Assembly (NCBI GenBank): GCA_044869275.1
Contig: JBIOXB010000137.1
Span: 1 to 64,000 of the forward strand
Source: a bacterium
Lineage (GTDB): Bacteria > Zhuqueibacterota > Zhuqueibacteria > Zhuqueibacterales > Zhuqueibacteraceae
Length of the DNA: 64,000 bases
Direction: 5' to 3'
Shown: piece by piece, positions 1 to 64,000 of the stretch
Layout of the letters: each line of letters starts with the position of its first letter
How positions within the stretch are numbered: the stretch's first letter is position 1
Made by a program: the position numbers and the translations under genes
Notes under the pieces: generated by a model
What the model was told of the DNA's origin: nothing
Seen by the model: only the letters and a program-made list of their open reading frames with translations
Databases searched by the model: none

Positions 1-76
1 CACCGGAGAAAATACCAATCAGGCTTATGATCGTGTGCACCACAGTAAAAGCAAATGTTGACATACCCAAAATCAT
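1..76 (-). CDS. 5' end of a hypothetical membrane protein, runs off the window edge
   Basis: Minus strand reads AAGGAGG RBS, then ATG at 76: MILGMSTFAFTVVHTIISLIGIFSG (hydrophobic). Confidence 0.6.
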   Translation of the reverse strand, partial: MILGMSTFAFTVVHTIISLIGIFSG

Positions 77-325
77 GACTCGCCTCCTTGCAAGAATCAT
101 CAGCCAGCTAAATGAAAAACACAGACTCCACATCGCGGCAGCATCGCAACCAAAAACTTTGCTAAGCATGCAGAGTCTTGCAAATTTGTACTACAAAGAA
201 CACAAAATTGCAAGAAGAAAAATCAGGCGAATGCCCGTTTTCACTTTCAATTTATTGAATGTGAAGATGGGCTGTTTTTTTGCTGAGAACACGCCCAAGT
301 GAGGGCTCCCAAATCCGATCATTCA

Positions 326-438
326 AAAGACAGAAAAATGGAAGGCAGAAAAATGTTTCTGGCTTCTCGTTGCTCCGCGGTGAGCATTGCTTTGATGATG
401 CCAAACTCCATGTTTTTGCCTCTCATTTTTCTGTCTTT
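326..438. repeat. Palindromic intergenic element with a 15-bp perfect inverted repeat
   Basis: AAAGACAGAAAAATG (326-340) / CATTTTTCTGTCTTT (424-438); related GACAGAAAGATG arms near 9065-9095 and 20477-20573. Confidence 0.65.
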
Positions 439-725
439 GCTTTTGTTTAAGCCGACTGAACACTATAAAGCATTCGGAATCTTTTTGTTCTGTGAGTGTG
501 AATTCGAACCTATCGTGTTCACCGTCCGGGCGCTAAGATTAATGTACGCACGTGGTAAACCAGGCAAGCGCCCGGACGGTGATTGAACTGTTACGAATTT
601 GCAACCACACTTGTCGCAATACAATCCAGATGCCAATTGTATGTCATTGATAACACCTTGGCCCACGTATCACAAAATTGCGATCTTTGTGAATTCGCGA
701 AGTTTTCGTGAAGGATATCAGGGGC

Positions 726-789
726 GAAGTCCGACTTGTACGAGACGAGTTTTGTAAACATCGGAGCCTTTGGGCACAAGTCGGACTTC
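726..789. repeat. 14-bp perfect inverted repeat
   Basis: GAAGTCCGACTTGT (726-739) / ACAAGTCGGACTTC (776-789). Confidence 0.7.
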
Positions 790-971
790 ATTCACCGCAC
801 GTCGGGGCTGAGCAGTGACTTTGACTCGGATGTGATGAGAAAAATGCGGCGAAGGAGAGCTTGCACGTATCGCGAAGAAGCTTGATTAAATCACGCATCG
901 AAAACTCTAACCTTGACAGAGATAACATCGTCGTCTATATTCAACCGATTAACAAAAGGCAGAACTCCTCT

Positions 972-1334
972 ATGAACCTCGATTCTCCAAAAGCAGGCCG
1001 CGAGCTTGATGCTTTGATTGGTGAAAAGATCTTCGGCGTGCGCTACGAATTCATGCATAATGATTACATGATTCCCGACCCCGAAGATCCGGTTGCGTAC
1101 GATGTTTGCCCTCATTATTCAACCGATATTGCCGCCGCGTGGCAGGTGCTTGAGAAACTATTGACCATGACTGAAAACCGGGATATTCACCTCGAGCATC
1201 TGGGAAACGACGAGACTGAGGGATATTGGGGAGTTTCGACTTGCTATCAGTTGGGTGAATGGCAGGACTGGATGAGGGCGGAGACTGCGCCTTTGGCAAT
1301 TTGCCTTGCCGCACTCCAAACAATTGCGGCGTAG
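972..1334 (+). CDS. Phage ABA sandwich domain (BC1872-like) protein
   Basis: Motifs GRELDALIGEKIFG, PHYSTDIAAAWQVLEKL, AETAPLAICLAAL; ATG at 972 preferred over TTG at 861. Confidence 0.8.
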   Translation: MNLDSPKAGRELDALIGEKIFGVRYEFMHNDYMIPDPEDPVAYDVCPHYSTDIAAAWQVLEKLLTMTENRDIHLEHLGNDETEGYWGVSTCYQLGEWQDWMRAETAPLAICLAALQTIAA

Positions 1335-1654
1335 ATCTTCAAGCTGGAAAAACGCTGAAATCCGCTGGGCACCAAGGAGATTAAATCCAACCAGAGATGT
1401 ACCTTCCGAATTCAGAAATCGCGAGTCCCGATTTCGAATCGTTGCAGAAGCTAGTTCGCTGATACTTGCCATCTTGATAGACTCACTTTTTGCTGGATAC
1501 TGGTATATTGTTTTTATTAACTTTAATCTGAATTATACTATTTTGGTCGTTGATTCAACCATCTACTGCCGCCGCGAAAGTACCCTTCAACATACCGAAT
1601 GCCTTTGCAGCACTCTATGATTGTTATTTTTTTACTATTTGTAAAAAAATTTAC

Positions 1655-1683
1655 TTGCATAAGACTTTCATTTTTTGTATATA
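1655..1683 (+). promoter_or_regulatory. Sigma70-like promoter for the retron operon
   Basis: TTGCAT (1655-1660), 17-bp spacer, TATATA (1678-1683), AT-rich upstream tract. Confidence 0.6.
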
Positions 1684-1689
1684 GTATTC

Positions 1690-1979
1690 AGTTGGGTGCT
1701 ACGCCCTGTTCTTTGAAATTGGAATGATCATGTGGTGCAAGTCGCAGAATTTCTCCTTCGACGCCGTCTAATTTATTCGTCCGGCGTCAAGCTCCTGTTT
1801 GGGAGCATAAATGGATCTCAAATCCAACTCAGGTTGCTAGATCTGAGACGCTTTTGCGCAGTACGGGAAGTATATGCCTGTTTATCCTCAACAACGGCAT
1901 ATTCGTTCACAGGTTTTTGGAAGGATGAGTAAGATATATTCATTCCTGATTAGCTACCAATTTCAAAAGGAGAAGTTCA
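1690..1979 (+). ncRNA. Putative retron msr-msd non-coding RNA
   Basis: a1/a2-like 11-bp inverted repeat TTTGAAATTGG (1712-1722) / CCAATTTCAAA (1957-1967) enclosing hairpins at 1760-1788, 1791-1806, 1816-1848, 1872-1902 and 1923-1946; upstream of a retron RT. Confidence 0.75.
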
Positions 1980-2243
1980 ATGACCGATGATGACGCTCAA
2001 GAACGGGCGTTAAGTTTGCTTGAAGAAGCTCTACAAAAAGCAGAGATGCTTTTGACTTCTTCAACACATGATCAATTGTTAGTTAGGTCTCTTTTACATG
2101 ACCTGACGAGATTAAAAACACAACTGGATGGTTTAAGGCTCAGTGGTGTTCCTCGGAAAGTGCCGGACGACGAATTTTGGCCGGTAGTTTCGCTGATTTT
2201 TTCGAAGATAGCTGAACTGCTAGTTGAAAAGCTCTTCAAATGA
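1980..2243 (+). CDS. Small helical protein, candidate retron effector/toxin
   Basis: 87 aa; strong RBS AAGGAG; coiled-coil-like N-terminus and amphipathic C-terminal helix FWPVVSLIFSKIAELLVEKLFK; lies between the ncRNA and HTH-RT. Confidence 0.7.
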   Translation: MTDDDAQERALSLLEEALQKAEMLLTSSTHDQLLVRSLLHDLTRLKTQLDGLRLSGVPRKVPDDEFWPVVSLIFSKIAELLVEKLFK

Positions 2244-2336
2244 TCGCCGAGGCAATCTCAATAAAGTAGGTTACGGGAAGAGACTTCCAAAACTGTCATC
2301 AATTTTCACTAAATATACACGCGCGAGGTCGTTGCC

Positions 2337-2681
2337 ATGACTCAGATGGGAGATGTGCTCAAGCATCTACGAATAGCATCACGTATTAAACAGAAAGCAA
2401 TGGCTGAACAACTTGGTATCTCACCAACCTATCTTTCGCTAATTGAGAACGGCCAACGAGAGCCAAGTATTGAAATCTTAGAAAAATACGCCGGCTCACT
2501 CAACGTACCCTTGGCCTTCCTTATCCTGCAAACTGAGGGCGATCTCCAGAGCTTAGATACTGAGCAACTGGAGTTGTTCGAACAAATTCGAAGACTCTTG
2601 TTTGACTTCCAGAAACTTAGATCTCAATCATCAGTGAAAAAACCCCATGGGAAGCAGTTCAAGAAAATGCGAGACTCTTAA
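2337..2681 (+). CDS. XRE/Cro-C1 family HTH protein (retron-associated)
   Basis: LKHLRIASRIKQKAMAEQLGISPTYLSLIENGQREPSIEILEKYA; overlaps the RT start by 35 nt. Confidence 0.9.
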   Translation: MTQMGDVLKHLRIASRIKQKAMAEQLGISPTYLSLIENGQREPSIEILEKYAGSLNVPLAFLILQTEGDLQSLDTEQLELFEQIRRLLFDFQKLRSQSSVKKPHGKQFKKMRDS

Positions 2682-3597
2682 AATTCATACCCACAAACAT
2701 CTTCAGTACCAGCTCGGCCTGCCATTAGGTTCGCTTTTCAAAATTGCAGATAACATTGCAAGGTATTATGAACGTTACGAAAGTGCCAAATCAGGAAAAC
2801 ATAGAATCTATTACAATCCAAAACCTGAATTGCGCGAGGTTCAAAATCGAATAAAGCAGTTACTCGAGCGTCTTTCACTGCCAGAATATTTGAAAGGCGG
2901 GATCAAGGGTGGGTCTGCGTTTACAAACGCTCAAAATCACCTCAATGCAAAGTTCTTACTGAATCTTGACGTTTCCAATTTTTATCCTACCATAAAACCC
3001 AAACGCGTTTATCAGTTGTTTATAAAGCTTGAATGTCAGCCTGATATTGCAAGGCTGCTGACAAGATTAACCACCGCCGACTATCACCTACCCACTGGAT
3101 TCATCACAAGTCCATTGATCGCCAATTTGATCATACACGATTCCTTCGGAGCACGGCTGTACGAATTAGCGCAGAGCCACAAGGCAAAATACACTCAATT
3201 CTATGACGACACGACGATTTCGGGTGGAAACTCCATTTCTCGATTGCTTTTAAAGGCTAAATCAATAATTGCACAATCTGGCTTCAAAGTACATCCGAAC
3301 AAGGGTGGGTTCTTCATTGGAAAAGAGAGGCCAGCAGTCACTGGTTTTCGAGTAGGAAAAAGAATTACTATTGATCGAAAGTATCGCAGAGACTTAAGAA
3401 AAATTCTCAGCGATTGTATAAGAATCAATCCTTCAGAATTCATTCGCTCGAAATTGCTTCCCGATGGTGCGAGACGATTTGATACTGTCGAAACTTTTCG
3501 ACAACACCTTCAGGGACGCGTGAACTACTTGAAGCACGATCCCATACAATTCAAACGGTTCAAAGAACTTTTTGATCAAATTGATTGGGAGAATTAG
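2647..3597 (+). CDS. Retron-type reverse transcriptase
   Basis: 316 aa; region X NAQNH (NAxxH), LDVSNFYPTI, LPTGFITSPLIANL, catalytic YTQFYDDTTISG, region Y VTG; no maturase or endonuclease domain. Confidence 0.93.
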   Translation: MGSSSRKCETLKIHTHKHLQYQLGLPLGSLFKIADNIARYYERYESAKSGKHRIYYNPKPELREVQNRIKQLLERLSLPEYLKGGIKGGSAFTNAQNHLNAKFLLNLDVSNFYPTIKPKRVYQLFIKLECQPDIARLLTRLTTADYHLPTGFITSPLIANLIIHDSFGARLYELAQSHKAKYTQFYDDTTISGGNSISRLLLKAKSIIAQSGFKVHPNKGGFFIGKERPAVTGFRVGKRITIDRKYRRDLRKILSDCIRINPSEFIRSKLLPDGARRFDTVETFRQHLQGRVNYLKHDPIQFKRFKELFDQIDWEN

Positions 3598-3604
3598 CAA
3601 AACT

Positions 3605-3930
3605 CACAATTTATCCTCCTCCAGAATTGGGCTATTGAAGCACACCTTCGATTCCCAATCATCCAACATTTCTCGTGATTCTTCACTTGTCACCCGCACA
3701 TATTGGCAATTGATCAACGAGTCCTTGTAGCGAATGAATCCGCGTCGGTTTGCACAGCTGCGATGACCCTGGCACCAAACCGATCTTTCTTAATGCGGTG
3801 AAGGTTTACTAGAAGTAACCGGGGCCAGACCATCCGAAAACAATAGCAGCGCATTCCAATCTTGCCTCGTTACAAAAGCACTCGCACCGATTCTTGTCAT
3901 CCCAACTCGACCTACTTTACTTTCTTCCTC
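3605..3930 (-). pseudogene. Possible degenerate PemK/MazF-like toxin remnant
   Basis: Broken minus-strand frames give AFVTRQDWNALL..LAPVTSSK and KDSLINCQYVRV, resembling MazF motifs. Confidence 0.3.
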
Positions 3931-3976
3931 ATTCTAAAGCTCGAACGATTTAAACGTAAACGACCTGTTTACCCGG

Positions 3977-4445
3977 CTAAGAAGCCTGCAACTCCTCCAA
4001 GCAAGAAACAAAACCAATTTTATATCTGCCCAAAATACGCCGCACATATCCCTTGCCGCACCAATAACTCAGCACGATAATTATCAACCCGCCGGCGAGC
4101 CAGAGGAAAACAGTGGTAGGCTCGCCGCTATGTTTGGCAAGCATGAAGAATTCCAGAAGCACGATCATACTCACGATGAGCACCGTGTAAGTTTTCATGG
4201 TGGAATCCAGTTTGCCAATCATGTAGGTCAGGGATTCGCGCAGGCTCCCGGTCAAATGCACGGAGCGCAGTTGCCGGGACTTGAACGAGAGTGTGGCGAT
4301 GAGCATGCCGACCAACAGCAGCATGAATCCCAAGTAGAGCGCGTTGGTCAAATATTCAGGCCTTGCGAAGCATTGGTAAAGACGATGGCGAGGATTATCG
4401 GCAACCGGAGATTTCCGTGCATAGCCTGCGGATTTTCTGCGAAAA
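3977..4445 (-). pseudogene. Degenerate duplicate of the membrane-protein gene at 6941-7537
   Basis: 3948-4445 aligns by eye to 6912-7425, with a small in-frame deletion, a frameshift near 4350 and no 5' end. Confidence 0.85.
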
Positions 4446-4529
4446 CTCGACAAGAACCTGCTGGTTACCCCGTGTAGTGGCATAGACTCTACTCACTAAC
4501 GACCTTTGCAACTCTCTTACGCAGTTTCG

Positions 4530-4652
4530 TAGAGTTGATATTCTCCTTTCATCTCGAACGAGAGAGCCGAAGAGCCCCGCCCATTTCACCAAGTAGCGCC
4601 GTAAAATCGGCAGGATTTTCTGTTTGATCTCGTCAATATTATTTGGGGCCAT
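4530..4652 (-). pseudogene. Truncated duplicate of the nucleotidyltransferase gene at 5264-5554
   Basis: MAPNNIDEIKQKILPILRRYLVKWAGLFGSLVR nearly matches the N-terminus of 5264-5554, then diverges before DxD. Confidence 0.8.
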
Positions 4653-4699
4653 GGTTCATTCCTCATTGATCCTGCCAATATCCAATGGCCTGTCTCCAT

Positions 4700-5059
4700 T
4701 CATGCCTGCGCTACGCGCGTCCGGTTAGACAAACGCTTGGCGCCCGCTTTCGGCTTGTGCATTTGTTCTGAGGAATTGACCAAACCTACTTGAAGCCGCT
4801 TTCCTAATGCCAACGCCGCACGTTCCAAGGTTTGCAGGGTAACAGAACCGTTTTCAGGGTCAAGCAAACGCTCAAGCGCGGCACGGCTTGTTTTCATGCG
4901 TTTTGCCATCACCGTTTTGGTAATGTTGGACGATTCCATCAACTGTGATATTTGATAAGCAACGCCCCGTTTGACTGCTACGGCTTCGGCTTCAACAAGC
5001 AAACCTTCATCCTCAAGAAATTCATCAAAATTACTGCCCACATACTTCTGGTTCATCAT
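4700..5059 (-). CDS. HigA-like XRE-family antitoxin
   Basis: MNQKYVGSNFDEFLEDEG...TKTVMAKRMKTSRAALERLLDPENGSVTLQTLERAALALGKRL; own GAGGAG RBS. Confidence 0.8.
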   Translation of the reverse strand: MMNQKYVGSNFDEFLEDEGLLVEAEAVAVKRGVAYQISQLMESSNITKTVMAKRMKTSRAALERLLDPENGSVTLQTLERAALALGKRLQVGLVNSSEQMHKPKAGAKRLSNRTRVAQA

Positions 5060-5074
5060 TGACTCCTCATCATT

Positions 5075-5179
5075 GATTCTCTTTTCTGAACGCGATAAGC
5101 TGCGAAACCATTCTCGAACAGGTTCATTGCCCGATTCGGTTCTATAAAAATTGCCTTGCAGGCGCACCCCGGTGTTCAT
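5075..5179 (-). pseudogene. N-terminal remnant of a RelE/HigB (gp49-like) toxin
   Basis: FYRTESGNEPVREWFRSL is the typical N-terminus; only about 35 codons remain, running in frame into the antitoxin. Confidence 0.75.
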
Positions 5180-5263
5180 AGAATAAATGTACTACTTTTG
5201 ATACTCACAGTCAAACGCTGACTTTGACTAAAATGTCAGAAATGTACAAACTAACATCCTGTT

Positions 5264-5554
5264 TCATAAAATGACCAACTGCTCTCGTAAGATGGCGTCT
5301 TTAATCGTCGGCTTGATTGTGTCATACTCCACCAAATCCACGCGCCGCTCCAAACTGTCTTCAATCTCCTGTTCGATTCCGATGAAGTCGAGCAGGCTGA
5401 TGTTCCTGTCGATTTCCGCCAGAATGTCAATGTCGCTATCTTCCTTGATTTCGCCTCGAACCAGAGAGCCGAAGAGCCCCGCGCGTTTCACCGCGTGGCG
5501 GCGTAAAATCGGCAAGATCTTCTGTTTGATCTCGTCAATATTGCTCGGCAGCAT
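5264..5554 (-). CDS. Minimal nucleotidyltransferase (MNT/MntA-like)
   Basis: LFGSLVRGE..SDIDIL, RRVDLV motifs; 96 aa. Confidence 0.9.
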   Translation of the reverse strand: MLPSNIDEIKQKILPILRRHAVKRAGLFGSLVRGEIKEDSDIDILAEIDRNISLLDFIGIEQEIEDSLERRVDLVEYDTIKPTIKDAILREQLVIL

Positions 5555-5699
5555 GGTTACACCACAAGAGTAAAGTCAAACTTGCAGGAATTATTCAATT
5601 ACAGTCAATTCTAGAAAGTTCAAATCTATCCTTGATTGTCCGAAAAAAGTATGCTATTTTTTCTCGGATCAAAATTGTACTCATGGTTTGACATCATGA

Positions 5700-6059
5700 A
5701 TGAATAAGCCAAGAGAAAACGTTATGGGTCTTTCTCAACCTGGAACGACAGAAGTAGCCGCACGGATCACCCAAAGAATTGTGGAACGTTTTCATCCACT
5801 GCGTGTCATTCTATTCGGCTCTCATGCGCGCGGCGAGGCAGACAGCGACAGTGATTATGATCTGCTCATCATCGCGCCTTCAGATAAACCTCGTTGGCAA
5901 CGCACAGTGCCGGTATATCGTGCGCTTGCAGGAATGGGCGTTCCCAAAGATATTGTCTGGTGGACACCTGAGGAGATCGCAGAGTGGGACGGCGTAAAAT
6001 CGCATTTCATCAATACCGTCCTTCGCGAAGGAAAAGTTCTTTATGAAAACGCCATTTGA
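5700..6059 (+). CDS. Nucleotidyltransferase domain protein (MNT antitoxin)
   Basis: ILFGSHARGEADSDSDYDLLII; overlaps the HEPN gene. Confidence 0.9.
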   Translation: MNKPRENVMGLSQPGTTEVAARITQRIVERFHPLRVILFGSHARGEADSDSDYDLLIIAPSDKPRWQRTVPVYRALAGMGVPKDIVWWTPEEIAEWDGVKSHFINTVLREGKVLYENAI

Positions 6060-6456
6060 TAACGCCAAAGGACTTTTGGAAAAAGCGGCCAACGATTTAG
6101 TGGCAGCACAAGCTACAATGGCCACCGGTCGAGCGCTGGACACGGTTTGTTTCCATGCCCAGCAATCCGTCGAGAAAAGTTTGAAAGCAATACTCGCGTT
6201 GCATGATATTGAATACCCGCGACGGCACGATTTGAATGAGTTGATAGAATTGATCAGGCCGCTTCTCCCAGAAATCATCTCATACGAAAATCGCATCATG
6301 ACCTTGTCCCCGTTCGCTGTTGAAATTCGGTATGACACTCTGTTTGATCCATCAAGCGAAGAAGCTCACGAAGCATTAAAACTTGCAGATGAGTTTCACA
6401 CCTTTACCAGCAAGATCGTCGAAACACAAGCTCCCAACATGCCGAGCAAAAAATGA
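6043..6456 (+). CDS. HEPN domain protein
   Basis: CFHAQQSVEKSLKA, HDL, AVEIRY motifs; coupled to MNT. Confidence 0.9.
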   Translation: MKTPFDNAKGLLEKAANDLVAAQATMATGRALDTVCFHAQQSVEKSLKAILALHDIEYPRRHDLNELIELIRPLLPEIISYENRIMTLSPFAVEIRYDTLFDPSSEEAHEALKLADEFHTFTSKIVETQAPNMPSKK

Positions 6457-6505
6457 ATCAAAAACTGCTTTAGAATAGTGATAATGCTTTTCAAAGAGTG
6501 GCCAA

Positions 6506-6712
6506 ATGAGCCAATTTGTAACAGAGGCTCGCGTTGAAAAGGGCCGGTTGGAATTATTCAACATTCCCTTCTCGGATGCCACTGAAGTGAAAGTCTTCGT
6601 GATTCCCAAGGCTGATCTGTCCCGCATGTCATTTTTTGAAGCGAGAAAGTTGACCGGTTCAATCAAGGACAATCTTGCCAATAGCATTAGCAGAGAACGC
6701 GATGACAGATGA
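6506..6712 (+). CDS. Small putative antitoxin (VapB-like position)
   Basis: 68 aa ending in ISRERDDR; ATGA overlap with the PIN remnant. Confidence 0.55.
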   Translation: MSQFVTEARVEKGRLELFNIPFSDATEVKVFVIPKADLSRMSFFEARKLTGSIKDNLANSISRERDDR

Positions 6713-6858
6713 ACTTCTTTCTAGATACAAACGCGGTTGTCAAGCTATATCACCAGGCTGTCCCAGTAGATTACTTCTTTACTGCCGATAAAAAGCTTCT
6801 GAGAATCGCCAAAGTTTACTTCCCCGCCTTCAATCCAGGGCAGCCGATATCGCAATAA
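6709..6858 (+). pseudogene. VapC/PIN toxin with a large internal deletion
   Basis: 49 aa MNFFLDTNAVVKLYHQ...FFTADKKLLRIAK..FNP: PIN N- and C-terminal motifs adjacent, core missing. Confidence 0.75.
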
Positions 6859-6940
6859 GGCTGTTCAAGCAAAATATGTTTGATCGCTGAAACCGACTTG
6901 ATGTGCGGACAATTTAGACGTAAACAGCCCGTTTGCCCCG

Positions 6941-7537
6941 CTACGAAGCCTGCAACTCCTCCAAGCAAGACACCAATTGCACTTTATACTTCCCCAAAAT
7001 ACGCCGCACATATCCCTTGCCGCACCAATAACTCAATGCGATAGTTATAAACCCGCCGGCGAGCCAGAGCAACACAGTGGCAGGCTCGCCGCTATGTTTG
7101 GCAACCATGAAGAATTCTAAAAGCACGACCATGCTCACCATGAGTGCCATGTACGCGGCCATATAGCTTTTCATGGTGGAATCCAGCTTGCCAATCATGT
7201 AGGTCAAGGATTCGCGCAGACTCCCGGTCAATTGCACAGAGCGCAGTTGCCGGGATTTGTGGGAGAGTGTGGCGATGAGCATGCCGAACAACAGCAGTAT
7301 GAATCCCAAGTAGAGCACCTTGGTCAAATTCAGGCCTTGCAAGGCATTGGTCAAGAGGAGAACCAGGATGATCACGTAATAGGAAATTTCCGTACGCAGC
7401 CGGCGGCGGATTTTTCGGCGAATGTCGGTGCTTTTGTCTTGCAAGAGTTGCATGATTTCCTCCTTGCTCAATTGTTTTTCGCGCGCCTGAGCAGCAGATT
7501 CCTGTTTCCAGTTTTTTTTCAGCTCGTCCAGGTTCAT
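6941..7537 (-). CDS. Membrane protein downstream of an ECF sigma (putative anti-sigma)
   Basis: MNLDELKKNW start, about four hydrophobic segments, ATGA coupling to the sigma gene. Confidence 0.75.
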   Translation of the reverse strand: MNLDELKKNWKQESAAQAREKQLSKEEIMQLLQDKSTDIRRKIRRRLRTEISYYVIILVLLLTNALQGLNLTKVLYLGFILLLFGMLIATLSHKSRQLRSVQLTGSLRESLTYMIGKLDSTMKSYMAAYMALMVSMVVLLEFFMVAKHSGEPATVLLWLAGGFITIALSYWCGKGYVRRILGKYKVQLVSCLEELQAS

Positions 7538-8037
7538 AATTCTTGCTGCCGCAATAAGATTTGCAGTTTGCTTTTTATTCTGCTCAATTTGACGCCGATA
7601 TTGCTCGGGGTCAATCCCAGCACTTCGGACATCTCCTTGTGACTTAGATCTTCGAGATACAACATGATCAGCGCCCGTTCAACCGGATTCAGTTTTCTGA
7701 TAGCCTGATGCAACAACTCGATATCATCGCCGCCGCTGTCGTCAGATGTTCTGTGTGCATTTTCAATGGTCTCATCGATTTCGACGTGTTGGGGTTTGCG
7801 TTTGAATTTTCTCAGGCTGGTAATCGCCGTATTCAAGGCAATGCGATACATCCAGGTAGTGAACGCTGCTTCATGTTTGAAGGCAGGATAGGATTTCCAG
7901 AGGTTATACAAAATGTCCTGGAAAAGGTCCTGCCGGTCGCTTGCCGTGGCGGCATAGACTCTACACATTCTATGTATGATGCCCTGGTGCCGATTGACCA
8001 AGTCGATAAACTCGGCTTCAAGTTCTTCTACATGCAT
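7534..8037 (-). CDS. ECF-family RNA polymerase sigma factor
   Basis: DLFQDI..W, FTTWMYRIALN, region 4 LSHKEMSEVLGLTPSNIGVKLSRIK. Confidence 0.92.
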   Translation of the reverse strand: MHVEELEAEFIDLVNRHQGIIHRMCRVYAATASDRQDLFQDILYNLWKSYPAFKHEAAFTTWMYRIALNTAITSLRKFKRKPQHVEIDETIENAHRTSDDSGGDDIELLHQAIRKLNPVERALIMLYLEDLSHKEMSEVLGLTPSNIGVKLSRIKSKLQILLRQQEL

Positions 8038-8327
8038 TGCACGTCTGGGTTTATCTGGTTAGTCGCACGGCTTGCCGAAATTTTACACTGCAAAGAGGCC
8101 TTAATGTAGTCAAGATTGAAATTTTTGCCTTGTGCCTCAAGGGATTTTTCTTGTTGTGGCGGGCGTTGCCTTACAGATGTTCTCGAAGACTACGATGGCG
8201 GTAAACCCGCCTGAAAAAACTAAAGCCTTGACGGAGATAAACTCGTCGTCTATATTCAAGCACTCCTACCACCGCCAACGACGCGACATCGCTGGCTTTT
8301 TGAAAAACAGTTCAGGGAAGCAACGGT

Positions 8328-8972
8328 ATGAAACGACGCGCAACCAAGGCATTGGCAATAGATTTCGACGGCGTTATTGTCGATACTCAGCCCATGCACT
8401 ACCAGGCGTGGCAGGAAGTCTTCAAACAAATGAAGCTCGGAATAAACATTACGCCGAAGGACATCCTGGGTTTAAGCGTCGAAGCATTTATTGCTGCTTT
8501 TCATTTGCCGGACGAGGTCGCCGCAAAAGCTGCCAAGCTCAAGAATGAAATTGTCATCCGTCAGTCCCAGCTCTCTCCCCCACCGCTTTATCCGTACGTG
8601 AAAAGCACGCTGCAGTTCTTGTCGCAAGATTATGAGCTCGCTCTGGTGTCTTCCGTGGAAAAGCCGGTCGCCGTCAATTCATTGCAACAACACGGGCTTT
8701 ATGATTTATTCAGAGTCTTTGTCCTTGAAGGCGATTATGACCAGCACAAGCCATGTCCTGATCCATACCTTGTTTGTCTGGCGAAGTTAAATCTTTCTGC
8801 GCGCGAGGTGGTCGCAATAGAAGACTCTGAGATTGGCATAGCCTCTGCCCGGGCCGCAAAGCTCCTGACCATCGCCATCTCAAACACCAGCGATCGGGCT
8901 AAACTGCACGAAGCTGATCATATTATCGATCGCTTCGACCAAATTATTCCTCTCATTGAGAGCAATTGGTGA
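8328..8972 (+). CDS. HAD-family phosphatase (beta-phosphoglucomutase-like)
   Basis: DFDGVIVDT, KPCPDPY, IEDSEIGIASA. Confidence 0.88.
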   Translation: MKRRATKALAIDFDGVIVDTQPMHYQAWQEVFKQMKLGINITPKDILGLSVEAFIAAFHLPDEVAAKAAKLKNEIVIRQSQLSPPPLYPYVKSTLQFLSQDYELALVSSVEKPVAVNSLQQHGLYDLFRVFVLEGDYDQHKPCPDPYLVCLAKLNLSAREVVAIEDSEIGIASARAAKLLTIAISNTSDRAKLHEADHIIDRFDQIIPLIESNW

Positions 8973-9170
8973 TTTGCAGAACTTTTGATTCAAATCGACG
9001 GGTTGAATGCGATTAGCTCATCAGACTTAGCTTGACAATGTTGAGTTAGTGTTCAAAGCCTCCATTCCCTGTCCTGCATCTTTCTGTCCTCTGCTTTTTT
9101 GCAGGATAATTGTGCCTTCATGCTCCCGATTGGGTTGCGGCTTAAAGCCTCGTTTTGAAAAGGACGATGT

Positions 9171-10364
9171 ATGCCGGCTAAATTCTCGCAGTATGCCAAA
9201 CTTTATCGTGAAGCATTGCTTGATGACGTGATACCATTTTGGCAAAAATACTCTCTCGATCGCACCTGTGGCGGCTACTTTTCCTGTCTCGAGCGCGAGG
9301 GCAAGGTTTACGATACGGATAAATTTGTTTGGCTGCAGGCCAGGCAGGTGTGGACTTTCTCCATGCTGTTCAACCGCCTGGAGCAGCGCCCGCAATGGTT
9401 GGATATCGCCAGGCACGGCGCCGACTTTCTAAGAAAACACGGCCGTGATGCCGCCCGCAACTGGTTCTTCGCGCTGGACCAGCAGGGCAAAGCACTCATT
9501 CAGCCCTACAATATTTTTTCCGATTGCTTTGCTGCCATGGCATTCAGCGAATTTGCACGCGCAAGCGGTGATGAAGTTTGCCGGGATATTGCACTGCAAA
9601 CTTACAAAAACATCCTCGCCCGCCAACAGAATCCCAAAGGCAAATATTCCAAAACCGTTCCCGGCACCCGACCCCTACGTTCCTTTGCCCTGCCGATGAT
9701 ACTTGCCAACCTGACGCTGGAAATGAGCTGGCTCCTTAAAGATAAGGACGAGCGGGCTGATACGGAGAGTCTGGTGAACGACATTATGAATACATTTCTC
9801 GATGAGGAGCAAGGAATCATCTACGAACATGTGGCTTCGGATGGCAGCCATCCAGATTGTTTTGACGGCCGGCTAATCAATCCCGGCCACGGTCTTGAAA
9901 GCATGTGGTTCGTCATGGAAATTGCCCACCAGCGTCGCGACCGCAAGACCATCGACCGGGCCGTTGACGCCGCGCTGGCTATTCTACAATTTGGCTGGGA
10001 TGAAGAATACGGCGGCATTTTCTACTTCCTGGATGCGAAGGGGAAGCCGCCGCAACAATTGGAATGGGATCAAAAACTGTGGTGGGTGCATGTGGAAGCG
10101 CTCGTCGCCATGCTGATGGGATATGCGCTGACCGGGAAGGAAGCGTGCCGGCAATGGTTTGAAAAACTGCACGACTACACGTGGAGCCATTTCCCGGATC
10201 CGCAGTACGGTGAATGGTTCGGCTATCTGAATCGCCAGGGGCAAGTCCTAATGGCCCTCAAAGGCGGCAAGTGGAAGGGCTGCTTCCATGTGCCGCGGGC
10301 GCTGTTCCGCTGTTGGCAGGAGCTTCACAAGTTGGGAGCGGGCACAGAGGGGGATAATTCATAG
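9171..10364 (+). CDS. N-acylglucosamine 2-epimerase (AGE family)
   Basis: [42 protein letters not shown]. Confidence 0.92.
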
Positions 10365-10412
10365 CGGCTATCAGCTGCAGCCTTGCCCTTCCAGCTATTG
10401 TGTTTTCATCCT

Positions 10413-10480
10413 ATTTCACCCCTTCGGGGTTCGGGAATGCCTACGGCTGTCGTCTATAATCATTTCACCGCTTCGCGGTT
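10413..10480. repeat. REP-like tandem short palindromes
   Basis: ATTTCACCCCTTCGGGGTT and ATTTCACCGCTTCGCGGTT about 48 bp apart. Confidence 0.55.
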
Positions 10481-10785
10481 CGCTTTCGACGGCCTTAGTC
10501 TTGTTAATGATGGCATAGGAGTTAATGCTTCAATGAATGTTAAGTTCTCCCGTTGCTGTTTCGTTTATTTTGCTGTGACAAAATCTGAAAGCCAGCGAGC
10601 CGCCAGCTTCTAAATCCGGAGGGACGCAATGATCATAGCTTGACTATCATTGTCAGCCAGGGATTCGATCTGGTTTTGCGCAATCAGCGCATCTGACAAT
10701 TCCTGTAAGTACGTCATGGAAAATCTTAGCATTTTGAACCGCCGTAAGGTCGATTGCGGAGATTCGTTCAACCGAGAGGGAGCTT

Positions 10786-11643
10786 ATGAACGTGTTCGAT
10801 CTTCCCACCAAGAGTGCTATTAACTTCTACAAAGAAAATGGATACTGGCTCAGTCCCAAGCTATTTTCGGACGAGGAGCTGAGCGAATTTCGTGAGCATC
10901 ACCGTAGAGTCGTTGCCGGCGAATACGAAACCAAGCGGCCGCCCTTGAGCCGCGATCCGCAGCCCGGCGACACTTCCAAACTGGTGCAGGTTAACAATGC
11001 CTATTGGACAGACGCGTCCATGGCCCGGCTGGTGCTCGATGTGAGAATTGGCAAGATTGCCGCCCGGCTCGCGGGCGTGCAGGGCATACGCCTCTGGCAT
11101 GATCAACTCTTATACAAGCCTCCCCAAAGCGGCGTGGCCGGCAACGTTGGCTGGCATCAGGACCAGGGCTATTGGCAATGCCTGGATTGCAGCGAGACCG
11201 TGACCGCCTGGGTGGCAATTGAAGATGTCGACGAGGAAAATGGCTGCATGGAGTTCGTGCCCGGCAGTCACAAGTGGGGATTGTTAGGCGAGGATCATTT
11301 CTACCAGCAGGATATCGAAGCGCAAATCAAGCGCATCGAGGCGAAAACCGGGCATGCCTTCCGCACCCTTCCTGTGGTGTTGCCGGCCGGCTGTGTGAGC
11401 TTTCATCATAGTCTCACCATCCATGGCAGCCGCGCCAATGTCAGCAAACGACCACGTATTTCCATCGCTATTCACCTGATTCCAGATGGTGCGCGCTATC
11501 GCGCCGGCACGTCATCAGAGGACCACACCAGCAACACCTTGCGCCGGCCCCAAAACGGCGATTTCTATGCCGGCCCGTATTTTCCCGTGCTCTATCGCGA
11601 AGGCGAACCGCACGCCAACGTCTGGATGACGGTTGCGGGCTAG
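10786..11643 (+). CDS. Phytanoyl-CoA dioxygenase (PhyH) family Fe/2-OG oxygenase
   Basis: WHQDQGYW (HxD), ENGCMEFVPGSH, HGSRAN..R. Confidence 0.9.
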   Translation: MNVFDLPTKSAINFYKENGYWLSPKLFSDEELSEFREHHRRVVAGEYETKRPPLSRDPQPGDTSKLVQVNNAYWTDASMARLVLDVRIGKIAARLAGVQGIRLWHDQLLYKPPQSGVAGNVGWHQDQGYWQCLDCSETVTAWVAIEDVDEENGCMEFVPGSHKWGLLGEDHFYQQDIEAQIKRIEAKTGHAFRTLPVVLPAGCVSFHHSLTIHGSRANVSKRPRISIAIHLIPDGARYRAGTSSEDHTSNTLRRPQNGDFYAGPYFPVLYREGEPHANVWMTVAG

Positions 11644-11743
11644 TGCACTGTCACCTTAATTCCTATTCTGGCACGAAAGAGTTTCTGGCTGTTGACGGAC
11701 TAATTCACCAATCCGAATTCACTTATTGATCATGGAAGCAAAC

Positions 11744-13246
11744 ATGAGATTCTCCTCCTGGGATTGGATTATTGTATTTGCCTACGTTGTTATGACCTTC
11801 GTTGTGGGGGTGGCGGCGACAAAACGCGTTAAGAATGTCGCGGATTTTCTGGTGGCCGGCAGGAAGATTCGTTTTCATCTTGGCGTCGCTTCGCTGGTGG
11901 CGACCGAGCTCGGGCTGGTGACCGTGATGTATTTTGCCGAGCAGGGGTTTCGCTACGGCTTTGCCGCTTTCATCATCGGGGTGATTTGGTCTGCGGCCTA
12001 TCTTTTTATCGGCAGCACCGGCTTCGTGGTGGAACGCGTGCGCCGGCTTGAGATCATTACCATCACCGAGTATTTCGAATTGCGCTATAGCAGGGGTGTT
12101 CGCGTTCTAGGCGCGATGCTGCTGGTGGTTGCCGGAGTGTTGAGCTTGGGCGTCTTCTTGAGGCTGGGCGCGGTATTCATGGTGCAATTTTTGGCCATAC
12201 CGGAGACGTACATTCACCTCACCATGACCGTCCTGGTGGTGGTAGTTGTCGTTTACACGGTTCTGGGCGGAATGGTCGCAGTGGTGGTGACCGACTTTGT
12301 GCAGTTTATCCTGCTGGCGCTCGGCATGCTGCTCGCAACTTTTTTCGTTTTCCATGAGCACGGCTTTCTCGGCCTGTTCGCACGGGCCGAGAGCCTTTAT
12401 GGCCGCGCGGCGTTCAATCCGATTTCTCATGCGGAATACGGCTGGTCATTCATCGCCTATTGGTCGGTGTTCGCAATTTCCGGCTGCATTCTTTGGCAAC
12501 CGGTGGCGCAACGCGTGCTCGCGGCGCAAAAGCCGGAGTTGAACAAGGCCATATTCAAAGCCACGAGCCTGATGTTTCTCGGCCGGGCGTTTCTGCCCAT
12601 CGTATGGGGCATCGGCGCCGCGATTTATTTGGGCGCACAATTCGATGCCGCCGCCGGCATGCCGCGATTTTTCTCAGAAATTTTTCCGGTCGGCATGCTC
12701 GGATTTTTCCTGGCCGGAATGTTTGCCGCCTCGATGTCAACCGATTCCAGTTACATGCTGGCCTGGAGCAGCGTCATTGTACAAGACATTATTGGCCCTT
12801 TTAAAAAAAATGGCATTTCCGATAAAGGACGGGTTTTCCTAGCGCGCTTGTTCGTGGTCATCATTGGCGCCCTGATGCTGACCTTCGGCATTTGGCACGA
12901 GCTGAAAGGAACGGCTTTTCGCTATCTTTTGGACGTAACCACCATTTATTATGCCGGCGGCCTCGCGGTTCTGGTCGCGGGATTATACTGGAAACGTGCG
13001 AATACTCTCGGCTCCTATCTTGCTTTTATTTTTGGCGCCATTCTGCCACTGGCCTATGTGGTGGAAGATATGGCGATCTACTCACGGGCGGGCGAATCCG
13101 CGGGCTTGGTCAGCGGTCTCCTGTCCCCGAACATGCGCGGGGTGTGGAGCTTTGTGTTGGGATTTTTGGGAATGGGATTGGGATCGCTGCTGCCATTGGG
13201 CCAAACCAAAAATCATAAATCCGTGAACAGTTTTCCGGCATTTTGA
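11744..13246 (+). CDS. Sodium:solute symporter family protein
   Basis: About 13 TM segments, DFLVAGR, GGMVAVVVTDFVQF, AASMST. Confidence 0.9.
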   Translation: MRFSSWDWIIVFAYVVMTFVVGVAATKRVKNVADFLVAGRKIRFHLGVASLVATELGLVTVMYFAEQGFRYGFAAFIIGVIWSAAYLFIGSTGFVVERVRRLEIITITEYFELRYSRGVRVLGAMLLVVAGVLSLGVFLRLGAVFMVQFLAIPETYIHLTMTVLVVVVVVYTVLGGMVAVVVTDFVQFILLALGMLLATFFVFHEHGFLGLFARAESLYGRAAFNPISHAEYGWSFIAYWSVFAISGCILWQPVAQRVLAAQKPELNKAIFKATSLMFLGRAFLPIVWGIGAAIYLGAQFDAAAGMPRFFSEIFPVGMLGFFLAGMFAASMSTDSSYMLAWSSVIVQDIIGPFKKNGISDKGRVFLARLFVVIIGALMLTFGIWHELKGTAFRYLLDVTTIYYAGGLAVLVAGLYWKRANTLGSYLAFIFGAILPLAYVVEDMAIYSRAGESAGLVSGLLSPNMRGVWSFVLGFLGMGLGSLLPLGQTKNHKSVNSFPAF

Positions 13247-13277
13247 ACAGCAAAACTCTTACAAGTTGGGCAATCTT

Positions 13278-13412
13278 ATGGATATTTGGAAACTGATTTG
13301 GATGCTCGCATTGCTAGGTGGCATGGCCGGCTTTGCTTATATTTCCTTGAAAGTGATGATCAGAGGAATCGCAGAAGTCCGGAGCCTGCTCAAGGAAACG
13401 ACAGAGGCTTGA
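13278..13412 (+). CDS. Small single-TM protein downstream of the symporter
   Basis: 44 aa MDIWKLIWMLALLGGMAGFAYISLKVMIRG...; fills the intergenic gap and is below the ORF-track cutoff. Confidence 0.55.
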   Translation: MDIWKLIWMLALLGGMAGFAYISLKVMIRGIAEVRSLLKETTEA

Positions 13413-13416
13413 CCGG

Positions 13417-13839
13417 ATGCGCAAAACCATTCTCCTCTATGGCATTGCTCTGGCGGTGCTAACCGGGCTGCTGAAGTTTATCGAATACCGCTTCTTCGTT
13501 CACGATCTTTCACTTGAGTTTTACCTCGGTCTGGTGGCTGTGCTTTTTACCGGGCTCGGCGTTTGGGTGGGCCTGAGGCTCACGCACCGAAAAACCATCA
13601 TTATCGACCCGAACTTCAAGCTCAACGCACCGGAGCTGCAACGGCTGGGCATCAGCAAGCGTGAGTACGAAGTGCTGGAGCTGATCGCACAGGGGCTGTC
13701 CAACCGAGAGATTGCCGAAAAACTGTTCGTTTCGCTCAACACCGTCAAAACGCATTCTTCCAATCTGTTTATGAAATTGGAAGCCCGCCGGCGCACTGAG
13801 GCGATACGCCGGGCAAAGGAACTGCGGTTATTGCCCTAG
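13417..13839 (+). CDS. Membrane-anchored LuxR-type HTH regulator
   Basis: Two N-terminal TM segments; ISKREYEVLELIAQGLSNREIAEKLFVSLNTVKTH. Confidence 0.9.
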   Translation: MRKTILLYGIALAVLTGLLKFIEYRFFVHDLSLEFYLGLVAVLFTGLGVWVGLRLTHRKTIIIDPNFKLNAPELQRLGISKREYEVLELIAQGLSNREIAEKLFVSLNTVKTHSSNLFMKLEARRRTEAIRRAKELRLLP

Positions 13840-13960
13840 CGGGATGCTGAAAAACTCAGTTTCACTTTCAGAGGAGCGAAGCAATCTCTCTCGTCGAGAT
13901 TTGCTGCGTCGCGCCCTCCTGCCACGACAAAGAAGCGTCCTTTTTCAGTAGTCCTGTTAA
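13836..13960. repeat. MITE-like element with imperfect terminal inverted repeats
   Basis: CTAGCGGGATGCTGAAAAA ... TTTTTCAGTAGTCCTGTTAA. Confidence 0.5.
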
Positions 13961-14144
13961 ACTTTCGGGTGAATATTCCCGCGATTCCCCAAATCATACT
14001 TTCGGGTGATGCTTTTGCGCTCCGCGGTTGCGTAAATTCCGCAACCATTCAGGCGAGACGCGCATTGCGCAAGCTTGTCGACTCTAACAATCGCAATGCT
14101 GGCAGAAAAGCGTCCGGGTGGTGAATACTCATAAGGAGAAAACC

Positions 14145-14684
14145 ATGCAAAAAGTAACGCTCGTCTTCGGCTTGCTGGCCGGTGTCATCGTCTCCGGCTT
14201 CATGGTCATCACCATGAAGCTGTGTGAAAATGGGAGCATCAATTTTGACAACAGCGACTTCATCGGCTATGGCGGCATGGTCATCGCGCTGTCCATGATT
14301 TTTTTCGGCATCAAATCCTACCGCGATAACTATCAGAATGGCGCGATCAAATTCGGCAAAGGGCTTCAAGTCGGCATGCTCATTACCCTCGTCGCGGCGC
14401 TGGTCTATGCGGTTGCCGGCGAAGCGTATTATCAAGCCAGTCCGGAGGCTCAGACCAAACTGATGGAAAAGTATGCCGCCCACCACATCAATAAGATGAA
14501 AGAAAATGGCGCCCCGCCCGCCGCGATCGCTCAAAAGATCAAGGAAATGACTGGCCTGAAGGAAATGTACAAGAGCGCCGTCATCCGTTTCGGCATGACC
14601 GTGGCGATCATTTTGCCCGTGGGGATCATCATCACGCTGATCAGTGCAGCGGTTTTGAGAAAAAAAGACTTTCTCGCGGAGTAA
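14145..14684 (+). CDS. DUF4199-like membrane protein
   Basis: IGYGGMVIALSMIFFGIKSYRD..GAIKFGKGL; usual partner of the TM-LuxR gene. Confidence 0.8.
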   Translation: MQKVTLVFGLLAGVIVSGFMVITMKLCENGSINFDNSDFIGYGGMVIALSMIFFGIKSYRDNYQNGAIKFGKGLQVGMLITLVAALVYAVAGEAYYQASPEAQTKLMEKYAAHHINKMKENGAPPAAIAQKIKEMTGLKEMYKSAVIRFGMTVAIILPVGIIITLISAAVLRKKDFLAE

Positions 14685-14710
14685 TGCAGAATAAAAAAAC
14701 AGGTAACTTT

Positions 14711-14880
14711 TACCACAACGTTAAGTTCGCGTTTTTGCCCAAAAAGCAGCACTGTCATTTGTAAGAATCTTCCCATGATGCAATATCACAATCCATTTCG
14801 ACCTTGTGCCCAGCACTTGGGAAGATCCCGAAACATCGGGATGACATGCCTGGTGGTGGCTTTGACTTAACGTTGTAGTA
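14711..14880. repeat. MITE-like element with 15/16 terminal inverted repeat
   Basis: TACCACAACGTTAAGT (14711-14726) / ACTTAACGTTGTAGTA (14865-14880). Confidence 0.6.
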
Positions 14881-14999
14881 CTATTCAGCTATTGTTTTTG
14901 GAAGCGGATAAAGCGGATTTTAAAGATCCGTTTGCGAGAATAATCATCTGCTCAATCCGCTTAATCCGATTACGTTGCTTTTTTGTGCTGAATGGTTAC
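14878..14999. repeat. MITE-like repeat, copy 1
   Basis: Ends GTACTATTCAG / CTGAATGGTTAC; near reverse complement of 19314-19445. Confidence 0.75.
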
Positions 15000-15102
15000 A
15001 AAAACGGAAACCTAGTCTGCGCTCCCGCATCAACCAGAGAGGCAACCGAAACGCGCAAGAGAAGAAACGAGGCATTCATCTTCAAAACCAGGAGAAGCGA
15101 AC

Positions 15103-15480
15103 ATGACGATTAAACTAACCAGCGTATTTGTGGACGACCCCAACCGGGCCTTTAAGTTTTACACGGAGATTTTAGGCTTCATCAATCGGCTCCACATTCC
15201 AGAAGCCCATCTGGCAATCGTGGTTTCGCCGGAGGAGCCGGAGGGCACCGGTTTGTTGCTCGAGCCAAACGGCAACCCTATCGCCAAGACCTATCAAGAA
15301 GGTGTCTATAAGGCCGGGTTGCCTGTTATCGTGTTCGGTGTGGAGGATATTCACAGCGAATATGAACGGCTGAAAAAATTGGGTGTGGTGTTTCGTTCGG
15401 CACCTGCAAAAACGGAATGGGGCACCCAGGCCGTTTTTGAAGATACCTGCGGCAACCTCATACAGCTCCATCAGGCCTGA
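15103..15480 (+). CDS. VOC/glyoxalase family protein
   Basis: SVFVDD..AFKFYTEILGF, FEDTCGNLIQL. Confidence 0.9.
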   Translation: MTIKLTSVFVDDPNRAFKFYTEILGFINRLHIPEAHLAIVVSPEEPEGTGLLLEPNGNPIAKTYQEGVYKAGLPVIVFGVEDIHSEYERLKKLGVVFRSAPAKTEWGTQAVFEDTCGNLIQLHQA

Positions 15481-15711
15481 TCACTGCAATAAGAATGGGC
15501 TGATCTCTTCACAGTGAAATCTGGGCGTGACGCACGGCGGAGTCCTGCTTGTGCATTGCTTATCTTCTCATTCGCGTTGATTCGCGCTCATTCGCGGTTT
15601 GACCCGTGTGATTGAGGCTGCGCGTTGCGATCTATTTGGAGTTTGCGTTTGGATATTTAGTTATAAATTATTTTCTTCCGTATACGCCTAAAACTTGACA
15701 GGATTGCTCCC

Positions 15712-18700
15712 ATGAAAAGGCCATGCCGTTTTTGCTCCGCTCGCCTAATCATTGGCGCAGCACTCTACAGCCTCTGCATTGTCTCTCCCGCCGTATCGCA
15801 GACTGTTGAAGACCGGATCACTTCCATCCTCAGCCGCATGACGACCGCCGAGAAAATCAAACAGTTGCATCATGAAGGCGGATTCAACACCGCCGACAAC
15901 GCCCGGCTGAATATTCCCGGATTCATAATGGCCGACGGTCCGCACGGGGTGCGCGAGGGCACGGCCACCTCGTTCCCGGTTATTATCGGCATGGCCTCCA
16001 CGTGGGATGTCGAGCTGGCGAAACGCGTTGGTGTTGCGCTGGGCAAAGAATTCCGGGCCAAAGGAAAAAATCAGGGCCTTGGACCGAGCATGGACCTTGA
16101 CCGTGACCCGCGCAACGGTCGCAGCCCGGAAACCGGCGGCGAGGATCCGTTGCTGTGCGGCCAGATCACCGCCGCCATCATCAAAGGGATGCAATCCGCG
16201 GGGTGCATGGCAACAGCGAAGCATTACAACTGCAATCATCGCGAGAATGGCCGGGAGAGCAACAACATCACCATCAGCCAGAAGTTGCTGATGGAACAGG
16301 CCGGCCTGCAATTCCGGACTGCGGTTCAGGAGGGCGGCGCGTTTTCGGTTATGAACGCGTACAATCTCGTCAATGGATTGAAGTCGGCCCATAATTCCAA
16401 TCTTCTCACCACCATCCTCCGAACCTCGTGGGGATTCCCGTTCTATGTGGTCTCGGATTGGGGCGCGGTGTGGAATGCTGAAAACGCGATCGAGGCCGGC
16501 ACAGACATTTGTATGGGATCGGACCATTATCAAAATAGTCTTCCCGCTCTGGTCAGCAGCGGTGCCGTCACCATGCCGGTGCTGGATGAAGCGGTGCGCC
16601 GCGTACTGCGCACGAAGGCGCTTGCCGGCCTGCTCGACTATCTTCCTCCCGGCAACCCCTCCGACCTCAACAGCACCGAGCACCAGCAACTCTGTCTGGA
16701 GACAGGGAGAAAATCACTCGTGCTTTTGAAGAATGAAGAGAATATTCTGCCGCTCAACCCGGATGCGATAACCAGCGTCGCCGTCATCGGGCCGAACGCT
16801 CCGGTTGCACCCATCGACGGTTCGGGCAGCAGCTATGTGACGCCGGTATATTCCGTAACACCGTTGCAGGGTGTGACCCGCATACTCGGCGCAGCACGGG
16901 TGCGTTACGCGAAGGGCTGCGATATCAACAGCGCCGATACCACACAGTTCGCCGCGGCACTAAACGCAGCCTCCGGTGCGGATGCTGTGCTTTTCTTCGG
17001 TGGGCTCGATCCGAGCCAGGAAGGCGAAGGATTCGATCGCGTCGGCGGTGCAATCGATCTTCCCGGCACGCAACAGGACTTGATCAATCGTCTCGCTGCC
17101 GTCAACCCGAGAATCATCGTGTCCCTGTTCAGCGGCGGCATCTGCGGGATTCAACGCTCGATCGCGAACATCAAAGGACTCATCTATGGATTCTATCCGG
17201 GACAGGAAGTCGGCAATGCCGTGGCGGAGGTGATCTTCGGTGCGTTCAATCCCGGTGGAAAGCTTCCAGTGACATTTCCGTCCAGCACCAGCCAGCTTCC
17301 GGCATGGAATGACAACCTCAATGATGATTACGGCGGTGGCTATCGCTGGTTCGAGGCAAAGTCCATTACGCCGCAGTTCGCCTTCGGGTTCGGACTGAGC
17401 TTCACGACGTTCGCGTACAGCGAGCTGGTGATCTCTCCGGCAAGTGCGCCGGCCGGGCAGCCCGTGACCGTGAGTGCGAACGTTACGAATACGGGAACGC
17501 GATCCGGCGACGAAGTTGCGCAACTGTACCTCACCAGGGAATTCCCTCCCGTGATGATGAAAGAACTGAAAGGATTCAGGCGCATAACGCTGAACCCCGG
17601 CGAAACACGAAACGTGAGCTTCACGCTTACACCTGAACAGTTGTACACGTACAATGAAGCAACCGCACAATACGAAGTAAACCCCGGCTTATATCCTGTA
17701 AGCGTCGGTGGCGCCTCAAACCATCTGCCGCTTACCGGAACAATGCAATTAACGAACACGATGCCGTTGCCAGATCTCAGGCTGCTTCGTGTCTGGACCG
17801 TTCCCCCTTATCCGAGCGCGGGTGACTCAGTTATTTTCCTCGCCGCGGTGAAGAACGAAGGGACAGGGGCATCGCCTGAGGGCGTTCCTGTGGAGGTCGC
17901 GTTCAACGTGAACGGCGTGCCGCTCAGTTATTCCGATGAGTTCGCTCACGCCATACCGGCCGCCGGCATGGCGCTCATCTGCGCAAACCAAGGAGTGGCG
18001 GGATCGAATCGCTGGGTTGCGCGCCCGCTCGGAGCATTCAGTATTGCATGCACTCTCGACCCTCGTAACGCCATCACCGAGACACGCGAAGACAATAATA
18101 CTCTTGCAACAGAGGGCAACGTCATCCCGAAGCCGTTGACAAACCTGGCAATGTACCGGGCCGTGACTGTTTCTTCAAGCGAGGGGCCAGGATTGGAAGG
18201 AGCCAACGCCGTTGATGGCAATATGACCACCCGTTGGTCATCCGCCTTCAGCGATCCGCAAAGCATCACGGTCGATCTCGGCAGTCTGTATTCCGTCAGC
18301 GATGTTAGTTTGTATTGGGAGACGGCTTATGCCCGCGCTTATGTCGTGATGACTTCGGCAAATGGACAAGACTATCATCAGGTGCACGCCGAGACCTCCG
18401 GCGATGGTGGGCTGGATGTGATTCCGCTTTCAGAAAATGCCCGCTATGTGAGAGTGCTAGGCATATTGAGAGCAACACAATGGGGTTATTCATTGTATGA
18501 GTTGCAGGTGCATGGAAATCCGGTGAGCACCGGAGTGGGCGAGCACGACAGCAGTCTGCCGGAGCGAGTGGCGCTGGGCAATAATTATCCCAACCCCTTT
18601 AACCCTACAACTCAAATTGGCTATGCCCTACCGCACGCAAGCCATGTGTCGTTGAGAGTGTACGACCAACTGGGGCGAGAAGTCGTGACCTTAATTGATG

Positions 18701-18825
18701 GACACGTCAACGCAGGTTTTCACATTGCAACCTTGGAGGCCTCGTCTCTCGCAAGTGGCATCTACTTCTATCGGCTTGAAGCGGGCACCTTCTCACAGAC
18801 CAAGAAGCTGGTGTTGCTCAGATAA
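15712..18825 (+). CDS. Secreted GH3 glycosidase with Fn3-like, CARDB, F5/8 type C (CBM32) and C-terminal sorting domains
   Basis: Signal peptide; ADGPHG, KHY, VVSDWG; TRWSSAFSD (discoidin); NYPNPFNPTT...SGIYFYRL tail. Confidence 0.92.
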   Translation: MKRPCRFCSARLIIGAALYSLCIVSPAVSQTVEDRITSILSRMTTAEKIKQLHHEGGFNTADNARLNIPGFIMADGPHGVREGTATSFPVIIGMASTWDVELAKRVGVALGKEFRAKGKNQGLGPSMDLDRDPRNGRSPETGGEDPLLCGQITAAIIKGMQSAGCMATAKHYNCNHRENGRESNNITISQKLLMEQAGLQFRTAVQEGGAFSVMNAYNLVNGLKSAHNSNLLTTILRTSWGFPFYVVSDWGAVWNAENAIEAGTDICMGSDHYQNSLPALVSSGAVTMPVLDEAVRRVLRTKALAGLLDYLPPGNPSDLNSTEHQQLCLETGRKSLVLLKNEENILPLNPDAITSVAVIGPNAPVAPIDGSGSSYVTPVYSVTPLQGVTRILGAARVRYAKGCDINSADTTQFAAALNAASGADAVLFFGGLDPSQEGEGFDRVGGAIDLPGTQQDLINRLAAVNPRIIVSLFSGGICGIQRSIANIKGLIYGFYPGQEVGNAVAEVIFGAFNPGGKLPVTFPSSTSQLPAWNDNLNDDYGGGYRWFEAKSITPQFAFGFGLSFTTFAYSELVISPASAPAGQPVTVSANVTNTGTRSGDEVAQLYLTREFPPVMMKELKGFRRITLNPGETRNVSFTLTPEQLYTYNEATAQYEVNPGLYPVSVGGASNHLPLTGTMQLTNTMPLPDLRLLRVWTVPPYPSAGDSVIFLAAVKNEGTGASPEGVPVEVAFNVNGVPLSYSDEFAHAIPAAGMALICANQGVAGSNRWVARPLGAFSIACTLDPRNAITETREDNNTLATEGNVIPKPLTNLAMYRAVTVSSSEGPGLEGANAVDGNMTTRWSSAFSDPQSITVDLGSLYSVSDVSLYWETAYARAYVVMTSANGQDYHQVHAETSGDGGLDVIPLSENARYVRVLGILRATQWGYSLYELQVHGNPVSTGVGEHDSSLPERVALGNNYPNPFNPTTQIGYALPHASHVSLRVYDQLGREVVTLIDGHVNAGFHIATLEASSLASGIYFYRLEAGTFSQTKKLVLLR

Positions 18826-18951
18826 AAGTGCGGTTAACACGATAATCAAATTTCTCTGCTGTTCTACTCATTTTCGGACCGAAGCAGAAAGAAACCGCCG
18901 ATTCCAAGTTAGAGTGTGATCTGCCAATTCCTGAAACAAAGGAGAACGGCC

Positions 18952-19179
18952 ATGAAGATTCAGCGATTCGCAATTGCCCTGACGTTGATCAATCTCGCGC
19001 TTCTGATACTGCTCCTGGCACAGAAATTATCAGCCGGGGCACAGAATGTCGCGCCAGTGCTTCGCGGGCGCGCGCTCGAAATCGTAGACAGTGAGGGTCG
19101 AGTCCGAGCAAGTATCACAAAGGGCAATTTTATGAAAATAGTAAGCCGAGAAGGGCGAGAACAGATCATCATGCCGTGA
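18952..19179 (+). pseudogene. Exported hypothetical protein, apparently internally deleted
   Basis: Good RBS, N-terminal TM and VLRGRALEIVD..GRVRASI, then an abrupt jump to a C-terminal-like GREQIIMP. Confidence 0.5.
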
Positions 19180-19313
19180 GTTGGGTTTGGATTGACGCAC
19201 GGGCTAGTGATAGAATAATTCGTGCACCGCAATCTTTCTTCGTCTATGGTACTCTCCCCTTTTCAAATCAGAAAAACTTCTTGTAAAATGGCGTCAGAGT
19301 TGTATTTTCTCTT

Positions 19314-19445
19314 GTAATTATTCAGAAGAAAAAAGAAACGTAAACGGATTGAGCGGATTGAGCAGATAATGATTCTGGCAAACGAATCTTTAGAATCCGC
19401 TTTATCCGCTCAATCCGCTTACAATAACAATAGCTGAATAGTTAC
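19314..19445. repeat. MITE-like repeat, copy 2 (inverted relative to copy 1)
   Basis: Ends GTAATTATTCAG / CTGAATAGTTAC; internal GCGGATTGA 9-mers. Confidence 0.75.
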
Positions 19446-19537
19446 TTTCTCTCTTTAACGGCGCTGCTCTGAGTTCAATTGCCGGTGCTTGGGAGAATCG
19501 AGCACAGTGCTCTCGATGGCGCGAGAGAAGGAGAGCC

Positions 19538-20011
19538 ATGGATAGATCGCAACTTCTGAAACGGCTTGACAAGGCGTGGGAGGCATTCACGGAGTCGTAC
19601 GCCGGCCTGTCAGACACGGAGCTGTTGGAGCCTGGTGTCACGGGGGCCTGGTCGGTCAGGGATATCATTGCACACGTGACCTGGTGGGAAGAGGAGGCGC
19701 TGAAGCATCTGCCGCTCATCCTCAGTGGCGGGAAGCCTCCGCGGTATTCCGTCACCTACGGTGGCATCGATGCCTTCAATGCCCAGATGACGGAGCAGAA
19801 GGGGAAACTGTCGCTGTCCGAAGTGCTGCAGCAACAAGATGACGCCCACCGCCGGCTCATCGACTTCATCCAGCAAGCGCCGGAAGATCAATTTATCCGT
19901 GAAACACGTTTCCGCCATCGCTTACGGCTCGATACCTACAGCCATTATCCGAAGCACACCCAGGCGATACGGAAATGGCGGGAACAGCGGTCGGTCGCAA
20001 GGGAAGGTTAG
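19538..20011 (+). CDS. DinB-like (ClbS/DfsB-type) four-helix bundle protein
   Basis: WSVRDIIAHVTWWE, DTYSHYPKH. Confidence 0.82.
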   Translation: MDRSQLLKRLDKAWEAFTESYAGLSDTELLEPGVTGAWSVRDIIAHVTWWEEEALKHLPLILSGGKPPRYSVTYGGIDAFNAQMTEQKGKLSLSEVLQQQDDAHRRLIDFIQQAPEDQFIRETRFRHRLRLDTYSHYPKHTQAIRKWREQRSVAREG

Positions 20012-20030
20012 CACTTCGCAAAAATTCGGT

Positions 20031-20090
20031 GATTTCCGATTGTCGAATTACGATCGCAGATCGGCAATCGTAAATCTACAATCGCAAATC
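20031..20090. repeat. Heptamer-based intergenic palindrome
   Basis: (CGATT..)n followed by (AATCG..)n; similar element at 42716-42785. Confidence 0.55.
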
Positions 20091-20108
20091 AACTAAAAGG
20101 AGGATCCA

Positions 20109-20474
20109 GTGTCTCGCGAAGAGCGTTTACGCAGGTTGAACGAGCAATACGTACGGGCGTCCCTGGCAGGCGACGTCGAATGGTATCGTGCGCATCTCGC
20201 CGACGAGTTTGTCTGTATTGAGTCCGACGGCTCGGTGCTCGATAAAGCCGCCTTCCTTCAGATGACTGCCCAAGGTTCGGATCTCGTGGAATACCGGCTC
20301 GACGAGGTCGACGTGCGATTCTACGGCGAGGTGGCCCTGGTGCGGTGCATGGGATCGTGGATAGCGAAAGACGGGACTCCCGGAATCAGCCGTTACGTCG
20401 ACGTGTACGTGCGCTCCGGAGACGACTGGAAAGCGGTATCAGCGCAGATCACACGACCGGCGCAGAGGCCCTGA
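20109..20474 (+). CDS. NTF2-like (DUF4440) protein
   Basis: HLADEFVCIESDGSVLDKAAFL, VRFYGEVALV, RYVDVYVR..WKAVSAQIT. Confidence 0.85.
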   Translation: MSREERLRRLNEQYVRASLAGDVEWYRAHLADEFVCIESDGSVLDKAAFLQMTAQGSDLVEYRLDEVDVRFYGEVALVRCMGSWIAKDGTPGISRYVDVYVRSGDDWKAVSAQITRPAQRP

Positions 20475-20591
20475 AGGACAGAAAGATGGCAATTGATCTC
20501 CTATGCCAGGGGACTGGTTGGTGACGGGATTGCGCAAACGACAAACATATTTCTGTCCTGCTTCTTTCTGTCTTCTGTTTTTTTGCATTAA

Positions 20592-21092
20592 ATGAACCTG
20601 GAGCGTGGTATGATAAGAAAAGCATATCGCAAGGGCCCTCTCGGAGCTATGATGGATGAGTATGAGCGTGCGGCCTCGGAACTCAGAGGTTTAGTGGAGC
20701 AAATCCCTGAAGATGAATTCGTCCGGATGGTTGATCCGCAAACAAGTGACGAAAATTGCCGCTCTGTTCAAACCATCATGAGTCACGTGGTGAGTTCGGG
20801 ATACGGTTACGCCGATGCCATCAGGGAATTGTTCTCCCTCTCTTCAATCCGTCGTCCGAAGCAACTCTTTTCTCGCCAGGAGGCATTGGTGCAGCTAGAA
20901 TCCATGCTCGAATACACAGCTCAAACCCTGGCAGGCAAGTGGGAAATGACGGACGAAAAGATTGAGAGCTCAATTATACCTTCACGATGGTGTGTGACCT
21001 ACAATCTTGAGCAAATGTTGGAGCACGCCATCGTTCACATTTTGCGGCACAGGCGGCAGATAGAGAAATTTGCGCTGCGAGGGGATGTATGA
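20592..21092 (+). CDS. DinB family protein
   Basis: SVQTIMSHVV, EQMLEHAIVHILRHRRQI. Confidence 0.85.
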   Translation: MNLERGMIRKAYRKGPLGAMMDEYERAASELRGLVEQIPEDEFVRMVDPQTSDENCRSVQTIMSHVVSSGYGYADAIRELFSLSSIRRPKQLFSRQEALVQLESMLEYTAQTLAGKWEMTDEKIESSIIPSRWCVTYNLEQMLEHAIVHILRHRRQIEKFALRGDV

Positions 21093-21495
21093 CTACTTCC
21101 GCCGCGCCGCGGGTCGACTGCGAGCGCCACCAAACCACGTTGTACGTCAGCGACTTCCTTGCCGCCGTCGACTTCTACACCAACAAGCTCGGCTTCAGCC
21201 TGGGCTTCTCGTCGGGCGACCCGCCGGTCATGGCGGACGTAAATCTGGATCAGGTGCAGATATTCCTGGAGCAGAGAAACGTCTTACCGCCCTGCTCCAT
21301 GACCTGGCGGCGTACAAGCGCATGAGCTTGACGAGTTGTCTCGAAGAAATCCTGCTGCACACATGCGAGCAGCTCGGTGACGGTGTCGCCAGTCCGCATA
21401 CCAAGAGCCAGCTCCGATATATTCAAAAACTGAAAACGAAGCACGCTATCGACTACGACTCCCACGCAAGTTACGGCTTCGTCGAAAAGTCATAG
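21089..21495 (+). pseudogene. VOC N-terminal half joined to the C-terminal half of another hypothetical gene
   Basis: LYVSDFLAAVDFYTNKLGF VOC start breaks near 21275; a different frame continues EKRLTALLHDLAAYKRMSL...IDYDSHASY. Confidence 0.65.
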
Positions 21496-21866
21496 CACCG
21501 GAGCGTGAGGGCGTGGACAGCCTTCGCGAACAACTCGATTACGCGCTGCGGCTGGTGGCTTGGTCATGGGTCGCGCGGAAGTGCGCGCGTTGACTTGCTT
21601 ATTGTTCCATGTCATCAGGCTTCAAAGTATAAGAACAAACTAATTCCTCGCAGCAAAGAAGCTGCAATCGATGATTTGAACACTGCATCAAATGCTCTTA
21701 AGCCCGCTCCAAATTGGGCTGCTATTTGGGCAATAGATGCGCGCTTGCAAACGAATCATGAATATGATAAGGAAAGGAATGAGATTTATCCCTTCCTTGC
21801 TTTTTTCGCCCGTGTATCAAGATAGACAACCCAGCAGAGAGAAGCATCACAAGTTCAAGGTTGTAT

Positions 21867-21993
21867 TCCGAACAACAAATTCAATCGGCCGCTGCGCGTC
21901 CCGTCGCTTTTTTAAAATTGTGCAAACAGCAACTTTTGTCGGCTTCGTCAACGTCTGTCGCAGAGCGCAGCGCCGGTCAATTTGAGCTTGGGC
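21867..21993 (+). other. Degenerate integron attC-like site
   Basis: TCCGAAC..CAAATTCAATCGGCCGCTGCGC ... GCGCAGCGCCGGTCAATTTG..CTTGGGC: imperfect palindrome with extra bases on one arm. Confidence 0.5.
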
Positions 21994-22021
21994 GGCAAAC
22001 ACGCCGTCTGTAGGTCTCAAA

Positions 22022-22903
22022 ATGCGAATATATTTTATGGCGACAACTTTAACTGGCATCCTGCTATGCGCGTTATTTGCAACCAGCACATCTGCCCATC
22101 CCGGCTCCGGGATTGTAGTTGACAACCAGGGCCAGATATTCTTTACCGACACTGGCCAAGGCGTTTGGAAGATTGATAAGCAAGGTAAACTCATCTACTT
22201 GCCCGCATCGTTATGGCACTGGATGGCTATTGATGAAGTCGGATACTTCGCAGAATCTCAGAAGAATTTTGGCGAGTGGTTTGAAAGAGTAACACCGCAA
22301 AGCTCCAAACCTGTTCTCATTATGTGCTCCGATTTTCCCCTTACTGTTAACCGGGACGGGAACCTCTACTACGCCGATACTCGCCGCAGCTCGACGCGGA
22401 TTGTCCAGAGAACACCTAACGGAACGGAATCGATCCTCGCAGGCGGCGAGATGTTCCAGGGCATCACCGGCATAGCTGCTGGCCCAGACAGTTCTATCTA
22501 TGTCACTGACGTCAACGCGATCCTAAAGATTACGATGGACGGTACTGTCTCGACGTTTGCCAGCGGCTTCGTCAGCAAAGACCCCGCCAACAATCCACCG
22601 CCGGAAACGGAGGCCACCTATTGCCGGGGATTGGCTGTTGATTCGCAGGGGGGCGTGTACGTGGCCGCCACCGGCAGCCGCCGCGTCCTTAAGATCACCC
22701 CTCAAGGCAAAGTAAGCACCATCCTACAAGGGCCTGGTCCATGGTCACCGACCGGTGTAACGGTGTTTCGCAGAGAAGTTTATGTGCTGGAGTGGCGCGA
22801 TGCGGCTCCTTCACGCGTGGAGACTCGTAGGGAGTGGATACCGCGAGTTCGGAAAGTCGGAGTTGACGGAAAGATCACGACTCTCGCAACAGTCTCGCGG
22901 TAA
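22022..22903 (+). CDS. Secreted NHL-repeat / beta-propeller protein
   Basis: Signal peptide; repeated GIVVD..G.IFFTD, GLAVDSQGGVYVA. Confidence 0.8.
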   Translation: MRIYFMATTLTGILLCALFATSTSAHPGSGIVVDNQGQIFFTDTGQGVWKIDKQGKLIYLPASLWHWMAIDEVGYFAESQKNFGEWFERVTPQSSKPVLIMCSDFPLTVNRDGNLYYADTRRSSTRIVQRTPNGTESILAGGEMFQGITGIAAGPDSSIYVTDVNAILKITMDGTVSTFASGFVSKDPANNPPPETEATYCRGLAVDSQGGVYVAATGSRRVLKITPQGKVSTILQGPGPWSPTGVTVFRREVYVLEWRDAAPSRVETRREWIPRVRKVGVDGKITTLATVSR

Positions 22904-23061
22904 GGGGCAAAGCCACGGTCTGAGTACCTTAACCAACGGGCGGTTATCTCAGGGTGTCGCCTGACATGGGACTCAATCGGACGCGTTGGGTAGCTCCGTG
23001 GGCCGGCCACCTGTTGGTGGTTTGTGAGCTTGAAGCACCACCTTTCAAAAGAGCAATCGTT

Positions 23062-23235
23062 ATGCACGATCCCGAGATTCTCGACCCGCTATTCCGCGAA
23101 GCAGTGTCCGCCATCGACGCAGGTGACGTGAGCGCGCTGGAACGCCTCCTGGCCGCGCACCCCAGTCTCGTGTGAGAGCGCCTCAACTCCCCGGCGCTTG
23201 GTTGCGCGCAATGATCGGCGACGCCATGAAGGGAA
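23062..23235 (+). pseudogene. N-terminal fragment of an ankyrin-repeat protein gene
   Basis: FREAVSAIDAGDVSALERLLAAHPSLV*ERL..PGAWLR: in-frame stop, then truncation. Confidence 0.6.
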
Positions 23236-23269
23236 CTTGAGACATTCGTACCCTCGAGCGTAGTCTAAT

Positions 23270-24631
23270 GTGACCAACATCACTAACGTTTCGACCATGA
23301 CCGATATGACCAACATAGACGATGCGCGCGCGGCCTTCATCGAGGCTGCGGTCTGGCATGGGACACTGGAGCGCGCCGAGGTGATTCTGGCTGCGCACCC
23401 CGATCTCGCAAGCTGCGATATTCACATCGCGGCGATTCTGGGCGACGATGCTGCCGTGCGCCGGTTTCTCGCGCAGGATACAAAGAACGCTACGGCGAAG
23501 TCGGGACCGTACGGCGGAGAGGCACTCGTCTATCTGTGTCTGTCAAAGTATCTTCGGCTCGACAGGATTCGAACCGAGGGCTTCCTGCGGGCGGCCACGG
23601 CGCTGCTCGACGCCGGAGCTGACCCGAACGCCGGTTTCTGGACCACGGGTCAGTACCCCGAGTTCGAAACCGCACTGTATGGCGCCGCCGGCGTCGGGCA
23701 CCATCAGGAGATGACGCGCCTCCTGCTCGAGCGTGGCGCCGATCCGAACGATGTTGAAGTCGTTTATCACTCGCCGGAAACACACGACAACGCCGCGATG
23801 AAACTCGTCGTGGAGACCGGCAGGCTTACTGCCGAGAGCCTCGCGGTCATGCTGATCCGCAAGCACGACTGGCACGACTACGAGGGCGTGAAGTATCTGC
23901 TCGAGCACGGCGCCGATCCCAATCATAGCAGAGAACTGGGATTCCGTGCGATCCATCACGCCATCGCACGGGACAACGATCTCAAGATCATCGAACTGCT
24001 GCTGGACCACGGCGCCGACCCGCGGCTACCGGCGCGCGACAACGAGGAATCGGCGGTCGCGCTGGCGGCGAGCCGAGGGCGGGGCGACCTCCTCGCTTTG
24101 TTCGAGCGTCGTGGCATTTCCATTGAGCTGCACGGCGCCATGCAGTTGATCGCCGCGTGCGCCAGGAACGATGCGGCTACCGTGCGCGCCATCGCGATGC
24201 GCGAACCCAGGCTCGTTCACGACGTTGTGGCGCAAGGAGGCAAGCTGCTTGCGGAATTCGCCGGAACCTGGAACACGAACGGCGTTCGGCATCTTCTCGA
24301 TCTCGGCGTGCCCATCACGGCGCTATACGAAGGCGACGGCTACTTCGGCATCGCGAAAGACAGCACAGCGCTGCACGTGGCGGCCTGGAAGGCACACCCC
24401 CCGACCGTGAAACTGCTCATCGAACGTGGAGCGCCGGTTGGCGTCAAGGATGGAAAGGGGCGTACGCCATTGGCGCTGGCCGTGAAGGCGTGCGTGGATT
24501 CGTATTGGACCGAGAGACGTTCGCCCGAGTCGGTTGAAGCGTTGCTCCGCGCGGGCGCACCCGTAAGTGGCATCCCTTTTCCATCAGGCTATGCGGAAGT
24601 TGATGAACTACTCAGATCGCATGGAAAATGA
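23270..24631 (+). CDS. Ankyrin repeat protein
   Basis: Repeated LL..GADPN, TALHVAAW, GRTPLALA. Confidence 0.9.
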   Translation: MTNITNVSTMTDMTNIDDARAAFIEAAVWHGTLERAEVILAAHPDLASCDIHIAAILGDDAAVRRFLAQDTKNATAKSGPYGGEALVYLCLSKYLRLDRIRTEGFLRAATALLDAGADPNAGFWTTGQYPEFETALYGAAGVGHHQEMTRLLLERGADPNDVEVVYHSPETHDNAAMKLVVETGRLTAESLAVMLIRKHDWHDYEGVKYLLEHGADPNHSRELGFRAIHHAIARDNDLKIIELLLDHGADPRLPARDNEESAVALAASRGRGDLLALFERRGISIELHGAMQLIAACARNDAATVRAIAMREPRLVHDVVAQGGKLLAEFAGTWNTNGVRHLLDLGVPITALYEGDGYFGIAKDSTALHVAAWKAHPPTVKLLIERGAPVGVKDGKGRTPLALAVKACVDSYWTERRSPESVEALLRAGAPVSGIPFPSGYAEVDELLRSHGK

Positions 24632-24658
24632 CCTGACCCGAATGAGCCGCCTGCGCTC

Positions 24659-26041
24659 TTGCAGTTGGCCATCGTGTCTCCCTCCATCTCGATCATCCGT
24701 CTGATCATCGCGGTGATCGTGCTGCTGCTGTTAAACTGGCGGTTGGCGTTGACGGCCCTGGCCATTATCCCCGGCGTGACACTGATGAGCTTTGCTTTTT
24801 CACGGCGCATCAGGCCCATTTACCGTTCGCTTCGCAAGGACGTGGAACAGATTGACGGCCGGGTGGGTGAGACGTTCTCGGGGATTCGCGTCGTGCGGGC
24901 GTTCGGGCGCGAAATACGGGAGCTGTTCGACTACATGCTCGGCCGGCACACCGTGTTGCGCAAGGAAATGTTCGCGCATCGCCGCGAAATGTTGTTGTGG
25001 ACGTCCTGGGGCCTGCTCTTGGGGGCCGTCAACGTGGTCATCGTCTGGTACGGAGGATATTTGAACATCGTCGGTGGCGCCTCCATTGGCGACATCATGG
25101 CGTTCCAGTGGTACACGTTTCTGCTGCTGAACCCGGTGTGGAATATCGTCAATTCCTTTTCCGAGCTGCAACGTTCGCTCGCGGCCATGGAGCGCGTGTT
25201 CGAAGTGTTGGCGATGGAAGGCGACAAGCCTGACCGGCCCGACGCTCGTGACGCACCAGAGGTGGTGCATGAGATCCGATTCGAGAAGGTCGAGTTCGAG
25301 TATCGCGAGGGCCAGCCCGTAGTTCGCGACTTCAATGTCGCCGTGCCCGGAGGATCTGTGGTCGCACTGGTGGGCCGGAGTGGCGCAGGGAAGACGACGG
25401 TGACTGACTTGGTGGCGCGTTTTCACGACCCCACCAAGGGCCGCATTCTGCTCAACGGCTCCGACATTCGGGAATTTCGTCTGCGCACGTATCGCGACCT
25501 CTTGGCCATTGTCCAGCAGGATGTCTTCTTGTTCGACGGCTCGGTGCGGGACAACATCGCCTACGGGCGCCACGATGCCACGGACGCCGAAGTTGAAGAC
25601 GCCGCCCGGCGCGCCAATGCGCACGAGTTCATCGTCAAGCTTCCCGAACAGTACGAGACCTTTATCGGCGAGCGTGGCGTCAAGCTCTCTGGCGGCCAGC
25701 AGCAACGGCTGGCGATTGCTCGGGCGATCCTGGCGTCTCCGCAGATCCTGATCCTCGACGAGGCCACCAGCAACCTGGATACGGAAAGCGAACAGCTCAT
25801 TCAGGCCTCGATGGCCTCACTGCTCGCCGGACGAACCACCTTCGTGATCGCCCATCGCCTCTCCACCATACGCCGCGCCGACTTGATCTTGCTGATGGAA
25901 GAAGGGCGCGTCGTCGAGCGCGGGCCCCACGAGCAACTCATGCGTGCTCGCGGCGACTATTACCGCATGGTTCTTCAGCAGATGGAATCGTCCGGCGAGA
26001 ATGGCAAAGAACGGCGCCTCAACGATCAAAGAAACTCATGA
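24659..26041 (+). pseudogene. ABC exporter (TMD-NBD), probably 5'-truncated
   Basis: GRSGAGKT, LSGGQQQR, ILDEATS intact, but only 460 aa, starting mid-TMD at TTG with no RBS. Confidence 0.7.
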
Positions 26042-26063
26042 AACAAATCGAGGAGCTCGAACC

Positions 26064-26498
26064 ATGAAACTCGAACCGAAAACCAAACCAAACCTCAAGC
26101 AAGCCGTGCCGTTTTTCGGGGTGTCGAACCTCGAAGCCTCCCTCCACTATTACGTCGATGGCCTCGGCTTTGAGATGGCCAACAAATGGATAGACGAGGG
26201 CAAGCTGCGCTGGTGCTGGCTGCAACGTGGAGGCGCGGCATTGATGCTGCAGGAGTTCAAGAAAGAGTGGGTGCCGGGGGGGAAAATGGGCGTGGGCGTA
26301 TCGATCTGCTTCATCTGCGAGGACGCTCTGGCGTTCTACCACGAGGTCACTTCACGCGGGATTCAGGCCTCCAGGCCCTTTGTCGGAAATGGTATGTGGG
26401 TCACCTCGCTGTCGGACACCGACGGCTATAGGATCGAGTTCGAGAGTTACACGGACGTGCCGGAGGGGACGAAGTATTCCGGACATGAAGGAAGTTGA
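26064..26498 (+). CDS. VOC family protein
   Basis: AVPFFGVSNLEASLHYYVDGLGF, DTDGYRIEFES; GAGGAG RBS. Confidence 0.85.
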   Translation: MKLEPKTKPNLKQAVPFFGVSNLEASLHYYVDGLGFEMANKWIDEGKLRWCWLQRGGAALMLQEFKKEWVPGGKMGVGVSICFICEDALAFYHEVTSRGIQASRPFVGNGMWVTSLSDTDGYRIEFESYTDVPEGTKYSGHEGS

Positions 26499-26741
26499 AC
26501 AGCCAGAATTCGTTTACGTTTCTTACATCGCCACCACGCCGGAGAAGCTGTGGGCAGCGCTTAGGTCAAACTCACGCTGGTACACGACGAGCTGCCGGAC
26601 GAGCAGGCGGTCATCGGTTTCCGCGAGGGCTGGTCGTCGATCTTGTCATCCCTCAAGACTTTCCTCGAATCGGGCAAGCCGATGCCGCGGCTTCGGAGCT
26701 TGGAGGAGAAGGGCCGCCCGCAGGCGGCAGCATTGAGCTGA
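26495..26741 (+). pseudogene. SRPBCC/AHSA1 family gene with internal deletion
   Basis: FVYVSYIATTPEKLWAAL joined out of frame to VKLTLVHDE...GWSSILSSLKTFLESG. Confidence 0.7.
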
Positions 26742-26845
26742 GGCCATGTCGCTTCACGCCGCAGGTCTTGGCTTTGCGCCGCTAAATAGATCGCTTAGGA
26801 ATGGGAGCAACTCATGGAAATGAATTCGTGAACGAGCGCTGCGGT

Positions 26846-26969
26846 TCACTTTGTGTTCGCTGTGTGACGTCGCACGGCCGGCGCAACTTTGGTCCCCAAG
26901 AGTTCAATGGCGCGCATGACTTTGGCGTGCGCCATCGTGCCGACGCTGAGCTGGGCGAGGAAACGCTGG
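26846..26969 (-). pseudogene. C-terminal fragment of an LLM-class flavin-dependent oxidoreductase
   Basis: [33 protein letters not shown]...stop. Confidence 0.65.
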
Positions 26970-27047
26970 TGGCCGGGGAACATTCGCGAGCTGCAGAATG
27001 TAATCGAACGATCGGTCATTCTCTGTGAAACGGAGAACTTCTCCGTC
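26970..27047 (+). pseudogene. Fragment of a sigma54-dependent (NtrC-like) activator
   Basis: Isolated [18 protein letters not shown] motif. Confidence 0.7.
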
Positions 27048-27074
27048 TTGGGTTTCCTGAAACGGCCAGGTGCC

Positions 27075-28031
27075 TCACCTCCCGGTGCTCTGCCGCAGAT
27101 ACTTCAAAAAATCGGCATCCGTCTTCAAGAACAGCGTGCTGTTGCTGGAGAGCGTGCTGCGGTAGGCTTCCAGTGTCTGCAGAAAAGAGTAAAACTCCGG
27201 ATCGCGATTGTATGCCTCGGCGTAGATTTTCGCGGCTCTGGCGTCGGCTTCACCTTTGAGCTGTTGCGCCTTTTTGTAAGCTTCGGATTGAATGCGCTGC
27301 AATTCCTTCTCGCGCTGGCCTTCGATTTTGGCGCGCTCGCCCTGGCCTTCCGAACGGTATCTTTCCGCGATACGATTGCGCTCCGAAATCATTCTCTCGT
27401 ATACTTTTTTGCGCACCTCTTCAATGTAGTCGAGGTGATTGATGCGCACGTCCACCAATTCGATGCCATATTGCGGCATGGTCTCGCGCGCACGTTCTAA
27501 AATTTGAATCGTGATCGCGCGCCTGCCGTGTTTGATTTTTTCAACCTCCTGGATGCCGATGGTTTCCACGGCACCCTCGCGCGCCCCTTCTGCCACCGTC
27601 ACCATCTCGCGATTGGTATCGCGCACCAGCTCGATGAGCGGGTTTTTCGTAATGATGTCACGCGTGACGCCGTCAATGATGTCGTCCAACCGGCTTTGCG
27701 CGTTGCGTTCGTTGGTGACGGATTGATAAAACTTCAGCGGATCAGCGATGCGCCAACGCGCAAAAGTGCTGACCCAGATGTATTTCTTGTCTTCGGTGGG
27801 AATCTGATTCGGATCTCCCTCCCATTCAATCAAGCGCTTGTCGAATACCGTGATTTTCTGAATGAACGGCATTTTCACGTGCAGGCCGGCCGTGCGCACG
27901 GGCTGGCCGATCGGCTCGCCGAACTGCGTAATGATCGCCTGCTCGGTTTCATTCAGCGTATAAAAAGCGCTGTTGAAAATCAGAAGAAGTGCGGCGGCTA
28001 AAACCGCAAAGCGCAAACTCTTGCCGTTCAT
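27075..28031 (-). CDS. hflC: Protease modulator HflC
   Basis: SPFH domain, [35 protein letters not shown]. Confidence 0.93.
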
Positions 28032-29017
28032 TTTTGCTCTCCTTTCGCGGGCGCGGCCATTTGCAGCAGCGGGATGAGCGTCTGCTGCTTTTCATCGATG
28101 ATGTACAGTTCTTTGACTTTGGGCATGATCTCCAACATGGTTTCGAGATACATGCGCCGCCGCGTCACGTCGCGCGCGCGATTGTATTCCTGCCACACCG
28201 CCAGAAACTTTTGCGCGTCGCCGCCGGCGTGGTTGACGCGATTGATGGCGTAGCCTTCCGCCTCGCTGACGATTTGCTGCGCTTCGCCTTCGGCTTGCGG
28301 GATGACTTTATTGTAAGCTTCCAATGCTTCGTTGATGATGCGCTCTTTTTCCTGCTTGGCTTCGTTCACGGCATTGAAGGCAGGTTGCACCAGTGGCGGC
28401 GGATTGACATCCTGCAGGTTGACCGTAACCACGTCCACGCCGATTTCGTAGCGATTCAGCATCTCTTGTATGAAATCGCGCACTTTCAAGGCAATGTCCT
28501 GGCGGCTGGCGATAATGACCTCGTCCACGCTGTGATCGCCCACGGCTTCACGCATCGCCGATTCGGAAACGTGGCGAATCGTGGCCTCCGCGTTTCTGGC
28601 GCTGAACAGGAATTTCACCGGATCTTTGATACGATATTGCACGATCCATTCCACCACGGCCGAATTCAAATCGCCGGTAAGCATGAGCGATTCGTTGGAA
28701 AAATCGCCCTCGGCAAACGTCGAGCGTACGCCCGCTTCGGCTGTGCGGAAGCCGAATTCTTCCTTGAACACACGCTGCACTTTCACCTTTTGCACGGTTT
28801 CTATGCCCAAAGGCAAACGCAGATGCAAACCGGGCTCGGTCGTGCTCACGTACTTGCCGAAGCGTTGAATCACCCCCACTTCATCGGCGTCGACCGTATA
28901 AAAAGTTGAGAAAAGCAGCGACAAAACCAGCAAGCCGCCGATGCCAAACATCAGCCACTTTCTGTCGAAAACTGGCAAGCGGAATTCGCGCTGGCCAAAA
29001 TCAGGTCTGCTTTGCAC
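28028..29017 (-). CDS. hflK: FtsH protease modulator HflK
   Basis: MLTGDLN, LQDVNPP..VQPAFNAV, VTRRRMYLETM; coupled to hflC. Confidence 0.93.
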   Translation of the reverse strand: MQSRPDFGQREFRLPVFDRKWLMFGIGGLLVLSLLFSTFYTVDADEVGVIQRFGKYVSTTEPGLHLRLPLGIETVQKVKVQRVFKEEFGFRTAEAGVRSTFAEGDFSNESLMLTGDLNSAVVEWIVQYRIKDPVKFLFSARNAEATIRHVSESAMREAVGDHSVDEVIIASRQDIALKVRDFIQEMLNRYEIGVDVVTVNLQDVNPPPLVQPAFNAVNEAKQEKERIINEALEAYNKVIPQAEGEAQQIVSEAEGYAINRVNHAGGDAQKFLAVWQEYNRARDVTRRRMYLETMLEIMPKVKELYIIDEKQQTLIPLLQMAAPAKGEQK

Positions 29018-29073
29018 GATATCTCATCCTTCTCCTCGTGAGTCTCAAGAAAAAGCTGTTGTGTGAGTTAGTG

Positions 29074-29191
29074 CCATTACAAGTTAAATCTGTGCTTTTT
29101 GAGCAAAGAAATCCAAAATCCAAGGCTCAAAATTCAATACCCACTTTGGGCTTGGTGTTTTGAGTTTTTCGTTTCCAGCTTGTCCGGGTTA
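29074..29191. repeat. Dispersed ~118-bp repeat, copy 1
   Basis: Closely similar to 49635-49752; internal GCTCAAAA..TTTTGAG palindrome. Confidence 0.75.
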
Positions 29192-29298
29192 GGTACCATG
29201 CGCGAAGTACAATGGCCCAAACGACAAGACCTTCCCGGTCTGATCACCAGGAAGGCCTTACACAATTATACGACTTTATTTTGCCAGAACCAACTGGT

Positions 29299-31968
29299 TT
29301 ATCGCGTGATGAGCAATTTGCGCGTCATCTGTTGCGTGCCGGCTTTCAAGACGTAAAAATAAATGCCGTTGGCCGTGAGCACCCCGCGCTGATCGCGGCC
29401 ATTCCAGCGCGCCAGATGGCGGCCCGCGGTCTGTGGGCCGGATTGCAAGGTGTTGATCAACCGCCCCTGCAGATTATAGATCTTCAATTCCACCACTTCC
29501 GGACGCGGCAAGATATATTCGATTTGCGTTTCCGCGCGAAAAGGATTGGGCCGGTTCTGCTGCAGCGCAAATTCGTTGGGGACGTCCGTTTCTTCCCCAA
29601 CACCAACTGGCGGCGATACTTGCAACCTGACGGGAATAGCCCGTTCCGCGTTGTTCGGATCATTGGTGTTGATAATAAGCAACGCCGAATACGATTGGAT
29701 TTTCAGACCGTTGGTGTTGAAATTGACCGTAATATTCTGGCTGCCCGCGCCGTTGATCGAGCCGGAACCGGGTGAAGCGCTCAGCCAAAGCGCATCTGCA
29801 TTTGCATCGAAGCCGATGGTGCCGTGTCCTTCGTTCGGCGCGACGTCGGCGCTGGTGGCGCCATCTTCAATGCTGCCGGCGAAATAAAATGCGCTTGCTA
29901 CTACATTGAGATTACCGTCATCATTGCCAAGGTCGCTCAACAAAATTGTTGCGGTGATCGAGCTATCCGTTCCGACAATCACGGCATCGGGGCGAACCAA
30001 TGGCGCGCCACCAGCCACGTTATCGAAAATGACCACCGCCGCCGGGGGAATTGGAAAACCAGGCACCGGCAATGCCCGCACAGTCAGAATGACATCGAAT
30101 TCAGGGCCGAGATCGTTCAAGAAGATTCCAATTGAGGACTCGCCGGTGCTAGGGTTTTGGTCGGTATCCAAAGTCAAACCTGTCACTAAACTGTCGCGAT
30201 CCACAGGATGCGCAAATTTCATTTTGATGGCAATGGCATCCGTTTTTTTCTCTGCGAGAACGCTGACGAAATCAGGTTGAGGCCCGCCAAAAACATCACC
30301 AATGGAGTCCGTGATGATGGTCTCCAATTGCTGAATCTGGTTGGCGAACAAACTGGGCTCATGCGCCGCAATCACGGGCGGGTTTTCTTTCAAAACCTGG
30401 CCGAGCCGCGCGAGAAGTTGTACGGAGGAGGTCGGAGAAGAAGCCGCCAAACCGGGGCCGTTGACATCACGAATTGAAAAACGCAACGTACCCGGCCCAG
30501 TGTTCCTCAAAGAGAAAGTCTGCTCTGCGACGGAATTCACGGGCAGGGCAGCCGCAACGCTGTCGATGTCCAAAGCGAGAAAAGCATTTTCCGGTTGCAA
30601 GGCAAAATCCAGCCGCAAATTCTGAGCACCTGGAGCTATGTCAATTTGCAGCGTATCTGCAAAGTAACCCAGCCGAGAAGCAATGAGGGTGTGCCTGCCC
30701 TGGTTGGTGCGGAAGACGTACGCGCCACTGGCATTTGTCTGCACGGCTTTCTGGGCTTCCACGAAATGCAAAGTGACCTCTCCCAGCGCGGCCGTGGTTT
30801 CACGATTCGTCACTCTCCCCATTACACCGCCAGCCTCAACGGTATCGAACTTGAATACGTACAAGCCGGTTTGTATGTCCGAAACCACGATCGTGCCGGA
30901 GGGAAAATATGGATACACGCCCCAGTCGCCGTTGAAGCCTTGGCCGGGATCAGGATAGGTGTCGTAATAAGCCACTTCCACCGGGTCGCGCGGATTGGAA
31001 ATATCCAGGATTTTCACGCCCTCCACATAATGCGAGAGATAGGCATATTGGCCCCGCACATGCACGTTATGAGCGATTTGATCCGGATTGCCGATATATT
31101 CCGCCACCAATTCAATATTGTTGTCATTGGAAGGGTCATTATCCCACAACACGCGAATATCCCAAAACTTGACGGTGTAACCTGTGACTTCATCGGTGGT
31201 AATGAGATAATTGCTGTCTTCGGTTACGCCGGAATTGTGGGAAAACCCGCGCGGATATACAAGCTTCGTGAGCAATCTTGGCTGGCTGCGATCGGAGACG
31301 TCGAGAATATCCACGTGGCCGCCATCATTGATATTGCTGTTGAATAGAATATTGTTGTGCAGGAACGAATCGTGCACATAGTGCCGACTATAGTTGCTCA
31401 CCGGCTGAGGCAGCAAGGGATCAGCCAAACTGAAAATACGAATTCCGCCGTTGGCACCTCCAGTTCCAGCAGTCGCTGTGCCGCCTTGAATGTAGAGGTG
31501 GCCGGAGTCGTCCACACTGACAGAATGCGCTCTCGCGTTCGCTGCGGTCACTCCCGGCCATAAGATTGAGTAGAAGATGGGAGCCGGATCCGGCAAGGTG
31601 CCCAAATACACGACTTGAATGCCACTATATTCGTTGGGAGCAGTGGCTTCGCTGACCACGTAGGCAACGTCCCGATAAGTCTTGATCTCCCTCCATGCGG
31701 TCGGTCCGGGCCCCGGCACAAAAGCGGCTTCTACAGGATGGCTAGGGTCTGTAATGTTCACGATCGATAGCCCCACGTCTGTGCCGAGCAGCGCATACTC
31801 GCGTCCTTGAGGATCAGTGTAACCCCAAATATTCGAGTAACCATGGTATTGGTGCAAATGGCCAAGCAAGGTCAGATTGTTGTTCACACCCGGTTGGTAT
31901 TGTGCGAATCCTGAAACGACGAGCAAAGCCAGAAACAGCGAGGAATTGTATACGAATCGCATAGGCAT
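29299..31968 (-). CDS. Secreted choice-of-anchor B / LVIVD-repeat protein with carboxypeptidase-regulatory-like and FlgD-type C-terminal domains
   Basis: SNIWGYTDPQGREYALLG, WREIKTY, HNVHV, WGVYPYFPSG, QNRPNPF..WNGRD..GIYFY. Confidence 0.85.
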   Translation of the reverse strand: MPMRFVYNSSLFLALLVVSGFAQYQPGVNNNLTLLGHLHQYHGYSNIWGYTDPQGREYALLGTDVGLSIVNITDPSHPVEAAFVPGPGPTAWREIKTYRDVAYVVSEATAPNEYSGIQVVYLGTLPDPAPIFYSILWPGVTAANARAHSVSVDDSGHLYIQGGTATAGTGGANGGIRIFSLADPLLPQPVSNYSRHYVHDSFLHNNILFNSNINDGGHVDILDVSDRSQPRLLTKLVYPRGFSHNSGVTEDSNYLITTDEVTGYTVKFWDIRVLWDNDPSNDNNIELVAEYIGNPDQIAHNVHVRGQYAYLSHYVEGVKILDISNPRDPVEVAYYDTYPDPGQGFNGDWGVYPYFPSGTIVVSDIQTGLYVFKFDTVEAGGVMGRVTNRETTAALGEVTLHFVEAQKAVQTNASGAYVFRTNQGRHTLIASRLGYFADTLQIDIAPGAQNLRLDFALQPENAFLALDIDSVAAALPVNSVAEQTFSLRNTGPGTLRFSIRDVNGPGLAASSPTSSVQLLARLGQVLKENPPVIAAHEPSLFANQIQQLETIITDSIGDVFGGPQPDFVSVLAEKKTDAIAIKMKFAHPVDRDSLVTGLTLDTDQNPSTGESSIGIFLNDLGPEFDVILTVRALPVPGFPIPPAAVVIFDNVAGGAPLVRPDAVIVGTDSSITATILLSDLGNDDGNLNVVASAFYFAGSIEDGATSADVAPNEGHGTIGFDANADALWLSASPGSGSINGAGSQNITVNFNTNGLKIQSYSALLIINTNDPNNAERAIPVRLQVSPPVGVGEETDVPNEFALQQNRPNPFRAETQIEYILPRPEVVELKIYNLQGRLINTLQSGPQTAGRHLARWNGRDQRGVLTANGIYFYVLKAGTQQMTRKLLITR

Positions 31969-32269
31969 CCTCCGCGGAGAAGTTGTTGGGGGGATTAGTC
32001 TAACCACGCTGGCTTGAAGTGAGCGCTCAGCCAAACCGTCGGCCAGGGGTTGTACCCTGCCATCATACGCAGGCATGTCCCGGGGGTTTCAATCGCGACT
32101 GCAGGATTGTTCTGACGGCGTTCAACCAGGAGGAGGGCGCGCTTACGGAAAGGACGAGCCGGACGAGAGGTGGTCGGGAAGGCGGGTGTATCGTGAGCCT
32201 TGGATCCTGAAATCCCGGGACAATCTGCAGAGCTACCGCAAAAACGATCGTCCCGAGACGGAGCATGTT

Positions 32270-33355
32270 CTATTTCGGAGCGGAAAGTTGCTGAAGGAGT
32301 TCACCGGCCTTTTGGCTGCGGCCGTGACCATGCAAGCTCCGGCTGCGTTCGAGGTATGCAAGGGCGTCATCCCGGCGTTCTAAAATCAGGCATGCTTTGG
32401 CGGCAAAGTAATACGCCGGACCCACGAATTCGGGGTCCGGCGGTACGGCGTAACTTTGGTTTTCCGGCAATGCTTGTTCCATCTTTTTAAGCGCGGCGGC
32501 GATGCGAGGCTCATTGAAGTGTGGGAAGAACCCGAGATAATCGGATTGCCCCTCCTTGAGCGTGCTGAGCAATTCGTAAAGCCGGAAACGAAACAAGGCT
32601 TCGCCTTCCAGCTCGCGCTCATCCACACCCGCGAGCGCATCCAGGGCCCCTGAAACGTCAGCATCGATCAAAGCCTCGTGCGCAGCTTGTAAAATCGGAT
32701 TAGCCTCATCAGATGCGCGGTCGCGGTCCCTTTGCAGGCAGGAACGAAGGTCTTCACCGCGCATGTCCCTGACAGCGAAGTCGTTGGACCGGCGCGCCTC
32801 ACTCGCAAAAAAGATGAGCAGATACGAAGTGAGGATGCCAACCGAGGCCATCGTCGTCTTCATCAGCTTCGAAGTGAACCGGCTCATGGAATTGAGGTTG
32901 GGCTTGGTTCCGGCGGGAAAAGGTGTTCCAGCCTGGACCGGCTCGGCCGGCAGGGCGAACTTCTCCACCGTGCCAAATACGATTTCTTCGCAGCGTGCGA
33001 GCTCTTCTTGCAAATGCCGCTCGCGCGAGCGGCATAAGGAGCATCTTTGCAGATGGGCACGATGCCGCTGCAGCATTTTGCGGTCGGCGGCAGGCAAATC
33101 GGCGTGCGAGTCCATGGCCGTCAAGTGAAACAGCAATTGTCCTCGCGACAAATGTACGGATGCCTGAAAACTCTTCTTGACTCTTTGCCGCAGCCGTCCC
33201 GAGGTATTTATGATGCGCTGGCAATCGGGACAATGCGGGAGATGTTTTTCAAGACGGCTGGCGAGATTGGCGGGTACTTCTAAGTCGCCTTCGAGGGCGT
33301 ATTGCAATTCCCGGTGCTCTTCATGTGTCAATTCCATGACTTGAACCCTCCCCAT
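32270..33355 (-). CDS. Putative anti-sigma factor with two zinc-binding HxxxCxxC motifs
   Basis: HLPHCPDC and HLQRCSLC, central TM segment, helical C-terminus; downstream of an ECF sigma. Confidence 0.7.
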   Translation of the reverse strand: MGRVQVMELTHEEHRELQYALEGDLEVPANLASRLEKHLPHCPDCQRIINTSGRLRQRVKKSFQASVHLSRGQLLFHLTAMDSHADLPAADRKMLQRHRAHLQRCSLCRSRERHLQEELARCEEIVFGTVEKFALPAEPVQAGTPFPAGTKPNLNSMSRFTSKLMKTTMASVGILTSYLLIFFASEARRSNDFAVRDMRGEDLRSCLQRDRDRASDEANPILQAAHEALIDADVSGALDALAGVDERELEGEALFRFRLYELLSTLKEGQSDYLGFFPHFNEPRIAAALKKMEQALPENQSYAVPPDPEFVGPAYYFAAKACLILERRDDALAYLERSRSLHGHGRSQKAGELLQQLSAPK

Positions 33356-33962
33356 GGTGAAGGTTGAGATGTTTCTGCAATAGTCTCTTTGCCCGGGTGA
33401 GATACATGCGCGCGGTGTTGGGCTTTATCCCGGTGGCTTTCGAAATATCACTAAAAGGCAAGTCGTCGACGAAATGCAGGGTGATGACGATCCTTTGCTT
33501 CTCAGAGAGCTGGCGCATCAGGATCGCAAAGTCGAGCTTATCGATTTGCCGGGACTGTTCTTCTTCACTCAGCCTTTCGCTGCCGGCGTCGAAACGAGCG
33601 TCATTGTCTTGTGAGGCGTTGCTCAAAAGCTGAAAATAGCGCCGGAAAGCCGTGCAGCGCTGGCCTATCAAGACTGCCGGAAGCCAGCCGCGCAAGCGCT
33701 GAATCGTGCCCAGCTGCTCGAGCAATTGGATCATCACGTCTTGCGCAAAATCGTCTGCGTCATACACCGACGGCAGCCCGACCAAGCGCGCATACTTGTG
33801 CGCCGCTGCGAAGACATATTGGCACAATTGTGCTCGCGCTTGCTCATCTCCGCCCTGAGCTTGCCTCAAGAGCGTTTCGTGAAGTTCTTGGATTTTGGAA
33901 CCACCCTGCTCACCCTCCCCGTAAGATGGTCGTCTCCGGGAATGCAAACCTGCGCCTTTCAC
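33321..33962 (-). CDS. ECF-family sigma factor
   Basis: AQGGDEQA, DADDFAQDV, LSEKQRIVITLHFVDDLPFSDIS..NTARMYLTRAK. Confidence 0.85.
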   Translation of the reverse strand: MKGAGLHSRRRPSYGEGEQGGSKIQELHETLLRQAQGGDEQARAQLCQYVFAAAHKYARLVGLPSVYDADDFAQDVMIQLLEQLGTIQRLRGWLPAVLIGQRCTAFRRYFQLLSNASQDNDARFDAGSERLSEEEQSRQIDKLDFAILMRQLSEKQRIVITLHFVDDLPFSDISKATGIKPNTARMYLTRAKRLLQKHLNLHHGEGSSHGIDT

Positions 33963-34200
33963 GTTTGTCTCCTACAACCAGTTTAGGAGTTCCAAACAGG
34001 TTGCTGAAATGTGCCGCAATCTGGGGGGAGAATTCGGTCGATTGGCGCGAACTTACCGATTAGTACCTACATTTGCAAGGACTATTTTTAAAGAACAGGC
34101 TTGCAAATCTAAAAAACGTTTTGAACATTTTCTTCCCGGCGAAGTGGCCAACCGCGCAGTGCGCCGGCACAGACGACAAACTTTGAAAGGAAAAAAACAC

Positions 34201-34422
34201 ATGCCTCCCGAACCGAAAAAGCAAGATGCGAATGCACCGGTTTCCTTAATTGTAGAAATCAAATCGCCCGACGGACGCGTGTGGGGCGTGTTGACCGCCA
34301 GCCGCAAACATTTCTCCTCCGGCTCGGTGGGTTTTTATGCGAACGGCAAAATCGAAAACCCAGATTCGCAAGAAAAGTATCAAGTGGGCGCGAATATTAC
34401 CCTCGTCGGCAGCAAACCTTAG
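34201..34422 (+). CDS. Small hypothetical protein
   Basis: 73 aa with GAAAGGA RBS; FSSGSVGFYANGKI...YQVGANITLVGSK. Confidence 0.7.
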   Translation: MPPEPKKQDANAPVSLIVEIKSPDGRVWGVLTASRKHFSSGSVGFYANGKIENPDSQEKYQVGANITLVGSKP

Positions 34423-34428
34423 TTCAAC

Positions 34429-35289
34429 CTAATTGCCGGCCGCTTTTTGTGCTTGCACGTATTCTCGAAAGATCTCTTGCAGGCGCCTGGTCACCGGGCC
34501 CGGCCTGCCTTCGCCAATTTCGTTTTGGTCGATGCGTATCAGAGGCGTAATCTCGCCCGAGGTCAGCGTGATGAAAGCCTCATCTGCGTGCTTGAATTCG
34601 CTCACCGTAAAAGCCCGCTCCTGGCAGGCTAGCTTTGATTGCCGGCACAAATCAAGCACAACTTGACGCGTGATCCCGGGCAGCAGGATCGGCGCCTGCG
34701 GATGCGTGGCGATCACGCCCCGCAAAATCGCAAACACGTTGCTATGGCTGGCTTCAACCACGATTCCCTCGCGTAAGAAAACCGCTTCCTCCGCACCGGC
34801 TTCGTGCGCCTGCTGATTGGCCAGGACATTCGGCAAGAGATTCGTGGTCTTCAAATCGCAGCGCCCCCAGCGCAAATCCGGCACTGTGATCGCGGCGATC
34901 CCTTTTTCTGTCCAAGTGAGATTTGGCTGCAAAGGATTGGTCGCCATGAAAACCGTGGGCGGCACCGGCGGCGCGGGAAAGGCGTGGCGGCGTGGCTGCG
35001 CCGCGCCGCGTGTGATTTGCAGATATACGGTGGCGTCAGTTTCTGCAAGCTCGTTCATGCGCAGAAGCTCAGTCGCCGTTTCCACGAATCTTTCACACTC
35101 AGGCACCTCCACGCGCAAAGCACGCAGTCCATTGCGCAAGCGCTGCACGTGTGCCTCTTTTTCAAAGAGAAAGCCGCGATAGCTGCGGAAAACCTCATAC
35201 ACGCTGTCGCCCAGCAGAAAACCGCGATCTTCCACTGAAATCGCAGCCTCTGCGCGTGGCAGAAACTGGCCGTTGAGATAGACGAGCAT
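34429..35289 (-). CDS. Class IV PLP aminotransferase (D-amino-acid transaminase-like)
   Basis: EDRGFLLGDSVYE, YLQITRG, RCDLKTTNLLPN, LPGITR. Confidence 0.88.
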   Translation of the reverse strand: MLVYLNGQFLPRAEAAISVEDRGFLLGDSVYEVFRSYRGFLFEKEAHVQRLRNGLRALRVEVPECERFVETATELLRMNELAETDATVYLQITRGAAQPRRHAFPAPPVPPTVFMATNPLQPNLTWTEKGIAAITVPDLRWGRCDLKTTNLLPNVLANQQAHEAGAEEAVFLREGIVVEASHSNVFAILRGVIATHPQAPILLPGITRQVVLDLCRQSKLACQERAFTVSEFKHADEAFITLTSGEITPLIRIDQNEIGEGRPGPVTRRLQEIFREYVQAQKAAGN

Positions 35290-35311
35290 GCGATTGGATT
35301 CCTGATTGCCA

Positions 35312-35345
35312 AAAACCTTCCAGGTCTTTAAGACCTGGAAGGTTT
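35312..35345. repeat. REP-like perfect palindrome
   Basis: AAACCTTCCAGGTCT-TTA-AGACCTGGAAGGTTT; degenerate relative near 29225-29258. Confidence 0.6.
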
Positions 35346-35806
35346 CATTTCCAGTTCTTTTCCAGTTCACGTATTCTTTCTCGAACCGCATCCGGCAATG
35401 CCGCTTTTTTGTTCTGGCGATAGTCGAAAGCCACGATTTCCGCCGTGCCCTCCGCCGCGATTTTTTGCAAGCGCTGGCTGAAAATACGAAGCTCCATCAC
35501 AAAACGATCATCTCTAATTTCCGTCACGCGCGCGCCAATGGAAATTGTGTCAGGGTAGGTCAACGGCTTGCGAAAGCGGCATTGCGTGTGCGCCAGAATC
35601 GGGCCGATCCCGCCGTGCACGGCGGGATCATCAAAATGAATACGCTCAAAATAGGCGAGACGCGCGCTTTCAAAATAGCGAAAATAAACGATGTTATTCA
35701 CGTGCTGGAACGCGTCCATCTCGCCCCAGGCGACAGGGGTTTTGATGACGACGGGGGATTGCTCGAGCAAATCCAGGGGCATAAAAGCTCCGGCCATGCT
35801 AATCAT
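35345..35806 (-). CDS. Acyl-CoA thioesterase (4HBT/hotdog fold)
   Basis: WGEMDAFQHVNNIVYFRYFE. Confidence 0.9.
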   Translation of the reverse strand: MISMAGAFMPLDLLEQSPVVIKTPVAWGEMDAFQHVNNIVYFRYFESARLAYFERIHFDDPAVHGGIGPILAHTQCRFRKPLTYPDTISIGARVTEIRDDRFVMELRIFSQRLQKIAAEGTAEIVAFDYRQNKKAALPDAVRERIRELEKNWK

Positions 35807-36545
35807 TTCCGTGGATCATTGCAATAAATCTCTGCTCCAGCGAGGAACCCTCCGACCGCAGTTTTTCCCACTCCTCCCGCCGCATCTCGGCCAAAACGCG
35901 GCCGCGATGCAAGAGAATTATGCGATCGCACAGATGCTCCACGGTTTCAATGATATGTGAAGAAAACAAAACCGTGCCGCCAGTGCGGCAATACTCGCGC
36001 AGGAATTCCTTGAAGTGAAAGCTCGCTTCCGGATCGAGCCCATTGGTGGCTTCGTCCAACAGCAAAATATCGGGCGCACCAACCAAAGCAGCGCACAGGC
36101 TGAGCTTGCGCCGCATGCCATGCGAATAGTTTTTGATCAACTCACCGGCTTTCGCAGTCAATTCAAAAAACGCCAGCCATTTCTCAATATCCTCTTGTTC
36201 TTTGCTTTTTTCTTTTTGCTCTTTGTCGTTTGCTGTTCCCTTGGCGGCCGCGATGAACTGCAAAAATTCCGCGCCGGTCAAATACTCATAGAAAATCGGG
36301 TTCTCCGGAGAATATCCCAGGCGCCGTTTGTATTCGACCTCTCCGAAAATGATTTGCTGCTCCGCCAGATAAATCTCGCCTTCGTCCGCGGCCAGCAATC
36401 CCACGATGATCTTGAACAGTGTCGATTTACCCGCGCCGTTCGGGCCGAGCACGCCGCACAGTTCGCCTTGGGCTAGGGCAAAGGAAACGTGATCGAGCGC
36501 CTGCACATGATCGAATCTCTTGCTGAGACCACGAATGGCAATCAT
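35799..36545 (-). CDS. ABC transporter ATP-binding protein
   Basis: GPNGAGKST, YSHGMRRK, LLDEATNGLD. Confidence 0.92.
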   Translation of the reverse strand: MIAIRGLSKRFDHVQALDHVSFALAQGELCGVLGPNGAGKSTLFKIIVGLLAADEGEIYLAEQQIIFGEVEYKRRLGYSPENPIFYEYLTGAEFLQFIAAAKGTANDKEQKEKSKEQEDIEKWLAFFELTAKAGELIKNYSHGMRRKLSLCAALVGAPDILLLDEATNGLDPEASFHFKEFLREYCRTGGTVLFSSHIIETVEHLCDRIILLHRGRVLAEMRREEWEKLRSEGSSLEQRFIAMIHGND

Positions 36546-36546
36546 G

Positions 36547-37920
36547 CTATATTTCCAAAAGCTGAAAATGCCGCTGCGCTTTGCGCACCCTTGCCAGCAT
36601 GAATCCCAGCAACAGCAGCGAGCCGAATGGCATATAAAACCAAAACAGAATCGTCAATAGCACAAATACGTTCATGAGAATCCCGGCGTAATTCACGTGC
36701 GGAAACATGCCCAGGATGGCGTTGCAAAACAGCAGTGCGAAAATCGCGGGCAACACGAGCCCAGCCGCAGCCGCCCAGAGCGCCCACTTGAAGCTCATGC
36801 CGAATCTAACTGCGATCATCGCCGCGGTAAGAAACACCGGTGAAGCCAGTGTGCCGAAGGCGAACCACCAGCGTGCTTGCCACCATTGCCGCGCCGAAAC
36901 CGGCAAGAGCCGCGCCAAACTGGCATCGGTGGCCTCCTGTTGGAACAGGTACATCAGGGCATTGATCATGATCCAGCAACCTACCATGTGGAGGAAGAGG
37001 GCGGAAGCATAGGCATGGCTTGCGGTTTCCTGCGCAGCGGTGACGGCAAGTGGCAAAAGCAGCGCAGTGAGATAGATGAATAGCACTGCAGGACGGCAGC
37101 GCTTGAGCATGAGGAGGTCACGCTTGATTTGTGCGGCCAAAAATCCGCTGCAGGCAGCCCTAATTTTGGAGGTCGCCGCCGAACCTTCAAATGCCGGTTG
37201 TCGTGCCGGGGCACGGGACTCGAAAAGCAGCTCAGGCGCGCAGATCCGATGCGTATAGATCGCCACAATGCCAACGCCAACGAGTGCCATAAACAGATGA
37301 TGAAGCTCGAAAAGCGGTATAGCCTGGATCGCCGCCGACTGACTCTCTGAAGAGAAGACCAGCGCCGACGCGATCAGTGCTTCTGCGCTGCCCCATCTTG
37401 CCCACTTCTTCCACCAAGAGATTGGGCGCCGCAGGATATAAGCCTGGCAAAAAGCAAGGAGCTGCAACGCCAGCATGACAGCCGCTACCGTCGCCACCTG
37501 CACGCTGCGCGCAAAAAAATCTTCGTGGATGAATGCAAAGGGCAAAATCCCTACCGCCAACAGTCCGGCCGTTTTCAAAAAATGCCGGACAAGATGGTAG
37601 CGCGTCACCGCGTGCCTGGCAAACGGCAATGTGCCCAGCAATTGCCACTCCCCTGCTGGGCGCAAACTCACCCAGGCCATACATTCCGTAACAAAATAGA
37701 AAAGCGGTAGCAAGGTGAGCCACTGTGCCGGCCAACGCGAGACGAACTCTGGAGAAAACAAAGCCTCCAGCCGATAACCAATGTCCGCGGGCGAGCGCAC
37801 AGTCAAATATAAAAAGATGACGCCAATGAGCCCCAACTCGACCAAAGTCACACGATCGAAGTGCGCGCGAACAAAGTTGCGATAATAACGGAATCGGGTT
37901 CTGAGCAGAAGCAGAAACAT
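36547..37920 (-). CDS. Putative ABC transporter permease
   Basis: Multi-TM protein directly upstream of an ABC ATPase. Confidence 0.7.
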   Translation of the reverse strand: MFLLLLRTRFRYYRNFVRAHFDRVTLVELGLIGVIFLYLTVRSPADIGYRLEALFSPEFVSRWPAQWLTLLPLFYFVTECMAWVSLRPAGEWQLLGTLPFARHAVTRYHLVRHFLKTAGLLAVGILPFAFIHEDFFARSVQVATVAAVMLALQLLAFCQAYILRRPISWWKKWARWGSAEALIASALVFSSESQSAAIQAIPLFELHHLFMALVGVGIVAIYTHRICAPELLFESRAPARQPAFEGSAATSKIRAACSGFLAAQIKRDLLMLKRCRPAVLFIYLTALLLPLAVTAAQETASHAYASALFLHMVGCWIMINALMYLFQQEATDASLARLLPVSARQWWQARWWFAFGTLASPVFLTAAMIAVRFGMSFKWALWAAAAGLVLPAIFALLFCNAILGMFPHVNYAGILMNVFVLLTILFWFYMPFGSLLLLGFMLARVRKAQRHFQLLEI

Positions 37921-38106
37921 GGGAATTTCCGTGAATGGTCGTCGATTGACCGGTTGCTCAGGATTGAGAATTAAATGACCTTCCCATTTCTCAAACCGCG
38001 AAGGAACGCTAATAAACGCGAATTGAGAATATATTTGCGTACCTTCGCGTTCATTGGCGGTTTCAAAAAGCGGGCAAGCCATGCAAACGGCGATCCCACA
38101 TAGGCA

Positions 38107-38907
38107 TCATTCTTTCTCGCGGACAACTTCTGCCAGCCGGTCCGGATAATTCGTAATGATCGCCGCCACGCCCAATTCCAGCATGCGGCGCATCAACGGT
38201 TTGTCGTTCACGGTCCAAACATGAACCTGCTTGTTGCCGGCACGCGCCTTCCGCATGAACTCCGGGCTGATCAAATGGTGATGCGCGCTCAACAAATCGA
38301 CCTCACCGGTAAAGAGCCCTTCATGATATTCTTCCGTGCCAAAAATGTAGCCCACTTGCAATTCCGGCGCCAGTTTTTTTATTTCCTCGGCCACAGCATG
38401 CCCAAATGAAGTGACGATACATTCTTCTTGGAAATTTGCGCGGCGGATGGCGGCGACGATCAATGGCGCGATCTGGCGCTCGTGGCCGTGCAATTTCACT
38501 TCGACGTTGAGCTTCATTTTGCCGCGCACCAGATCCATGGCCTCTTCCAAGGTGGGCAGCGGCTCGCCGGCATATTTGGCATCGAACCAACTGCCGGCGT
38601 CAATGCCCTGCAATTCCGAGAGGCTCTTTTGCCACAAGAATCCCGTGCCGTTGCTGGTGCGATCCAATTCCTCATCATGCAACAACACCAGCCGGTCATC
38701 CCGGGTTTGTTGCACGTCGATCTCGCACATGTGCGCGCCCATCTCCATGGCCAAACGCATCGCGGCCAGTGTGTTTTCCGGCGCGTGGGCCGAAGCGCCG
38801 CGATGCGCGCAAATCATGAAAGTGTCCAGATCGGATGGCATGTTTGCTTCCTTGGCTCGACAAGCCAGTATAAAAATGAGCGGAACGGCCAATAAGGTTT
38901 TTCTCAT
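38107..38907 (-). CDS. Glycerophosphodiester phosphodiesterase (lipoprotein)
   Basis: AHRGAS..PENT, EIDVQ, HD..LDRT, WTVN, IITNYPD; lipobox ILAC. Confidence 0.92.
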   Translation of the reverse strand: MRKTLLAVPLIFILACRAKEANMPSDLDTFMICAHRGASAHAPENTLAAMRLAMEMGAHMCEIDVQQTRDDRLVLLHDEELDRTSNGTGFLWQKSLSELQGIDAGSWFDAKYAGEPLPTLEEAMDLVRGKMKLNVEVKLHGHERQIAPLIVAAIRRANFQEECIVTSFGHAVAEEIKKLAPELQVGYIFGTEEYHEGLFTGEVDLLSAHHHLISPEFMRKARAGNKQVHVWTVNDKPLMRRMLELGVAAIITNYPDRLAEVVREKE

Positions 38908-38973
38908 AGCTCTTCCCTCTTCGGGGCCGCGTGCCTTTCACCGGCTGTCAGACTGTGTGCAAACTTGGTATTG

Positions 38974-39038
38974 CCGCACCCTGAGTTTGTCGAAGGGTGC
39001 TAAGTTCAGGAATCCGGCTTCAACAAGCTCAGCCGGCG
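38974..39038. repeat. REP-like doublet
   Basis: CCCTGAGTTTGTCGAAGGG ... GGCTTCAACAAGCTCAGCC. Confidence 0.55.
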
Positions 39039-39396
39039 TTGAAACCAATCGTTTTCACACAGTCTGTGTTATGCAGAACTGATTTCCTCTGCCCGAGCGC
39101 CGTGCTCGAATTCACCAATCACGCGATGATACTCAGTTCGTGGCACGGTGTCAAGCTCTTTCTGATAACGGGTTGCGGTGGTCTGTTCGTGGCCGCACCC
39201 GGCATTTATCATCTTGTCAAATTGGCATTCACTCCGACGAGTTTACCATTCGAGACGAAGCGATCGGGAAAAAATGGCATGTTCTCAGGTCAACCTGCAA
39301 TCCCAATACGGGTTAAACCAAGCCAAAATGTCCGGCATTGATTTTGGTATAAAATTTGAGTAGAAATACCATGAAAGAAAAGCTTGGCAAGGAGAA

Positions 39397-42030
39397 ATGA
39401 ACATGACTCTGGATAAGTTTACGCTGAAAGCGCAAGAAGCCTTTGCGCGCGCGCAGCAGCAGGCCTCCGAGTTGAATCACCAGCAAATCGAAGTGGAGCA
39501 TTTGTTGAAAGCTTTGCTGGACGATGCTGAAGGCGTGCCGCTAGCCATCTTGAAAAAACTCGGCGCAAATAGCGCTTTGGCGCTCAGCCGCGTGGACGAA
39601 GCGCTGCGCAAACTGCCGCGCGTGTCCGGGGCTGGCGCAGCGGGAAATATTTACGTTTCACAGCGTGTGAATCAGATCATCAACACGGCGCAACAGGAGA
39701 TGCGCCAGCTTAAGGACGACTATGTGAGCACCGAGCATCTGTTGCTGGCCATCGCCGAAGAAAGGAGCGGCGCCGCGGGCGAAATTCTGCGGCAGCAAGG
39801 CGCGACGCGCGACAATATTTTTCGCGTGTTGAAGGACATTCGCGGCAGCCAGCGCGTGACGGATCAAAATCCCGAGGGCAAGTATCAAGCGCTGCAGCGT
39901 TTTGGCCGCGATCTCACCGAATTGGCGCGCAGCGGCAAGCTCGATCCGGTGATCGGCCGCGATGAAGAGATTCGCCGTTGCGTGCAGGTGCTGTCGCGGC
40001 GCACGAAGAACAATCCCGTGCTCGTGGGCGACCCCGGCGTGGGAAAAACCGCGATCGTGGAGGGCATTGCGCAACGCATCGTGAACGGCGACGTGCCGGA
40101 ATCGCTCAAGAACAAGCGCGTCATTCAAATCGAAATGGGCACGCTCATCGCGGGCGCCAAATATCGCGGCGAGTTCGAGGAGCGCTTGAAAGCGGTGCTG
40201 AAAGAGATCGAGGACGCGCAAGGCGAGATCATTCTCTTCATCGATGAATTGCACACCATGGTGGGCGCAGGCGCAGCCGAAGGCGCGGTGGATGCCGGCA
40301 ACATGCTCAAGCCCATGCTCGCGCGCGGAGAATTGCGGTTGATCGGCGCGACCACGCTGGACGAATATCGCAAGCACGTCGAAAAAGACAAAGCGCTCGA
40401 ACGGCGATTTCAACAAGTTTATGTCGGCGAACCTTCGGTGGATGACACGATTTCCATCCTGCGCGGTTTGAAAGAAAGATACGAAATCCACCACGGCGTG
40501 CGCATCGCGGACTCCGCCATTGTCGCGGCAGCGGCGCTGTCGCAGCGTTATATCTCGGAGAGATTTCTGCCGGACAAGGCCATTGACTTGATCGACGAAG
40601 CGGCGGCGAAATTGCGCACGGAGATCGATTCCATGCCGGAAGAAATCGACGAAATCGAGCGCCGCAGCAAGCAGCTTGAAATCGAGCACGTCGCTTTGAA
40701 AAAGGAAAGCGATCAAGCCTCGAAGGAACGGCGCGAGAAATTGACACGCGAGCTGAGCGATCTCAAGGAAAAATCCGCCCAGCTCAAAGCGCGCTGGCAG
40801 GTGGAGAAGGACTGCATTACCCAAATTCGCGCGACGAAAGGCCAAATCGAACAAGCGAAGAATGCCGCGGAAAAAGCGGAGCGCGAAGGCGATTTGAACA
40901 AAGCTGCGGAATTGCGTTACGGCACGCTGGTAAATTTGGACAAGCAGCTCAAAAAGCTGAACGACAAGCTCGCCGAGCTCCATAAAAATGGCGCCTTGCT
41001 GAAGGAGGAAGTTTCGGAAGAAGACATTGCCGAAATCGTGTCGCGGTGGACCGGCATTCCGGTGGCGCGCATGCTGGAAAGCGAGCGCGAAAAGATTCTG
41101 CGCATGGCCGAACGCTTGCGGCAGCGCGTGGTCGGCCAGGAGGAGGCGATCGCAGCCGTCTCGTTCGCGGTGCGGCGCTCACGCGCAGGGTTGAGCGAGG
41201 AGAATCGCCCGATCGGCTCGTTCATCTTCCTCGGCCCCACCGGCGTGGGCAAAACCGAATTGGCGCGGGCACTGGCGGAATTCATGTTCGACGACGAGAA
41301 TGCCATGGTGCGCCTGGATATGTCGGAATACATGGAACAATTCAATGTCTCGCGTTTGATGGGAGCGCCGCCGGGGTACGTGGGTTACGAAGAGGGCGGC
41401 CAGCTGACGGAAGCGATTCGCCGCCGGCCCTATGCCGTGGTGTTGCTGGATGAAATCGAAAAGGCGCATCCCGAAGTCTTCAATATCTTGTTGCAGGTGC
41501 TGGATGACGGCCGCTTGACCGACAGCCAGGGGCACGTGGTCAATTTCAAAAATACCATCATTATCATGACTTCGAATCTCGGCGCGGACATCATCACCGA
41601 GAACTTCAAATACATGACCGAGGAAAATGCAGAGAAGATTTACAACACCACGAAAGACGCGCTGCTGCAGACGCTGCGCAACAAGCTGCGGCCGGAATTC
41701 CTGAATCGCGTGGATGAAGTGATCGTGTTTCATCCGCTCACGCGCGAGCATATTCATCGCATCGTCGACATTCAATTCGCGCGCATGGTCCAAAGCGTGT
41801 TGCAACGCCAGGGTCTCGCGGCCGAGCTCACCGCGGCCGCAAAAGATCTGCTGGCGGCGCAAGGTTACGATCCGATCTTCGGCGCGCGGCCATTGAAGCG
41901 CATGATGCAACGGCAGATCCTCAACGAGCTCTCCACGAAAATCCTGGCGAACGAATTGAACAAAGGGGACGTGATCCGGATCGATGCCAAGCAAGGCGGA
42001 TTGATTTATAAGAAGGTCAGTAACTCGTAA
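39397..42030 (+). CDS. clpB: ATP-dependent chaperone ClpB
   Basis: 877 aa, two AAA+ modules ([16 protein letters not shown]), long coiled-coil middle domain. Confidence 0.97.
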
Positions 42031-42073
42031 TTCGTGATCCGTAGTGTACAGGCCGATCACAGGAGTGATTGGC

Positions 42074-42646
42074 CTAACGCCATTTATCCGGAATCGTGCC
42101 GGGCTGATAATGTTGCAGATATTGGATCGCTGCTTCCGGGGAATCAACGAGGCGATAGAGCTCCCGGTGTTCGGGCTTGGCAAAGCGGCGGTGGTACATA
42201 TGCTCAAAAAAATCGGACAGGGATTGATAATAGTTTTCCGCATTCACAAATACGATTGGGGCCTGGTGAAAACCAAGCTGCTTGCTGGTAAGAATCTCGA
42301 AAACCTCCTCCAATGTCCCGAAGCCGCCGGGCAACGCGATGAACGCATCCGCGCGCGCTTGCATCATCGCCTTGCGTTCGCGCAAGTCTGCGGTGATGAT
42401 GAGCTCGTCGGCAGCGAGATAAGCCACTTCCTTGGCTCGCAAGGCCTCGGGAATGACGCCGATGACCCTCCCACCCTTTTCATGAACGGCGTGCGCCAGA
42501 GCCCCCATCAAACCGATATTCCCACCGCCATAAACCAAAGTATACTCGTGCTGCGCCAACAATTCACCCAATCTTTGCGCTACGGCGAAAAAGCCCGGCG
42601 CAACTCGATGGCTGGAAGCGCAATAGACACAAATGCTCTTGAGCAT
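42074..42646 (-). CDS. LOG family phosphoribohydrolase (TIGR00730-like)
   Basis: LVYGGGNIGLMG, ALPGGFGTLEE. Confidence 0.92.
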   Translation of the reverse strand: MLKSICVYCASSHRVAPGFFAVAQRLGELLAQHEYTLVYGGGNIGLMGALAHAVHEKGGRVIGVIPEALRAKEVAYLAADELIITADLRERKAMMQARADAFIALPGGFGTLEEVFEILTSKQLGFHQAPIVFVNAENYYQSLSDFFEHMYHRRFAKPEHRELYRLVDSPEAAIQYLQHYQPGTIPDKWR

Positions 42647-42922
42647 AAATGAGACAGCCGAGTTGAGTGAGAAGCTGTAACTGTTCAGCTCTCGCGTATG
42701 ATCCAAAAATTATTATGATTTCCGATTGCCGGTTTGCGATTTTCGATTTACGATCACAAATCGGAAATCGACAATCGTCAATCAACTCAACAGCTACGAG
42801 ACACTATAAAGAAAATTGCGGTGCATGCCTCTTCACCGCGTTGCCTGACTTCAACATGACTTGCAGGTTTTTCCTACCCAGCTAGCGCAACAAAATCACT
42901 TTGCGGCCCTGTTTTCTTAAGA

Positions 42923-44602
42923 TCATCTAGCCGGTGTTTTGATCTGCGCTTTTCGCACGGCGCGGCCGGGCAGCGCACCCGTATGCTCGCCGTCTTTTAG
43001 AACCTGCGTGCCGTTCACAAAAACATGCGTCATGCCCGTGGAAAACTGATGCGGCAGCTCGAAGGTGGCGTGATCGATGATCTTTTCGGGATCGAAAACC
43101 GCGACGTCGGCATAATTTCCCACTTTGAGAGCGCCGCGCCTGGCAATGCTGAGATTAGCGGCGGGCAAAGAAGTCAATCGCCGGACGGCCTCCTCCAGCG
43201 AGATTAATTTTTCTTCGCGCACATATTTTCCCAACAGGCGTGCGAAGTTACCGTAAGCACGCGGATGCGGATTTCTTTTCAGGAATACACCTTCGGGCGA
43301 CATGGACTCGGCGTCCGAACAGAAGCTCACCCAGGGCAGGTGAATCTGTTTCATGACGTTGGTTTCTGACATGAGAAAATAAACGGTCTCCACGCGACTG
43401 TCATCTTCGATCACCAGGTCCATGGCAGTTTCTGCCGGAGATTGGCCTCGCATTTCTGCGACCTCCGCCAGAGTCTTGCCGGTGAGCGGCTTGAGTGCTT
43501 CGGATTTGAATCCCACCAGCAAAGTTTTGTCCGATCCGGCAGCGAGAAAAAGATTCTCCCATTGATCGGTCGGTGTGATCATTTCTAGTGCCACTTGCTT
43601 ACGAATGGCGGGATCCTGCAGGCGAGTTTTGCAGGCTTGAAATCCGCCTTCCTGCACCCAGGGGGGCATGGCTGCGTCCAATCCGGTTGCGCCCGCCGTG
43701 TACGTGTACATGTCGGCCGTGATCTGCAAACTTTCCGCGCGCGCGGATTCGATCTTTTGAATGACGGCTTCGAGCTTGCTCCAATTGTTGCGGCCCGCGA
43801 CTTTGAGATGATAGATTTCCGCGGGAATTTTGGCTTCCCGCGCGATGTGCAGCAATTCCTCCACAGCTTCGAGCACGCGGTTGCCTTCACTGCGCAGATG
43901 GGAGATATACGTGCCACCGTATGCTGCCGCGACTTTGCACAATTCGACCAGCTCGTCGGTATTCGCATAAAACGCGGGCGCATAAATCAACGATGAGCCC
44001 ACGCCCAGCGCTCCTTCTGCCATGGCCTGGCGCACCAACGCGCGCATTTGTTCCATTTCCCCCTCATCCGGCGGGCGGTTTTCATATCCGAGAACGTGAA
44101 TGCGTACGGTGGTCGCGCCCACAAATGAAGCCACATTCGTTGAAATTCCTCGCGCAACGAGATGATCCAGGTATTCGCCGAGCGTCGTCCATGCAACGTC
44201 AAATTTGATGTCGCCCTGCTGGTCGGTGACTTCTTTTTTCATGGCATCATTGAGCGGGCCCATGGACAAGCCTTCGCCAAAAACCTCCAGGGTGACGCCC
44301 TGGCGAATATCGCTTTGCGAACGCCCGTCTTCAAGCAAAGTTTCCGTGGCCCAGCTCAGCATATTGATGAAGCCGGGCGCGACGGCGAGGCCGCGTGCAT
44401 CGATTTCCATGCGGCCATGCACATTTTTCAGCTCCCCGATGGCGGCGATGGTATCGGCCTGAATCGCGACCACGCCCGCGAAAGCCGGTTGCCCGCTGCC
44501 GTCGTAAATTTTTCCGTTGCGGATGACGAGATCGTATTCGGTTTTCGGAGTGCAGCCGAACCATAGCAGCGCAATGAAACACGAACCGGTGGTTCTTTTC
44601 AT
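42923..44602 (-). CDS. N-acyl-D-amino-acid deacylase family amidohydrolase
   Basis: VAPGFIN, SHLRSE, HPRAYGNFAR, HVFVNG; lipoprotein-like N-terminus. Confidence 0.9.
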   Translation of the reverse strand: MKRTTGSCFIALLWFGCTPKTEYDLVIRNGKIYDGSGQPAFAGVVAIQADTIAAIGELKNVHGRMEIDARGLAVAPGFINMLSWATETLLEDGRSQSDIRQGVTLEVFGEGLSMGPLNDAMKKEVTDQQGDIKFDVAWTTLGEYLDHLVARGISTNVASFVGATTVRIHVLGYENRPPDEGEMEQMRALVRQAMAEGALGVGSSLIYAPAFYANTDELVELCKVAAAYGGTYISHLRSEGNRVLEAVEELLHIAREAKIPAEIYHLKVAGRNNWSKLEAVIQKIESARAESLQITADMYTYTAGATGLDAAMPPWVQEGGFQACKTRLQDPAIRKQVALEMITPTDQWENLFLAAGSDKTLLVGFKSEALKPLTGKTLAEVAEMRGQSPAETAMDLVIEDDSRVETVYFLMSETNVMKQIHLPWVSFCSDAESMSPEGVFLKRNPHPRAYGNFARLLGKYVREEKLISLEEAVRRLTSLPAANLSIARRGALKVGNYADVAVFDPEKIIDHATFELPHQFSTGMTHVFVNGTQVLKDGEHTGALPGRAVRKAQIKTPAR

Positions 44603-44624
44603 GCTTCCGTCCTCCTTCTGTAAA

Positions 44625-45416
44625 CTACCTGGCCATGAACAGCAGAACGAGACCGGCTCCACCGCATACCATGGCGCCGGCGAGCAATGCCCAAAGCGAA
44701 TATTGCGACATGCGCAGCAGCTCTTCCTCCGTTTTAACGCTAATCACGAACCGGCCGCGTGCCGGTTTTTGCAGGCGCAGCTCGCCACTCTCGTTCGTGG
44801 CTTCAGCAAGAACGTAAATTTCGTGATCCACGGCAATGGCTTCTTCCTCAAAATGATACCGCAGAGGTTTTCGTTCTTCTGTACCCGTTTTCCAGGGTGC
44901 TGGGAGGGCAAAACGCCCGCAACTGATCGTTTCTTCCGGCAGGCCCTCCTCCTCTTCATGGCGCGACAAGGTTGGTGTGGCGATGACTTCACAACCTTGC
45001 GGCTCAACGGCAATTTCTCCGCTCTCATCCTGCACTACAAAAGGCTGCCATTGCGTGTCCTCGGCCAGCACTTCTTCGGCTTCGCGCCGGTGTGCCTCGC
45101 GTCCAGTCTCGGGATTCTCCTCGCCATAGGCTTCCTCGTATTCCCAGCGCACACGCATGCCATAATAAACACATTCCTTTTCCGAAAGCGGCGCCAGCAA
45201 AGGCGAGGCACAACGCACACGGCCTTTGACTTCGACCAATTCCCGGAAAACTTTGGCGCTGGTGTATTGCGCAAAGGCTTCTGCCAATTCCCGCACCTGC
45301 GCCACCGAGGAAGTCATCGTGACGCGGATGGGATCGGCTTTACGGAGCTGGATCAAATAGGCGACGGCGAAAGCCAGCGCCAGCGCGAGAAAGATGGTGC
45401 CAAGGATTACGAACAT
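44625..45416 (-). CDS. GIDE-domain membrane protein
   Basis: N- and C-terminal TM segments; VEVKG..PLLAPLSEKECVYY, FVVQDESGEIAV, FVISVKTEEEL. Confidence 0.75.
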   Translation of the reverse strand: MFVILGTIFLALALAFAVAYLIQLRKADPIRVTMTSSVAQVRELAEAFAQYTSAKVFRELVEVKGRVRCASPLLAPLSEKECVYYGMRVRWEYEEAYGEENPETGREAHRREAEEVLAEDTQWQPFVVQDESGEIAVEPQGCEVIATPTLSRHEEEEGLPEETISCGRFALPAPWKTGTEERKPLRYHFEEEAIAVDHEIYVLAEATNESGELRLQKPARGRFVISVKTEEELLRMSQYSLWALLAGAMVCGGAGLVLLFMAR

Positions 45417-45443
45417 TGCCGTGATCAGTATGCAGTGGTTCGT

Positions 45444-46649
45444 TTATGTGGCCTGCCGCGGCGGCGCGATAATCTTAGAAACCACGACTCCGGCGGCGAG
45501 CGCGATGGCAATCAGAATCATTTTGAAAGCCGTTTCAATGCCGGGAATGACCTCTTTGTCCATCAATGCCGCCAGGCTGCGAAATCCTACACTCCCCGGT
45601 ACCAAGAGCAAAATCCCCGGCACCAAAGTAATGCTGGCCGGGCGTTGCAGCAGCCTTTCGAACAAATTGCTGGCGATGCCAACCGTCAAAGCGCCGAGAA
45701 AAACACCCAGCTCCGCGCCCAAGACGTGCGCACCCAAGCGGCTTCCCAACACGGCGCATGCGCCCGCGAGCACAATCCAAAATCCATCGCGCGCATGCGC
45801 CCTCAAAAGCACGGTGAAAGCCAGCGGGGCGGCAACGAGCGCGATGATCTCCGTCCAGGCCGGCAGCGCGATTGAGTTGCTGAAGCGGGGCGCGCCGATC
45901 AGTGCGCCCATGATTTTTCCGCCAAGGGCCACGCCGAAGCCGAGTTCGAGAAAGACCACGAAAGCCGCGCTCAAGCGTGCCGTGCCCGAAACCAAATGCC
46001 GAGTGGAAAGCTCCGTCATCGCTGTGGTAAGCATCAAACCGGGCACGAACACGATCAAGCCGGCGAGGACGTCGTTGGAAAGCGAGGGCGTTCCGATGAT
46101 TGCTCCCAGGCCGGCGGCCAATGCCGAGGCCGCAATCGCAGCGATCAATTCCAGGACGCGGCCGAGGGCATCGCGTTTGCGCACCATAAAGACGAGCAAG
46201 CCGATCATCAATCCGATGACTGCGGCAACGGCAATCTCGCGCATGCCTCCGCCTAAGAAGCGCGAGGCAGCGCCTGAAGACAGTCCGAAAGCCAGCGTCG
46301 TCAACACATGGCCGTATTCCGGCGGCCGCGCGAGAATTTCTGCGATGTGGCGCGCGCCCTGTGCCGGCGCGAGATCCCCGTGCAACACCTTGCCGGTCAC
46401 CTCGTCGAGATCTGCCAGTTTTCCCAAATCCGTGTCCCCCGGCTCCACGCGGATAAGGAAGGTTTGTTGTGCTTCCTGTGGGCCGAAAGCGGCGAAAATG
46501 GACGTTGGCGTGGTAAAGAACTGGCCTTCCAGACCGAGCCGTTTACACGCGCCGTTCATCACCTCCTCCAAACGATGTGCCTCATAACCATAGGCGTGCA
46601 AGGCATGCCCGAGGCGGAGAATGAACGCTATGGCTTCTGCTTGTTCCAT
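45444..46649 (-). CDS. Threonine/serine exporter (ThrE family)
   Basis: G.EAHRLEE, VPGLMLTTAMTEL..LVSG, LLVPG. Confidence 0.88.
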   Translation of the reverse strand: MEQAEAIAFILRLGHALHAYGYEAHRLEEVMNGACKRLGLEGQFFTTPTSIFAAFGPQEAQQTFLIRVEPGDTDLGKLADLDEVTGKVLHGDLAPAQGARHIAEILARPPEYGHVLTTLAFGLSSGAASRFLGGGMREIAVAAVIGLMIGLLVFMVRKRDALGRVLELIAAIAASALAAGLGAIIGTPSLSNDVLAGLIVFVPGLMLTTAMTELSTRHLVSGTARLSAAFVVFLELGFGVALGGKIMGALIGAPRFSNSIALPAWTEIIALVAAPLAFTVLLRAHARDGFWIVLAGACAVLGSRLGAHVLGAELGVFLGALTVGIASNLFERLLQRPASITLVPGILLLVPGSVGFRSLAALMDKEVIPGIETAFKMILIAIALAAGVVVSKIIAPPRQAT

Positions 46650-46693
46650 GAATTTTCTGTCGTGCGGCGGGTTCAGGCTCCGGGGCCAGGCAC

Positions 46694-48352
46694 CTAATCG
46701 GAGACAAAACTTTCCTTTCCGCCGACCACGGTGCGCAGTACTCTGGTTTGCAGGATTTTGAGCGGCTCGATCGCGAACAAGTCCTCCGAGAGCACGACGA
46801 AATCCGCAAGCTTTCCTGCTTCCAAAGTTCCCAGACGATTCTCTTGAAAACCGGCATAGGCGTTCGCAGAGGTATAGGCGCGCAAAGCCTCTTCAACCGA
46901 AATTTTTTCCTCTGGAATCCAGCCATTGGGATTCTTGCCATCGAGCGTGCGGCGGGTGACTGCAGCGTAAATGCCGTGCAGCGCATCGATCGGCGCCACG
47001 GTCCAGTCCGACCCAAAGGCGAGACCGGCGCCGTGATCCAATAATGACCGAAAAGCATAGGTGGTTTTGGTGCGCTCGAGGCCGATCCGCTTTACCGCCC
47101 AGCGCCCGTCGTCAATTGCGTGATAAGGCTGCATCGATGGAATCACCCCCAACGCAGCAAAGCGTGCCAAGGCAGCACGGGTGAGGTGCTGCGCGTGTTC
47201 GACGCGAAAGCGCCGGTCACGCCCGCCGTTCTCGCGCAGCGCGGCGGCATAGATCTCGAGCAGCCAGTCATTCGCGCGATCGCCGATGGCATGCACCGCC
47301 ACTTGCAAGCCGGCGGAATCGGCGGAGAAAATCCAGTTTCGCAAGGAGGTGGTGTCCGTTGTCAATAAACCGCAAGTCTGCGGCGCGTCATCATAAGGCT
47401 GATAAAACCAGGCCGTGGTCGAACCGAGCGAACCGTCGACAAATCCTTTCAACCCGCCCCAGCGCAGCCACTCGTCGCCGCGGCCGTTCTCGGCGACATA
47501 ATCGGCCATATGGTTCCAGGTGGATAACGGAACAAGGGCATAAAGCCGCAGCTTCAACGGGCCGCGTTGCTGCGCCCGGCGATAGGTTTCGAAATCCGCC
47601 CAGCTACCCATGTCGTGCACTTGCGTGACGCCGCGCGCAACCGCGAAATTACTGGCGCGCGCAAAAGCTTCATCGCGTGCGGTGGCGCCCGGCTCGGGGA
47701 TGACGCGAAACACCAGCGACATGGCTTCATCTTTGAGAATACCAGTCGGCTCGCCGGTACGGGCATTGCGCACGATCGTGCCGCCGGGAGGATCGGCGGT
47801 ATCGCGCGTGATGCCGGCCAGCCGCAAGGCGTTGGAGTTGGCAAGTGCCATATGGCCGTCCAGGCGATTGACGAACACGGGATGAGGCACCGCGAGCGTA
47901 TCGATCCACTGGCGCTGCGGCATTTCGCCGCCCCACATCTCATGATCCCAATCGCCGCCCGTAATCCATCTGTCTTGCGGAAGATTTTGGGCGAATTCTG
48001 CGATGCGGCGGGAAAATTCCGCGGGCGAAGCGGCGTTGCGCAAATCCACGCTCGCCAGTTGAAAACCGCCGCTCATGAAATGCGCATGCGCGTCCACGAA
48101 TCCCGGCACGACGAGTGTGCCCTGGAGATCGACGACGCGCGTGGTCCTGCCCTGATGTTTGCCGATTTCTTCCGCGCTGCCCACGGCCAGAATTTCGTCT
48201 CGTGAAATGGCGAGAGCTTGTGCGCGCGGCGCGTCCGGCACGCCCGTCCAAATCGCAGCGTTGGTGTAAATCGTCTCGGCGATCTCTTTCTGCTGGCAAG
48301 CAGAGGATATGAAAGCAGCGATGACCACGGCGAGGCAGAAGATGATTCTCAT
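46694..48352 (-). CDS. Amidohydrolase 3 family (YtcJ-like) lipoprotein
   Basis: PGFVDAHAH, KGFVDGSLGS, HAIGDRA, RVEHAQ, FGSDW. Confidence 0.9.
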   Translation of the reverse strand: MRIIFCLAVVIAAFISSACQQKEIAETIYTNAAIWTGVPDAPRAQALAISRDEILAVGSAEEIGKHQGRTTRVVDLQGTLVVPGFVDAHAHFMSGGFQLASVDLRNAASPAEFSRRIAEFAQNLPQDRWITGGDWDHEMWGGEMPQRQWIDTLAVPHPVFVNRLDGHMALANSNALRLAGITRDTADPPGGTIVRNARTGEPTGILKDEAMSLVFRVIPEPGATARDEAFARASNFAVARGVTQVHDMGSWADFETYRRAQQRGPLKLRLYALVPLSTWNHMADYVAENGRGDEWLRWGGLKGFVDGSLGSTTAWFYQPYDDAPQTCGLLTTDTTSLRNWIFSADSAGLQVAVHAIGDRANDWLLEIYAAALRENGGRDRRFRVEHAQHLTRAALARFAALGVIPSMQPYHAIDDGRWAVKRIGLERTKTTYAFRSLLDHGAGLAFGSDWTVAPIDALHGIYAAVTRRTLDGKNPNGWIPEEKISVEEALRAYTSANAYAGFQENRLGTLEAGKLADFVVLSEDLFAIEPLKILQTRVLRTVVGGKESFVSD

Positions 48353-48375
48353 TTTCTCTCCGGAGCAGTTTTTCG

Positions 48376-49548
48376 TTACGCGCTTGGTGATTTGTCCGAA
48401 TGCTTCAGGTTGAATTTTATCTCACCCGCCATTTCCAGGAAATGCCCCAAGCGCACGGTCTCAGCTTCGACCTGAACTCGAATCTTTTTGGAGACCTTTT
48501 CAAATGGCTCGATTTCCACAGAGGTGCGCTTCCCGCGGCTCCGCAGCGCCCAAACGCCAATCACCCGGCCGTCCAGCAAGACCACGGGCGAAAGCCAGCC
48601 TTGGCTGCGATAAACGCGTTTGTAGTGATCAACACTCACCAGGTGCACCCTCTTGGCGTGGCCGAGCAAATAGGGATCGAAGCTCGGCAAAAGACGCAAA
48701 ACGGGATCTGCGAGACGGCTGGTGATGAGCCGTTCATAATCTTCACGGAGCAGCAGCCCGCTTTCGCCTTCGCTTCTGACCTCCACCAATTCTTCCACCA
48801 TCTGCTCGTGCACCGTCTTCACCTCTGCCCTCGAAATGCCGCTCCATTTGGAAAAGTCCTGGAGTGTGGCGGGGCCATAGGCGCGCAAGTAGCGCCGCAG
48901 CAGCGCTTGTTGCGCTGGTACCGCTGGAACTGCTTTCTGGCCTGGCAACCATTGATCAACCCGGACGAACGTTGCTCGTCCGTTGCGCTCTGGTCCGTAA
49001 CAGATCAATCCTTCCACGAGCGCCGGCCTGAAGAGCTGGATGCTCCAGGCAAGGTCGACGTAGGCCTTCATCTTCTTACCGATTTGAGGCAAGAGATGTT
49101 CGAACAATTCGGGTTGGGTTTTCGGACCAGCCTGGAGCGCTGCCATCACCCCCTCATTTAAATGCTCGATTTCCCTCGGCGCCACGCCGAACTTCGAGAG
49201 TATGCGCCACAGCGCCTCGACTCGGCTTCTCTTCAGAGCGTTGATGTAAAGGGAGAAATCAGCCGCGGGTATGAGATGCAGCGTTTGGCGCATGCAGGAG
49301 GTTCTAACCAGAGTCCGGGTTTCATACAATGCCGCAGCGACATCCCTGCGCGTGAGCTCGCGGGTTCTCGCCCACAAAGCCATCTGCGCCGCTCCCATGA
49401 GTTGCGCCTGAATGCCGCTGACGTTCCGGCACAACTTGGCGAGATCCGCGCGCAACGGATTTCCGACCGGCTGGCGTTCGCGAAGATGATGGCGCGCCAG
49501 CCGGAAAGCTGAAATTTGAGAGCGTTTGACTATCTGCTTCATTCTCAC
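48376..49548 (-). CDS. AlkZ/YcaQ-like winged-helix DNA glycosylase family protein
   Basis: GIQAQ (QxQ), MRQTLH, RRYLRAYGPAT.QDF..WSG, LLPSFDPYLLG. Confidence 0.85.
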   Translation of the reverse strand: MRMKQIVKRSQISAFRLARHHLRERQPVGNPLRADLAKLCRNVSGIQAQLMGAAQMALWARTRELTRRDVAAALYETRTLVRTSCMRQTLHLIPAADFSLYINALKRSRVEALWRILSKFGVAPREIEHLNEGVMAALQAGPKTQPELFEHLLPQIGKKMKAYVDLAWSIQLFRPALVEGLICYGPERNGRATFVRVDQWLPGQKAVPAVPAQQALLRRYLRAYGPATLQDFSKWSGISRAEVKTVHEQMVEELVEVRSEGESGLLLREDYERLITSRLADPVLRLLPSFDPYLLGHAKRVHLVSVDHYKRVYRSQGWLSPVVLLDGRVIGVWALRSRGKRTSVEIEPFEKVSKKIRVQVEAETVRLGHFLEMAGEIKFNLKHSDKSPSA

Positions 49549-49634
49549 ATCAGAGAAAAAAAGACAATAAAATCATGGTCACGAACAGGCTGATGATCGA
49601 AGAGAAAAACAAAAAGAAGGCGAGAATCATTACT

Positions 49635-49752
49635 CCATTATAAGTGAAATCTGGGCTTTTTGAGCAAAGAAATTCAAAATCCAAAGCTCAAAACTCAATA
49701 CCACCTTTGGGCTTTGTGTATTGAGTTTTTCGTTTTCGGCTGGTACGGGTTA
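49635..49752. repeat. Dispersed ~118-bp repeat, copy 2
   Basis: Closely similar to 29074-29191. Confidence 0.75.
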
Positions 49753-49756
49753 TGCC

Positions 49757-50950
49757 TCATGGCTGCTGGCCCTGGCTTTTCTTTCCCATTTGTTCCAGTT
49801 CTTTTTGCCGCTCCTCCAGAATTTTCTGCAGGTTTTTGAGCTGCTGAAAATGTAAATTTAGAATTTGTTGCTGGGCTTTCAGCTCTTTTTCGTACGTCGC
49901 CAATTCCTGTTTTCGTTTTTCATAGTCCTGCTCGAATTCTGCTTTGTTCCAAAACCCGCGGCGCTCGAAATAGCCTTTGAACAGCCAGTTGTGCTTGAGC
50001 GCTTCCATGTTTTCCGCGAAACTGAACATGCCGATGCGGCCCCAACGGCCGATTTCGTAAAGTTGCTCCTGCAAAACGGCGAGATTGGCGAAAGCCGAGT
50101 CGAGCTGCACGGCCAGCGTGGTATCTGAAATCAGTTTTCCGGCAAGGCCTCTGCCGCCTCGAATCTCGTCCAACAAGGCACCCACCGAATCGCGCATGGT
50201 GCTCACGGCAGACAAGGCGAGCTCGTGCAGATCATCGCGATAAATCAAACGCCCCAGCGTCCCTTTGCCGGCGCGCACTTGTGCCACCAGCGAGTCCGTG
50301 GAAGTGGAAACCGTGTGCAGAATCTCGCCCAAATGCTGCGTTTGCAGGTGCAGCTCTACGAAAACCGAATCCGTGCGCGCGGTCATGGAAAGAAACTGGC
50401 GGTACAAGGCTTCGTCATAGACCATCCTGCCGATCGTGCCCTGGCCGCTGTTGATTTGGCGGGTGATGCCGTCCAGACTCTGCGTCACCAATTGCATGTA
50501 GCGCGCGGTTTCGTCGAAAGAGCCAAGAATCGCGCTCAGATCGATTGGGCTGCGGCTGTTGATCGAGTCGCCATCCGTCACGTGCGGCTGCGCCAAGGCA
50601 CCGCCGACAATCGAAACGATTTTGCCCCCCACCAGGCCTTCTGTTTCAATCACTGCCACGGCGTCCCTTCTGATGAGGCGCTGGGCCTCGGCGTCCAGGC
50701 GCATGGTGACCGTGACTGTGCCACCCGGCGCCTCCGGCAGGCGGATGCTTTCCACCACGCCGATGTCGATGCCGGACAATCGCACGGGAGCGCCGGGGCG
50801 CAATCCCGCGACGTTTTCAAAAGGCACGTGCAGATAAAAAGTGCGTTCGAAAATCTTCTTCTTGCCCGCCAGAAAGAAAATCCCCGTCACCAGCACCGCC
50901 AGCCCGCCGGCAATAAACACCCCCAGCCACAACAATTGATTCTTTTTCAT
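49757..50950 (-). CDS. mlaD: MlaD/MCE family protein
   Basis: N-terminal TM, GLRPGAPVRLSGIDIGVV, TEGLVGGK, helical tail. Confidence 0.88.
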   Translation of the reverse strand: MKKNQLLWLGVFIAGGLAVLVTGIFFLAGKKKIFERTFYLHVPFENVAGLRPGAPVRLSGIDIGVVESIRLPEAPGGTVTVTMRLDAEAQRLIRRDAVAVIETEGLVGGKIVSIVGGALAQPHVTDGDSINSRSPIDLSAILGSFDETARYMQLVTQSLDGITRQINSGQGTIGRMVYDEALYRQFLSMTARTDSVFVELHLQTQHLGEILHTVSTSTDSLVAQVRAGKGTLGRLIYRDDLHELALSAVSTMRDSVGALLDEIRGGRGLAGKLISDTTLAVQLDSAFANLAVLQEQLYEIGRWGRIGMFSFAENMEALKHNWLFKGYFERRGFWNKAEFEQDYEKRKQELATYEKELKAQQQILNLHFQQLKNLQKILEERQKELEQMGKKSQGQQP

Positions 50951-50960
50951 GACTGCAAAT

Positions 50961-51710
50961 CTACAGGATTGGCACAGACTCGAGAGCGAAGTATTGTTTG
51001 ATGAACGGATGCTGGTTCATTCGGATTTCAGGGAAAGTACCGGAAGCGATAATGCGCCCTTCATACAGCACCGCGAGCGTGTCGGCCGTGCGTTGCGCGC
51101 TTTCCAGACTGTGCGTAATGCTAATCGCGGTGACACCCGCTTCTTTCTTCAACTGCACGGTCAAGAGATCGATCTCCGCAGCGGTGATGGGGTCCAGGCC
51201 GGTGGTGGGCTCGTCGTACAACATCACTTCCGGAGACAACACCAGGGCGCGGGCCAGGCCGACGCGTTTTTGCATGCCGCCCGAAAGCTCGGAGGGGTAT
51301 TTGTCCAGCGCCGCTTCCATGCCCACAAAGTGCAACTTCTGACGAATGATGCGTTCGCATTCTTCCTCCGGCAAGCGGCGATGCCGCATCAAGTGAAACG
51401 CGAGATTCTGCTTCACGGTCATGGAATCGTACAGCGCGGCATTCTGAAAAACGTAGCCCAGGCGCTGGCGCAATCGATCCAGCTCCTGGGCAGGCAAACC
51501 CACAATCTCCATTCCTGCGATTTTGAGGCTGCCGCGATCGGGTTTGATCAAGCCGGCCAGGCATTTTAGCAACACGCTTTTACCACTGCCGCTGCGTCCT
51601 AAAATCACCAGCGTTTCGCCGGGAGGAACGAAAAGCGAGACGCCATGAAGCACGGTCTGCTGGCCGAAATTCTTGTGTAGATCTGTAATCTCGATCAAAG
51701 CTACTTCCAA
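50961..51710 (-). CDS. mlaF: MlaF-like ABC ATP-binding protein (start uncertain)
   Basis: GRSGSGKS, ELSGGMQKRVGLARAL, YDEPTTGLDP. Confidence 0.9.
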   Translation of the reverse strand: MEVALIEITDLHKNFGQQTVLHGVSLFVPPGETLVILGRSGSGKSVLLKCLAGLIKPDRGSLKIAGMEIVGLPAQELDRLRQRLGYVFQNAALYDSMTVKQNLAFHLMRHRRLPEEECERIIRQKLHFVGMEAALDKYPSELSGGMQKRVGLARALVLSPEVMLYDEPTTGLDPITAAEIDLLTVQLKKEAGVTAISITHSLESAQRTADTLAVLYEGRIIASGTFPEIRMNQHPFIKQYFALESVPIL

Positions 51711-51826
51711 ACTAATCTGTCCATCTGAAAGGATCCTTTGGAGCCAGCAGGACCGTGCGCCATGCTCAGAAAGGCCGCCCCAGGATGACATGGAAAAGAG
51801 CAAAGGAACCGGATGCGATGCTCGCT

Positions 51827-52576
51827 TCAGCCAAACAACAGAATCGTCAATTTCACCAGCACCACATCGGCAACGATGATCATGAGGGTGGAAAGCACCA
51901 CCGCGATCATGGCGCTGCGGCCCACGCCCGCGGTGCCGCCAGAGGTATGATAGCCCAGAAAGCTGGCGATGGCGCCGATCAGAAAACCAAACACCACGGT
52001 CTTGCCGAGCGCGGGCAGCACCGTGTCGAAATTCAAAAAACGCAAGGCGGAATCGAAATACAAGCGCAGGGACATGTTCTGGTCCAGCAGCATGGCGAAA
52101 TAGCCTCCCAGCAGGGCCAGGAAATTGGCATACACCGTGAGCACCGGCAGCATGAACATGCAGGCCAGCACGCGCGTGGTGACGAGAAAGCGAAACGGCC
52201 GGAGCGCTGCGACTTCCATGGCATCGATTTGTTCGGTGACGCGCATGGAACCCAGTTCCGCGCCAATGCCGGCGCCCACCCGGCCGCTCACCACCAGAGC
52301 CGTAATCAGCGGCCCGATTTCACGCAACACCGCGACGGCGATCATGCTGGGGAGCAGCCCCTGCCCGCCAAAGCGCGCCAGCGTGCTGCTGGTTTGCATC
52401 GCCAGCACCATGCCGATTGCCAATCCCGCAACACCGACGATTAAAATGGATTTTGCGCCGATCTCATACATTTGCCGTGCGATTTCCCCCCGCTCTTGCG
52501 GCGCTTGCATCAGGCTGGCAACAAATCGTCCGAGGAAAAAAATAAAGCGGGCGATTTCTTCGAATAGCTTTTTCAT
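51827..52576 (-). CDS. mlaE: MlaE-like ABC permease
   Basis: REIGPLITALVVSGRVGAGIGAELGSMRVTEQIDAME. Confidence 0.92.
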   Translation of the reverse strand: MKKLFEEIARFIFFLGRFVASLMQAPQERGEIARQMYEIGAKSILIVGVAGLAIGMVLAMQTSSTLARFGGQGLLPSMIAVAVLREIGPLITALVVSGRVGAGIGAELGSMRVTEQIDAMEVAALRPFRFLVTTRVLACMFMLPVLTVYANFLALLGGYFAMLLDQNMSLRLYFDSALRFLNFDTVLPALGKTVVFGFLIGAIASFLGYHTSGGTAGVGRSAMIAVVLSTLMIIVADVVLVKLTILLFG

Positions 52577-52906
52577 CAACACTGCAAAGTGAAAACGTGA
52601 TTTTCCGTCTTCGCGCGCGAACAAAACTACCCAAAAGCCGAGCCAATGTCAAGGTTGAATTGGAGTGGGAAAGCCGGGGCGTGTGGCGAGTGCAGGAGAT
52701 TTGAACAAGAATTCTGAAGATTGGGCGCGGAGAAAGGTACTCACGGAGGAAAATATTTCAATTCTTTCATTTTTGTGAGACATTCCCATTCCTGCGCTTG
52801 GCACTTGCCGCGTGGAGGGCTTCATCCCGCAGCGCCGGGACTAGCTTGATAGAAGCTGGAGGTAGCGTTTGAGACGTGAACAAATCGCCAAGACATTGTT
52901 TTGCGT

Positions 52907-53656
52907 TCACCGCTTCACCGCTCCTTGTTGCGCCACGGCTTGCGCCGCTTTCTGCACGGCCTCGGTGTCGCCGAGATAATAGTGACGCAGCGGTTTCAAT
53001 TCTTGATCCAATTCATACACCAGTGGTATGCCGGTGGGAATATTCAACTCTACAATCTGTTCGTCGGAAAGTTGATCGAGATACTTTACCAAGCCGCGCA
53101 AAGAATTGCCGTGCGCCGCGATGATCACGGATTTTCCAGAAGCCACGACCGGCTTGATCACTTGGTGCCAATATGGCAAAAAGCGCGCTATCGTGTCTTG
53201 CAGAGACTCCATGCGCGGCAATTCGTGTTCGGCAAGATCACGATAGCGCACGTCATGCCCGGGATAGCGCGGATCAATCTTCTCCAATGCCGGCGGGCGC
53301 ACGTCGAAACTGCGCCGCCAAATATGCACTTGCGGTTCGCCGTACTTGGCGGCAGTCTCGGCTTTGTTCAAGCCCTGCAAGGCGCCATAGTGCCGCTCAT
53401 TCAAGCGCCAGCTGTTGTGAATCGGAATCCACATCCAATCCATTTCGTCCAGAACGATCCACAGCGTGCGAATGGCGCGCTTGAGCACGGAGGTAAAAGC
53501 CACGTCGAAAGCAAAGCCGCTTTCTTTGAGAAGCTGGCCAGCTTTTTTGGCTTCATTTCTGCCCTTCTCGGACAAATCCACATCGGTCCAGCCGGTGAAG
53601 CGGTTTTCTTTGTTCCACACGCTTTCGCCGTGGCGCAAAAGGACTAGTTTTTTCAT
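52907..53656 (-). CDS. gpmA: 2,3-bisphosphoglycerate-dependent phosphoglycerate mutase
   Basis: [36 protein letters not shown]. Confidence 0.97.
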
Positions 53657-53671
53657 GAAGGCTTTCTGCTT

Positions 53672-54029
53672 TTACTCTTTCAATAATAAGTCTGGTCTGA
53701 ACATCTGATAGGGATAAACAATCGTATCAATAATAACTTCTTGACGAACGATGTGAAAGATGATGCGATAACGCTTTATCAACAATTGACGATAGTCCCG
53801 ATGCTCGGGCACAGTCGAACATCGTCGCGGGCTTCGCACATGCGTGGCAGCGCTTTGTTCCAAGCGGAATTTTTTTACCTTGATCAGCCTCCTTCCGTCC
53901 TTCCCCAATTGCCTGACGCACATAAATGGAATATAGAACGCGCCGCAAAGGCTGCTTCTGGCGTTTGCCGGCAAAGATTTCTTGCACGGCATTCATCATC
54001 TGAGCTTTTGATATTGTCAAATTGTGCAT
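53672..54029 (-). pseudogene. Degraded antitoxin plus RelE/ParE toxin pair
   Basis: LYSIYVRQAIGEGRKEADQGK (antitoxin-like), then only the C-terminal VPE..RQLLIKRYRIIFHI..VIIDTIV of a ParE-like toxin. Confidence 0.6.
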
Positions 54030-54152
54030 ATCATGCTCCTACTTTGCTCGATAAAATAATTCTTCTCAGCATCTTCCACAAGCAGTTTTCTGATGAAGTG
54101 GTATGCTTGGAGATTTTCTTGGACCTTGATGAAACTTGCAATTGCCATTCTT

Positions 54153-54647
54153 TCACGGTCTAAAACGTGTCACCAAATATCCTCCCACGGCGGCCAGCAG
54201 GATGCCGAGATAAAATGGCCAGCGCACGCTGCTCCAACCCCCGGCAGGCGGATGCATGGCAATGGCGACCACGGCATTCACAATGGGCGCGCCGGCAAAG
54301 ACGATGGACATCACCACCGGCGGCGTGCCTTTCGCGCCGAACGCGAGCAAGACACAGAAAGCGCCGAGTGCGCCGACCGTCCCCGCCAACAAAGACCAAC
54401 CCATTCCTTTGACCGGAAACTGCCACGTGGCACCGTTCAACAACATCACGATCACCGGCGCCAATACCGCTGTAATCAAATAAGCTATGCCGACAAATAG
54501 AAACGCCTTATACCGTCCATTGGCCGGATCACCCATGGCCAGTTGGCCCGAATGCAGGAATATGCCGTAGAGTCCCCAAGAAACAACCGTCATCAATGCG
54601 AAAATCAGCCAAGTGATGTTGGGCTCGGTGTTTTGCGGAGGGGTCAT
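54153..54647 (-). CDS. Membrane protein (EamA/DMT-like, about 5 TM)
   Basis: WGLYG, AGTVGALGAFC, VMSIVFAGAPIVNA. Confidence 0.75.
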   Translation of the reverse strand: MTPPQNTEPNITWLIFALMTVVSWGLYGIFLHSGQLAMGDPANGRYKAFLFVGIAYLITAVLAPVIVMLLNGATWQFPVKGMGWSLLAGTVGALGAFCVLLAFGAKGTPPVVMSIVFAGAPIVNAVVAIAMHPPAGGWSSVRWPFYLGILLAAVGGYLVTRFRP

Positions 54648-54669
54648 CGTTGGTTGTTGGTCGTTGATT

Positions 54670-54800
54670 ATAGATAGTGGATTGTAGATCGAGGATAGAA
54701 GATAGAGGATAGAAGATGGCGCTAAAAATTCCATGACAACAAACAACCGACTCTCGATCTACTATCCTCGATCATCTATCCTCGATCCTCCATCTTCACC
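54670..54800. repeat. Heptamer-based palindromic repeat
   Basis: (GATAGAR/GATCGAG)n ... (CTCGATC/CTATCCT)n; overlaps the 3' end of the glycosyltransferase. Confidence 0.6.
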
Positions 54801-56119
54801 CCTCGAACATCAACCTTCAAGCGCGGCTCGTCATGAACATAACGCCGGTACACCTCCACCGTCGCTTCCGCCATTTTCATGTCACTGAAATCCCGATGCG
54901 TCGCGATTTTGCCCTGCTGGCCCAGGCGATGGCGCAACGCAGGATCTTTATACAAGGCCAGCAGTCCCTGGGCTAAAGCCGGCGGCGATTCCGGCGCGAC
55001 CAATATACCACCGCCGGTCGATTCAAGCAACTCCGGAAATGAGCCGTGGCGAGGCTGCACAACCGGAATGCCATTGGCAAGTGCTTCCAGAATGTACAGC
55101 CCCTTTGGCTCCCGATAGGTCGTAGGCACGGAGAGCACATGCAAGCTTTGCAGAAACCGGATCTTCTGTGCGCGATCCACTTCGCCGAAAAACTCGAAAC
55201 TGTCGTGCAAGCCCCAAGCATCGATTTTCGCGATCACCTCGGCAAGGTATTTTTGGTCGCGCTTGCCGAGGTAGCCCGCGACCTTGAGACACACATTGTT
55301 GCGGCCCAATTCCTGCGCCAGCAAGTGGAATGCTTCGATCAGTACGTGCAAACCCTTTTCCGGGCAAATACGCGCGAGATAGCCAATGACGAAAGTATCC
55401 GAGCCATTGGCGCCCGCCGCCAGGCCGTGACCGTTCAGATTCAGTCCCAACTTCACGGCGTGAATTTTTTCTGCCGGGACTTCGAGATATTTCGCCATGA
55501 AATCGGCATAATACTGGCTGGTGGCGGTAAAACCTTCGATATCCCGGGCGCGCGCGCGCAAAACCTTCAGGCTCTGTGATTTGTAGGGCTCGATCAAATC
55601 TTCGAGGAAAATATCTTCACCCTGCAGCGCGCACAGCACCGGCACGTTCAACGCCCGCTGCAATTCGCGCGCGAAGCCGACGAACATCGCATTGGTCAAT
55701 TGCACCAGGTCGGGACGATATACTTCTTTCAGCCATTTTACCAGTTTGGCCAGTTCCTTGCGCTGCAGCCCTTCCTCCCCCTCCAACACCGAAACCGTGA
55801 GGCTGCCAAGGTCTTTGGCATTGGTGGAAGAGCTGAATCGTGAAACCCAGTGCAACAGCGCGCGATGATTGAAAAGTCTATCCAGCAGCCAGGGCGTGTG
55901 CCGGAAGAGCGCGAATTTTTGCTCGAGATAAACGTTGATCCCGCCGTAGAAGACTCTGTCGATGCTGACGTCGGTTTCATCCGTGCGCAACGGCGTGTAC
56001 GTGGGAACCAACGCGACTTCGTGTCCCAACTTTTGCAATGCGGCGGCAAGAGTGTTGTCGTGCATGCAACTGCCGCAGTACATGCCGGCGGCGCCCGCCG
56101 CAATATAGGCGATCTTCAT
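54776..56119 (-). CDS. Glycosyltransferase family 4 protein
   Basis: GAAGMYCGSC, RICPEKG, EPKGLYILEALANG. Confidence 0.9.
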   Translation of the reverse strand: MKIAYIAAGAAGMYCGSCMHDNTLAAALQKLGHEVALVPTYTPLRTDETDVSIDRVFYGGINVYLEQKFALFRHTPWLLDRLFNHRALLHWVSRFSSSTNAKDLGSLTVSVLEGEEGLQRKELAKLVKWLKEVYRPDLVQLTNAMFVGFARELQRALNVPVLCALQGEDIFLEDLIEPYKSQSLKVLRARARDIEGFTATSQYYADFMAKYLEVPAEKIHAVKLGLNLNGHGLAAGANGSDTFVIGYLARICPEKGLHVLIEAFHLLAQELGRNNVCLKVAGYLGKRDQKYLAEVIAKIDAWGLHDSFEFFGEVDRAQKIRFLQSLHVLSVPTTYREPKGLYILEALANGIPVVQPRHGSFPELLESTGGGILVAPESPPALAQGLLALYKDPALRHRLGQQGKIATHRDFSDMKMAEATVEVYRRYVHDEPRLKVDVRGVKMEDRG

Positions 56120-56175
56120 GGTTTGGCCTCTCGAAAAGCTTTATTGATGGCTATGCTCTCGCCGGCGGCATGCTT

Positions 56176-57405
56176 TCATTTCCAAATATTCAAACAAGCG
56201 GTGATGATCAAGGCATTGGTGAAATCAATAAAAAAAGCACCGACCATGGGCACGACCAAAAACGCGCGCGGCGCCGGGCCGTAGCGTTCGACCAGCGCCT
56301 CCATATTGGCCATGGCATTCGCCGTGGTGCCGAGCATGAAGCCGCAGAAGCCGCTGCTCATCACCGCGGCTTCGTAATCCCTTCCCATCCAGCGAAAAAT
56401 CGCAACAAAGCAGACCACGGCGATCAACGCAACTTGCGCCGCCAGAATGATCAACATCGGCAACGCCAATCCCACCAGCTCCCAAAGCTTCAACGTCATC
56501 AAGGCCATGACGATAAAGAGCGCGAGCGCGACGCTACCCAGATCGTCGATGATGCTTTGAGATATTCCGAGGATTTTTGTGGCGTCGTCGAGATTTCTCA
56601 ACGCCGCAGCCGCGAGCATGGCGCCGATGTAGGCCGGCAACGTCACGCCCAGGCTGGTGAAACCCTTACTAATCCACGAACCCATCCACATTGCCAGCAG
56701 AATGATGACCACGCTTTTCAAAAGCACATAGGCTTCTTTGTCTTCACCATGCGGTGCGTCACTGGCCGGCTCGGCCATCCGGTCCTCCACGATATTGGCC
56801 GCGGTCGGCAAATCGGCATGCTGCCGCCGTGCGTGCGCTCGCCGCAATTGAAAGCGCTCAATAATATACGTACCGATTGGTCCGCCCATCAAACCGCCGC
56901 AGATAATGCCTACCATCGCGGAGGCAATCGCCACCGTCGCTGCGCCGGGTACGCCGGCTTGCTCGAACAAGGGCGCGAAAGCAAGGCCCGTCGCCGGCCC
57001 GCCGGTAAGCGTGACCGAGCCGGCGAGCACACCGAACAGTGGATGCATTCCGAGCGGCAGGGCGACCAGGACGCCGATGACGTTTTGCATCAATGCGAAG
57101 ACCGTGGCGATGGCGAAGAAAGTCATGACCTGCAGGCCGCCGGTCTTTAAAAGAGAGAGACTGGCGCCAAAACCAATCGTTGTAAAAAAAGCGATCATGA
57201 ACGGGCTTTGCAGGGTGGTATCGAACTCAAAGAGCGTAAGCCCCGAGCGGCGTGTCCAAGAAATGAGTACGGCGACCAGCAGCCCTCCGATCACCGGTGC
57301 AGGAATATTATAGCGCGCCAAGGGTGTAATGACGCGTCGAATGCCATAGCCGAGGAACAGCACAATTCCGGCAAAGGCTACAGTGTGAATGAGATCGAGT
57401 TTCAT
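56176..57405 (-). CDS. gltS: Sodium/glutamate symporter
   Basis: IPAPVIGG, AFFTTIGF, GSVTLTGG, FLVVPMVGAFFID. Confidence 0.9.
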   Translation of the reverse strand: MKLDLIHTVAFAGIVLFLGYGIRRVITPLARYNIPAPVIGGLLVAVLISWTRRSGLTLFEFDTTLQSPFMIAFFTTIGFGASLSLLKTGGLQVMTFFAIATVFALMQNVIGVLVALPLGMHPLFGVLAGSVTLTGGPATGLAFAPLFEQAGVPGAATVAIASAMVGIICGGLMGGPIGTYIIERFQLRRAHARRQHADLPTAANIVEDRMAEPASDAPHGEDKEAYVLLKSVVIILLAMWMGSWISKGFTSLGVTLPAYIGAMLAAAALRNLDDATKILGISQSIIDDLGSVALALFIVMALMTLKLWELVGLALPMLIILAAQVALIAVVCFVAIFRWMGRDYEAAVMSSGFCGFMLGTTANAMANMEALVERYGPAPRAFLVVPMVGAFFIDFTNALIITACLNIWK

Positions 57406-58907
57406 TATTTCACTGCAACCTTTTCACCCACACGCACGACTTGTGCAGCGGAAATTTTTCCATCGGCGGGAAAGAACTTGTCCAAAACCTCCGGCGCTGG
57501 AGGCTTGGTGGCGAGTGAGACGACGATCATCGCCGCGGCGGAGACGGCGAGAATCAGCGCCACCGGCATCGTGCCGCCGCCCACGTCTTCGATATTATTG
57601 GTGAAGAAATAGAGCCACAATATAGCAACACTGAAGACCGAGGCCAGCGCGCCGTATTTGGTGCTGCGCTTCCAAAAAAGCGCGGCAACCACGACCGGGA
57701 ACATCGCGGCGAAGCCGGTAAAAGTCCACACGCTGATGCGAAAGATGCTGCGATCCACCACCAGTGACAGCAAATAGGTGCCCAAAATGATGACAACGAT
57801 GAACAAGCGGCCGTATAAAACCTGCTGGCGCTCGCTCATTTTATCGTGAAAGCCATAATGGCGCACGATATCCTGTGTGAACATCGTGCCAATCGCGAGC
57901 GCTTGCGAATCCACCGAGTTCATGATGGCGGATAAAACGCCGGCAGCCAAAAAACCGGCGAGCGCGCCCGGGGCATAGAGCTCGATCATTCTCGCCAAAA
58001 CGGAATTGGCGGCCGCGCCTTTAAGGCTGGGAAAATCCACCGCACCCAAAACGCCGAGCAGCACGCTCGGAAGCCAGACAATGGCAATGCACATCGGATA
58101 GAAAACGAGCATCTTGCGGAAGGTCTCCGCGCGCTTGGCCGTGAGCCAGTGCAAAAACATGTGCGGGAACATGCCTACCGACAGCGGAATGCACGTGTAG
58201 CTCAAAAGCTGCAACGGCGTGATGTGCTCGCCGCGAATCAATAAATCGGGATGCTTTTGCGCGACCGCTTGCATGCCGGCCTCCACCCCGCCGAATTTGT
58301 TGAAGACGACGAGGAAAGCGGCCAGGCCGAAAGTCATGAAGATCAGAACCTGAAAGGTGTTGACCCACACCGTGCCGCGCATGCCGCCGTAAGTGACGTA
58401 AGCCAGCGTCACCGCGCACACGATCAAACCGCCGAGCCATTCCGGCAATTGGCCATCGGTAATCTGGCTCAGCGTGATGCCGCTGCCCATCAATCCCACG
58501 AGAATGTATGGAATCATCAGCGCGGAGATCACGAAGAACAACACCAGGCCGAGAAAATCGGAAGCATAGCGCTGGCGGAAGTATTGGATCTGCGTCAAAT
58601 AGTCGAGTCGTTTGCCGAGCGACCAGATGCGCGTGCCGACAAAATAAAAAACCGCAGGAATCACGAGCGCGGAGGACGAGGCCATGAGCGCGAACACGCC
58701 GATGCCGGAATGATAGGCTTCACCCGAAGCGCCGAGAATGGCGAACGCCGTCATGTTTGCGCCGAACAAAGACATCAACAACAGAAACGGCCCGAAGCTG
58801 CGGCTGGCCACGAAGTAATCTTCTCCCGTGCCGCGAAACAGCTTGTGACTGAGTGTGCCGACGGCCAAAACAATGGCGAGGTAAAGAAAAATGACGGTGA
58901 TGGTCAT
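57405..58907 (-). CDS. Sodium:solute symporter family protein
   Basis: DYFVASRSFG, GGMRGTVWVNTFQ, SAIMNSVDSQ. Confidence 0.9.
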   Translation of the reverse strand: MTITVIFLYLAIVLAVGTLSHKLFRGTGEDYFVASRSFGPFLLLMSLFGANMTAFAILGASGEAYHSGIGVFALMASSSALVIPAVFYFVGTRIWSLGKRLDYLTQIQYFRQRYASDFLGLVLFFVISALMIPYILVGLMGSGITLSQITDGQLPEWLGGLIVCAVTLAYVTYGGMRGTVWVNTFQVLIFMTFGLAAFLVVFNKFGGVEAGMQAVAQKHPDLLIRGEHITPLQLLSYTCIPLSVGMFPHMFLHWLTAKRAETFRKMLVFYPMCIAIVWLPSVLLGVLGAVDFPSLKGAAANSVLARMIELYAPGALAGFLAAGVLSAIMNSVDSQALAIGTMFTQDIVRHYGFHDKMSERQQVLYGRLFIVVIILGTYLLSLVVDRSIFRISVWTFTGFAAMFPVVVAALFWKRSTKYGALASVFSVAILWLYFFTNNIEDVGGGTMPVALILAVSAAAMIVVSLATKPPAPEVLDKFFPADGKISAAQVVRVGEKVAVK

Positions 58908-59134
58908 GAGGCGCGATCCTCTTCAGTTTCAACTTCAAGGTGGCGGGGCCAGGCGTACTTTGCCAGCAAAAACATCATGCCGGAAGCGGCCAGGCAAAAA
59001 ATGAAATGATACAACAAGCCCACGGGCAAGCCCAGCACTAAAGAGTCGTCGTTCCAGAACCAGAGATCATTGTGCAGGAGATAGAGAGCGAACAAGCCCA
59101 GGTACAACGTCCAGCGCGGGAAGGAGTTTTTCAC
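58904..59134 (-). CDS. DUF3311-like small symporter accessory membrane protein
   Basis: LYLLHNDLWFW..LVLGLPVGLLYH; overlaps the symporter start. Confidence 0.75.
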   Translation of the reverse strand: MKNSFPRWTLYLGLFALYLLHNDLWFWNDDSLVLGLPVGLLYHFIFCLAASGMMFLLAKYAWPRHLEVETEEDRAS

Positions 59135-59457
59135 TATTTCCTCCAGGATACAGGAAAAAAACAAGCGAACTGGCACAAAAACACCCGTTCGTTGTCCGAC
59201 TGATTGAGGATCTGATTCAAGAAACGCATGGGGCTGGGCGTATGCGTAAGCGAGGCCAGGCCGGCGCGATGAAGTGCCGTGAGCAGTATGCCGGCGGCGA
59301 TGCCCACGGATTCGGTGACGTAATAGTTCTTCACTTTGCGACCGTTGGGCAGCAGGCCATAGCTCTGCGCGAAGATCAGAGTCAAATAAGGCACGGTTTC
59401 CAAATACGGTTTGTGTTCTCGATACGATGATGACGGGACGAAATGAGGTGTTGCCAT
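59134..59457 (-). pseudogene. Nitroreductase (iodotyrosine deiodinase-like) with internal deletion and damaged 3' end
   Basis: [25 protein letters not shown] present; the N-terminal RRxxR FMN-binding region is absent. Confidence 0.7.
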
Positions 59458-59464
59458 GTTGCCT

Positions 59465-59746
59465 CTAAATTACGGGCTGCATTTTTAACAGATGGTCCAC
59501 TTCAATGCCGTCGTCCAATTCATTCCAGTAAATGGCGAAACCGCCTGGCTCAATGGCCCAATTCGCGCGCTGCTTGTCATTTGCTTTGGCAAGCCAATCT
59601 AGCCACGAAATACGATCGAGCAAAACACCGATTTCGCGGCCATCGTCCAAACTAACGTATAAAGTATTGCCGGCAAATCTTACTCCCGTGGCACCGACCC
59701 GGCCAACCTTTTCACTTGTTAAAGTAGGCATGCCAAACCTCGCCAA
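59465..59746 (-). CDS. DUF2442-like protein
   Basis: [35 protein letters not shown]. Confidence 0.8.
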
Positions 59747-59761
59747 ACGTTACAACTCTCA

Positions 59762-61882
59762 TCAATGCAGAATCAATTCCAATCCGCCGTAAATCGCGAA
59801 CGGGTTCGCCGGGGTGACGGAGGTTGCAAAGGGTGTACTGAAGCCGCGCGTTTCGTATTCTTGATCGGTGAGATTTTTGAGATTGATGCTGGCGCGCCAT
59901 TGGCCGAGACGATAATACACGATCGCGTCGAAAACCAGCGCATCGTCGATCTGAAACGCGTTGTCTTCCGCGGCATATTGCTTGCCAATATAACGCGTTC
60001 CGCCGCCAATGCCAAGTCCATTCTTGAATTCCTTGTTGGTCCAGAAATTCAACATGTGCTTGGGGGCAAAGGCCGGGGCATTGCCGGAGCGATCGAAATA
60101 CAAACCGAAATTGTTGACGGGATCCACCAAAACATACTCGCTGAATTCCGTCAACTCGGCGTCGTTATAGGCGTAGTTGAAAAAGAGCTGCCAATTACGG
60201 CCCGGTTGCGCGGCCGCTTCCAACTCGGCGCCGCGGGAGCGCTGATCGCCATTTTGCTTGGTAACGCCGGTTTGATCCGGAATGGCGATGTTCTTTTTCT
60301 CCAAGTGATACACGGCGAAAGTCGTGCTCAAGCGCCCGTCGTAGTAACGCCGCTTGACACCCACTTCAAATTGCGTGCTCTCTTCGGGCTCGCGTTCTCC
60401 CACCGTGAGCGTCGAGGGCGGCGCAAACGCTTGACCCGCACTGGCGTAAACCGAGAAACTAGTCGTGGGCGAAAAGGTCACGCCGCCCATCGGGCTGAAT
60501 TTGTTGTAATCGCGAGTGCTCGCGGTCGCATTGTCCTCGAAATTAATATTATCGTAGCGGCCGCCGAGCAGTACGTGCACCTTTTCGGAGAAGCTGATTT
60601 GATCGACGGCATACGGCGCAATCACGTTGCTGCGCGCCTCGCCGGCTTGAGATTGTCCCGGGATAAGAAAGAAAGGTTCGCTTGCTGTTTCGACGGGATC
60701 AAAAATGCTGATCAACGGCAGCAAGGCCACGTCCAGGGTGAAATCATCTTGCAAACGGCTGATCTCAAAACCCGTGAGCAGCTTGTGCCCGATCGCGCCG
60801 GTGCGCAGATCGAATACCGCTTCGAGCTGGTTGCCGAAAAGCTCTTGGCGGTCATCCAACAAGGTGAGCGAGCGCGCCAGAAACTCAGGCTGGCCCGCGC
60901 CATTTGGCACGACGGCGTTGAACAAGGTGCCGTTGCTGACCCAATCCAGATCCGTGTAATAGAACTTGTTGCGTAATGTGATGTTGTCGCTGAGTTGCGC
61001 GTTCAAATCTACACGGCCGCGCGCGATCTTTTGATCGGAAATGTCGAACGGCGATTGATAAGAGCGCGTGCGCGGCACCGCAACGAGGTCACCGTTATAG
61101 ATCGGCAGGCCGACGTCCGAACGAAATTCATTGTCAACATACTCAAAATTCACGGCCAGCGAGACACGCGTGCTCGGCTGCCACAAAAAAGCCGGATTGA
61201 CGCTGAGATTCTTGTTGTTTTTGTCGTCGCGATAATTCTCCGCGTCCTGCCACAGCCCATTCAAGCGAAAAGCGAGATTGGACTCGCGTTTGTTCAAGCC
61301 CAAATCCAGCGTGCCCCGATACGCTTGAAACTGGCCTGCCGAGCCGCTGGCATGCAAAAAATTGTCGAACAGCGGCTGCTTGCGCACGAGATTAACCGTC
61401 CCCGCGAGCGGATTGCCGCCGTACAAAAAGGCGCCTGGACCTTTTAAAACCTCCACGCGCTCGAGGTTGTACAGATTATAAAACGTCACTTCCGGCTCGG
61501 CCGCGCCGTCGGTGAGCACCAGGCCATTGGCAAGCGATTCGAAGCCGCGAATGATGAGATAATCAAACACGCCAAAACCAGTCTGTGAATTCACGCCACT
61601 GACGTTGCGCAGGGCCTCGCCCAACACCACCGCGTCCTGGCTTTCGAACAGCGCGCTGGTCACCACGCTCACGCTCGCCGGCGTCAAGCGCAACGGCGTC
61701 GCGATTTTGGTTGCCGTTGTGCTCGTCGTGGGAATGCGTGTATAACGCTCAGCCACGACTTGCACGGTGTCTGAGGAAACATAACCCTTTTCCGGCTCTT
61801 GTTCTTGCGCCGAGGCGGTGAGACAAAAGGCAAAAAGCAAAAAGAAAAAAGCAATCGCGTCGAAGGATTTTTTGAGTGACAT
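59762..61882 (-). CDS. TonB-dependent (siderophore-type) receptor
   Basis: Signal peptide, plug motifs TP.SVSVV, IRGF, LERVEVLKGPGAFLYG; C-terminal NLKNLTD. Confidence 0.92.
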   Translation of the reverse strand: MSLKKSFDAIAFFFLLFAFCLTASAQEQEPEKGYVSSDTVQVVAERYTRIPTTSTTATKIATPLRLTPASVSVVTSALFESQDAVVLGEALRNVSGVNSQTGFGVFDYLIIRGFESLANGLVLTDGAAEPEVTFYNLYNLERVEVLKGPGAFLYGGNPLAGTVNLVRKQPLFDNFLHASGSAGQFQAYRGTLDLGLNKRESNLAFRLNGLWQDAENYRDDKNNKNLSVNPAFLWQPSTRVSLAVNFEYVDNEFRSDVGLPIYNGDLVAVPRTRSYQSPFDISDQKIARGRVDLNAQLSDNITLRNKFYYTDLDWVSNGTLFNAVVPNGAGQPEFLARSLTLLDDRQELFGNQLEAVFDLRTGAIGHKLLTGFEISRLQDDFTLDVALLPLISIFDPVETASEPFFLIPGQSQAGEARSNVIAPYAVDQISFSEKVHVLLGGRYDNINFEDNATASTRDYNKFSPMGGVTFSPTTSFSVYASAGQAFAPPSTLTVGEREPEESTQFEVGVKRRYYDGRLSTTFAVYHLEKKNIAIPDQTGVTKQNGDQRSRGAELEAAAQPGRNWQLFFNYAYNDAELTEFSEYVLVDPVNNFGLYFDRSGNAPAFAPKHMLNFWTNKEFKNGLGIGGGTRYIGKQYAAEDNAFQIDDALVFDAIVYYRLGQWRASINLKNLTDQEYETRGFSTPFATSVTPANPFAIYGGLELILH

Positions 61883-61913
61883 AAATGACTTTGCTCCCGA
61901 AAAGTTCTTGCGG

Positions 61914-61978
61914 ATCCTGGATGCTGGATGCTTGATACTGGATGATTAGTATCCAGCATCCAGGATCGAGCATCCAGC
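61914..61978. repeat. Heptamer-based palindrome
   Basis: (GATGCTG)n then (CCAGCAT)n between co-oriented genes. Confidence 0.65.
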
Positions 61979-61980
61979 TG

Positions 61981-63240
61981 TTAATTCTTTCCCGTTACCT
62001 CCACACACAGCATTTCCTTTTGATTGCGCAGATACAACTTGCCGTTTGCCAGCGTCGGCATGGTCCAGCATCTTCCTTGTAAAATTTGAAAGCCGGCCTT
62101 CTCTTTGTAGCCCGCGGGCGTGGCTTCGACCAATGCGAGCTTACCCTGCTCGCCCAGCACGAGGAGGTGGCCGTCGGCGAACAACAGCGAGCCTTTTTGA
62201 AAGCCGCGCTGCTGCCACTTCGGCTCACCCGTGGCCACGTCGAGGCAGGTCAAAAAGGCGTCATCAAATCCATAAAGATGGTTTTGATACAAGAGGGAAG
62301 AAGAAAAATGGTTCTTCATGTCACGGCTTTTCCACACCTCCCGCACGCTGACTTTATCGCCGTTGGTTTGCATTTGCAGCAGCGCGCCGCCCTTGCCATA
62401 GCCCGAAGCAATAAAGACTTCGTCGCCGGGAATAAAAACCGGTGTGGCCGCATTCACGTCGTACGAAGTCTCCCAAGGATAGCGCCAAAACCGCTTGCCG
62501 TCCGCGGGCGAATGCGAGACCAATGCGCTGCCGGTGAAGACGAGAATTTGCCGCACGCCGTTGACCGTCACCGCAATCGGAGCGGAGTAGCCGGGAATAT
62601 CGGTTTCCGATTTCCAGATCACCGTGCCCGTGGTCTTGTTGAATGCCATCACCGAATGCCCGCTTTTGCCGCCGACATCGACCAACAGCATATTGCCTTC
62701 CACCAACGGCGAAACAGAAATGCCCCAGGTCGGCACGCGGCCACCGTATTCAGAAACGAGATGATGTTCCCATACTTTGCGGCCGTCTTTGGTATGCAAG
62801 GCCTGCAACTTGCCGCCGGCGCTCAATACGTAAACCAGATCACCCTCGACCGTGGGCGTGGAACGCGGGCCGCTGCCTTGGTCATTGTCGAACATCCTGT
62901 CAACGATCATGCGCCAGATTTCTTTGCCGGTGGCGGCGTCGAAGCAGAAGGCGATCTCATTGCCGCCTTGCCCAAGGACCGTGTAGAGCCGTCCTTGCGC
63001 CACGGAAATTCCGGAATAACCTTCGCCAGAACCCGTGCGCCACAGAACCCTTGGACCGGTGGCGGGCCAGGTTTTCAACAAGCCGGTTTCATTGGAAATG
63101 CCGTCGCGATTGGGCCCGCGCCATTGCGGCCAATCGGAGGGCACAGCCGCTGCAAGGTCGAAATGTTTTTTTGAAAAGAACCCGCCGGCAAGTAAGAGGG
63201 AAAACAACAAGACCAGGCAAAGTAAGATTCGATTCCGCAT
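61981..63240 (-). CDS. PQQ-like beta-propeller repeat protein
   Basis: DWPQWRGPNRDG, GPRSTP, repeated TG..W, LANGKLYLRN. Confidence 0.9.
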   Translation of the reverse strand: MRNRILLCLVLLFSLLLAGGFFSKKHFDLAAAVPSDWPQWRGPNRDGISNETGLLKTWPATGPRVLWRTGSGEGYSGISVAQGRLYTVLGQGGNEIAFCFDAATGKEIWRMIVDRMFDNDQGSGPRSTPTVEGDLVYVLSAGGKLQALHTKDGRKVWEHHLVSEYGGRVPTWGISVSPLVEGNMLLVDVGGKSGHSVMAFNKTTGTVIWKSETDIPGYSAPIAVTVNGVRQILVFTGSALVSHSPADGKRFWRYPWETSYDVNAATPVFIPGDEVFIASGYGKGGALLQMQTNGDKVSVREVWKSRDMKNHFSSSLLYQNHLYGFDDAFLTCLDVATGEPKWQQRGFQKGSLLFADGHLLVLGEQGKLALVEATPAGYKEKAGFQILQGRCWTMPTLANGKLYLRNQKEMLCVEVTGKN

Positions 63241-63522
63241 ACCGTTCTCCTTCAGTATGAAATGATAAGGATTGAAACGAATAAATCCCTTTGAAGTTGC
63301 AAAGCAGTTCGTGGCTGGACTTCCTTCTTTCACTTTACTGCTCTTGCTGGAATCTTGCTTTTCCGTGGTCAAGAATCAAGCTGAAAATTGGACAACGCAG
63401 AGAGATACAAAGCAGAGACGGTGGGGCTGCGCGAATGTTCAACTCATTCTGACCACCGGGCGTCCGCAGCCACATGACCACGAAACGGCTTTTTCCAGAA
63501 TTATTTTTTGTTATTTTGCTGC

Positions 63523-64000
63523 ATGATGACAAATTGGAGAGGACTGAAAATTGCCGCCGAAGGCACCGGCATTAGCGCGCCGCTCAGCCGCCAAGTCAAC
63601 CTGCTGGGCGAACTGTTAGGCCATGCTGTGCGTGAAGTGCTCGGCGAGCCCGGCTTCGAACAGGTGGAGCGCCTGCGCACACTTTGCAAAGGTGTCTATC
63701 AACACAGCGATGCCGGCTTGTGGGAACAGGCTCGCGCTTTCATCAGCACACTCACTCTGGAGGAAATGTTGTGGCTGGTGCGGACCTACACCACGTTTTT
63801 CCACTTGATCAACAAAGCGGAACAGCGCGAAATCATTCGCATCAATCGCGACCGCGAACGCCACAGCACCGCAGAACGGCCGCGGGCCGAGTCCATTGCG
63901 GACGCGATCCGCACGCTCCAACAAAACGGCCGCTCCCGGGAGGAGGTCTTGGCGCTGCTCGCGCGCTTGGACATTCAACCGACGCTCACGGCACATCCCA
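63523..64000 (+). CDS. ppc: Phosphoenolpyruvate carboxylase, 5' part (runs off the window edge)
   Basis: Open frame from ATG 63523: LSRQVNLLGELLG...FFHLINKAEQ...ESIADAI...IQPTLTAHP. Confidence 0.92.
   Translation, partial: MMTNWRGLKIAAEGTGISAPLSRQVNLLGELLGHAVREVLGEPGFEQVERLRTLCKGVYQHSDAGLWEQARAFISTLTLEEMLWLVRTYTTFFHLINKAEQREIIRINRDRERHSTAERPRAESIADAIRTLQQNGRSREEVLALLARLDIQPTLTAHP

Follow-up and report, generated by a model that had tools for sequence, protein, structure and literature searches.

Type VI retrons have been characterised only in 2025-2026, and the two studied examples differ in their control logic: as far as the accessible parts of the two reports go, one uses msDNA-dependent translation and the other a post-translational toxin-antitoxin pair. 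The type itself, in the accessible part of Mestre 2020 (PMC7736814), joins a reverse transcriptase (RT) of the clade-3 type, with NAxxH and VTG, to a Cro/C1 helix-turn-helix (HTH) partner of cluster 2_1, whose gene precedes or overlaps that of the RT; type VI RTs there make up a monophyletic clade, with types IV and V as its sisters. The same source gives NAxxH (region X) and the VTG triplet (region Y) as signatures of retron RTs and describes the type VI small proteins (SPs) as three-helix bundles, which it likens to epsilon antitoxins. In the available text on Retron-Vpa2 (bioRxiv 10.1101/2025.10.22.683967) and Retron-Sen3 (bioRxiv 10.64898/2026.04.27.721009), the SP is a toxin restrained by the HTH protein, and a C-terminal hydrophobic core is needed for SP toxicity in both. 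The Retron-Sen3 preprint, in the part available, also gives the gene order SP-HTH-RT together with a structured leader as the type VI layout, and its cl2075 SPs are 79 aa long, helical in the core and amphipathic in the helix at the C terminus.

We describe here a locus of this kind in a 64,000-nt stretch of DNA, called the window below, from a bacterium of a rarely sampled phylum. Positions 1690-3597 of its + strand hold a folded leader of ~290 nt, an 87-aa ORF (the SP, 1980-2243), an XRE-type HTH gene (2337-2681) and the gene of a 316-aa RT (2647-3597). A sequence-only reading of the window had proposed this arrangement and called it type VI-like. All three ORFs were found where that reading had put them, and its classification is supported by the published gene order, by the NAxxH and VTG motifs and by the PADLOC comparison that it had suggested, in which RT_VI and HTH_VI are the top models for the RT and the HTH protein, respectively. 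The locus thus resembles type VI as defined by Mestre 2020 and by PADLOC (RT_VI with HTH_VI) in its NAxxH/VTG RT and its Cro/C1 HTH partner, and it differs in size, with an HTH protein of 114 aa versus 91-110 aa and an SP of 87 aa versus 75-79 aa in the available part of PMC7736814. We assign the type VI class with high confidence, and we are only slightly less sure that the locus is an intact retron of that type, which defends against phage in the manner of abortive infection. The locus adds an example to a system already known and does not define a new one; the novelty lies in the SP, whose sequence family is new, and in the RT clade, which is rare and divergent.

The reverse transcriptase, the HTH protein and their relatives

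The RT matches Pfam RVT_1 (3.7e-14) and, in PADLOC, RT_VI with 231.4 bits (3.1e-69) against 171.8 bits for the next model, RT_III-A; its best 25 PADLOC matches are all retron RT models, with RT_VI first. It contains NAQNH at residues 94-98, FYDD at residues 185-188 and VTG at residues 231-233, which bears out the compact RT with NAQNH and VTG of the earlier reading, and Pfam finds no maturase or endonuclease domains in its 316 aa. Four RT relatives share 65-77% identity with it, and RT_VI is the best model for all four, with a margin of just 24 bits for one of them (P0009). The clade of the window scores 229-233 bits against RT_VI, compared with 260-327 bits for proteobacterial members, and identity to the compared type VI RTs from named organisms is ~27-37%. 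In a 22-row RT tree the window clade is sister to eight RT_VI rows and is split from the non-VI rows with 94/94 support. In a 24-row tree, all 18 RT_VI rows fall together on one side of a branch with only 75/76 support, and the alternative in which the window clade joins the non-VI rows could not be rejected (p-AU 0.227). Both trees were built without type IV or type V references, and they suggest a placement of the clade that is not firm.

The HTH protein is a Cro/C1-type DNA-binding protein that matches Pfam HTH_3 (5.6e-15) and PADLOC HTH_VI (6e-23; the match covers positions 2-87 of the 92 in the profile, and the second-best model reaches 8.8e-9). HTH_VI is likewise the best model in all six of its relatives. 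Its gene overlaps that of the RT by 35 nt, which confirms the overlap at the RT start noticed earlier.

The relatives of the SP, the HTH protein and the RT lie on contigs of matching reported sizes (3549, 2425, 30669, 2850, 2123 and 1088), from which we infer that the three genes travel as a unit. None of the three ORFs is truncated, and relatives with as little as 39-65% identity keep the same starts and lengths. In each of six other RT_VI/HTH_VI loci, the HTH gene likewise has just upstream of it a small ORF that is hydrophobic in its C-terminal part. No other true RT_VI was found among 167 reference genomes of the host phylum, and a search with this RT as the query did not find it in 60 related genomes. 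The GC content is 42% over the operon versus 45-57% in its flanks, which, like the lack of RT matches in those 60 genomes, fits horizontal acquisition. A scan of genome contigs gave only two distant loci (37% and 31% identity) and a scan of metagenome contigs gave two more (34% and 31%); viral contigs yielded no locus to either the RT or the SP alignment, and no relatives of the SP were found in plasmids. The close relatives are represented only by protein records of read-archive assemblies. The neighbourhood also contains truncated duplicates (3942-4656 versus 6906-7373 and 5449-5558).

The leader RNA and its two candidate closing helices

Upstream of the leader on the + strand lie the promoter-like hexamers TTGCAT (1655-1660) and TATAGT (1680-1685), separated by 19 nt, with TATATA (1678-1683) as an alternative second hexamer at a 17-nt spacing. 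They are weak evidence of a promoter: a consensus scan reported six sites, with a chance expectation of 5.2 +/- 1.9, and this element was absent from them, so the promoter of the sequence-only reading is reduced to a visual match. Downstream of it, at 1706, one RNA-library contig begins. The highly structured leader of that reading, in contrast, holds. Region 1690-1985 folds at -92.7 kcal/mol versus -75.0 +/- 5.0 for its shuffles (z = -3.5; 0 of 200 shuffles as good), and the leader together with the SP gene (1690-2340) gives z = -4.3 (0 of 20 as good). The leaders of five other type VI loci (L015, L014, L023, L025 and L021) are also structured, and z ranges from -2.75 to -5.5 over the six including the window. 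We take 1690-1979 as the non-coding part of a hybrid RNA and a candidate msr-msd; in the predicted fold it carries several short hairpins between the closing helices.

The leader had been read as closed by an 11-bp inverted repeat. The repeat is real (arms 1712-1722 and 1957-1967) and above chance, with a perfect helix of at least 11 bp in two of 300 dinucleotide shuffles. Its 5' side would form the arm of an a1/a2-like basal helix at 1707-1722, with 1712-1722 as the core and extended pairing to 1969-1971 and 1973, and is adjoined by a short hairpin at 1694-1706 (GGGUG-CUA-CGCCC, a 5-bp stem with a 3-nt loop). What does not stand is the repeat as sole closure. A second helix of 12 bp, including one G-U, is predicted to form between the anti-Shine-Dalgarno arm GAAUUUCUCCUU (1747-1758) and 1967-1978 with a pair probability of 0.995, so that CUCCUU pairs with AAGGAG (1967-1972), the Shine-Dalgarno (SD) sequence of the SP. 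The 3' arms of both helices lie within 1957-1978 and the two compete; the second is thermodynamically dominant, with a penalty of 5.8 kcal/mol when the 11-bp helix is imposed on the fold. Helices of at least 12 bp with at most one G-U occurred in five of 300 shuffles and two such helices together in one of 300. The mean unpaired probability of AAGGAG is 0.04, and in the alternative 11-bp conformer its GGA is still paired (helix 1707-1722/1957-1973). Hence the SP Shine-Dalgarno is predicted to be paired in both candidate closing helices, and that translational occlusion contributes to control is, in our judgement, evenly balanced.

The near-identical RNA contigs (97-98%) show six substitutions in the leader, two of which keep a predicted pair, one of which breaks one, and three of which are unpaired; sequences this close are uninformative on covariation. 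Rfam gave no family match in 1-6000 except a sub-threshold RAGATH-8 at 4607-4678. Direct repeats in 1690-2340 make up nine families, about the chance level by a hand estimate, the best being the 9-mer TACGGGAAG at 1862 and 2272. The spacer between the SP and HTH genes (2244-2336) contains the HTH ribosome-binding site GAGG (2325-2328) and, at 2284-2292, CUUCCAAAA, which is complementary to 1915-1923 as an IR1-IR2-like long-range pair of 9 bp; this and the two other candidate long-range pairs between leader and SP region (1725-1737/2062-2074 and 1770-1785/2162-2177) are each near chance.

The leader and SP region is present in RNA libraries. Three studies supplied contigs, matching the window at 97-98% identity, that cover 1706-1898, 1748-1978 and 2062-2323, although such contigs do not prove transcription. 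None lies on 2324-3700, which includes the HTH and RT genes, or on 1500-1705, and that gap proves nothing. Three changes are listed in the SP gene of these contigs, two at third codon positions and one A78V, a residue that the relatives P0002, P0003 and P0004 also carry. A DNA run (X3) gave only three 151-nt pieces.

The leader resembles that of Retron-Sen3/cl2075. In both, a stem-loop with a 5-bp stem immediately precedes the 5' repeat (at 1694-1706 in the window), which is a likeness of form. Both also have a leader of ~280 nt with closing inverted repeats, predicted ones in the window, and an SP ribosome-binding site in the basal stem, and both are followed by genes in the order SP-HTH-RT with the HTH gene overlapping that of the RT. 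The Retron-Sen3 leader, however, has one ~166-nt stem-loop where a string of short hairpins occurs here, and here a second, stronger anti-SD helix (1747-1758) is predicted to compete with the terminal repeat; its hosts are Beta- and Gammaproteobacteria, and the host here is neither. With Retron-Vpa2/Eco12, of the 'Large' lineage in the available text of bioRxiv 10.1101/2025.10.22.683967, the locus would share a hybrid RNA made of template RNA and toxin coding sequence, an SP ribosome-binding site buried in structure, and HTH and RT genes downstream. Of the five other type VI leaders, L015, L014, L023 and L025 have a long, perfectly paired hairpin whose loop contains GGCGA, and L021 has a like hairpin with another loop, whereas none is seen here. 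The 7-nt loop repeats of Vpa2 also have no convincing counterpart in the window, where direct repeats are at chance level.

The small protein and competing explanations

The 87-aa ORF had been called an unrecognised orphan and a possibly new small effector. It does lack any Pfam or PADLOC profile match, and its sequence family, which counts eight members with the seven relatives (39-84% identity), is a new one for SPs. The SP as a component of type VI retrons, and the class of small three-helix SPs, had already been described, so that only the sequence family is new. The AlphaFold model (pLDDT 79) has three helices at residues 3-27, 32-54 and 63-86, and the C-terminal helix (residues 64-87) is hydrophobic and amphipathic. 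On this model, the SP would match the three-helix SPs of Mestre 2020, and its C-terminal helix the hydrophobic core on which the toxicity of the Vpa2 and Sen3 SPs depends. It is like the Sen3/cl2075 SPs in its size class (~80 aa), helical core and amphipathic hydrophobic C-terminal helix, and like the Vpa2 SP, which depends on a hydrophobic C-terminal helix, in having such a helix. Its pI is 5.0, compared with 9.3 for the HTH protein and 10.0 for the RT. The Vpa2 lineage and six aligned similar loci have lysine/arginine-rich SPs of 48-63 aa (55 aa in Vpa2), and at 87 aa and pI 5.0 the acidic protein here lies outside the short basic Vpa2-like form (~50-60 aa).

Sequence and structure comparisons gave few further leads. 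With hhalign, the SP and six short basic SPs of Vpa2-like loci gave a probability of 0.6% over one aligned column, and an 88-aa SP from an Aureispira plasmid showed no sequence similarity to it. Foldseek against the PDB gave no matches at E <= 0.001, and a wide VIA-align search returned generic helical bundles only (best Z 9.8, in the common range for helical models); an epsilon antitoxin was not among the 50 VIA-align matches listed, which excludes nothing. Its ESM Atlas neighbours are hypothetical proteins of 77-86 aa from Pseudomonadota at 0.83-0.85, below the 0.9 level, and are leads only. Because the SP is acidic and has no sequence similarity to the Vpa2-like SPs or the Aureispira SP, a toxin role rests on its position and fold, from which we propose that it is probably a toxin.

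A complex of the HTH protein with the SP was predicted with a score of 0.33, against 0.02 for the best of three controls, and one of the three runs gave 0.02; at least 31% of the contacts are common to the runs, and the partner pLDDT is at least 52. In the benchmark of this prediction, 116 of 157 solved complexes passed the mark, as did two of 215 mismatched pairs; those that passed with a score of 0.60 or less were only 18 of the 157 solved complexes and both of these mismatches. The prediction is weakly suggestive of an HTH-SP complex, and direct neutralisation of the SP by the HTH protein is somewhat short of an even chance.

The SP might instead not be the toxin of this type VI retron and might act as an antitoxin-like or adaptor subunit, with toxicity coming from another component or a host target. 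Such a role would suit the acidic SP beside the basic HTH protein and RT, the comparison of three-helix type VI SPs with epsilon antitoxins in the available part of PMC7736814, and the lack of a sequence link to SPs that are experimentally toxic. Both characterised type VI retrons, however, have in their accessible descriptions an SP toxin restrained by the HTH protein, including the cl2075 SPs with features like those here, and it is the ribosome-binding site of the SP, and not that of the HTH gene, that is buried in RNA structure, as fits a product that is to be kept low. We therefore consider a non-toxic SP improbable. More improbable still is a remnant that is inert or in the course of decay, with genes that are open by the chance of recent acquisition and serve no host defence. 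The truncated duplicates nearby, and the F that replaces the usual Y of YxDD in the RT, could be read in that way; yet this FxDD is invariant over the five RTs of the clade, the full-length ORFs keep their starts and lengths in distant relatives, and the leader/SP sequences in RNA libraries of three studies differ from the window by mostly silent or conservative changes.

The assignment of the RT itself could also be questioned, in that it might belong to another class of defence RT (DRT/UG, Abi) or to a group II intron, with the HTH gene and the small ORF as unrelated neighbours. The tree placement is not decisive, and no Rfam retron RNA family matches. Against this are the 25 retron models among its best PADLOC matches, headed by RT_VI, the NAxxH and VTG motifs, the adjoining and overlapping HTH_VI gene, a trio that appears to co-occur in relatives, and a 316-aa protein free of maturase or endonuclease domains, and we regard a non-retron RT as extremely improbable. 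It should be noted that ssDNA at baseline was undetectable in six of six type VI retrons tested earlier, according to the accessible part of bioRxiv 10.64898/2026.04.27.721009, so that a lack of RT-dependent DNA, which the sequence-only reading had named as a refuting outcome, would argue only weakly against the retron.

A hypothetical mechanism and its place among type VI retrons

We now put forward a working mechanism for the intact type VI retron. It builds on the gene set and its family assignments, on a leader whose predicted fold occludes the ribosome-binding site, on an SP modelled as three helices and on RNA libraries that contain the leader/SP region. The toxicity of the SP, an antitoxin role of the HTH protein, the synthesis of ssDNA, the triggers and the defence as such are borrowed from the two relatives that have been characterised. 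We propose that one transcript would start near 1690 and that its first part would be a hybrid RNA, in which a folded non-coding section, the likely template for reverse transcription, is followed by the coding sequence of the 87-aa SP. By analogy with Retron-Vpa2 and Retron-Sen3, the SP would be the toxic effector, and its translation would be held down by the burial of its ribosome-binding site in a helix with the upstream leader. The HTH protein and the RT, from the overlapping genes downstream, would be expected to bind the RNA and each other, and the HTH protein would exert restraint by limiting reverse transcription, as in Vpa2, and/or by acting as an antitoxin that binds the SP itself, as in Sen3. 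SP activity would then be released by phage functions that interfere with the processing of DNA ends, such as recombination proteins and RecBCD inhibitors, and the infected cell would stop growing.

A further-reaching reading, which we consider unlikely, is that the clade is a separate, deep-branching sublineage of type VI with its own SP family and two mutually exclusive SD-binding helices. Switching between these could link the onset of reverse transcription with the moment at which toxin translation is released, and the hybrid RNA of such a sublineage would be plentiful enough in nature for three studies to have assembled it from metatranscriptomes of sediment and soil. On this reading, the a1/a2-like terminal helix would set up priming, and its rival would be the stronger internal anti-SD helix.

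The compact RT/ncRNA pair may be of use for retron tools, and it opens no new category. With this locus, type VI gains an intact member whose host belongs to neither the Proteobacteria nor the Bacteroidota, and a leader in which features like those of Sen3 occur together with a strong anti-SD helix. It would be a useful third test case for the question of which control mode is ancestral.

Gene content and class of the operon

The operon comprises three genes on the forward (+) strand, and all three of the ORFs that the sequence-only reading had reported are found. The first (1980-2243, by ORF call, preceded by AAGGAG at 1967-1972) encodes the 87-aa small protein, SP, which has no match in Pfam and none among the PADLOC-DB profiles. 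The second (2337-2681, preceded by GAGG at 2325-2328) encodes the 114-aa DNA-binding protein, HTH (Pfam HTH_3, 5.6e-15), and the third (2647-3597), which overlaps the second by 35 nt as called, encodes the 316-aa reverse transcriptase, RT (Pfam RVT_1, 3.7e-14), in which the NAQNH (94-98) and VTG (231-233) signatures noted earlier are found together with FYDD (185-188). The promoter-like element, at 1655-1685, fared less well, as it is a visual match only and is absent from the list of a consensus promoter scan around the operon, which gave 6 sites versus 5.2 ± 1.9 expected by chance, that is, no excess. Just 5' of the -35-like hexamer, 1626-1650 form a perfect 10-bp A/T palindrome (ATTTTTTTAC-N5-GTAAAAAAAT), which could be an operator for HTH or mere A/T-rich sequence.

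As defined by Mestre et al. (2020, PMC7736814), type VI retrons have an RT of clade 3 partnered by a 91-110-aa HTH protein of the Cro/C1 kind, and their auxiliary proteins of 75-79 aa (clusters 2075_1, 2760_1, and 3272_1) have a three-helix-bundle fold. With the PADLOC-DB profiles, RT_VI is the best model for the RT (231.4 bits, versus 171.8 bits for the second, RT_III-A) and HTH_VI is the best for HTH (6e-23). The same two models are best for all four of the closest RTs (65-77% identity) and all six of the closest HTH proteins (53-81% identity), respectively, with a margin for RT_VI of only 24 bits in the RT relative P0009. In a 22-row RT tree, the five rows of the window clade (100/100) have 8 other RT_VI rows as their sister group, and the branch that separates both from rows of III-A, XI, XII, II-A, and "other" has 94/94 support. 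A 24-row tree loses resolution at its deep nodes; a branch with 75/76 support still has every one of the 18 RT_VI rows on one side, and a topology in which the window clade joins the non-VI rows cannot be rejected (p-AU 0.227). These trees, whose rows are fetchable sequences labelled by PADLOC with type IV and type V references absent, are compatible with type VI membership without deciding it. It is mainly because of the profile scores, the HTH_VI partner, and the SP-HTH-RT layout that we assign the locus to type VI, a kind of system already known, and the type VI reading is thereby supported.

The small protein and its leader RNA

In Retron-Vpa2, the template RNA is joined to the SP coding sequence in one enriched hybrid RNA, the structure of which buries the RBS as well as the start codon of the toxin, SP, and a phage trigger leads to msDNA and so to de-repressed SP translation (Zhang et al., bioRxiv 10.1101/2025.10.22.683967). 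In Retron-Sen3, the SP toxin is made constitutively, HTH is its antitoxin and binds the RT as well, and the trigger is RecBCD inhibition; leaders of the corresponding SP cluster, cl2075, have terminal inverted repeats with a basal stem containing the SP RBS, a 5-bp stem-loop immediately 5' of the 5' repeat, and a long-range IR1-IR2 pair on either side of the SP gene (Garcia-Rodriguez et al., bioRxiv 10.64898/2026.04.27.721009). Because type VI SPs are described in all three papers, the 87-aa ORF, initially called unrecognised, is a member of a recognised class.

A word-indexed search gave three relatives beyond SP itself, and an exhaustive HMMER search of 1.84 billion representatives gave five at E ≤ 0.001, among them a 615-aa repeat protein that had no matched stretch and was taken as spurious. 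With one further cluster member added, the family has eight sequences (79-95 aa, 39-84% identity to the window's SP), whose invariant positions include a motif FW and S..IF residues where the last helix begins. The AlphaFold2 model from the family alignment has helices at 3-27, 32-54, and 63-86 (mean pLDDT 79.2). SP is acidic (pI 5.0), and its hydrophobicity is greatest in the last helix (Kyte-Doolittle up to 1.9), which has a moderate hydrophobic moment (0.4-0.55), matching the hydrophobic, amphipathic last helix described for cl2075 SPs. SP showed no sequence similarity to the short basic SPs of six Vpa2-like loci (hhalign probability 0.6%), nor was a similar sequence found in plasmid records. 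An Aureispira anguillae plasmid carries a type VI retron (L026, 2149-3620) with an acidic SP of 88 aa that is like the window's SP in size and style, but sequence similarity between the two is undetectable.

The highly structured leader of ~290 nt was borne out, since 1690-1985 fold at -92.7 kcal/mol (z = -3.5, equalled by 0 of 200 shuffles), and 1690-2340 at -201.9 kcal/mol (z = -4.3, 0 of 20). The 11-bp inverted repeat (1712-1722 with 1957-1967) is likewise real and beyond chance, as a perfect helix of at least 11 bp between distant sites arose in 2 of 300 dinucleotide shuffles. A second, anti-SD helix (1747-1758 with 1967-1978, + strand; 12 bp including one G-U), of a quality reached in 5 of 300 shuffles, pairs CUCCUU with the AAGGAG of SP; two such helices at once occurred in 1 of 300. 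The two are mutually exclusive, and the anti-SD helix rules the predicted ensemble (probability 0.995), leaving AAGGAG unpaired with a mean probability of 0.04. The 11-bp helix can be forced at a cost of 5.8 kcal/mol; it then grows to 1707-1722 with 1957-1973, the GGA of the SD remains paired, and the helix directly adjoins a hairpin at 1694-1706 (5-bp stem, 3-nt loop), reproducing the cl2075 leader layout as far as it is described. The SP ribosome-binding site is thus occluded in either predicted conformer. Five other type VI loci likewise have strongly structured leaders (z -2.75 to -5.5 over the six with the window). The leaders of four of them, proteobacterial or phage loci (L015, L014, L023, and L025), have in common a long perfect hairpin whose loop contains GGCGA, and that of L021 has a similar hairpin with another loop, whereas none of this type is seen in the window's leader.

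For contact between HTH and SP the support is weak: co-folding of their alignments scored 0.33 versus 0.02 for the best of three controls, with one of three runs at 0.02, at least 31% of contacts agreeing between runs, and a partner pLDDT of at least 52. Of 157 solved complexes, 116 attain the mark used, as do 2 of 215 mismatched pairs; with scores ≤ 0.60, just 18 of the solved complexes do so, along with both passing mismatches. The predicted contact only slightly raises the odds that HTH would directly neutralise SP as in Retron-Sen3.

When public runs were searched with 1650-3600, 8 runs from 5 studies turned up, one being the probable source sample; of these, a single DNA run and three from RNA (three studies) were compared to 1500-3700. 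Three RNA-library contigs (1706-1898, 1748-1978, and 2062-2323; 97-98% identity) all lie inside the predicted hybrid RNA, one being almost coextensive with the domain that the anti-SD helix closes. Of nine substitutions listed, six are in the leader (predicted pair kept in two, broken in one, unpaired in three) and three in SP (two at third codon positions and A78V, the residue present in the SP relatives P0002, P0003, and P0004). Such contigs reveal no RNA ends, strand, or level, and RNA libraries can contain DNA, so they are a hint that the leader/SP region is expressed.

Setting and distribution

Directly upstream of the retron, the ORF at 861-1334 has a Pfam phage ABA sandwich domain (5.2e-14), a hint that the context is phage-derived or mobile; together with the GC content of the operon (42% versus 45-57% in the surroundings), this ORF fits horizontal acquisition. 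Downstream, 3942-4656 hold decayed duplicates with truncated ORFs: 3942-4399 repeat 6906-7373 (80-90% identity), where a membrane protein is encoded beside an ECF sigma factor gene, and 4547-4656 repeat 5449-5558 (85%) in a nucleotidyltransferase gene (5264-5554, - strand). A second nucleotidyltransferase gene (5700-6059, + strand), like the first a match to PADLOC candidate family PDC-S09, forms an MNT/HEPN toxin-antitoxin-like pair with a HEPN gene (6043-6456, + strand). Copies of a 44-nt direct repeat (901-944 and 8216-8259, 86% identity) flank 7.3 kb containing the retron and the toxin-antitoxin-like genes. Elsewhere, a Microvirga terrae plasmid (L027, 2293-4740) has a type VI-like SP-HTH-RT followed directly by a same-strand TIR-domain protein gene, and a Salmonella phage contig (L024, 1560-2777) has a small basic ORF of 75 aa and, immediately after it with no intervening HTH gene, a retron-like RT.

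The relatives of SP, HTH, and RT are recorded on contigs of matching sizes (3549, 2425, 30669, 2850, 2123, and 1088), which we read as co-location of the trio. With the window's RT as query, the RT was not found in 60 related genomes, the three distant matches (29-32% identity) being two RT-TIR XII and one RT III-A. RT_VI reached E ≤ 1e-30 in 4 of 167 phylum genomes (G000 included), the window's own among them; for the remaining three, type XII (two) or II-A (one) gives the better score. Because RNA contigs from three different studies, of sediment and soil metatranscriptomes, match 1706-2323, close relatives of the retron occur in several habitats. The novelty lies in an RT/HTH/SP clade that is rare and divergent and has an SP family of its own, in a phylum for which reference genomes are few, and in a leader where two predicted helices compete, both of which would occlude the SP ribosome-binding site.

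Follow-up and report, generated by a model that had tools for sequence, protein, structure and literature searches.

The window analysed here, a 64,000-nucleotide stretch of a bacterial contig, carries close to its start three neighbouring genes on the forward strand, coding for a small protein (SP), a Cro/C1-type helix-turn-helix (HTH) protein and a reverse transcriptase (RT), which judged from sequence are a type VI retron in the order SP-HTH-RT (Table 1). An earlier, sequence-only reading of this DNA had called the locus a retron, and this call is borne out by the best PADLOC matches, HTH_VI and RT_VI, which place it in type VI; for the RT the next-best PADLOC model came at E 5e-51. The HTH reading frame overlaps the start of the RT gene, and the catalytic aspartates of the RT (D108, D187 and D188) are invariant in 5/5 close relatives. 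Four RT relatives lie at 65–77% identity, followed by a gap down to about 29–38%, and at 50% identity the window RT forms an isolated cluster. In this protein Thr replaces the usual Gln of the LPQG motif and the residue before the catalytic DD varies between F and Y; since the Thr is present in all five close relatives, it looks selected rather than decayed. A genome scan for DNA of close relatives returned two distant loci and nothing closer, a phylum-wide search for the locus was positive in one of 167 genomes, its own, and a viral scan with the close-relative alignment gave no match; a further viral scan brought up only contigs already known. A gene with a Phage_ABA_S domain lies upstream (972–1334), and downstream (4395–6456) come genes for an HTH protein, two nucleotidyltransferases and a HEPN protein, which makes the neighbourhood rich in toxin-antitoxin genes.

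The SP, presumed to be the toxic effector, has three homologues (63–83% identity) with which it has its start site in common, and its AlphaFold2 model consists of three helices (pLDDT 77). No match was found for it in Pfam, PADLOC or PDB, and neither a fold search nor a protein atlas search was informative. Against the PADLOC SP_VI profiles, which we assume to include SPs of the cl2075 type, the window SP gave no match at E ≤ 0.1, with the SP of a related locus, L098, as positive control (E 5e-21); protein P0009 had no match to these profiles at E ≤ 1.

Table 1. Genes and leader features of the retron locus, in coordinates of the window
Feature	Position	Strand	Details
Probable sigma-70-type promoter	1655..1685	+	-35 at 1655-1660, -10 at 1678-1683 or 1680-1685; read from sequence
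5' stem-loop	1694..1706	+	5-bp stem, 3-nt loop; pairs checked and folded
Pyrimidine-rich motif	1708..1717	+	directly after the 5' stem-loop, overlaps the outer helix arm
S1a, outer helix 5' arm	1709..1722	+	1712-1722 paired to 1957-1967; possible extension by 1709-1711 over Shine-Dalgarno bases 1969-1971
Small hairpin	1731..1746	+	in the 24-nt linker between S1a and S2a; P 0.51 with S1 forced
Optional 4-bp extension	1741..1744	+	pairs with 1981-1984 over the start codon; in most unconstrained folds
S2a, anti-Shine-Dalgarno arm	1747..1758	+	pairs with 1967-1978
Enclosed multi-hairpin domain	1760..1958	+	presumed msr/msd (RT binding site, template); hairpins P >0.9
Candidate IR1	1909..1923	+	partner 2284-2296 lies beyond the SP stop; wrap-around like that of Sen3/Vpa2
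S1b, outer helix 3' arm	1957..1967	+	directly before the Shine-Dalgarno sequence
S2b, Shine-Dalgarno sequence and spacer of SP	1967..1978	+	pairs with 1747-1758
SP (small protein)	1980..2243	+	87 aa; ATG at 1980; presumed toxic effector
Candidate IR2	2284..2296	+	3' tail between SP and HTH
Cro/C1-type HTH protein	2337..2681	+	114 aa; PADLOC HTH_VI E 6e-23; Pfam HTH_3
Retron reverse transcriptase	2647..3597	+	316 aa; PADLOC RT_VI best, E 3e-69; start at 2647 inside the HTH reading frame

Upstream of the SP gene lies a structured leader: the region 1690–1990 had a z of −2.8, with 0/100 shuffles as stable, and an Rfam search found no family over it. Transcription probably starts near 1691. The promoter site from which this start is read was not picked up by a consensus promoter scan; clear TTGACA-type promoters stand at the equivalent place before the 5' hairpin in six related loci (L074, L025, L019, L005, L059 and L055), and a promoter-like site inside the leader (1906–1935) is at chance level, with five such sites found in the consensus scan against 4.9 expected. 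Stems near-identical to that of the window 5' stem-loop occur in L019, L025, L098 and L172. The pyrimidine-rich motif that follows it, scored with a hand-made pattern, was present in 15/41 related loci against 44/1184 host upstream regions, a contrast that is circular because the pattern came from those same loci. Two hairpins with U-rich tails resemble terminators, one at the 5' end of the leader (1694–1716) and one early in SP (1991–2022), with four found against 2.0 expected; they could possibly act as pause or attenuation sites.

The small hairpin in the linker competes with the optional extension over the start codon, and its sequence type recurs in L025 and L019, but there 3' of the best anti-Shine-Dalgarno (anti-SD) arm. 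Within 1691–1985 there are two 7-nt repeats, one of which has a copy in a loop at 1774 and one at 1900, where about three would be expected by a rough estimate; no repeat matching msDNA was significant. The candidate IR1-IR2 helix (13 bp interrupted by a 2-nt bulge, −12.0 kcal/mol) is likewise at chance level (p 0.41 and 0.71 in two tests), and among the 41 loci a helix of this type was significant only in L059, L046 and L098. The hairpin before the Shine-Dalgarno (SD) sequence (1920–1950) has the motif GGATGAGT in common with L025 and L019, and positions 1940–1951 are similar to an arm of the local hairpin around the ribosome binding site (RBS) of L125, L130 and L132.

By computation, the RBS of SP is hidden in RNA structure through a long-range helix (S2) and not through a local hairpin. 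The sequence-only reading had proposed that an anti-SD arm inside the retron RNA is complementary to the SD region of SP and that the pairing stops just short of the start codon, and both points hold: the arms form 11 Watson-Crick pairs and one G-U pair (U1750-G1975), and the last paired base, 1978, is one base short of the ATG. S2 belongs to the minimum-energy fold of 1690–1990, and its mean pair probability was 0.97–0.98 in the unconstrained folds listed, with 3' ends from 1985 to 2340. A helix covering the SD sequence as strongly as S2 (−14.8 kcal/mol) came up once in 1000 rounds of dinucleotide shuffling of the upstream leader (p about 0.002) and in 6/740 AGGAG-led open reading frames of the host genome, the SP gene being one of the six; four of the first 150 such reading frames reached p ≤ 0.05 for an SD-covering helix. 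Opening the ribosome footprint (1962–1992) costs 16.2 kcal/mol in the full RNA versus 7.2 kcal/mol with the anti-SD arm removed. Sequestration of the RBS is therefore supported computationally, both by the excess over chance and by the rise in opening cost from about 7 to 16 kcal/mol, in folds that are equilibrium, nested and protein-free. We consider it very likely that the anti-SD pairing is functional.

The outer helix, S1, is a perfect 11-bp repeat (1712–1722 with 1957–1967; p = 0.006 against shuffles), and S1 and S2 cross. It had been suggested that the target of the anti-SD arm abuts the 3' arm of the outer helix, giving a pseudoknot or competing conformers; the contiguous 3' arms and the crossing stand, but the two arms do more than abut, as A1967 is common to S1 and S2 and they therefore overlap by one base. 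S1 had a probability of at most 0.011 in the unconstrained folds where S2 reached 0.97–0.98, and when S1 was forced its extension covered SD bases 1969–1971. Folds of the growing transcript gave S1 at 0.86–0.96 with 3' ends at 1966–1975 and S2 at 0.80–0.98 from 1981 onwards. For the joint score of S1 and S2, 0/200 shuffles and 1/739 host genes were as good as the window, and 34/739 host genes reached −15 kcal/mol.

Contigs from RNA libraries of four studies match the locus with 95–99% identity, at 1706–1898, 1748–1978, 1813–1972 and 2062–2323; they attest presence only, with no strand, ends or transcript continuity, and none bridges leader and coding region. Those of three studies fall on the enclosed domain (1760–1958). 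Nine natural variants were counted, of which three keep a pair, four are unpaired and two break a pair, and as far as the S2 arms are covered no contig differs within them. HTH and RT had no RNA-contig cover, an absence that carries no weight. Both termini of one contig (1748–1978) fall no more than a few bases from the outer ends of S2, and a second contig stops at 2323, two bases short of the HTH SD sequence; each is a single contig whose ends are untrustworthy.

The comparison with relatives drew on a pool of 80 metagenome, 41 viral and 8 annotated loci, from which 41 loci with an SP-like reading frame before HTH or RT were selected by eye; the homologues used have RTs about 28–38% identical to the window RT and leaders that do not align, and all lie outside the clade of the locus itself (RT 65–77%). 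Three of the 41 were too short and six had no SD sequence, which left 32 for the long-range anti-SD test. A long-range SD-covering helix at p < 0.05 was found for 11/32 SP starts vs 0/28 HTH starts in the same test; the 11 positive loci are not independent, six of them belonging to one family. In the first of two alignable families, 4/12 anti-SD pairs change on both sides, with a covariation score equalled in 0/500 shuffles and lower in slid controls, and in the second 2/9 pairs change on both sides (10/500 shuffles as good). In both families spacer bases covary with the anti-SD arm; the family in which covariation is strongest lacks an outer helix and carries its anti-SD at the 5' end. Other type VI loci thus share such a pairing, in two families with compensation between its arms; 21/32 SP starts, on the other side, had no significant long-range anti-SD. 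Long-range anti-SD helices were found in 0/5 short-SP loci that are presumably Vpa2-like. In one type VI-like clade (L009, L011, L012, L014, L015 and L039) SP has no SD sequence and the leader is organised differently, so an anti-SD lock cannot apply there.

Crossing S1 and S2 helices were found in eight related loci (L059, L063, L055, L005, L057, L074, L025 and L019). In these and the window the leader has the same order, namely promoter, 5' hairpin (absent from L057), S1a, a linker of 24–36 nt, anti-SD arm, variable domain, S1b and SD sequence; the linker measures 26–36 nt in the eight homologues, which have six different arm sequences. Across the crossing-pair loci the anti-SD arm lies 147–324 nt upstream, and arm sequences differ between lineages. 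A joint S1+S2 test, which avoids hand-picked positions and whose criteria were set post hoc, after the loci had been seen, gave p ≤ 0.025 in 11/34 homologues, consisting of those eight and three members of the L022 family. The remaining 23/34 failed it, among them L004, L017, L044 and L045, which have related SPs. For the L022 family the crossing is doubtful, as its apparent outer helix draws on the invariant arm of a local hairpin and is therefore ambiguous. Removal of the 5' module lowered the opening cost of the footprint in 7/7 selected homologues, by 1.9–11.2 kcal/mol, and S1 preceded S2 in the growing folds of the window and of 6/7 homologues. A swap matrix of leaders is partly circular and carries no weight as proof.

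On a quick tree, which holds no type IV/V reference rows, the crossing-pair loci fall on several deep branches and the 11 labelled rows need three changes, and these rows may have a single origin. Several relatives are unusual in other ways. In L063 an internal deletion at about 1990–2150 shortens SP and leaves the leader, both helices, HTH and RT in place, while its neighbour L059 is intact; in L064 (276–923) SP and HTH read as a single open reading frame, in P0010 and P0024 the RT has an HTH-like N-terminal extension, and in L038 the RT reading frame is 404 aa long. Leaders of the L022 family contain two copies of a 9-nt direct repeat, one within the 5' hairpin and one some 80 nt upstream of SP, and each copy is able to pair with the tail that follows the SP stop; these leaders also have a second, local anti-SD about 60 nt before SP. 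Eight further plasmid loci were considered, among which SP-HTH-RT is annotated only in L172 (L174 is unannotated), and L098 had no E. coli match.

The computed results comprise the two helices, the degree to which they exceed chance, the fact that they recur in relatives, the order from S1 to S2 in equilibrium folds and the size of the lock. They are best explained by a type VI retron with a hybrid ncRNA-toxin message, in which two long-range helices that cross each other close the SP ribosome site one after the other, until a step linked to the RT releases it, a reading that we consider somewhat probable. A single hybrid RNA running from about 1691 through SP would serve as both ncRNA and toxin message. 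When the transcript has reached about 1966–1975, S1 would close the 5' domain and its short extension would cover part of the emerging SD sequence; once the spacer and AUG have emerged, S2 would take over as the stable lock, and S1 and S2 may partly coexist. Such a shielding of the emerging SD sequence by S1 during transcription, with hand-over to the S2 lock, is the most likely role of the outer helix, and translation would then be truly repressed. Release would come about through reverse transcription of the enclosed domain upon induction by phage, or through msDNA acting on that domain, with RNase H cutting the template; the anti-SD arm would thereby be detached or strained and SP, presumably toxic, translated. 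The agency of RT, msDNA or RNase H in this step we infer from Retron-Vpa2 alone.

The same helices could have arisen by chance, as complementarity between a pyrimidine run and a purine-rich SD sequence. Five other host genes among the 740 have an equally strong helix and the covariation data come from outside the locus's own clade, but the p of 0.002, the joint score of S1 and S2 (0/200 shuffles, 1/739 host genes) and the recurrence and covariation in type VI relatives make such an accident very improbable. A rather unlikely but more substantial alternative is post-translational control of the kind described for Retron-Sen3, in which the helices would be merely structural, SP would be made at a basal level and neutralised by HTH, and the trigger would act on the protein complex. 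According to the Sen3 preprint text, that retron has the same 5' stem-loop, an RBS predicted to lie in a basal stem and a constitutive SP; the 5' stem-loop and motif of the window resemble those of L172 and of L098, whose SP matches SP_VI, and the window SP, with 87 aa and three helices, is nearer to the 79-aa Sen3 type than to the 55-aa Vpa2 type. Against this, the dedicated 12-bp anti-SD of the window is lacking in L098 (best −2.1 kcal/mol) and weak in L172, an opening cost of 16 kcal/mol is hard to reconcile with steady translation, and in two families the spacer covaries with the anti-SD arm.

S1 and S2 might also coexist as a pseudoknot that doubles as the junction for priming, with either S1 or S2 as a1/a2, and reverse transcription from there through S1b would open the ribosome site in cis. 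This geometry would account for the 3' arms, which are contiguous or nearly so, and for the linker of 24–36 nt in 9/9 loci while the enclosed domain varies, and adding S1 on top of S2 gains 8.6–9.4 kcal/mol before any pseudoknot penalty. Usual pseudoknot penalties are 8–10 kcal/mol, however, about equal to the gain, and helices of 11 and 12 bp, each a full turn, would probably require threading of the 3' tail. As to a branching G, which would be expected after the 5' arm of a1/a2, the role that the sequence-only reading gave to S1, none is conserved directly after S1a; by eye a G lies within 2 nt after the anti-SD arm in about 7/11 lineages (the window, L059, L055, L025, L019, L057 and both alignable families), but it is missing in L074, L044, L005 and L045, and where present it often opens a stem. 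In Vpa2, moreover, the preprint maps the msDNA template to the first of the arms, at a distance from the one with the RBS. We regard a pseudoknot that is also the priming junction at this locus as improbable. The broader proposal, that a conserved two-helix clamp at the RBS is present in many type VI retrons and is at once a coexisting pseudoknot and an RT priming junction, where reverse transcription through the bases 5' of the SD sequence, followed by RNase H, frees the toxin message in cis, we hold to be unlikely. If true, such a clamp would be the missing riboregulator that links DNA synthesis to toxin translation. The Vpa2 preprint text leaves the msDNA-responsive RNA elements open and that of Sen3 finds no translational control; the two short helices, whose arms vary and which point changes can disrupt and restore, make the question directly testable in a third lineage.

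The preferred reading, a message shut by S1 and S2 in turn, has precedents of several kinds. As described by Mestre et al. 2020 (PMC7736814), type VI retrons combine a clade 3 RT, a Cro/C1 HTH protein and a small three-helix accessory protein, a layout that the window fits, but with an SP of 87 aa vs 75–79 aa. Control of a type VI effector by derepression of translation, which the sequence-only reading had brought up, does exist in print for Retron-Vpa2 (Zhang et al. 2025, 10.1101/2025.10.22.683967). The mechanism put forward in that reading follows the logic published for Vpa2, and the novelty is lower than the reading assumed. There, according to the preprint text, ncRNA and SP share one hybrid RNA with the RBS and AUG in local stem-loops, deletion of the leader is toxic and SP translation depends on msDNA. 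The window matches Vpa2 in the order ncRNA-SP-HTH-RT and in a sequestered SP RBS, here predicted, but in the window an arm 220 nt upstream, together with a crossing outer helix, captures the RBS, whereas that of Vpa2 lies with the AUG in local stem-loops of the second arm. The SPs differ in length (87 aa in the window vs 55 aa in Vpa2), and the conserved 7-nt direct repeat that Vpa2 has in msd and riboregulator loops finds candidate counterparts in the window only in 7-nt repeats that are not above chance.

Retron-Sen3, of type VI cl2075 (Garcia-Rodriguez et al. 2026, 10.64898/2026.04.27.721009), has in its preprint text an RBS predicted in a long-range basal stem, an alternative IR1-IR2 fold, a 5' stem-loop needed for defence and a constitutive SP neutralised by HTH. 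The window resembles it in a 5' stem-loop of 5 bp that stands shortly ahead of the 5' inverted repeat, which fits Sen3's '5'-conserved stem-loop' and precedes S1a directly, in its predicted alternative conformers, and perhaps in an enriched transcript running to the HTH RBS. The Sen3 text has a single basal stem with a local alternative to it, whereas the window adds a second, upstream anti-SD that crosses the outer helix; IR1-IR2 flanks SP in Sen3, but the window candidate is not above chance and the window SP has no SP_VI match. A Sen3 primer scan matched only four non-coding stretches. By analogy, Sen3 warns against generalising, as a predicted hidden RBS there goes with a constitutive SP. 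Sequestration of the RBS for a type VI SP in a shared ncRNA-mRNA is thus already known from the Vpa2 and Sen3 preprints; the new part is the recurring crossing two-helix lock, which was not found in the texts of the two preprints; their figures or supplements may show more. The word 'pseudoknot' has no matches in those two texts or in the text of a 2026 retron survey (PMC13712802), with the same proviso for figures and supplements.

Outside retrons, the nearest parallels are type I toxin mRNAs. In aapA3 (PMC6733600) successive anti-SD pairings are reported to block co-transcriptional translation of the toxin, and the proposed hand-over from S1 to S2 would fit this succession; unlike the window, aapA3 as described there relies on local hairpins plus a long-distance 3' arm, has an antisense antitoxin and has no RT. 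The mRNA of timP (PMC11228461) is described as having mutually exclusive conformers with a pseudoknot, which in that case activates translation, and it too differs from the window in its antisense antitoxin and the lack of an RT. We take the likeness to aapA3 and timP as a working analogy and not as kinship. The lock would also connect retron effectors with the co-transcriptional locking for which type I toxin mRNAs are known.

Follow-up and report, generated by a model that had tools for sequence, protein, structure and literature searches.

Positions 1690-1979 of the window (the whole 64,000-nucleotide stretch of DNA analysed here) carry a series of hairpins directly upstream of a reverse transcriptase (RT) operon, and were proposed in an earlier note to be a self-contained retron msr-msd RNA. 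The locus raises the question of whether this leader is a retron RNA and, if so, whether that RNA ends before the first gene of the operon or runs into it. In the classical retron (Ec86/Eco1) the a1 and a2 repeats flank the hairpins, with msr at the 5′ side and the template at the 3′ side. To our knowledge, Type VI was the sole retron type without a recognised non-coding RNA before two preprints of 2025-26, and we know of only a few Type VI members dissected so far, all from Proteobacteria.

Type VI operon downstream of the leader

PADLOC analysis revealed that the downstream operon is a Type VI retron, a reverse-transcriptase system directed against phages, with the gene order small protein (SP), HTH protein and RT, all on the + strand:

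1980-2243, + strand: SP gene, 87 aa, with no Pfam or PADLOC family
2244-2336, + strand: SP-HTH spacer, with a small hairpin GGAAG-AGA-CUUCC at 2276-2288; covered to 2323 by RNA contig X5
2337-2681, + strand: Cro/C1-type HTH protein, 114 aa (Pfam HTH_3, 5.6e-15; PADLOC HTH_VI, 6e-23)
2647-3597, + strand: retron RT, 316 aa (Pfam RVT_1, 3.7e-14; PADLOC RT_VI, 3.1e-69, 231 bits)

The HTH and RT genes overlap by 35 nt. Placement of the RT in the Type VI clade is by PADLOC profile scores, the runner-up model being RT_III-A (4.8e-51). The translated RT contains the motifs FTNAQNH, FYDD and AVTG, in which NAxxH and VTG are what we take to be retron hallmarks. The locus thus has an RT matching the RT_VI clade, an HTH gene adjoining it and an SP gene upstream of the HTH gene; the definition of Type VI followed here is that of Mestre et al. 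2020, as summarised in 10.64898/2026.04.27.721009.

In the translated SP, the N-terminal part is acidic and helical and the C-terminal stretch, EFWPVVSLIFSKIAELLVEKLFK, is hydrophobic; EFWPVVSLIFSKIAELL reads as a hydrophobic C-terminal helix. SP is predicted to be a toxic effector because the SPs of Retron-Vpa2 and Retron-Sen3 serve as the model. Only three homologues were found in a collection of 5.8 billion proteins (83, 80 and 63% identity); the contigs that carry them match in length those of three of the four closest RT relatives, which are known as proteins and are 65-77% identical to the RT. Judged by these sequences, SP is conserved in relatives. BLASTP comparison with the SP of another Type VI locus, L016, found no similarity (E 12).

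Because PADLOC calls the operon Type VI, we consider that 1690-1979 is probably the non-coding domain at the 5′ end of a "hybrid RNA" transcribed from a Type VI retron. It is a new example of the RNA kind recently described for Retron-Vpa2 and Retron-Sen3. The published Type VI RNAs continue into the SP mRNA, with a transcript running through SP to the RBS of the HTH gene, an RBS that forms part of the basal stem, a 5-bp stem-loop immediately 5′ of the 5′ repeat and msDNA made from the stem-loop 5′ of the 3′ repeat (10.1101/2025.10.22.683967; 10.64898/2026.04.27.721009). The proposed identity as a retron RNA was therefore supported, the leader lying directly 5′ of an operon with RT_VI and HTH_VI matches. 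The self-contained msr-msd form was not, since the published RNAs run into the SP mRNA and RNA contigs of the present locus also lie over 2062-2323.

An Rfam cmscan of positions 1-6000 with E up to 1 matched nothing within 1690-2336, and a search of the bacterium's own genome found no second copy of the leader. Elsewhere in 1-6000, RAGATH-8 alone was matched (4607-4678; E 0.16; score 18 bits, gathering threshold 86.7). The promoter scan listed no site 5′ of 1690; by eye only, TTGCAT-17-TATATA at 1655-1683 is AT-rich and promoter-like.

Structure of the leader

Folding of 1680-1985 gave -94.3 kcal/mol (z -3.47), equalled by none of 100 shuffles, and the 647-nt RNA from the leader to the end of the SP-HTH spacer was similar (z -3.52; 0 of 20 shuffles as good). 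Among 880 GC-corrected 290-nt windows taken from both strands of the 64-kb window, the + strand of the leader ranked 14th and its - strand 141st, 10.5 kcal/mol weaker. The unusual structure of the leader is confined to the + strand. Folding found nothing unusual in the SP-HTH spacer 2244-2336 (z +1.18), and 3598-3976, located 3′ of the RT gene, folded like shuffles (z -0.31); compared with these two non-coding stretches, the leader is the sole unusually structured stretch at the locus. All seven sequence elements listed in the earlier note are present in the window at the positions given for them. The predicted elements of the leader are as follows:

1694-1706, + strand: 5′ stem-loop GGGUG-CUA-CGCCC, 5 bp with a 3-nt loop, 2-5 nt 5′ of a1
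1709-1722, + strand: a1, 5′ arm of helix A; its core 1712-1722 pairs with 1957-1967 (11/11 Watson-Crick)
1725-1734, + strand: segment with alternative partners, 1947-1952 (helix A extension) or 2065-2074 in the SP coding sequence
1747-1758, + strand: anti-Shine-Dalgarno (anti-SD), 5′ arm of helix B, GAAUUUCUCCUU; 12 bp with 1967-1978, one of them G-U
1760-1788, + strand: H1, GACGCCG/CGGCGUC (1760-1766/1782-1788), 7 bp with a 15-nt loop, pairing probability 0.99; predicted msr side
1791-1806, + strand: H2, GCUCCU-GUUU-GGGAGC (1791-1796/1801-1806), 6 bp, probability 0.98
1812-1816/1822-1826 and 1828-1835/1840-1847, + strand: two adjacent hairpins, probabilities 0.94 and 0.99
1849-1858, + strand: small hairpin CGC-UUUU-GCG, probability 0.90
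1866-1908, + strand: H5, AUAUGCC-UGUU...AACA-GGCAUAU (1872-1882/1890-1902) with outer GGA/UUC, probability 0.95
1912-1958, + strand: element with core hairpin 1925-1931/1937-1943, 7 bp with one G-U, probability 0.96
1957-1978, + strand: 3′ arms of both helices, a2 at 1957-1967 (to 1971 when extended) and the SD arm at 1967-1978

The 5′ stem-loop has an ensemble probability of 0.77 in the 290-nt RNA and 0.95 in the 647-nt RNA, and is predicted just before the 5′ repeat, the place of the 5-bp stem-loop in Type VI. The hairpin TCTCA..CAAC/GTTG..TGAGA, proposed earlier as the third of the series, had an ensemble probability of 0.00 and is replaced by the two adjacent hairpins within 1812-1847.

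The template for reverse transcription, or msd, is predicted to consist of the 3′ hairpins (about 1866-1956). Of these, H5 is the strongest candidate for the central stem-loop of the msd, and is the hairpin that stays stable when its complement is folded as DNA. The complement of 1866-1956 as a whole (91 nt) reached only -7.8 kcal/mol as DNA, and the two longest internal hairpins measure 43 and 47 nt, so that a single long msd stem-loop of the classical type, stable also as DNA, is absent. The msr hairpins 5′ and template hairpins 3′ follow the canonical order, as had been proposed; in the models this order is valid with either closing helix because the 3′ arms of the two abut. An RT-DNA of several hairpins, also proposed earlier, would be nothing unusual for Type VI, since the msDNA of Vpa2 consists of a long stem-loop and a 23-nt 5′ stem-loop (10.1101/2025.10.22.683967).

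Two helices can close the leader. Helix A is the a1/a2 repeat named in the earlier note. Its 11-bp perfect inverted repeat was reached in only one of 300 dinucleotide shuffles of 1690-1979; it can be extended by TGATCA 1725-1730/TGATTA 1947-1952 (one G-U pair), and, if A1968 is bulged, by pairing of 1709-1711 with GGA in the SD. Helix B was absent from that note's list, and likewise was matched in one of 300 shuffles. It pairs with the Shine-Dalgarno sequence of SP, AGGAG at 1968-1972, 7 nt 5′ of the ATG. Helices A and B cannot both form fully, because they have A1967 in common and cross in the chain. Helix B is the helix of the minimum free energy (MFE) fold, with a probability of 0.79 in the 290-nt RNA and 0.98 in the 647-nt RNA, as against 0.17 and 0.00 for helix A. 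With helix A forced, the fold reached -88.5 versus -90.2 kcal/mol for the MFE; overall, helix A fell short of helix B by 1.7-4.2 kcal/mol in the leader by itself and by 8-14 kcal/mol with coding sequence. The a1/a2 complementarity with its extension is present as had been described, but no fold favours it as the closing stem, and helix B is the one predicted to be more stable. Read from the sequence, candidate branching G residues are 1721, 1722 and 1726 if helix A closes the RNA, and 1760 if helix B does; the earlier note had placed the branch just 3′ of the first arm, at about 1721-1736.

In silico, both helices leave the GGA core of the SD paired. The unpaired probability of the SD was at most 0.03 in the free fold, and that of the GGA core at most 0.12 with helix A forced. 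The leader accordingly shows, in silico, the features of a hybrid RNA: it lies within ~300 nt of the SP start, has terminal repeats, which here lie within about 280 nt of that start, and has the RBS in the basal stem.

Pairing beyond the leader was also predicted. The segment 1725-1734 forms 10/10 Watson-Crick pairs with 2065-2074 (probability 0.96 in the 647-nt RNA), which is not significant alone because 10 bp is near the shuffle mean of 8.8 for 647 nt. Two other candidates were rejected, namely the 9-bp pair 1915-1923/2284-2292, which resembles IR1/IR2 of Sen3 and is at chance level (probability 0.00), and 1770-1785/2162-2177 (probability 0.00), which is broken by a natural variant at 2177.

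Relatives, RNA contigs and natural variants

A search of genome contigs with the RT found two distant loci only. Among 61 relatives and all 167 genomes of the phylum, only the genome itself was found, plus unrelated RTs at 29-32% identity. An alignment of five RTs found two loci in metagenome contigs (31-34%) and none in viral contigs, in which an alignment of 10 RTs found 69 loci at 24-36%. A tblastn search of plasmids gave 132 records, all below 60% identity and, among the matches listed, at most 33%. The RT loci found at the DNA level in genome, metagenome and viral contigs are thus at most 37% identical and too distant for alignment of the leader.

Five Type VI loci picked by availability and not at random (L007, L010, L012, L013 and L016) were compared; each of the five contains an inverted repeat, 9 bp or longer, whose 3′ arm stops 7-13 nt short of the putative start of SP. 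A PADLOC scan of L007, L010, L012 and L013 confirmed Type VI in all four. L007, from a gut metagenome, has GCUGGCG-CUA-CGCCAGU at the position equivalent to 1694-1706, and its closing stem is in two parts, with the 3′ arm reaching up to the SD. A stem-loop followed by CUUUGA is common to the window and L007; this likeness may be coincidence, since the motif is absent at the comparable place in the other loci.

Four metatranscriptome contigs (four runs of four studies), 95-99% alike and all within 1706-2323, matched the locus; they come from RNA libraries that possibly contain DNA, and carry no strand, end or abundance information. They cover only 1706-1978 and 2062-2323, so that 1690-1705 and 1979-2061 lie outside them and only the last base (1706) of the 5′ stem-loop is reached, and none of the four lies on the HTH and RT genes (2337-3597). 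One of them, X5, covers 2062-2323, the end of SP and the spacer, and two others, from two studies, stop at 1972 and 1978. Because the contigs of four studies cover just the leader-SP RNA, they hint that this RNA may reach high levels in nature, like its counterparts in laboratory strains.

The near-identical RNA contigs differ from the leader by six substitutions, of which two keep a pair, two break one and two are unpaired, a chance-like distribution. Variant 1761 A>G keeps its pair in H1 as G-U, and 1939 U>C turns a G.U into a G-C pair in the core of 1912-1958, in which variant 1933 is a loop position. The middle pair of H2 is broken by 1793 U>C (C.A), and the C1729-G1948 pair of the helix A extension by 1948 G>A. 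In X5, a variant at 2212 changes SP (A78V), the same residue being found in all three SP homologues.

Proposed working of the leader

The locus resembles Retron-Vpa2 (Zhang et al., 10.1101/2025.10.22.683967) in its SP-HTH-RT operon, in the structured leader followed by the SP coding sequence, and in the hydrophobic C-terminal helix of SP. As in Vpa2, where leader and SP are on one abundant RNA, template stem-loops are predicted just 5′ of the 3′ repeat, and in the models the RBS and start codon lie in stems and the 5′ part pairs at long range with later transcript. Unlike in Vpa2, the SD here would be held by a dedicated 12-bp anti-SD arm competing with an a1/a2-type helix. Vpa2 also carries a conserved 7-nt direct repeat (10.1101/2025.10.22.683967). 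Eleven families of direct repeats were found here, the best being TACGGGAAG at 1862/2272 and GAGAYGCUUUUG at 1845/2043, and none exceeds chance for 650 nt.

Retron-Sen3 (Garcia-Rodriguez et al., 10.64898/2026.04.27.721009) is likewise similar in its terminal repeats ~280 nt from the SP start, the RBS in the basal stem, predicted alternative conformations that use sequence past the SP stop, and coverage by contigs from RNA libraries to just before the HTH RBS. It differs in its long SL3 (about 166 nt), to which nothing here corresponds in length, and in its IR1-IR2 pair, of which the counterpart here is at chance level. Its lineage, cl2075, is mainly of Beta- and Gammaproteobacteria; the present host is non-proteobacterial by kinship and from a small phylum. 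With classical msr-msd RNAs the leader has in common the a1/a2 repeats around the hairpins, the msr-template order and an RT gene downstream on the same strand; unlike them, it would run into a coding gene whose RBS is predicted to join the closing stem.

By analogy with Vpa2 and Sen3, the RNA from ~1690 to ~2336 would be one abundant hybrid RNA bound by the RT and the HTH protein. At rest, helix B would hold, lengthened across the start codon by 1741-1744/1981-1984 and further by 1725-1734/2065-2074, and the closing stems, paired with the SP RBS, would keep the likely toxin untranslated until the retron is triggered. Upon phage attack, the RT would copy the hairpins just 5′ of a2 (from ~1956 back to ~1866 or beyond) into msDNA, which, probably together with RNase H cleavage of the copied RNA, would open the closing stem, allowing synthesis of SP and arresting growth. 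The HTH protein would likely restrain the RT, neutralise SP, or both. We tentatively suggest, as an idea more likely to fail than to hold, that the leader may be a two-state switch in which the priming helix A (1709-1722/1957-1971) and the anti-SD helix B form one at a time. RNA in helix B would then be unprimable and untranslatable at rest, and the trigger would flip it to helix A, licensing reverse transcription and loosening the hold on the SD and start codon.

The translational step of such a switch may not apply here, because Sen3 makes SP and ssDNA constitutively. If the present retron worked in that way, the HTH protein would neutralise SP as a protein and the leader would serve for recognition and templating by the RT, with no switch. 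Sen3 is of Type VI with equal gene order, has a 5′ stem-loop which 1694-1706 closely fits and the RBS in the basal stem, and its SP is detected without phage (10.64898/2026.04.27.721009). We nevertheless regard this working as doubtful for the present locus: the SD is fully buried in every fold, SP is unlike the SP with which it was compared (that of L016), and cl2075 is mainly proteobacterial, the RT being only 28% identical to that of L012, an enterobacterial plasmid Type VI locus. Equally hard to favour is a free-standing classical msr-msd closed by a1/a2, with the branching G just 3′ of a1 and an RNA ending before SP. The rarity of the perfect 11-bp repeat, the Sen3-like stem-loop directly before a1 and the two-part stem of L007 with its 3′ arm up to the SD would suit it, and the RNA contigs ending at 1972 and 1978 weakly hint at an RNA end; yet helix A is the worse helix with or without coding sequence, its extension is broken by variant 1948, an RNA contig lies over 2062-2323, and both published Type VI transcripts run through SP.

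Two further explanations deny the leader a role as template. It is improbable that it is only a translational riboregulator of SP, with the RT template elsewhere or no msDNA made, even though a census quoted in 10.64898/2026.04.27.721009 has six Type VI retrons without detectable ssDNA: neither 2244-2336 nor 3598-3976 folds better than its shuffles, the ssDNA of Vpa2 and Sen3 maps, or is assigned, to the leader (10.1101/2025.10.22.683967; 10.64898/2026.04.27.721009), and the RT here keeps FYDD. That there is no functional RNA at all, the hairpins being due to chance or to a small coding ORF, is scarcely credible. A 66-aa ORF beginning with GTG does occupy 1732-1932, and two of its three internal variants are at third codon positions; as a protein it had no homologue in a word-based search of limited reach, and a chance reading is opposed by the z-scores of folding, by the difference between the strands and by the rarity of both long-range helices.

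The leader as the probable 5′ domain of a hybrid RNA brings the Type VI layout, that is, a 5′ stem-loop, terminal repeats, an RBS in the closing stem and a predicted transcript through the SP gene, to a soil or sediment bacterium of a small, distant phylum. Its mutually exclusive and rarer-than-chance closing helices suggest a specific way in which reverse transcription could be coupled to translation of the toxin. If the two-state switch were true, one RNA rearrangement would account for the lack of both msDNA and toxin synthesis by Type VI retrons before attack.

The retron operon and its neighbourhood

Downstream of a non-coding leader (1690-1979), three genes were found on the same strand, in the order small protein (SP), HTH protein and reverse transcriptase (RT):

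1980-2243, + strand: SP, 87 aa, with no Pfam or PADLOC family
2337-2681, + strand: Cro/C1 HTH protein (Pfam HTH_3, 5.6e-15; PADLOC HTH_VI, 6e-23)
2647-3597, + strand: RT (RVT_1, 3.7e-14; PADLOC RT_VI, 3.1e-69, with RT_III-A as runner-up, 4.8e-51)

The motifs FTNAQNH, FYDD and AVTG were read in the RT sequence; NAxxH and VTG are marks of retron RTs. By its gene order, the SP-HTH-RT operon is a Type VI retron. A search of a collection of 5.8 billion clusters found four close homologues of the RT (77, 73, 67 and 65% identity) and three of SP (83, 80 and 63%), the latter on contigs whose lengths match those of three RT homologues. In the other 166 genomes of the phylum, an RT-alignment search at E 1e-30 did not find the retron, and returned one unrelated 502-aa RT with 29% identity.

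The G + C content of the locus is 0.39-0.44 versus 0.54 for the window, and the low-GC zone spans approximately 1-7000. Two MNT-type nucleotidyltransferase ORFs and one HEPN ORF adjoin the retron (5264-5554, - strand; 5700-6059 and 6043-6456, + strand) and are likely to be HEPN/MNT toxin-antitoxin modules. With its low GC and nucleotidyltransferase/HEPN pairs, the retron region looks like a small acquired defence/toxin-antitoxin island. Directly 5′ of the retron lies a 157-aa ORF (861-1334, + strand) with a Phage_ABA_S (phage ABA sandwich) domain (5.2e-14). A weak match to the Rfam family RAGATH-8 at 4607-4678 (- strand; E 0.16, with 18 bits where the gathering score is 86.7) is most likely due to chance.

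Structure of the leader

The seven sequence elements that the earlier note had listed as a candidate msr-msd RNA were all present when positions 1-4800 were read. The region 1680-1985 folds at -94.3 kcal/mol compared to -76.0 ± 5.3 kcal/mol for shuffled sequences (z -3.47), and none of 100 dinucleotide shuffles equalled it. Among 880 GC-corrected windows of 290 nt covering both strands of the 64 kb, the + strand of 1690-1979 ranked 14th and the - strand 141st, 10.5 kcal/mol weaker; given the G-U pairs in several of the stems, this asymmetry is consistent with an RNA transcribed as the + strand. No unusual folding was found in the other non-coding parts of the locus, 2244-2336 (z +1.18) and 3598-3976 (z -0.31), which makes 2244-2336, named earlier as an alternative template site, unlikely. 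The predicted elements of the leader, all on the + strand, are:

1694-1706: 5′ stem-loop GGGTG-CTA-CGCCC, 5 bp with a 3-nt loop
1712-1722/1957-1967: helix A (a1/a2), TTTGAAATTGG/CCAATTTCAAA, 11 of 11 pairs Watson-Crick
1747-1758/1967-1978: helix B (anti-SD/SD), GAAUUUCUCCUU/AAGGAGAAGUUC, 12 bp including one G-U
1760-1788: hairpin H1, GACGCCG/CGGCGTC, fold probability 0.95-0.99
1791-1806: hairpin H2, GCTCC(T)/(G)GGAGC, 0.95-0.99
1812-1816/1822-1826 and 1828-1835/1840-1847: two hairpins, 0.94 and 0.99
1849-1858: small hairpin CGC-UUUU-GCG, from the fold
1872-1902: hairpin H5, ATATGCC-TGTT/AACA-GGCATAT, outer pairs 1866-1868/1906-1908, 0.95-0.99
1925-1943: hairpin H6, ATGAGTA/TATTCAT, core 1926-1942, composite 1912-1958, 0.95-0.99

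The two hairpins at 1812-1847 replace a single one proposed earlier, whose strings are present at 1816-1848 but pair with a probability of 0.00.

Helix A, also proposed earlier, exceeds chance: only 1 of 300 shuffles of the 290-nt leader gave an inverted repeat with 11 or more perfect pairs. It can be extended by TGATCA (1725-1730) with TGATTA (1947-1952). In the folds it is less stable than helix B, which had escaped the earlier list and was likewise found in 1 of 300 shuffles. Helix B contains the Shine-Dalgarno sequence (SD) of SP, AGGAG (1968-1972), 7 nt 5′ of the ATG. The minimum-energy fold picks helix B. For the 290-nt RNA its probability is 0.79, compared to 0.17 for helix A; for the 647-nt RNA (1690-2336) the two values are 0.98 and 0.00. 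When helix A is imposed on the leader by itself, the fold loses 1.7-4.2 kcal/mol; the penalty is 14.4 kcal/mol if the first 100 nt of coding sequence are included and 7.9 kcal/mol for the full RNA. The 3′ arms of the two helices abut, A1967 being common to both, and in the chain the helices cross each other; from this geometry they should be mutually exclusive, since a joint pseudoknot would need a zero-length loop spanning 11 bp. When helix A is forced, U1709, U1710 and C1711 pair with A1971, G1970 and G1969 (A1968 bulged), and the GGA of the SD is unpaired with a probability of at most 0.12. The ribosome-binding site (RBS) of SP is thus predicted to be buried in both states, because the helix A extension still pairs GGA and helix B holds the SD. 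The boldest reading compatible with the data, a switch between the two helices that couples a licence for priming to release of the RBS, is improbable in our estimate.

When all 647 nt are folded, 1725-1758 pairs discontinuously with the SD, with the start codon (1741-1744/1981-1984, probability 0.77) and with 2065-2074. The resulting duplex encloses two coding-region hairpins, and the arrangement looks similar to the published three-arm picture. The segment 1725-1734/2065-2074 pairs at 10 of 10 positions (probability 0.96) and is not claimed as a significant helix, a 10-bp run being close to the shuffle mean of 8.8 for 647 nt. The a1 arm pairs weakly with 2300-2306 (probability 0.57). A perfect 9-nt direct repeat, TACGGGAAG, was observed at 1862-1870, between hairpins H4 and H5, and at 2272-2280 in the SP-HTH spacer, with about one such repeat expected by chance in 650 nt; in the fold with helix A, the anti-SD arm pairs with the 1862-1870 copy.

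Comparison with other Type VI loci and template position

The architecture was compared with five distant loci chosen by availability (L007, L010, L012, L013 and L016). PADLOC confirmed Type VI for L007, L010, L012 and L013. All five have an inverted repeat, 9 bp or longer, whose 3′ arm stops 7-13 nt short of the putative SP start; the starts of L007, L013 and L016 are putative assignments of the present analysis. In L016 the repeat UUCCUCCCAC/GUGGGAGGAA closes the whole leader, and in L007, from a gut metagenome, a two-part closing stem ends directly before AAGGAG. The RT of L007 is 31% identical to that of the window in alignment (34% in the best tblastn segment), and within 1700-1735 it has a 5′ stem-loop that shares its CUA loop and its CGCC 3′ strand with the one in window 1694-1722; CUCUUUGA follows in L007 and UUCUUUGA in the window. 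This motif was sought in the other loci scanned and not found; it is possibly a conserved 5′ feature of a Type VI sub-lineage, or else a chance resemblance. On the Bacteroides uniformis plasmid pBUN2, L010 (1558-2655; RT_VI 9.5e-84) has a 71-aa SP-like ORF directly 5′ of the RT with no HTH gene between, and is an example of the HTH-less minority among Type VI loci.

Two preprints describe Type VI retron RNAs. In Retron-Vpa2, an msr-msd-like leader and the SP coding sequence lie on one abundant "hybrid RNA", about 470 nt long; its msDNA, of 63 or 86 nt, has a long stem-loop and a 23-nt 5′ stem-loop, builds up only upon triggering or HTH mutation, and is required for SP translation, for which msDNA in trans suffices (10.1101/2025.10.22.683967). 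Retron-Sen3 and the cl2075 lineage are described as having an ncRNA located within about 280 nt of the SP start, with terminal inverted repeats, a basal stem containing the SP RBS, and, immediately 5′ of the 5′ repeat, a stem-loop (5 bp, loop of 3-14 nt) that is essential for defence; RNA-seq coverage extends across SP up to the HTH RBS, and there is an alternative long-range pairing with a repeat 3′ of the SP stop (10.64898/2026.04.27.721009). The 5′ stem-loop found here, 5 bp with a 3-nt loop and ending 2-5 nt before the a1 arm, is like that described for Sen3 (10.64898/2026.04.27.721009). The long stem SL3 described for Sen3 has no counterpart in this leader.

With either closing helix as primer, the template would begin next to the 3′ arm, on its 5′ side, at 1956 (helix A) or 1966 (helix B), so the order assigned earlier, with the 5′ hairpins as msr and the 3′ hairpins as msd, is a sensible default. 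The template would run leftwards through H6 and then H5; a Vpa2-sized product (86 nt) would end at about 1870-1880 and Sen3-sized products (112 and 145 nt) at about 1812-1855. As DNA, the complement of 1866-1956 has only a weak fold (-7.8 kcal/mol), in which H5 survives and H6 loses its G-U pair.

RNA-run contigs and proposed mechanism

A run search with 1600-3600 found four metatranscriptome runs, each from a different study (two of freshwater sediment, one of soil and one of sediment) and each containing a small share of the words of that interval. Aligned to 1500-3700, every run gave one contig, 95-99% alike:

1706-1898: contig of run X7
1748-1978: contig of run X4
1813-1972: contig of run X8
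2062-2323: contig of run X5

All four lie within the predicted RNA (1690-2336) and none on the HTH or RT genes, although contigs reveal neither strand nor ends nor level, DNA may be present in RNA libraries, and a coverage gap proves nothing. They hint, short of proof, at a large excess of leader-SP RNA over the HTH-RT message, as in Vpa2 and Sen3. The stops at 1978 (X4) and 1972 (X8) hint weakly that an RNA ends where helix B has its 3′ edge. The X4 contig matches almost exactly the domain shut by helix B (1747-1978), which may point to a processed leader species that is stable, or may be coincidence at low depth.

Nine differences from the window were listed. Among those in the leader, two preserve pairing: with 1761 A>G an H1 pair persists as G-U, and with 1939 U>C a G.U pair in H6 becomes G-C. 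Two others disrupt it, 1793 U>C at the middle pair of H2 and 1948 G>A at C1729-G1948 in the extension of helix A (1948 is unpaired in the minimum-energy fold); 1809 and 1933 fall at unpaired bases. These speak neither for nor against the structure, because random transitions keep about half of all pairs. In SP, 2129 and 2177 are third codon positions, and the change at 2212 replaces Ala78 by Val, which all three SP homologues have at this position; this fits a coding constraint.

The leader and the SP message would form a single RNA, as hinted by the contigs and otherwise expected from Vpa2 and Sen3. At rest, helix B and its extensions are predicted to hide the SD and start codon. By analogy with those two retrons, the RT, restrained by the HTH protein, would make little DNA; upon phage attack, msDNA copied from H6-H5 would accumulate, and msDNA together with RNase H cutting of the hybrid would open the closing stem, allowing SP to be translated and growth to stop. 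The main rival is a Sen3-like mode, in which SP is made constitutively and the HTH protein is a protein antitoxin; in Sen3, SP and ssDNA are constitutive and SP is neutralised by HTH (10.64898/2026.04.27.721009). The earlier observation was largely right, and the kind of element, a retron, was correctly recognised. The region belongs to a Type VI hybrid RNA, of which it is the leader domain, and is not a new msr-msd type. Such a leader is of a kind already described in 2025-26.
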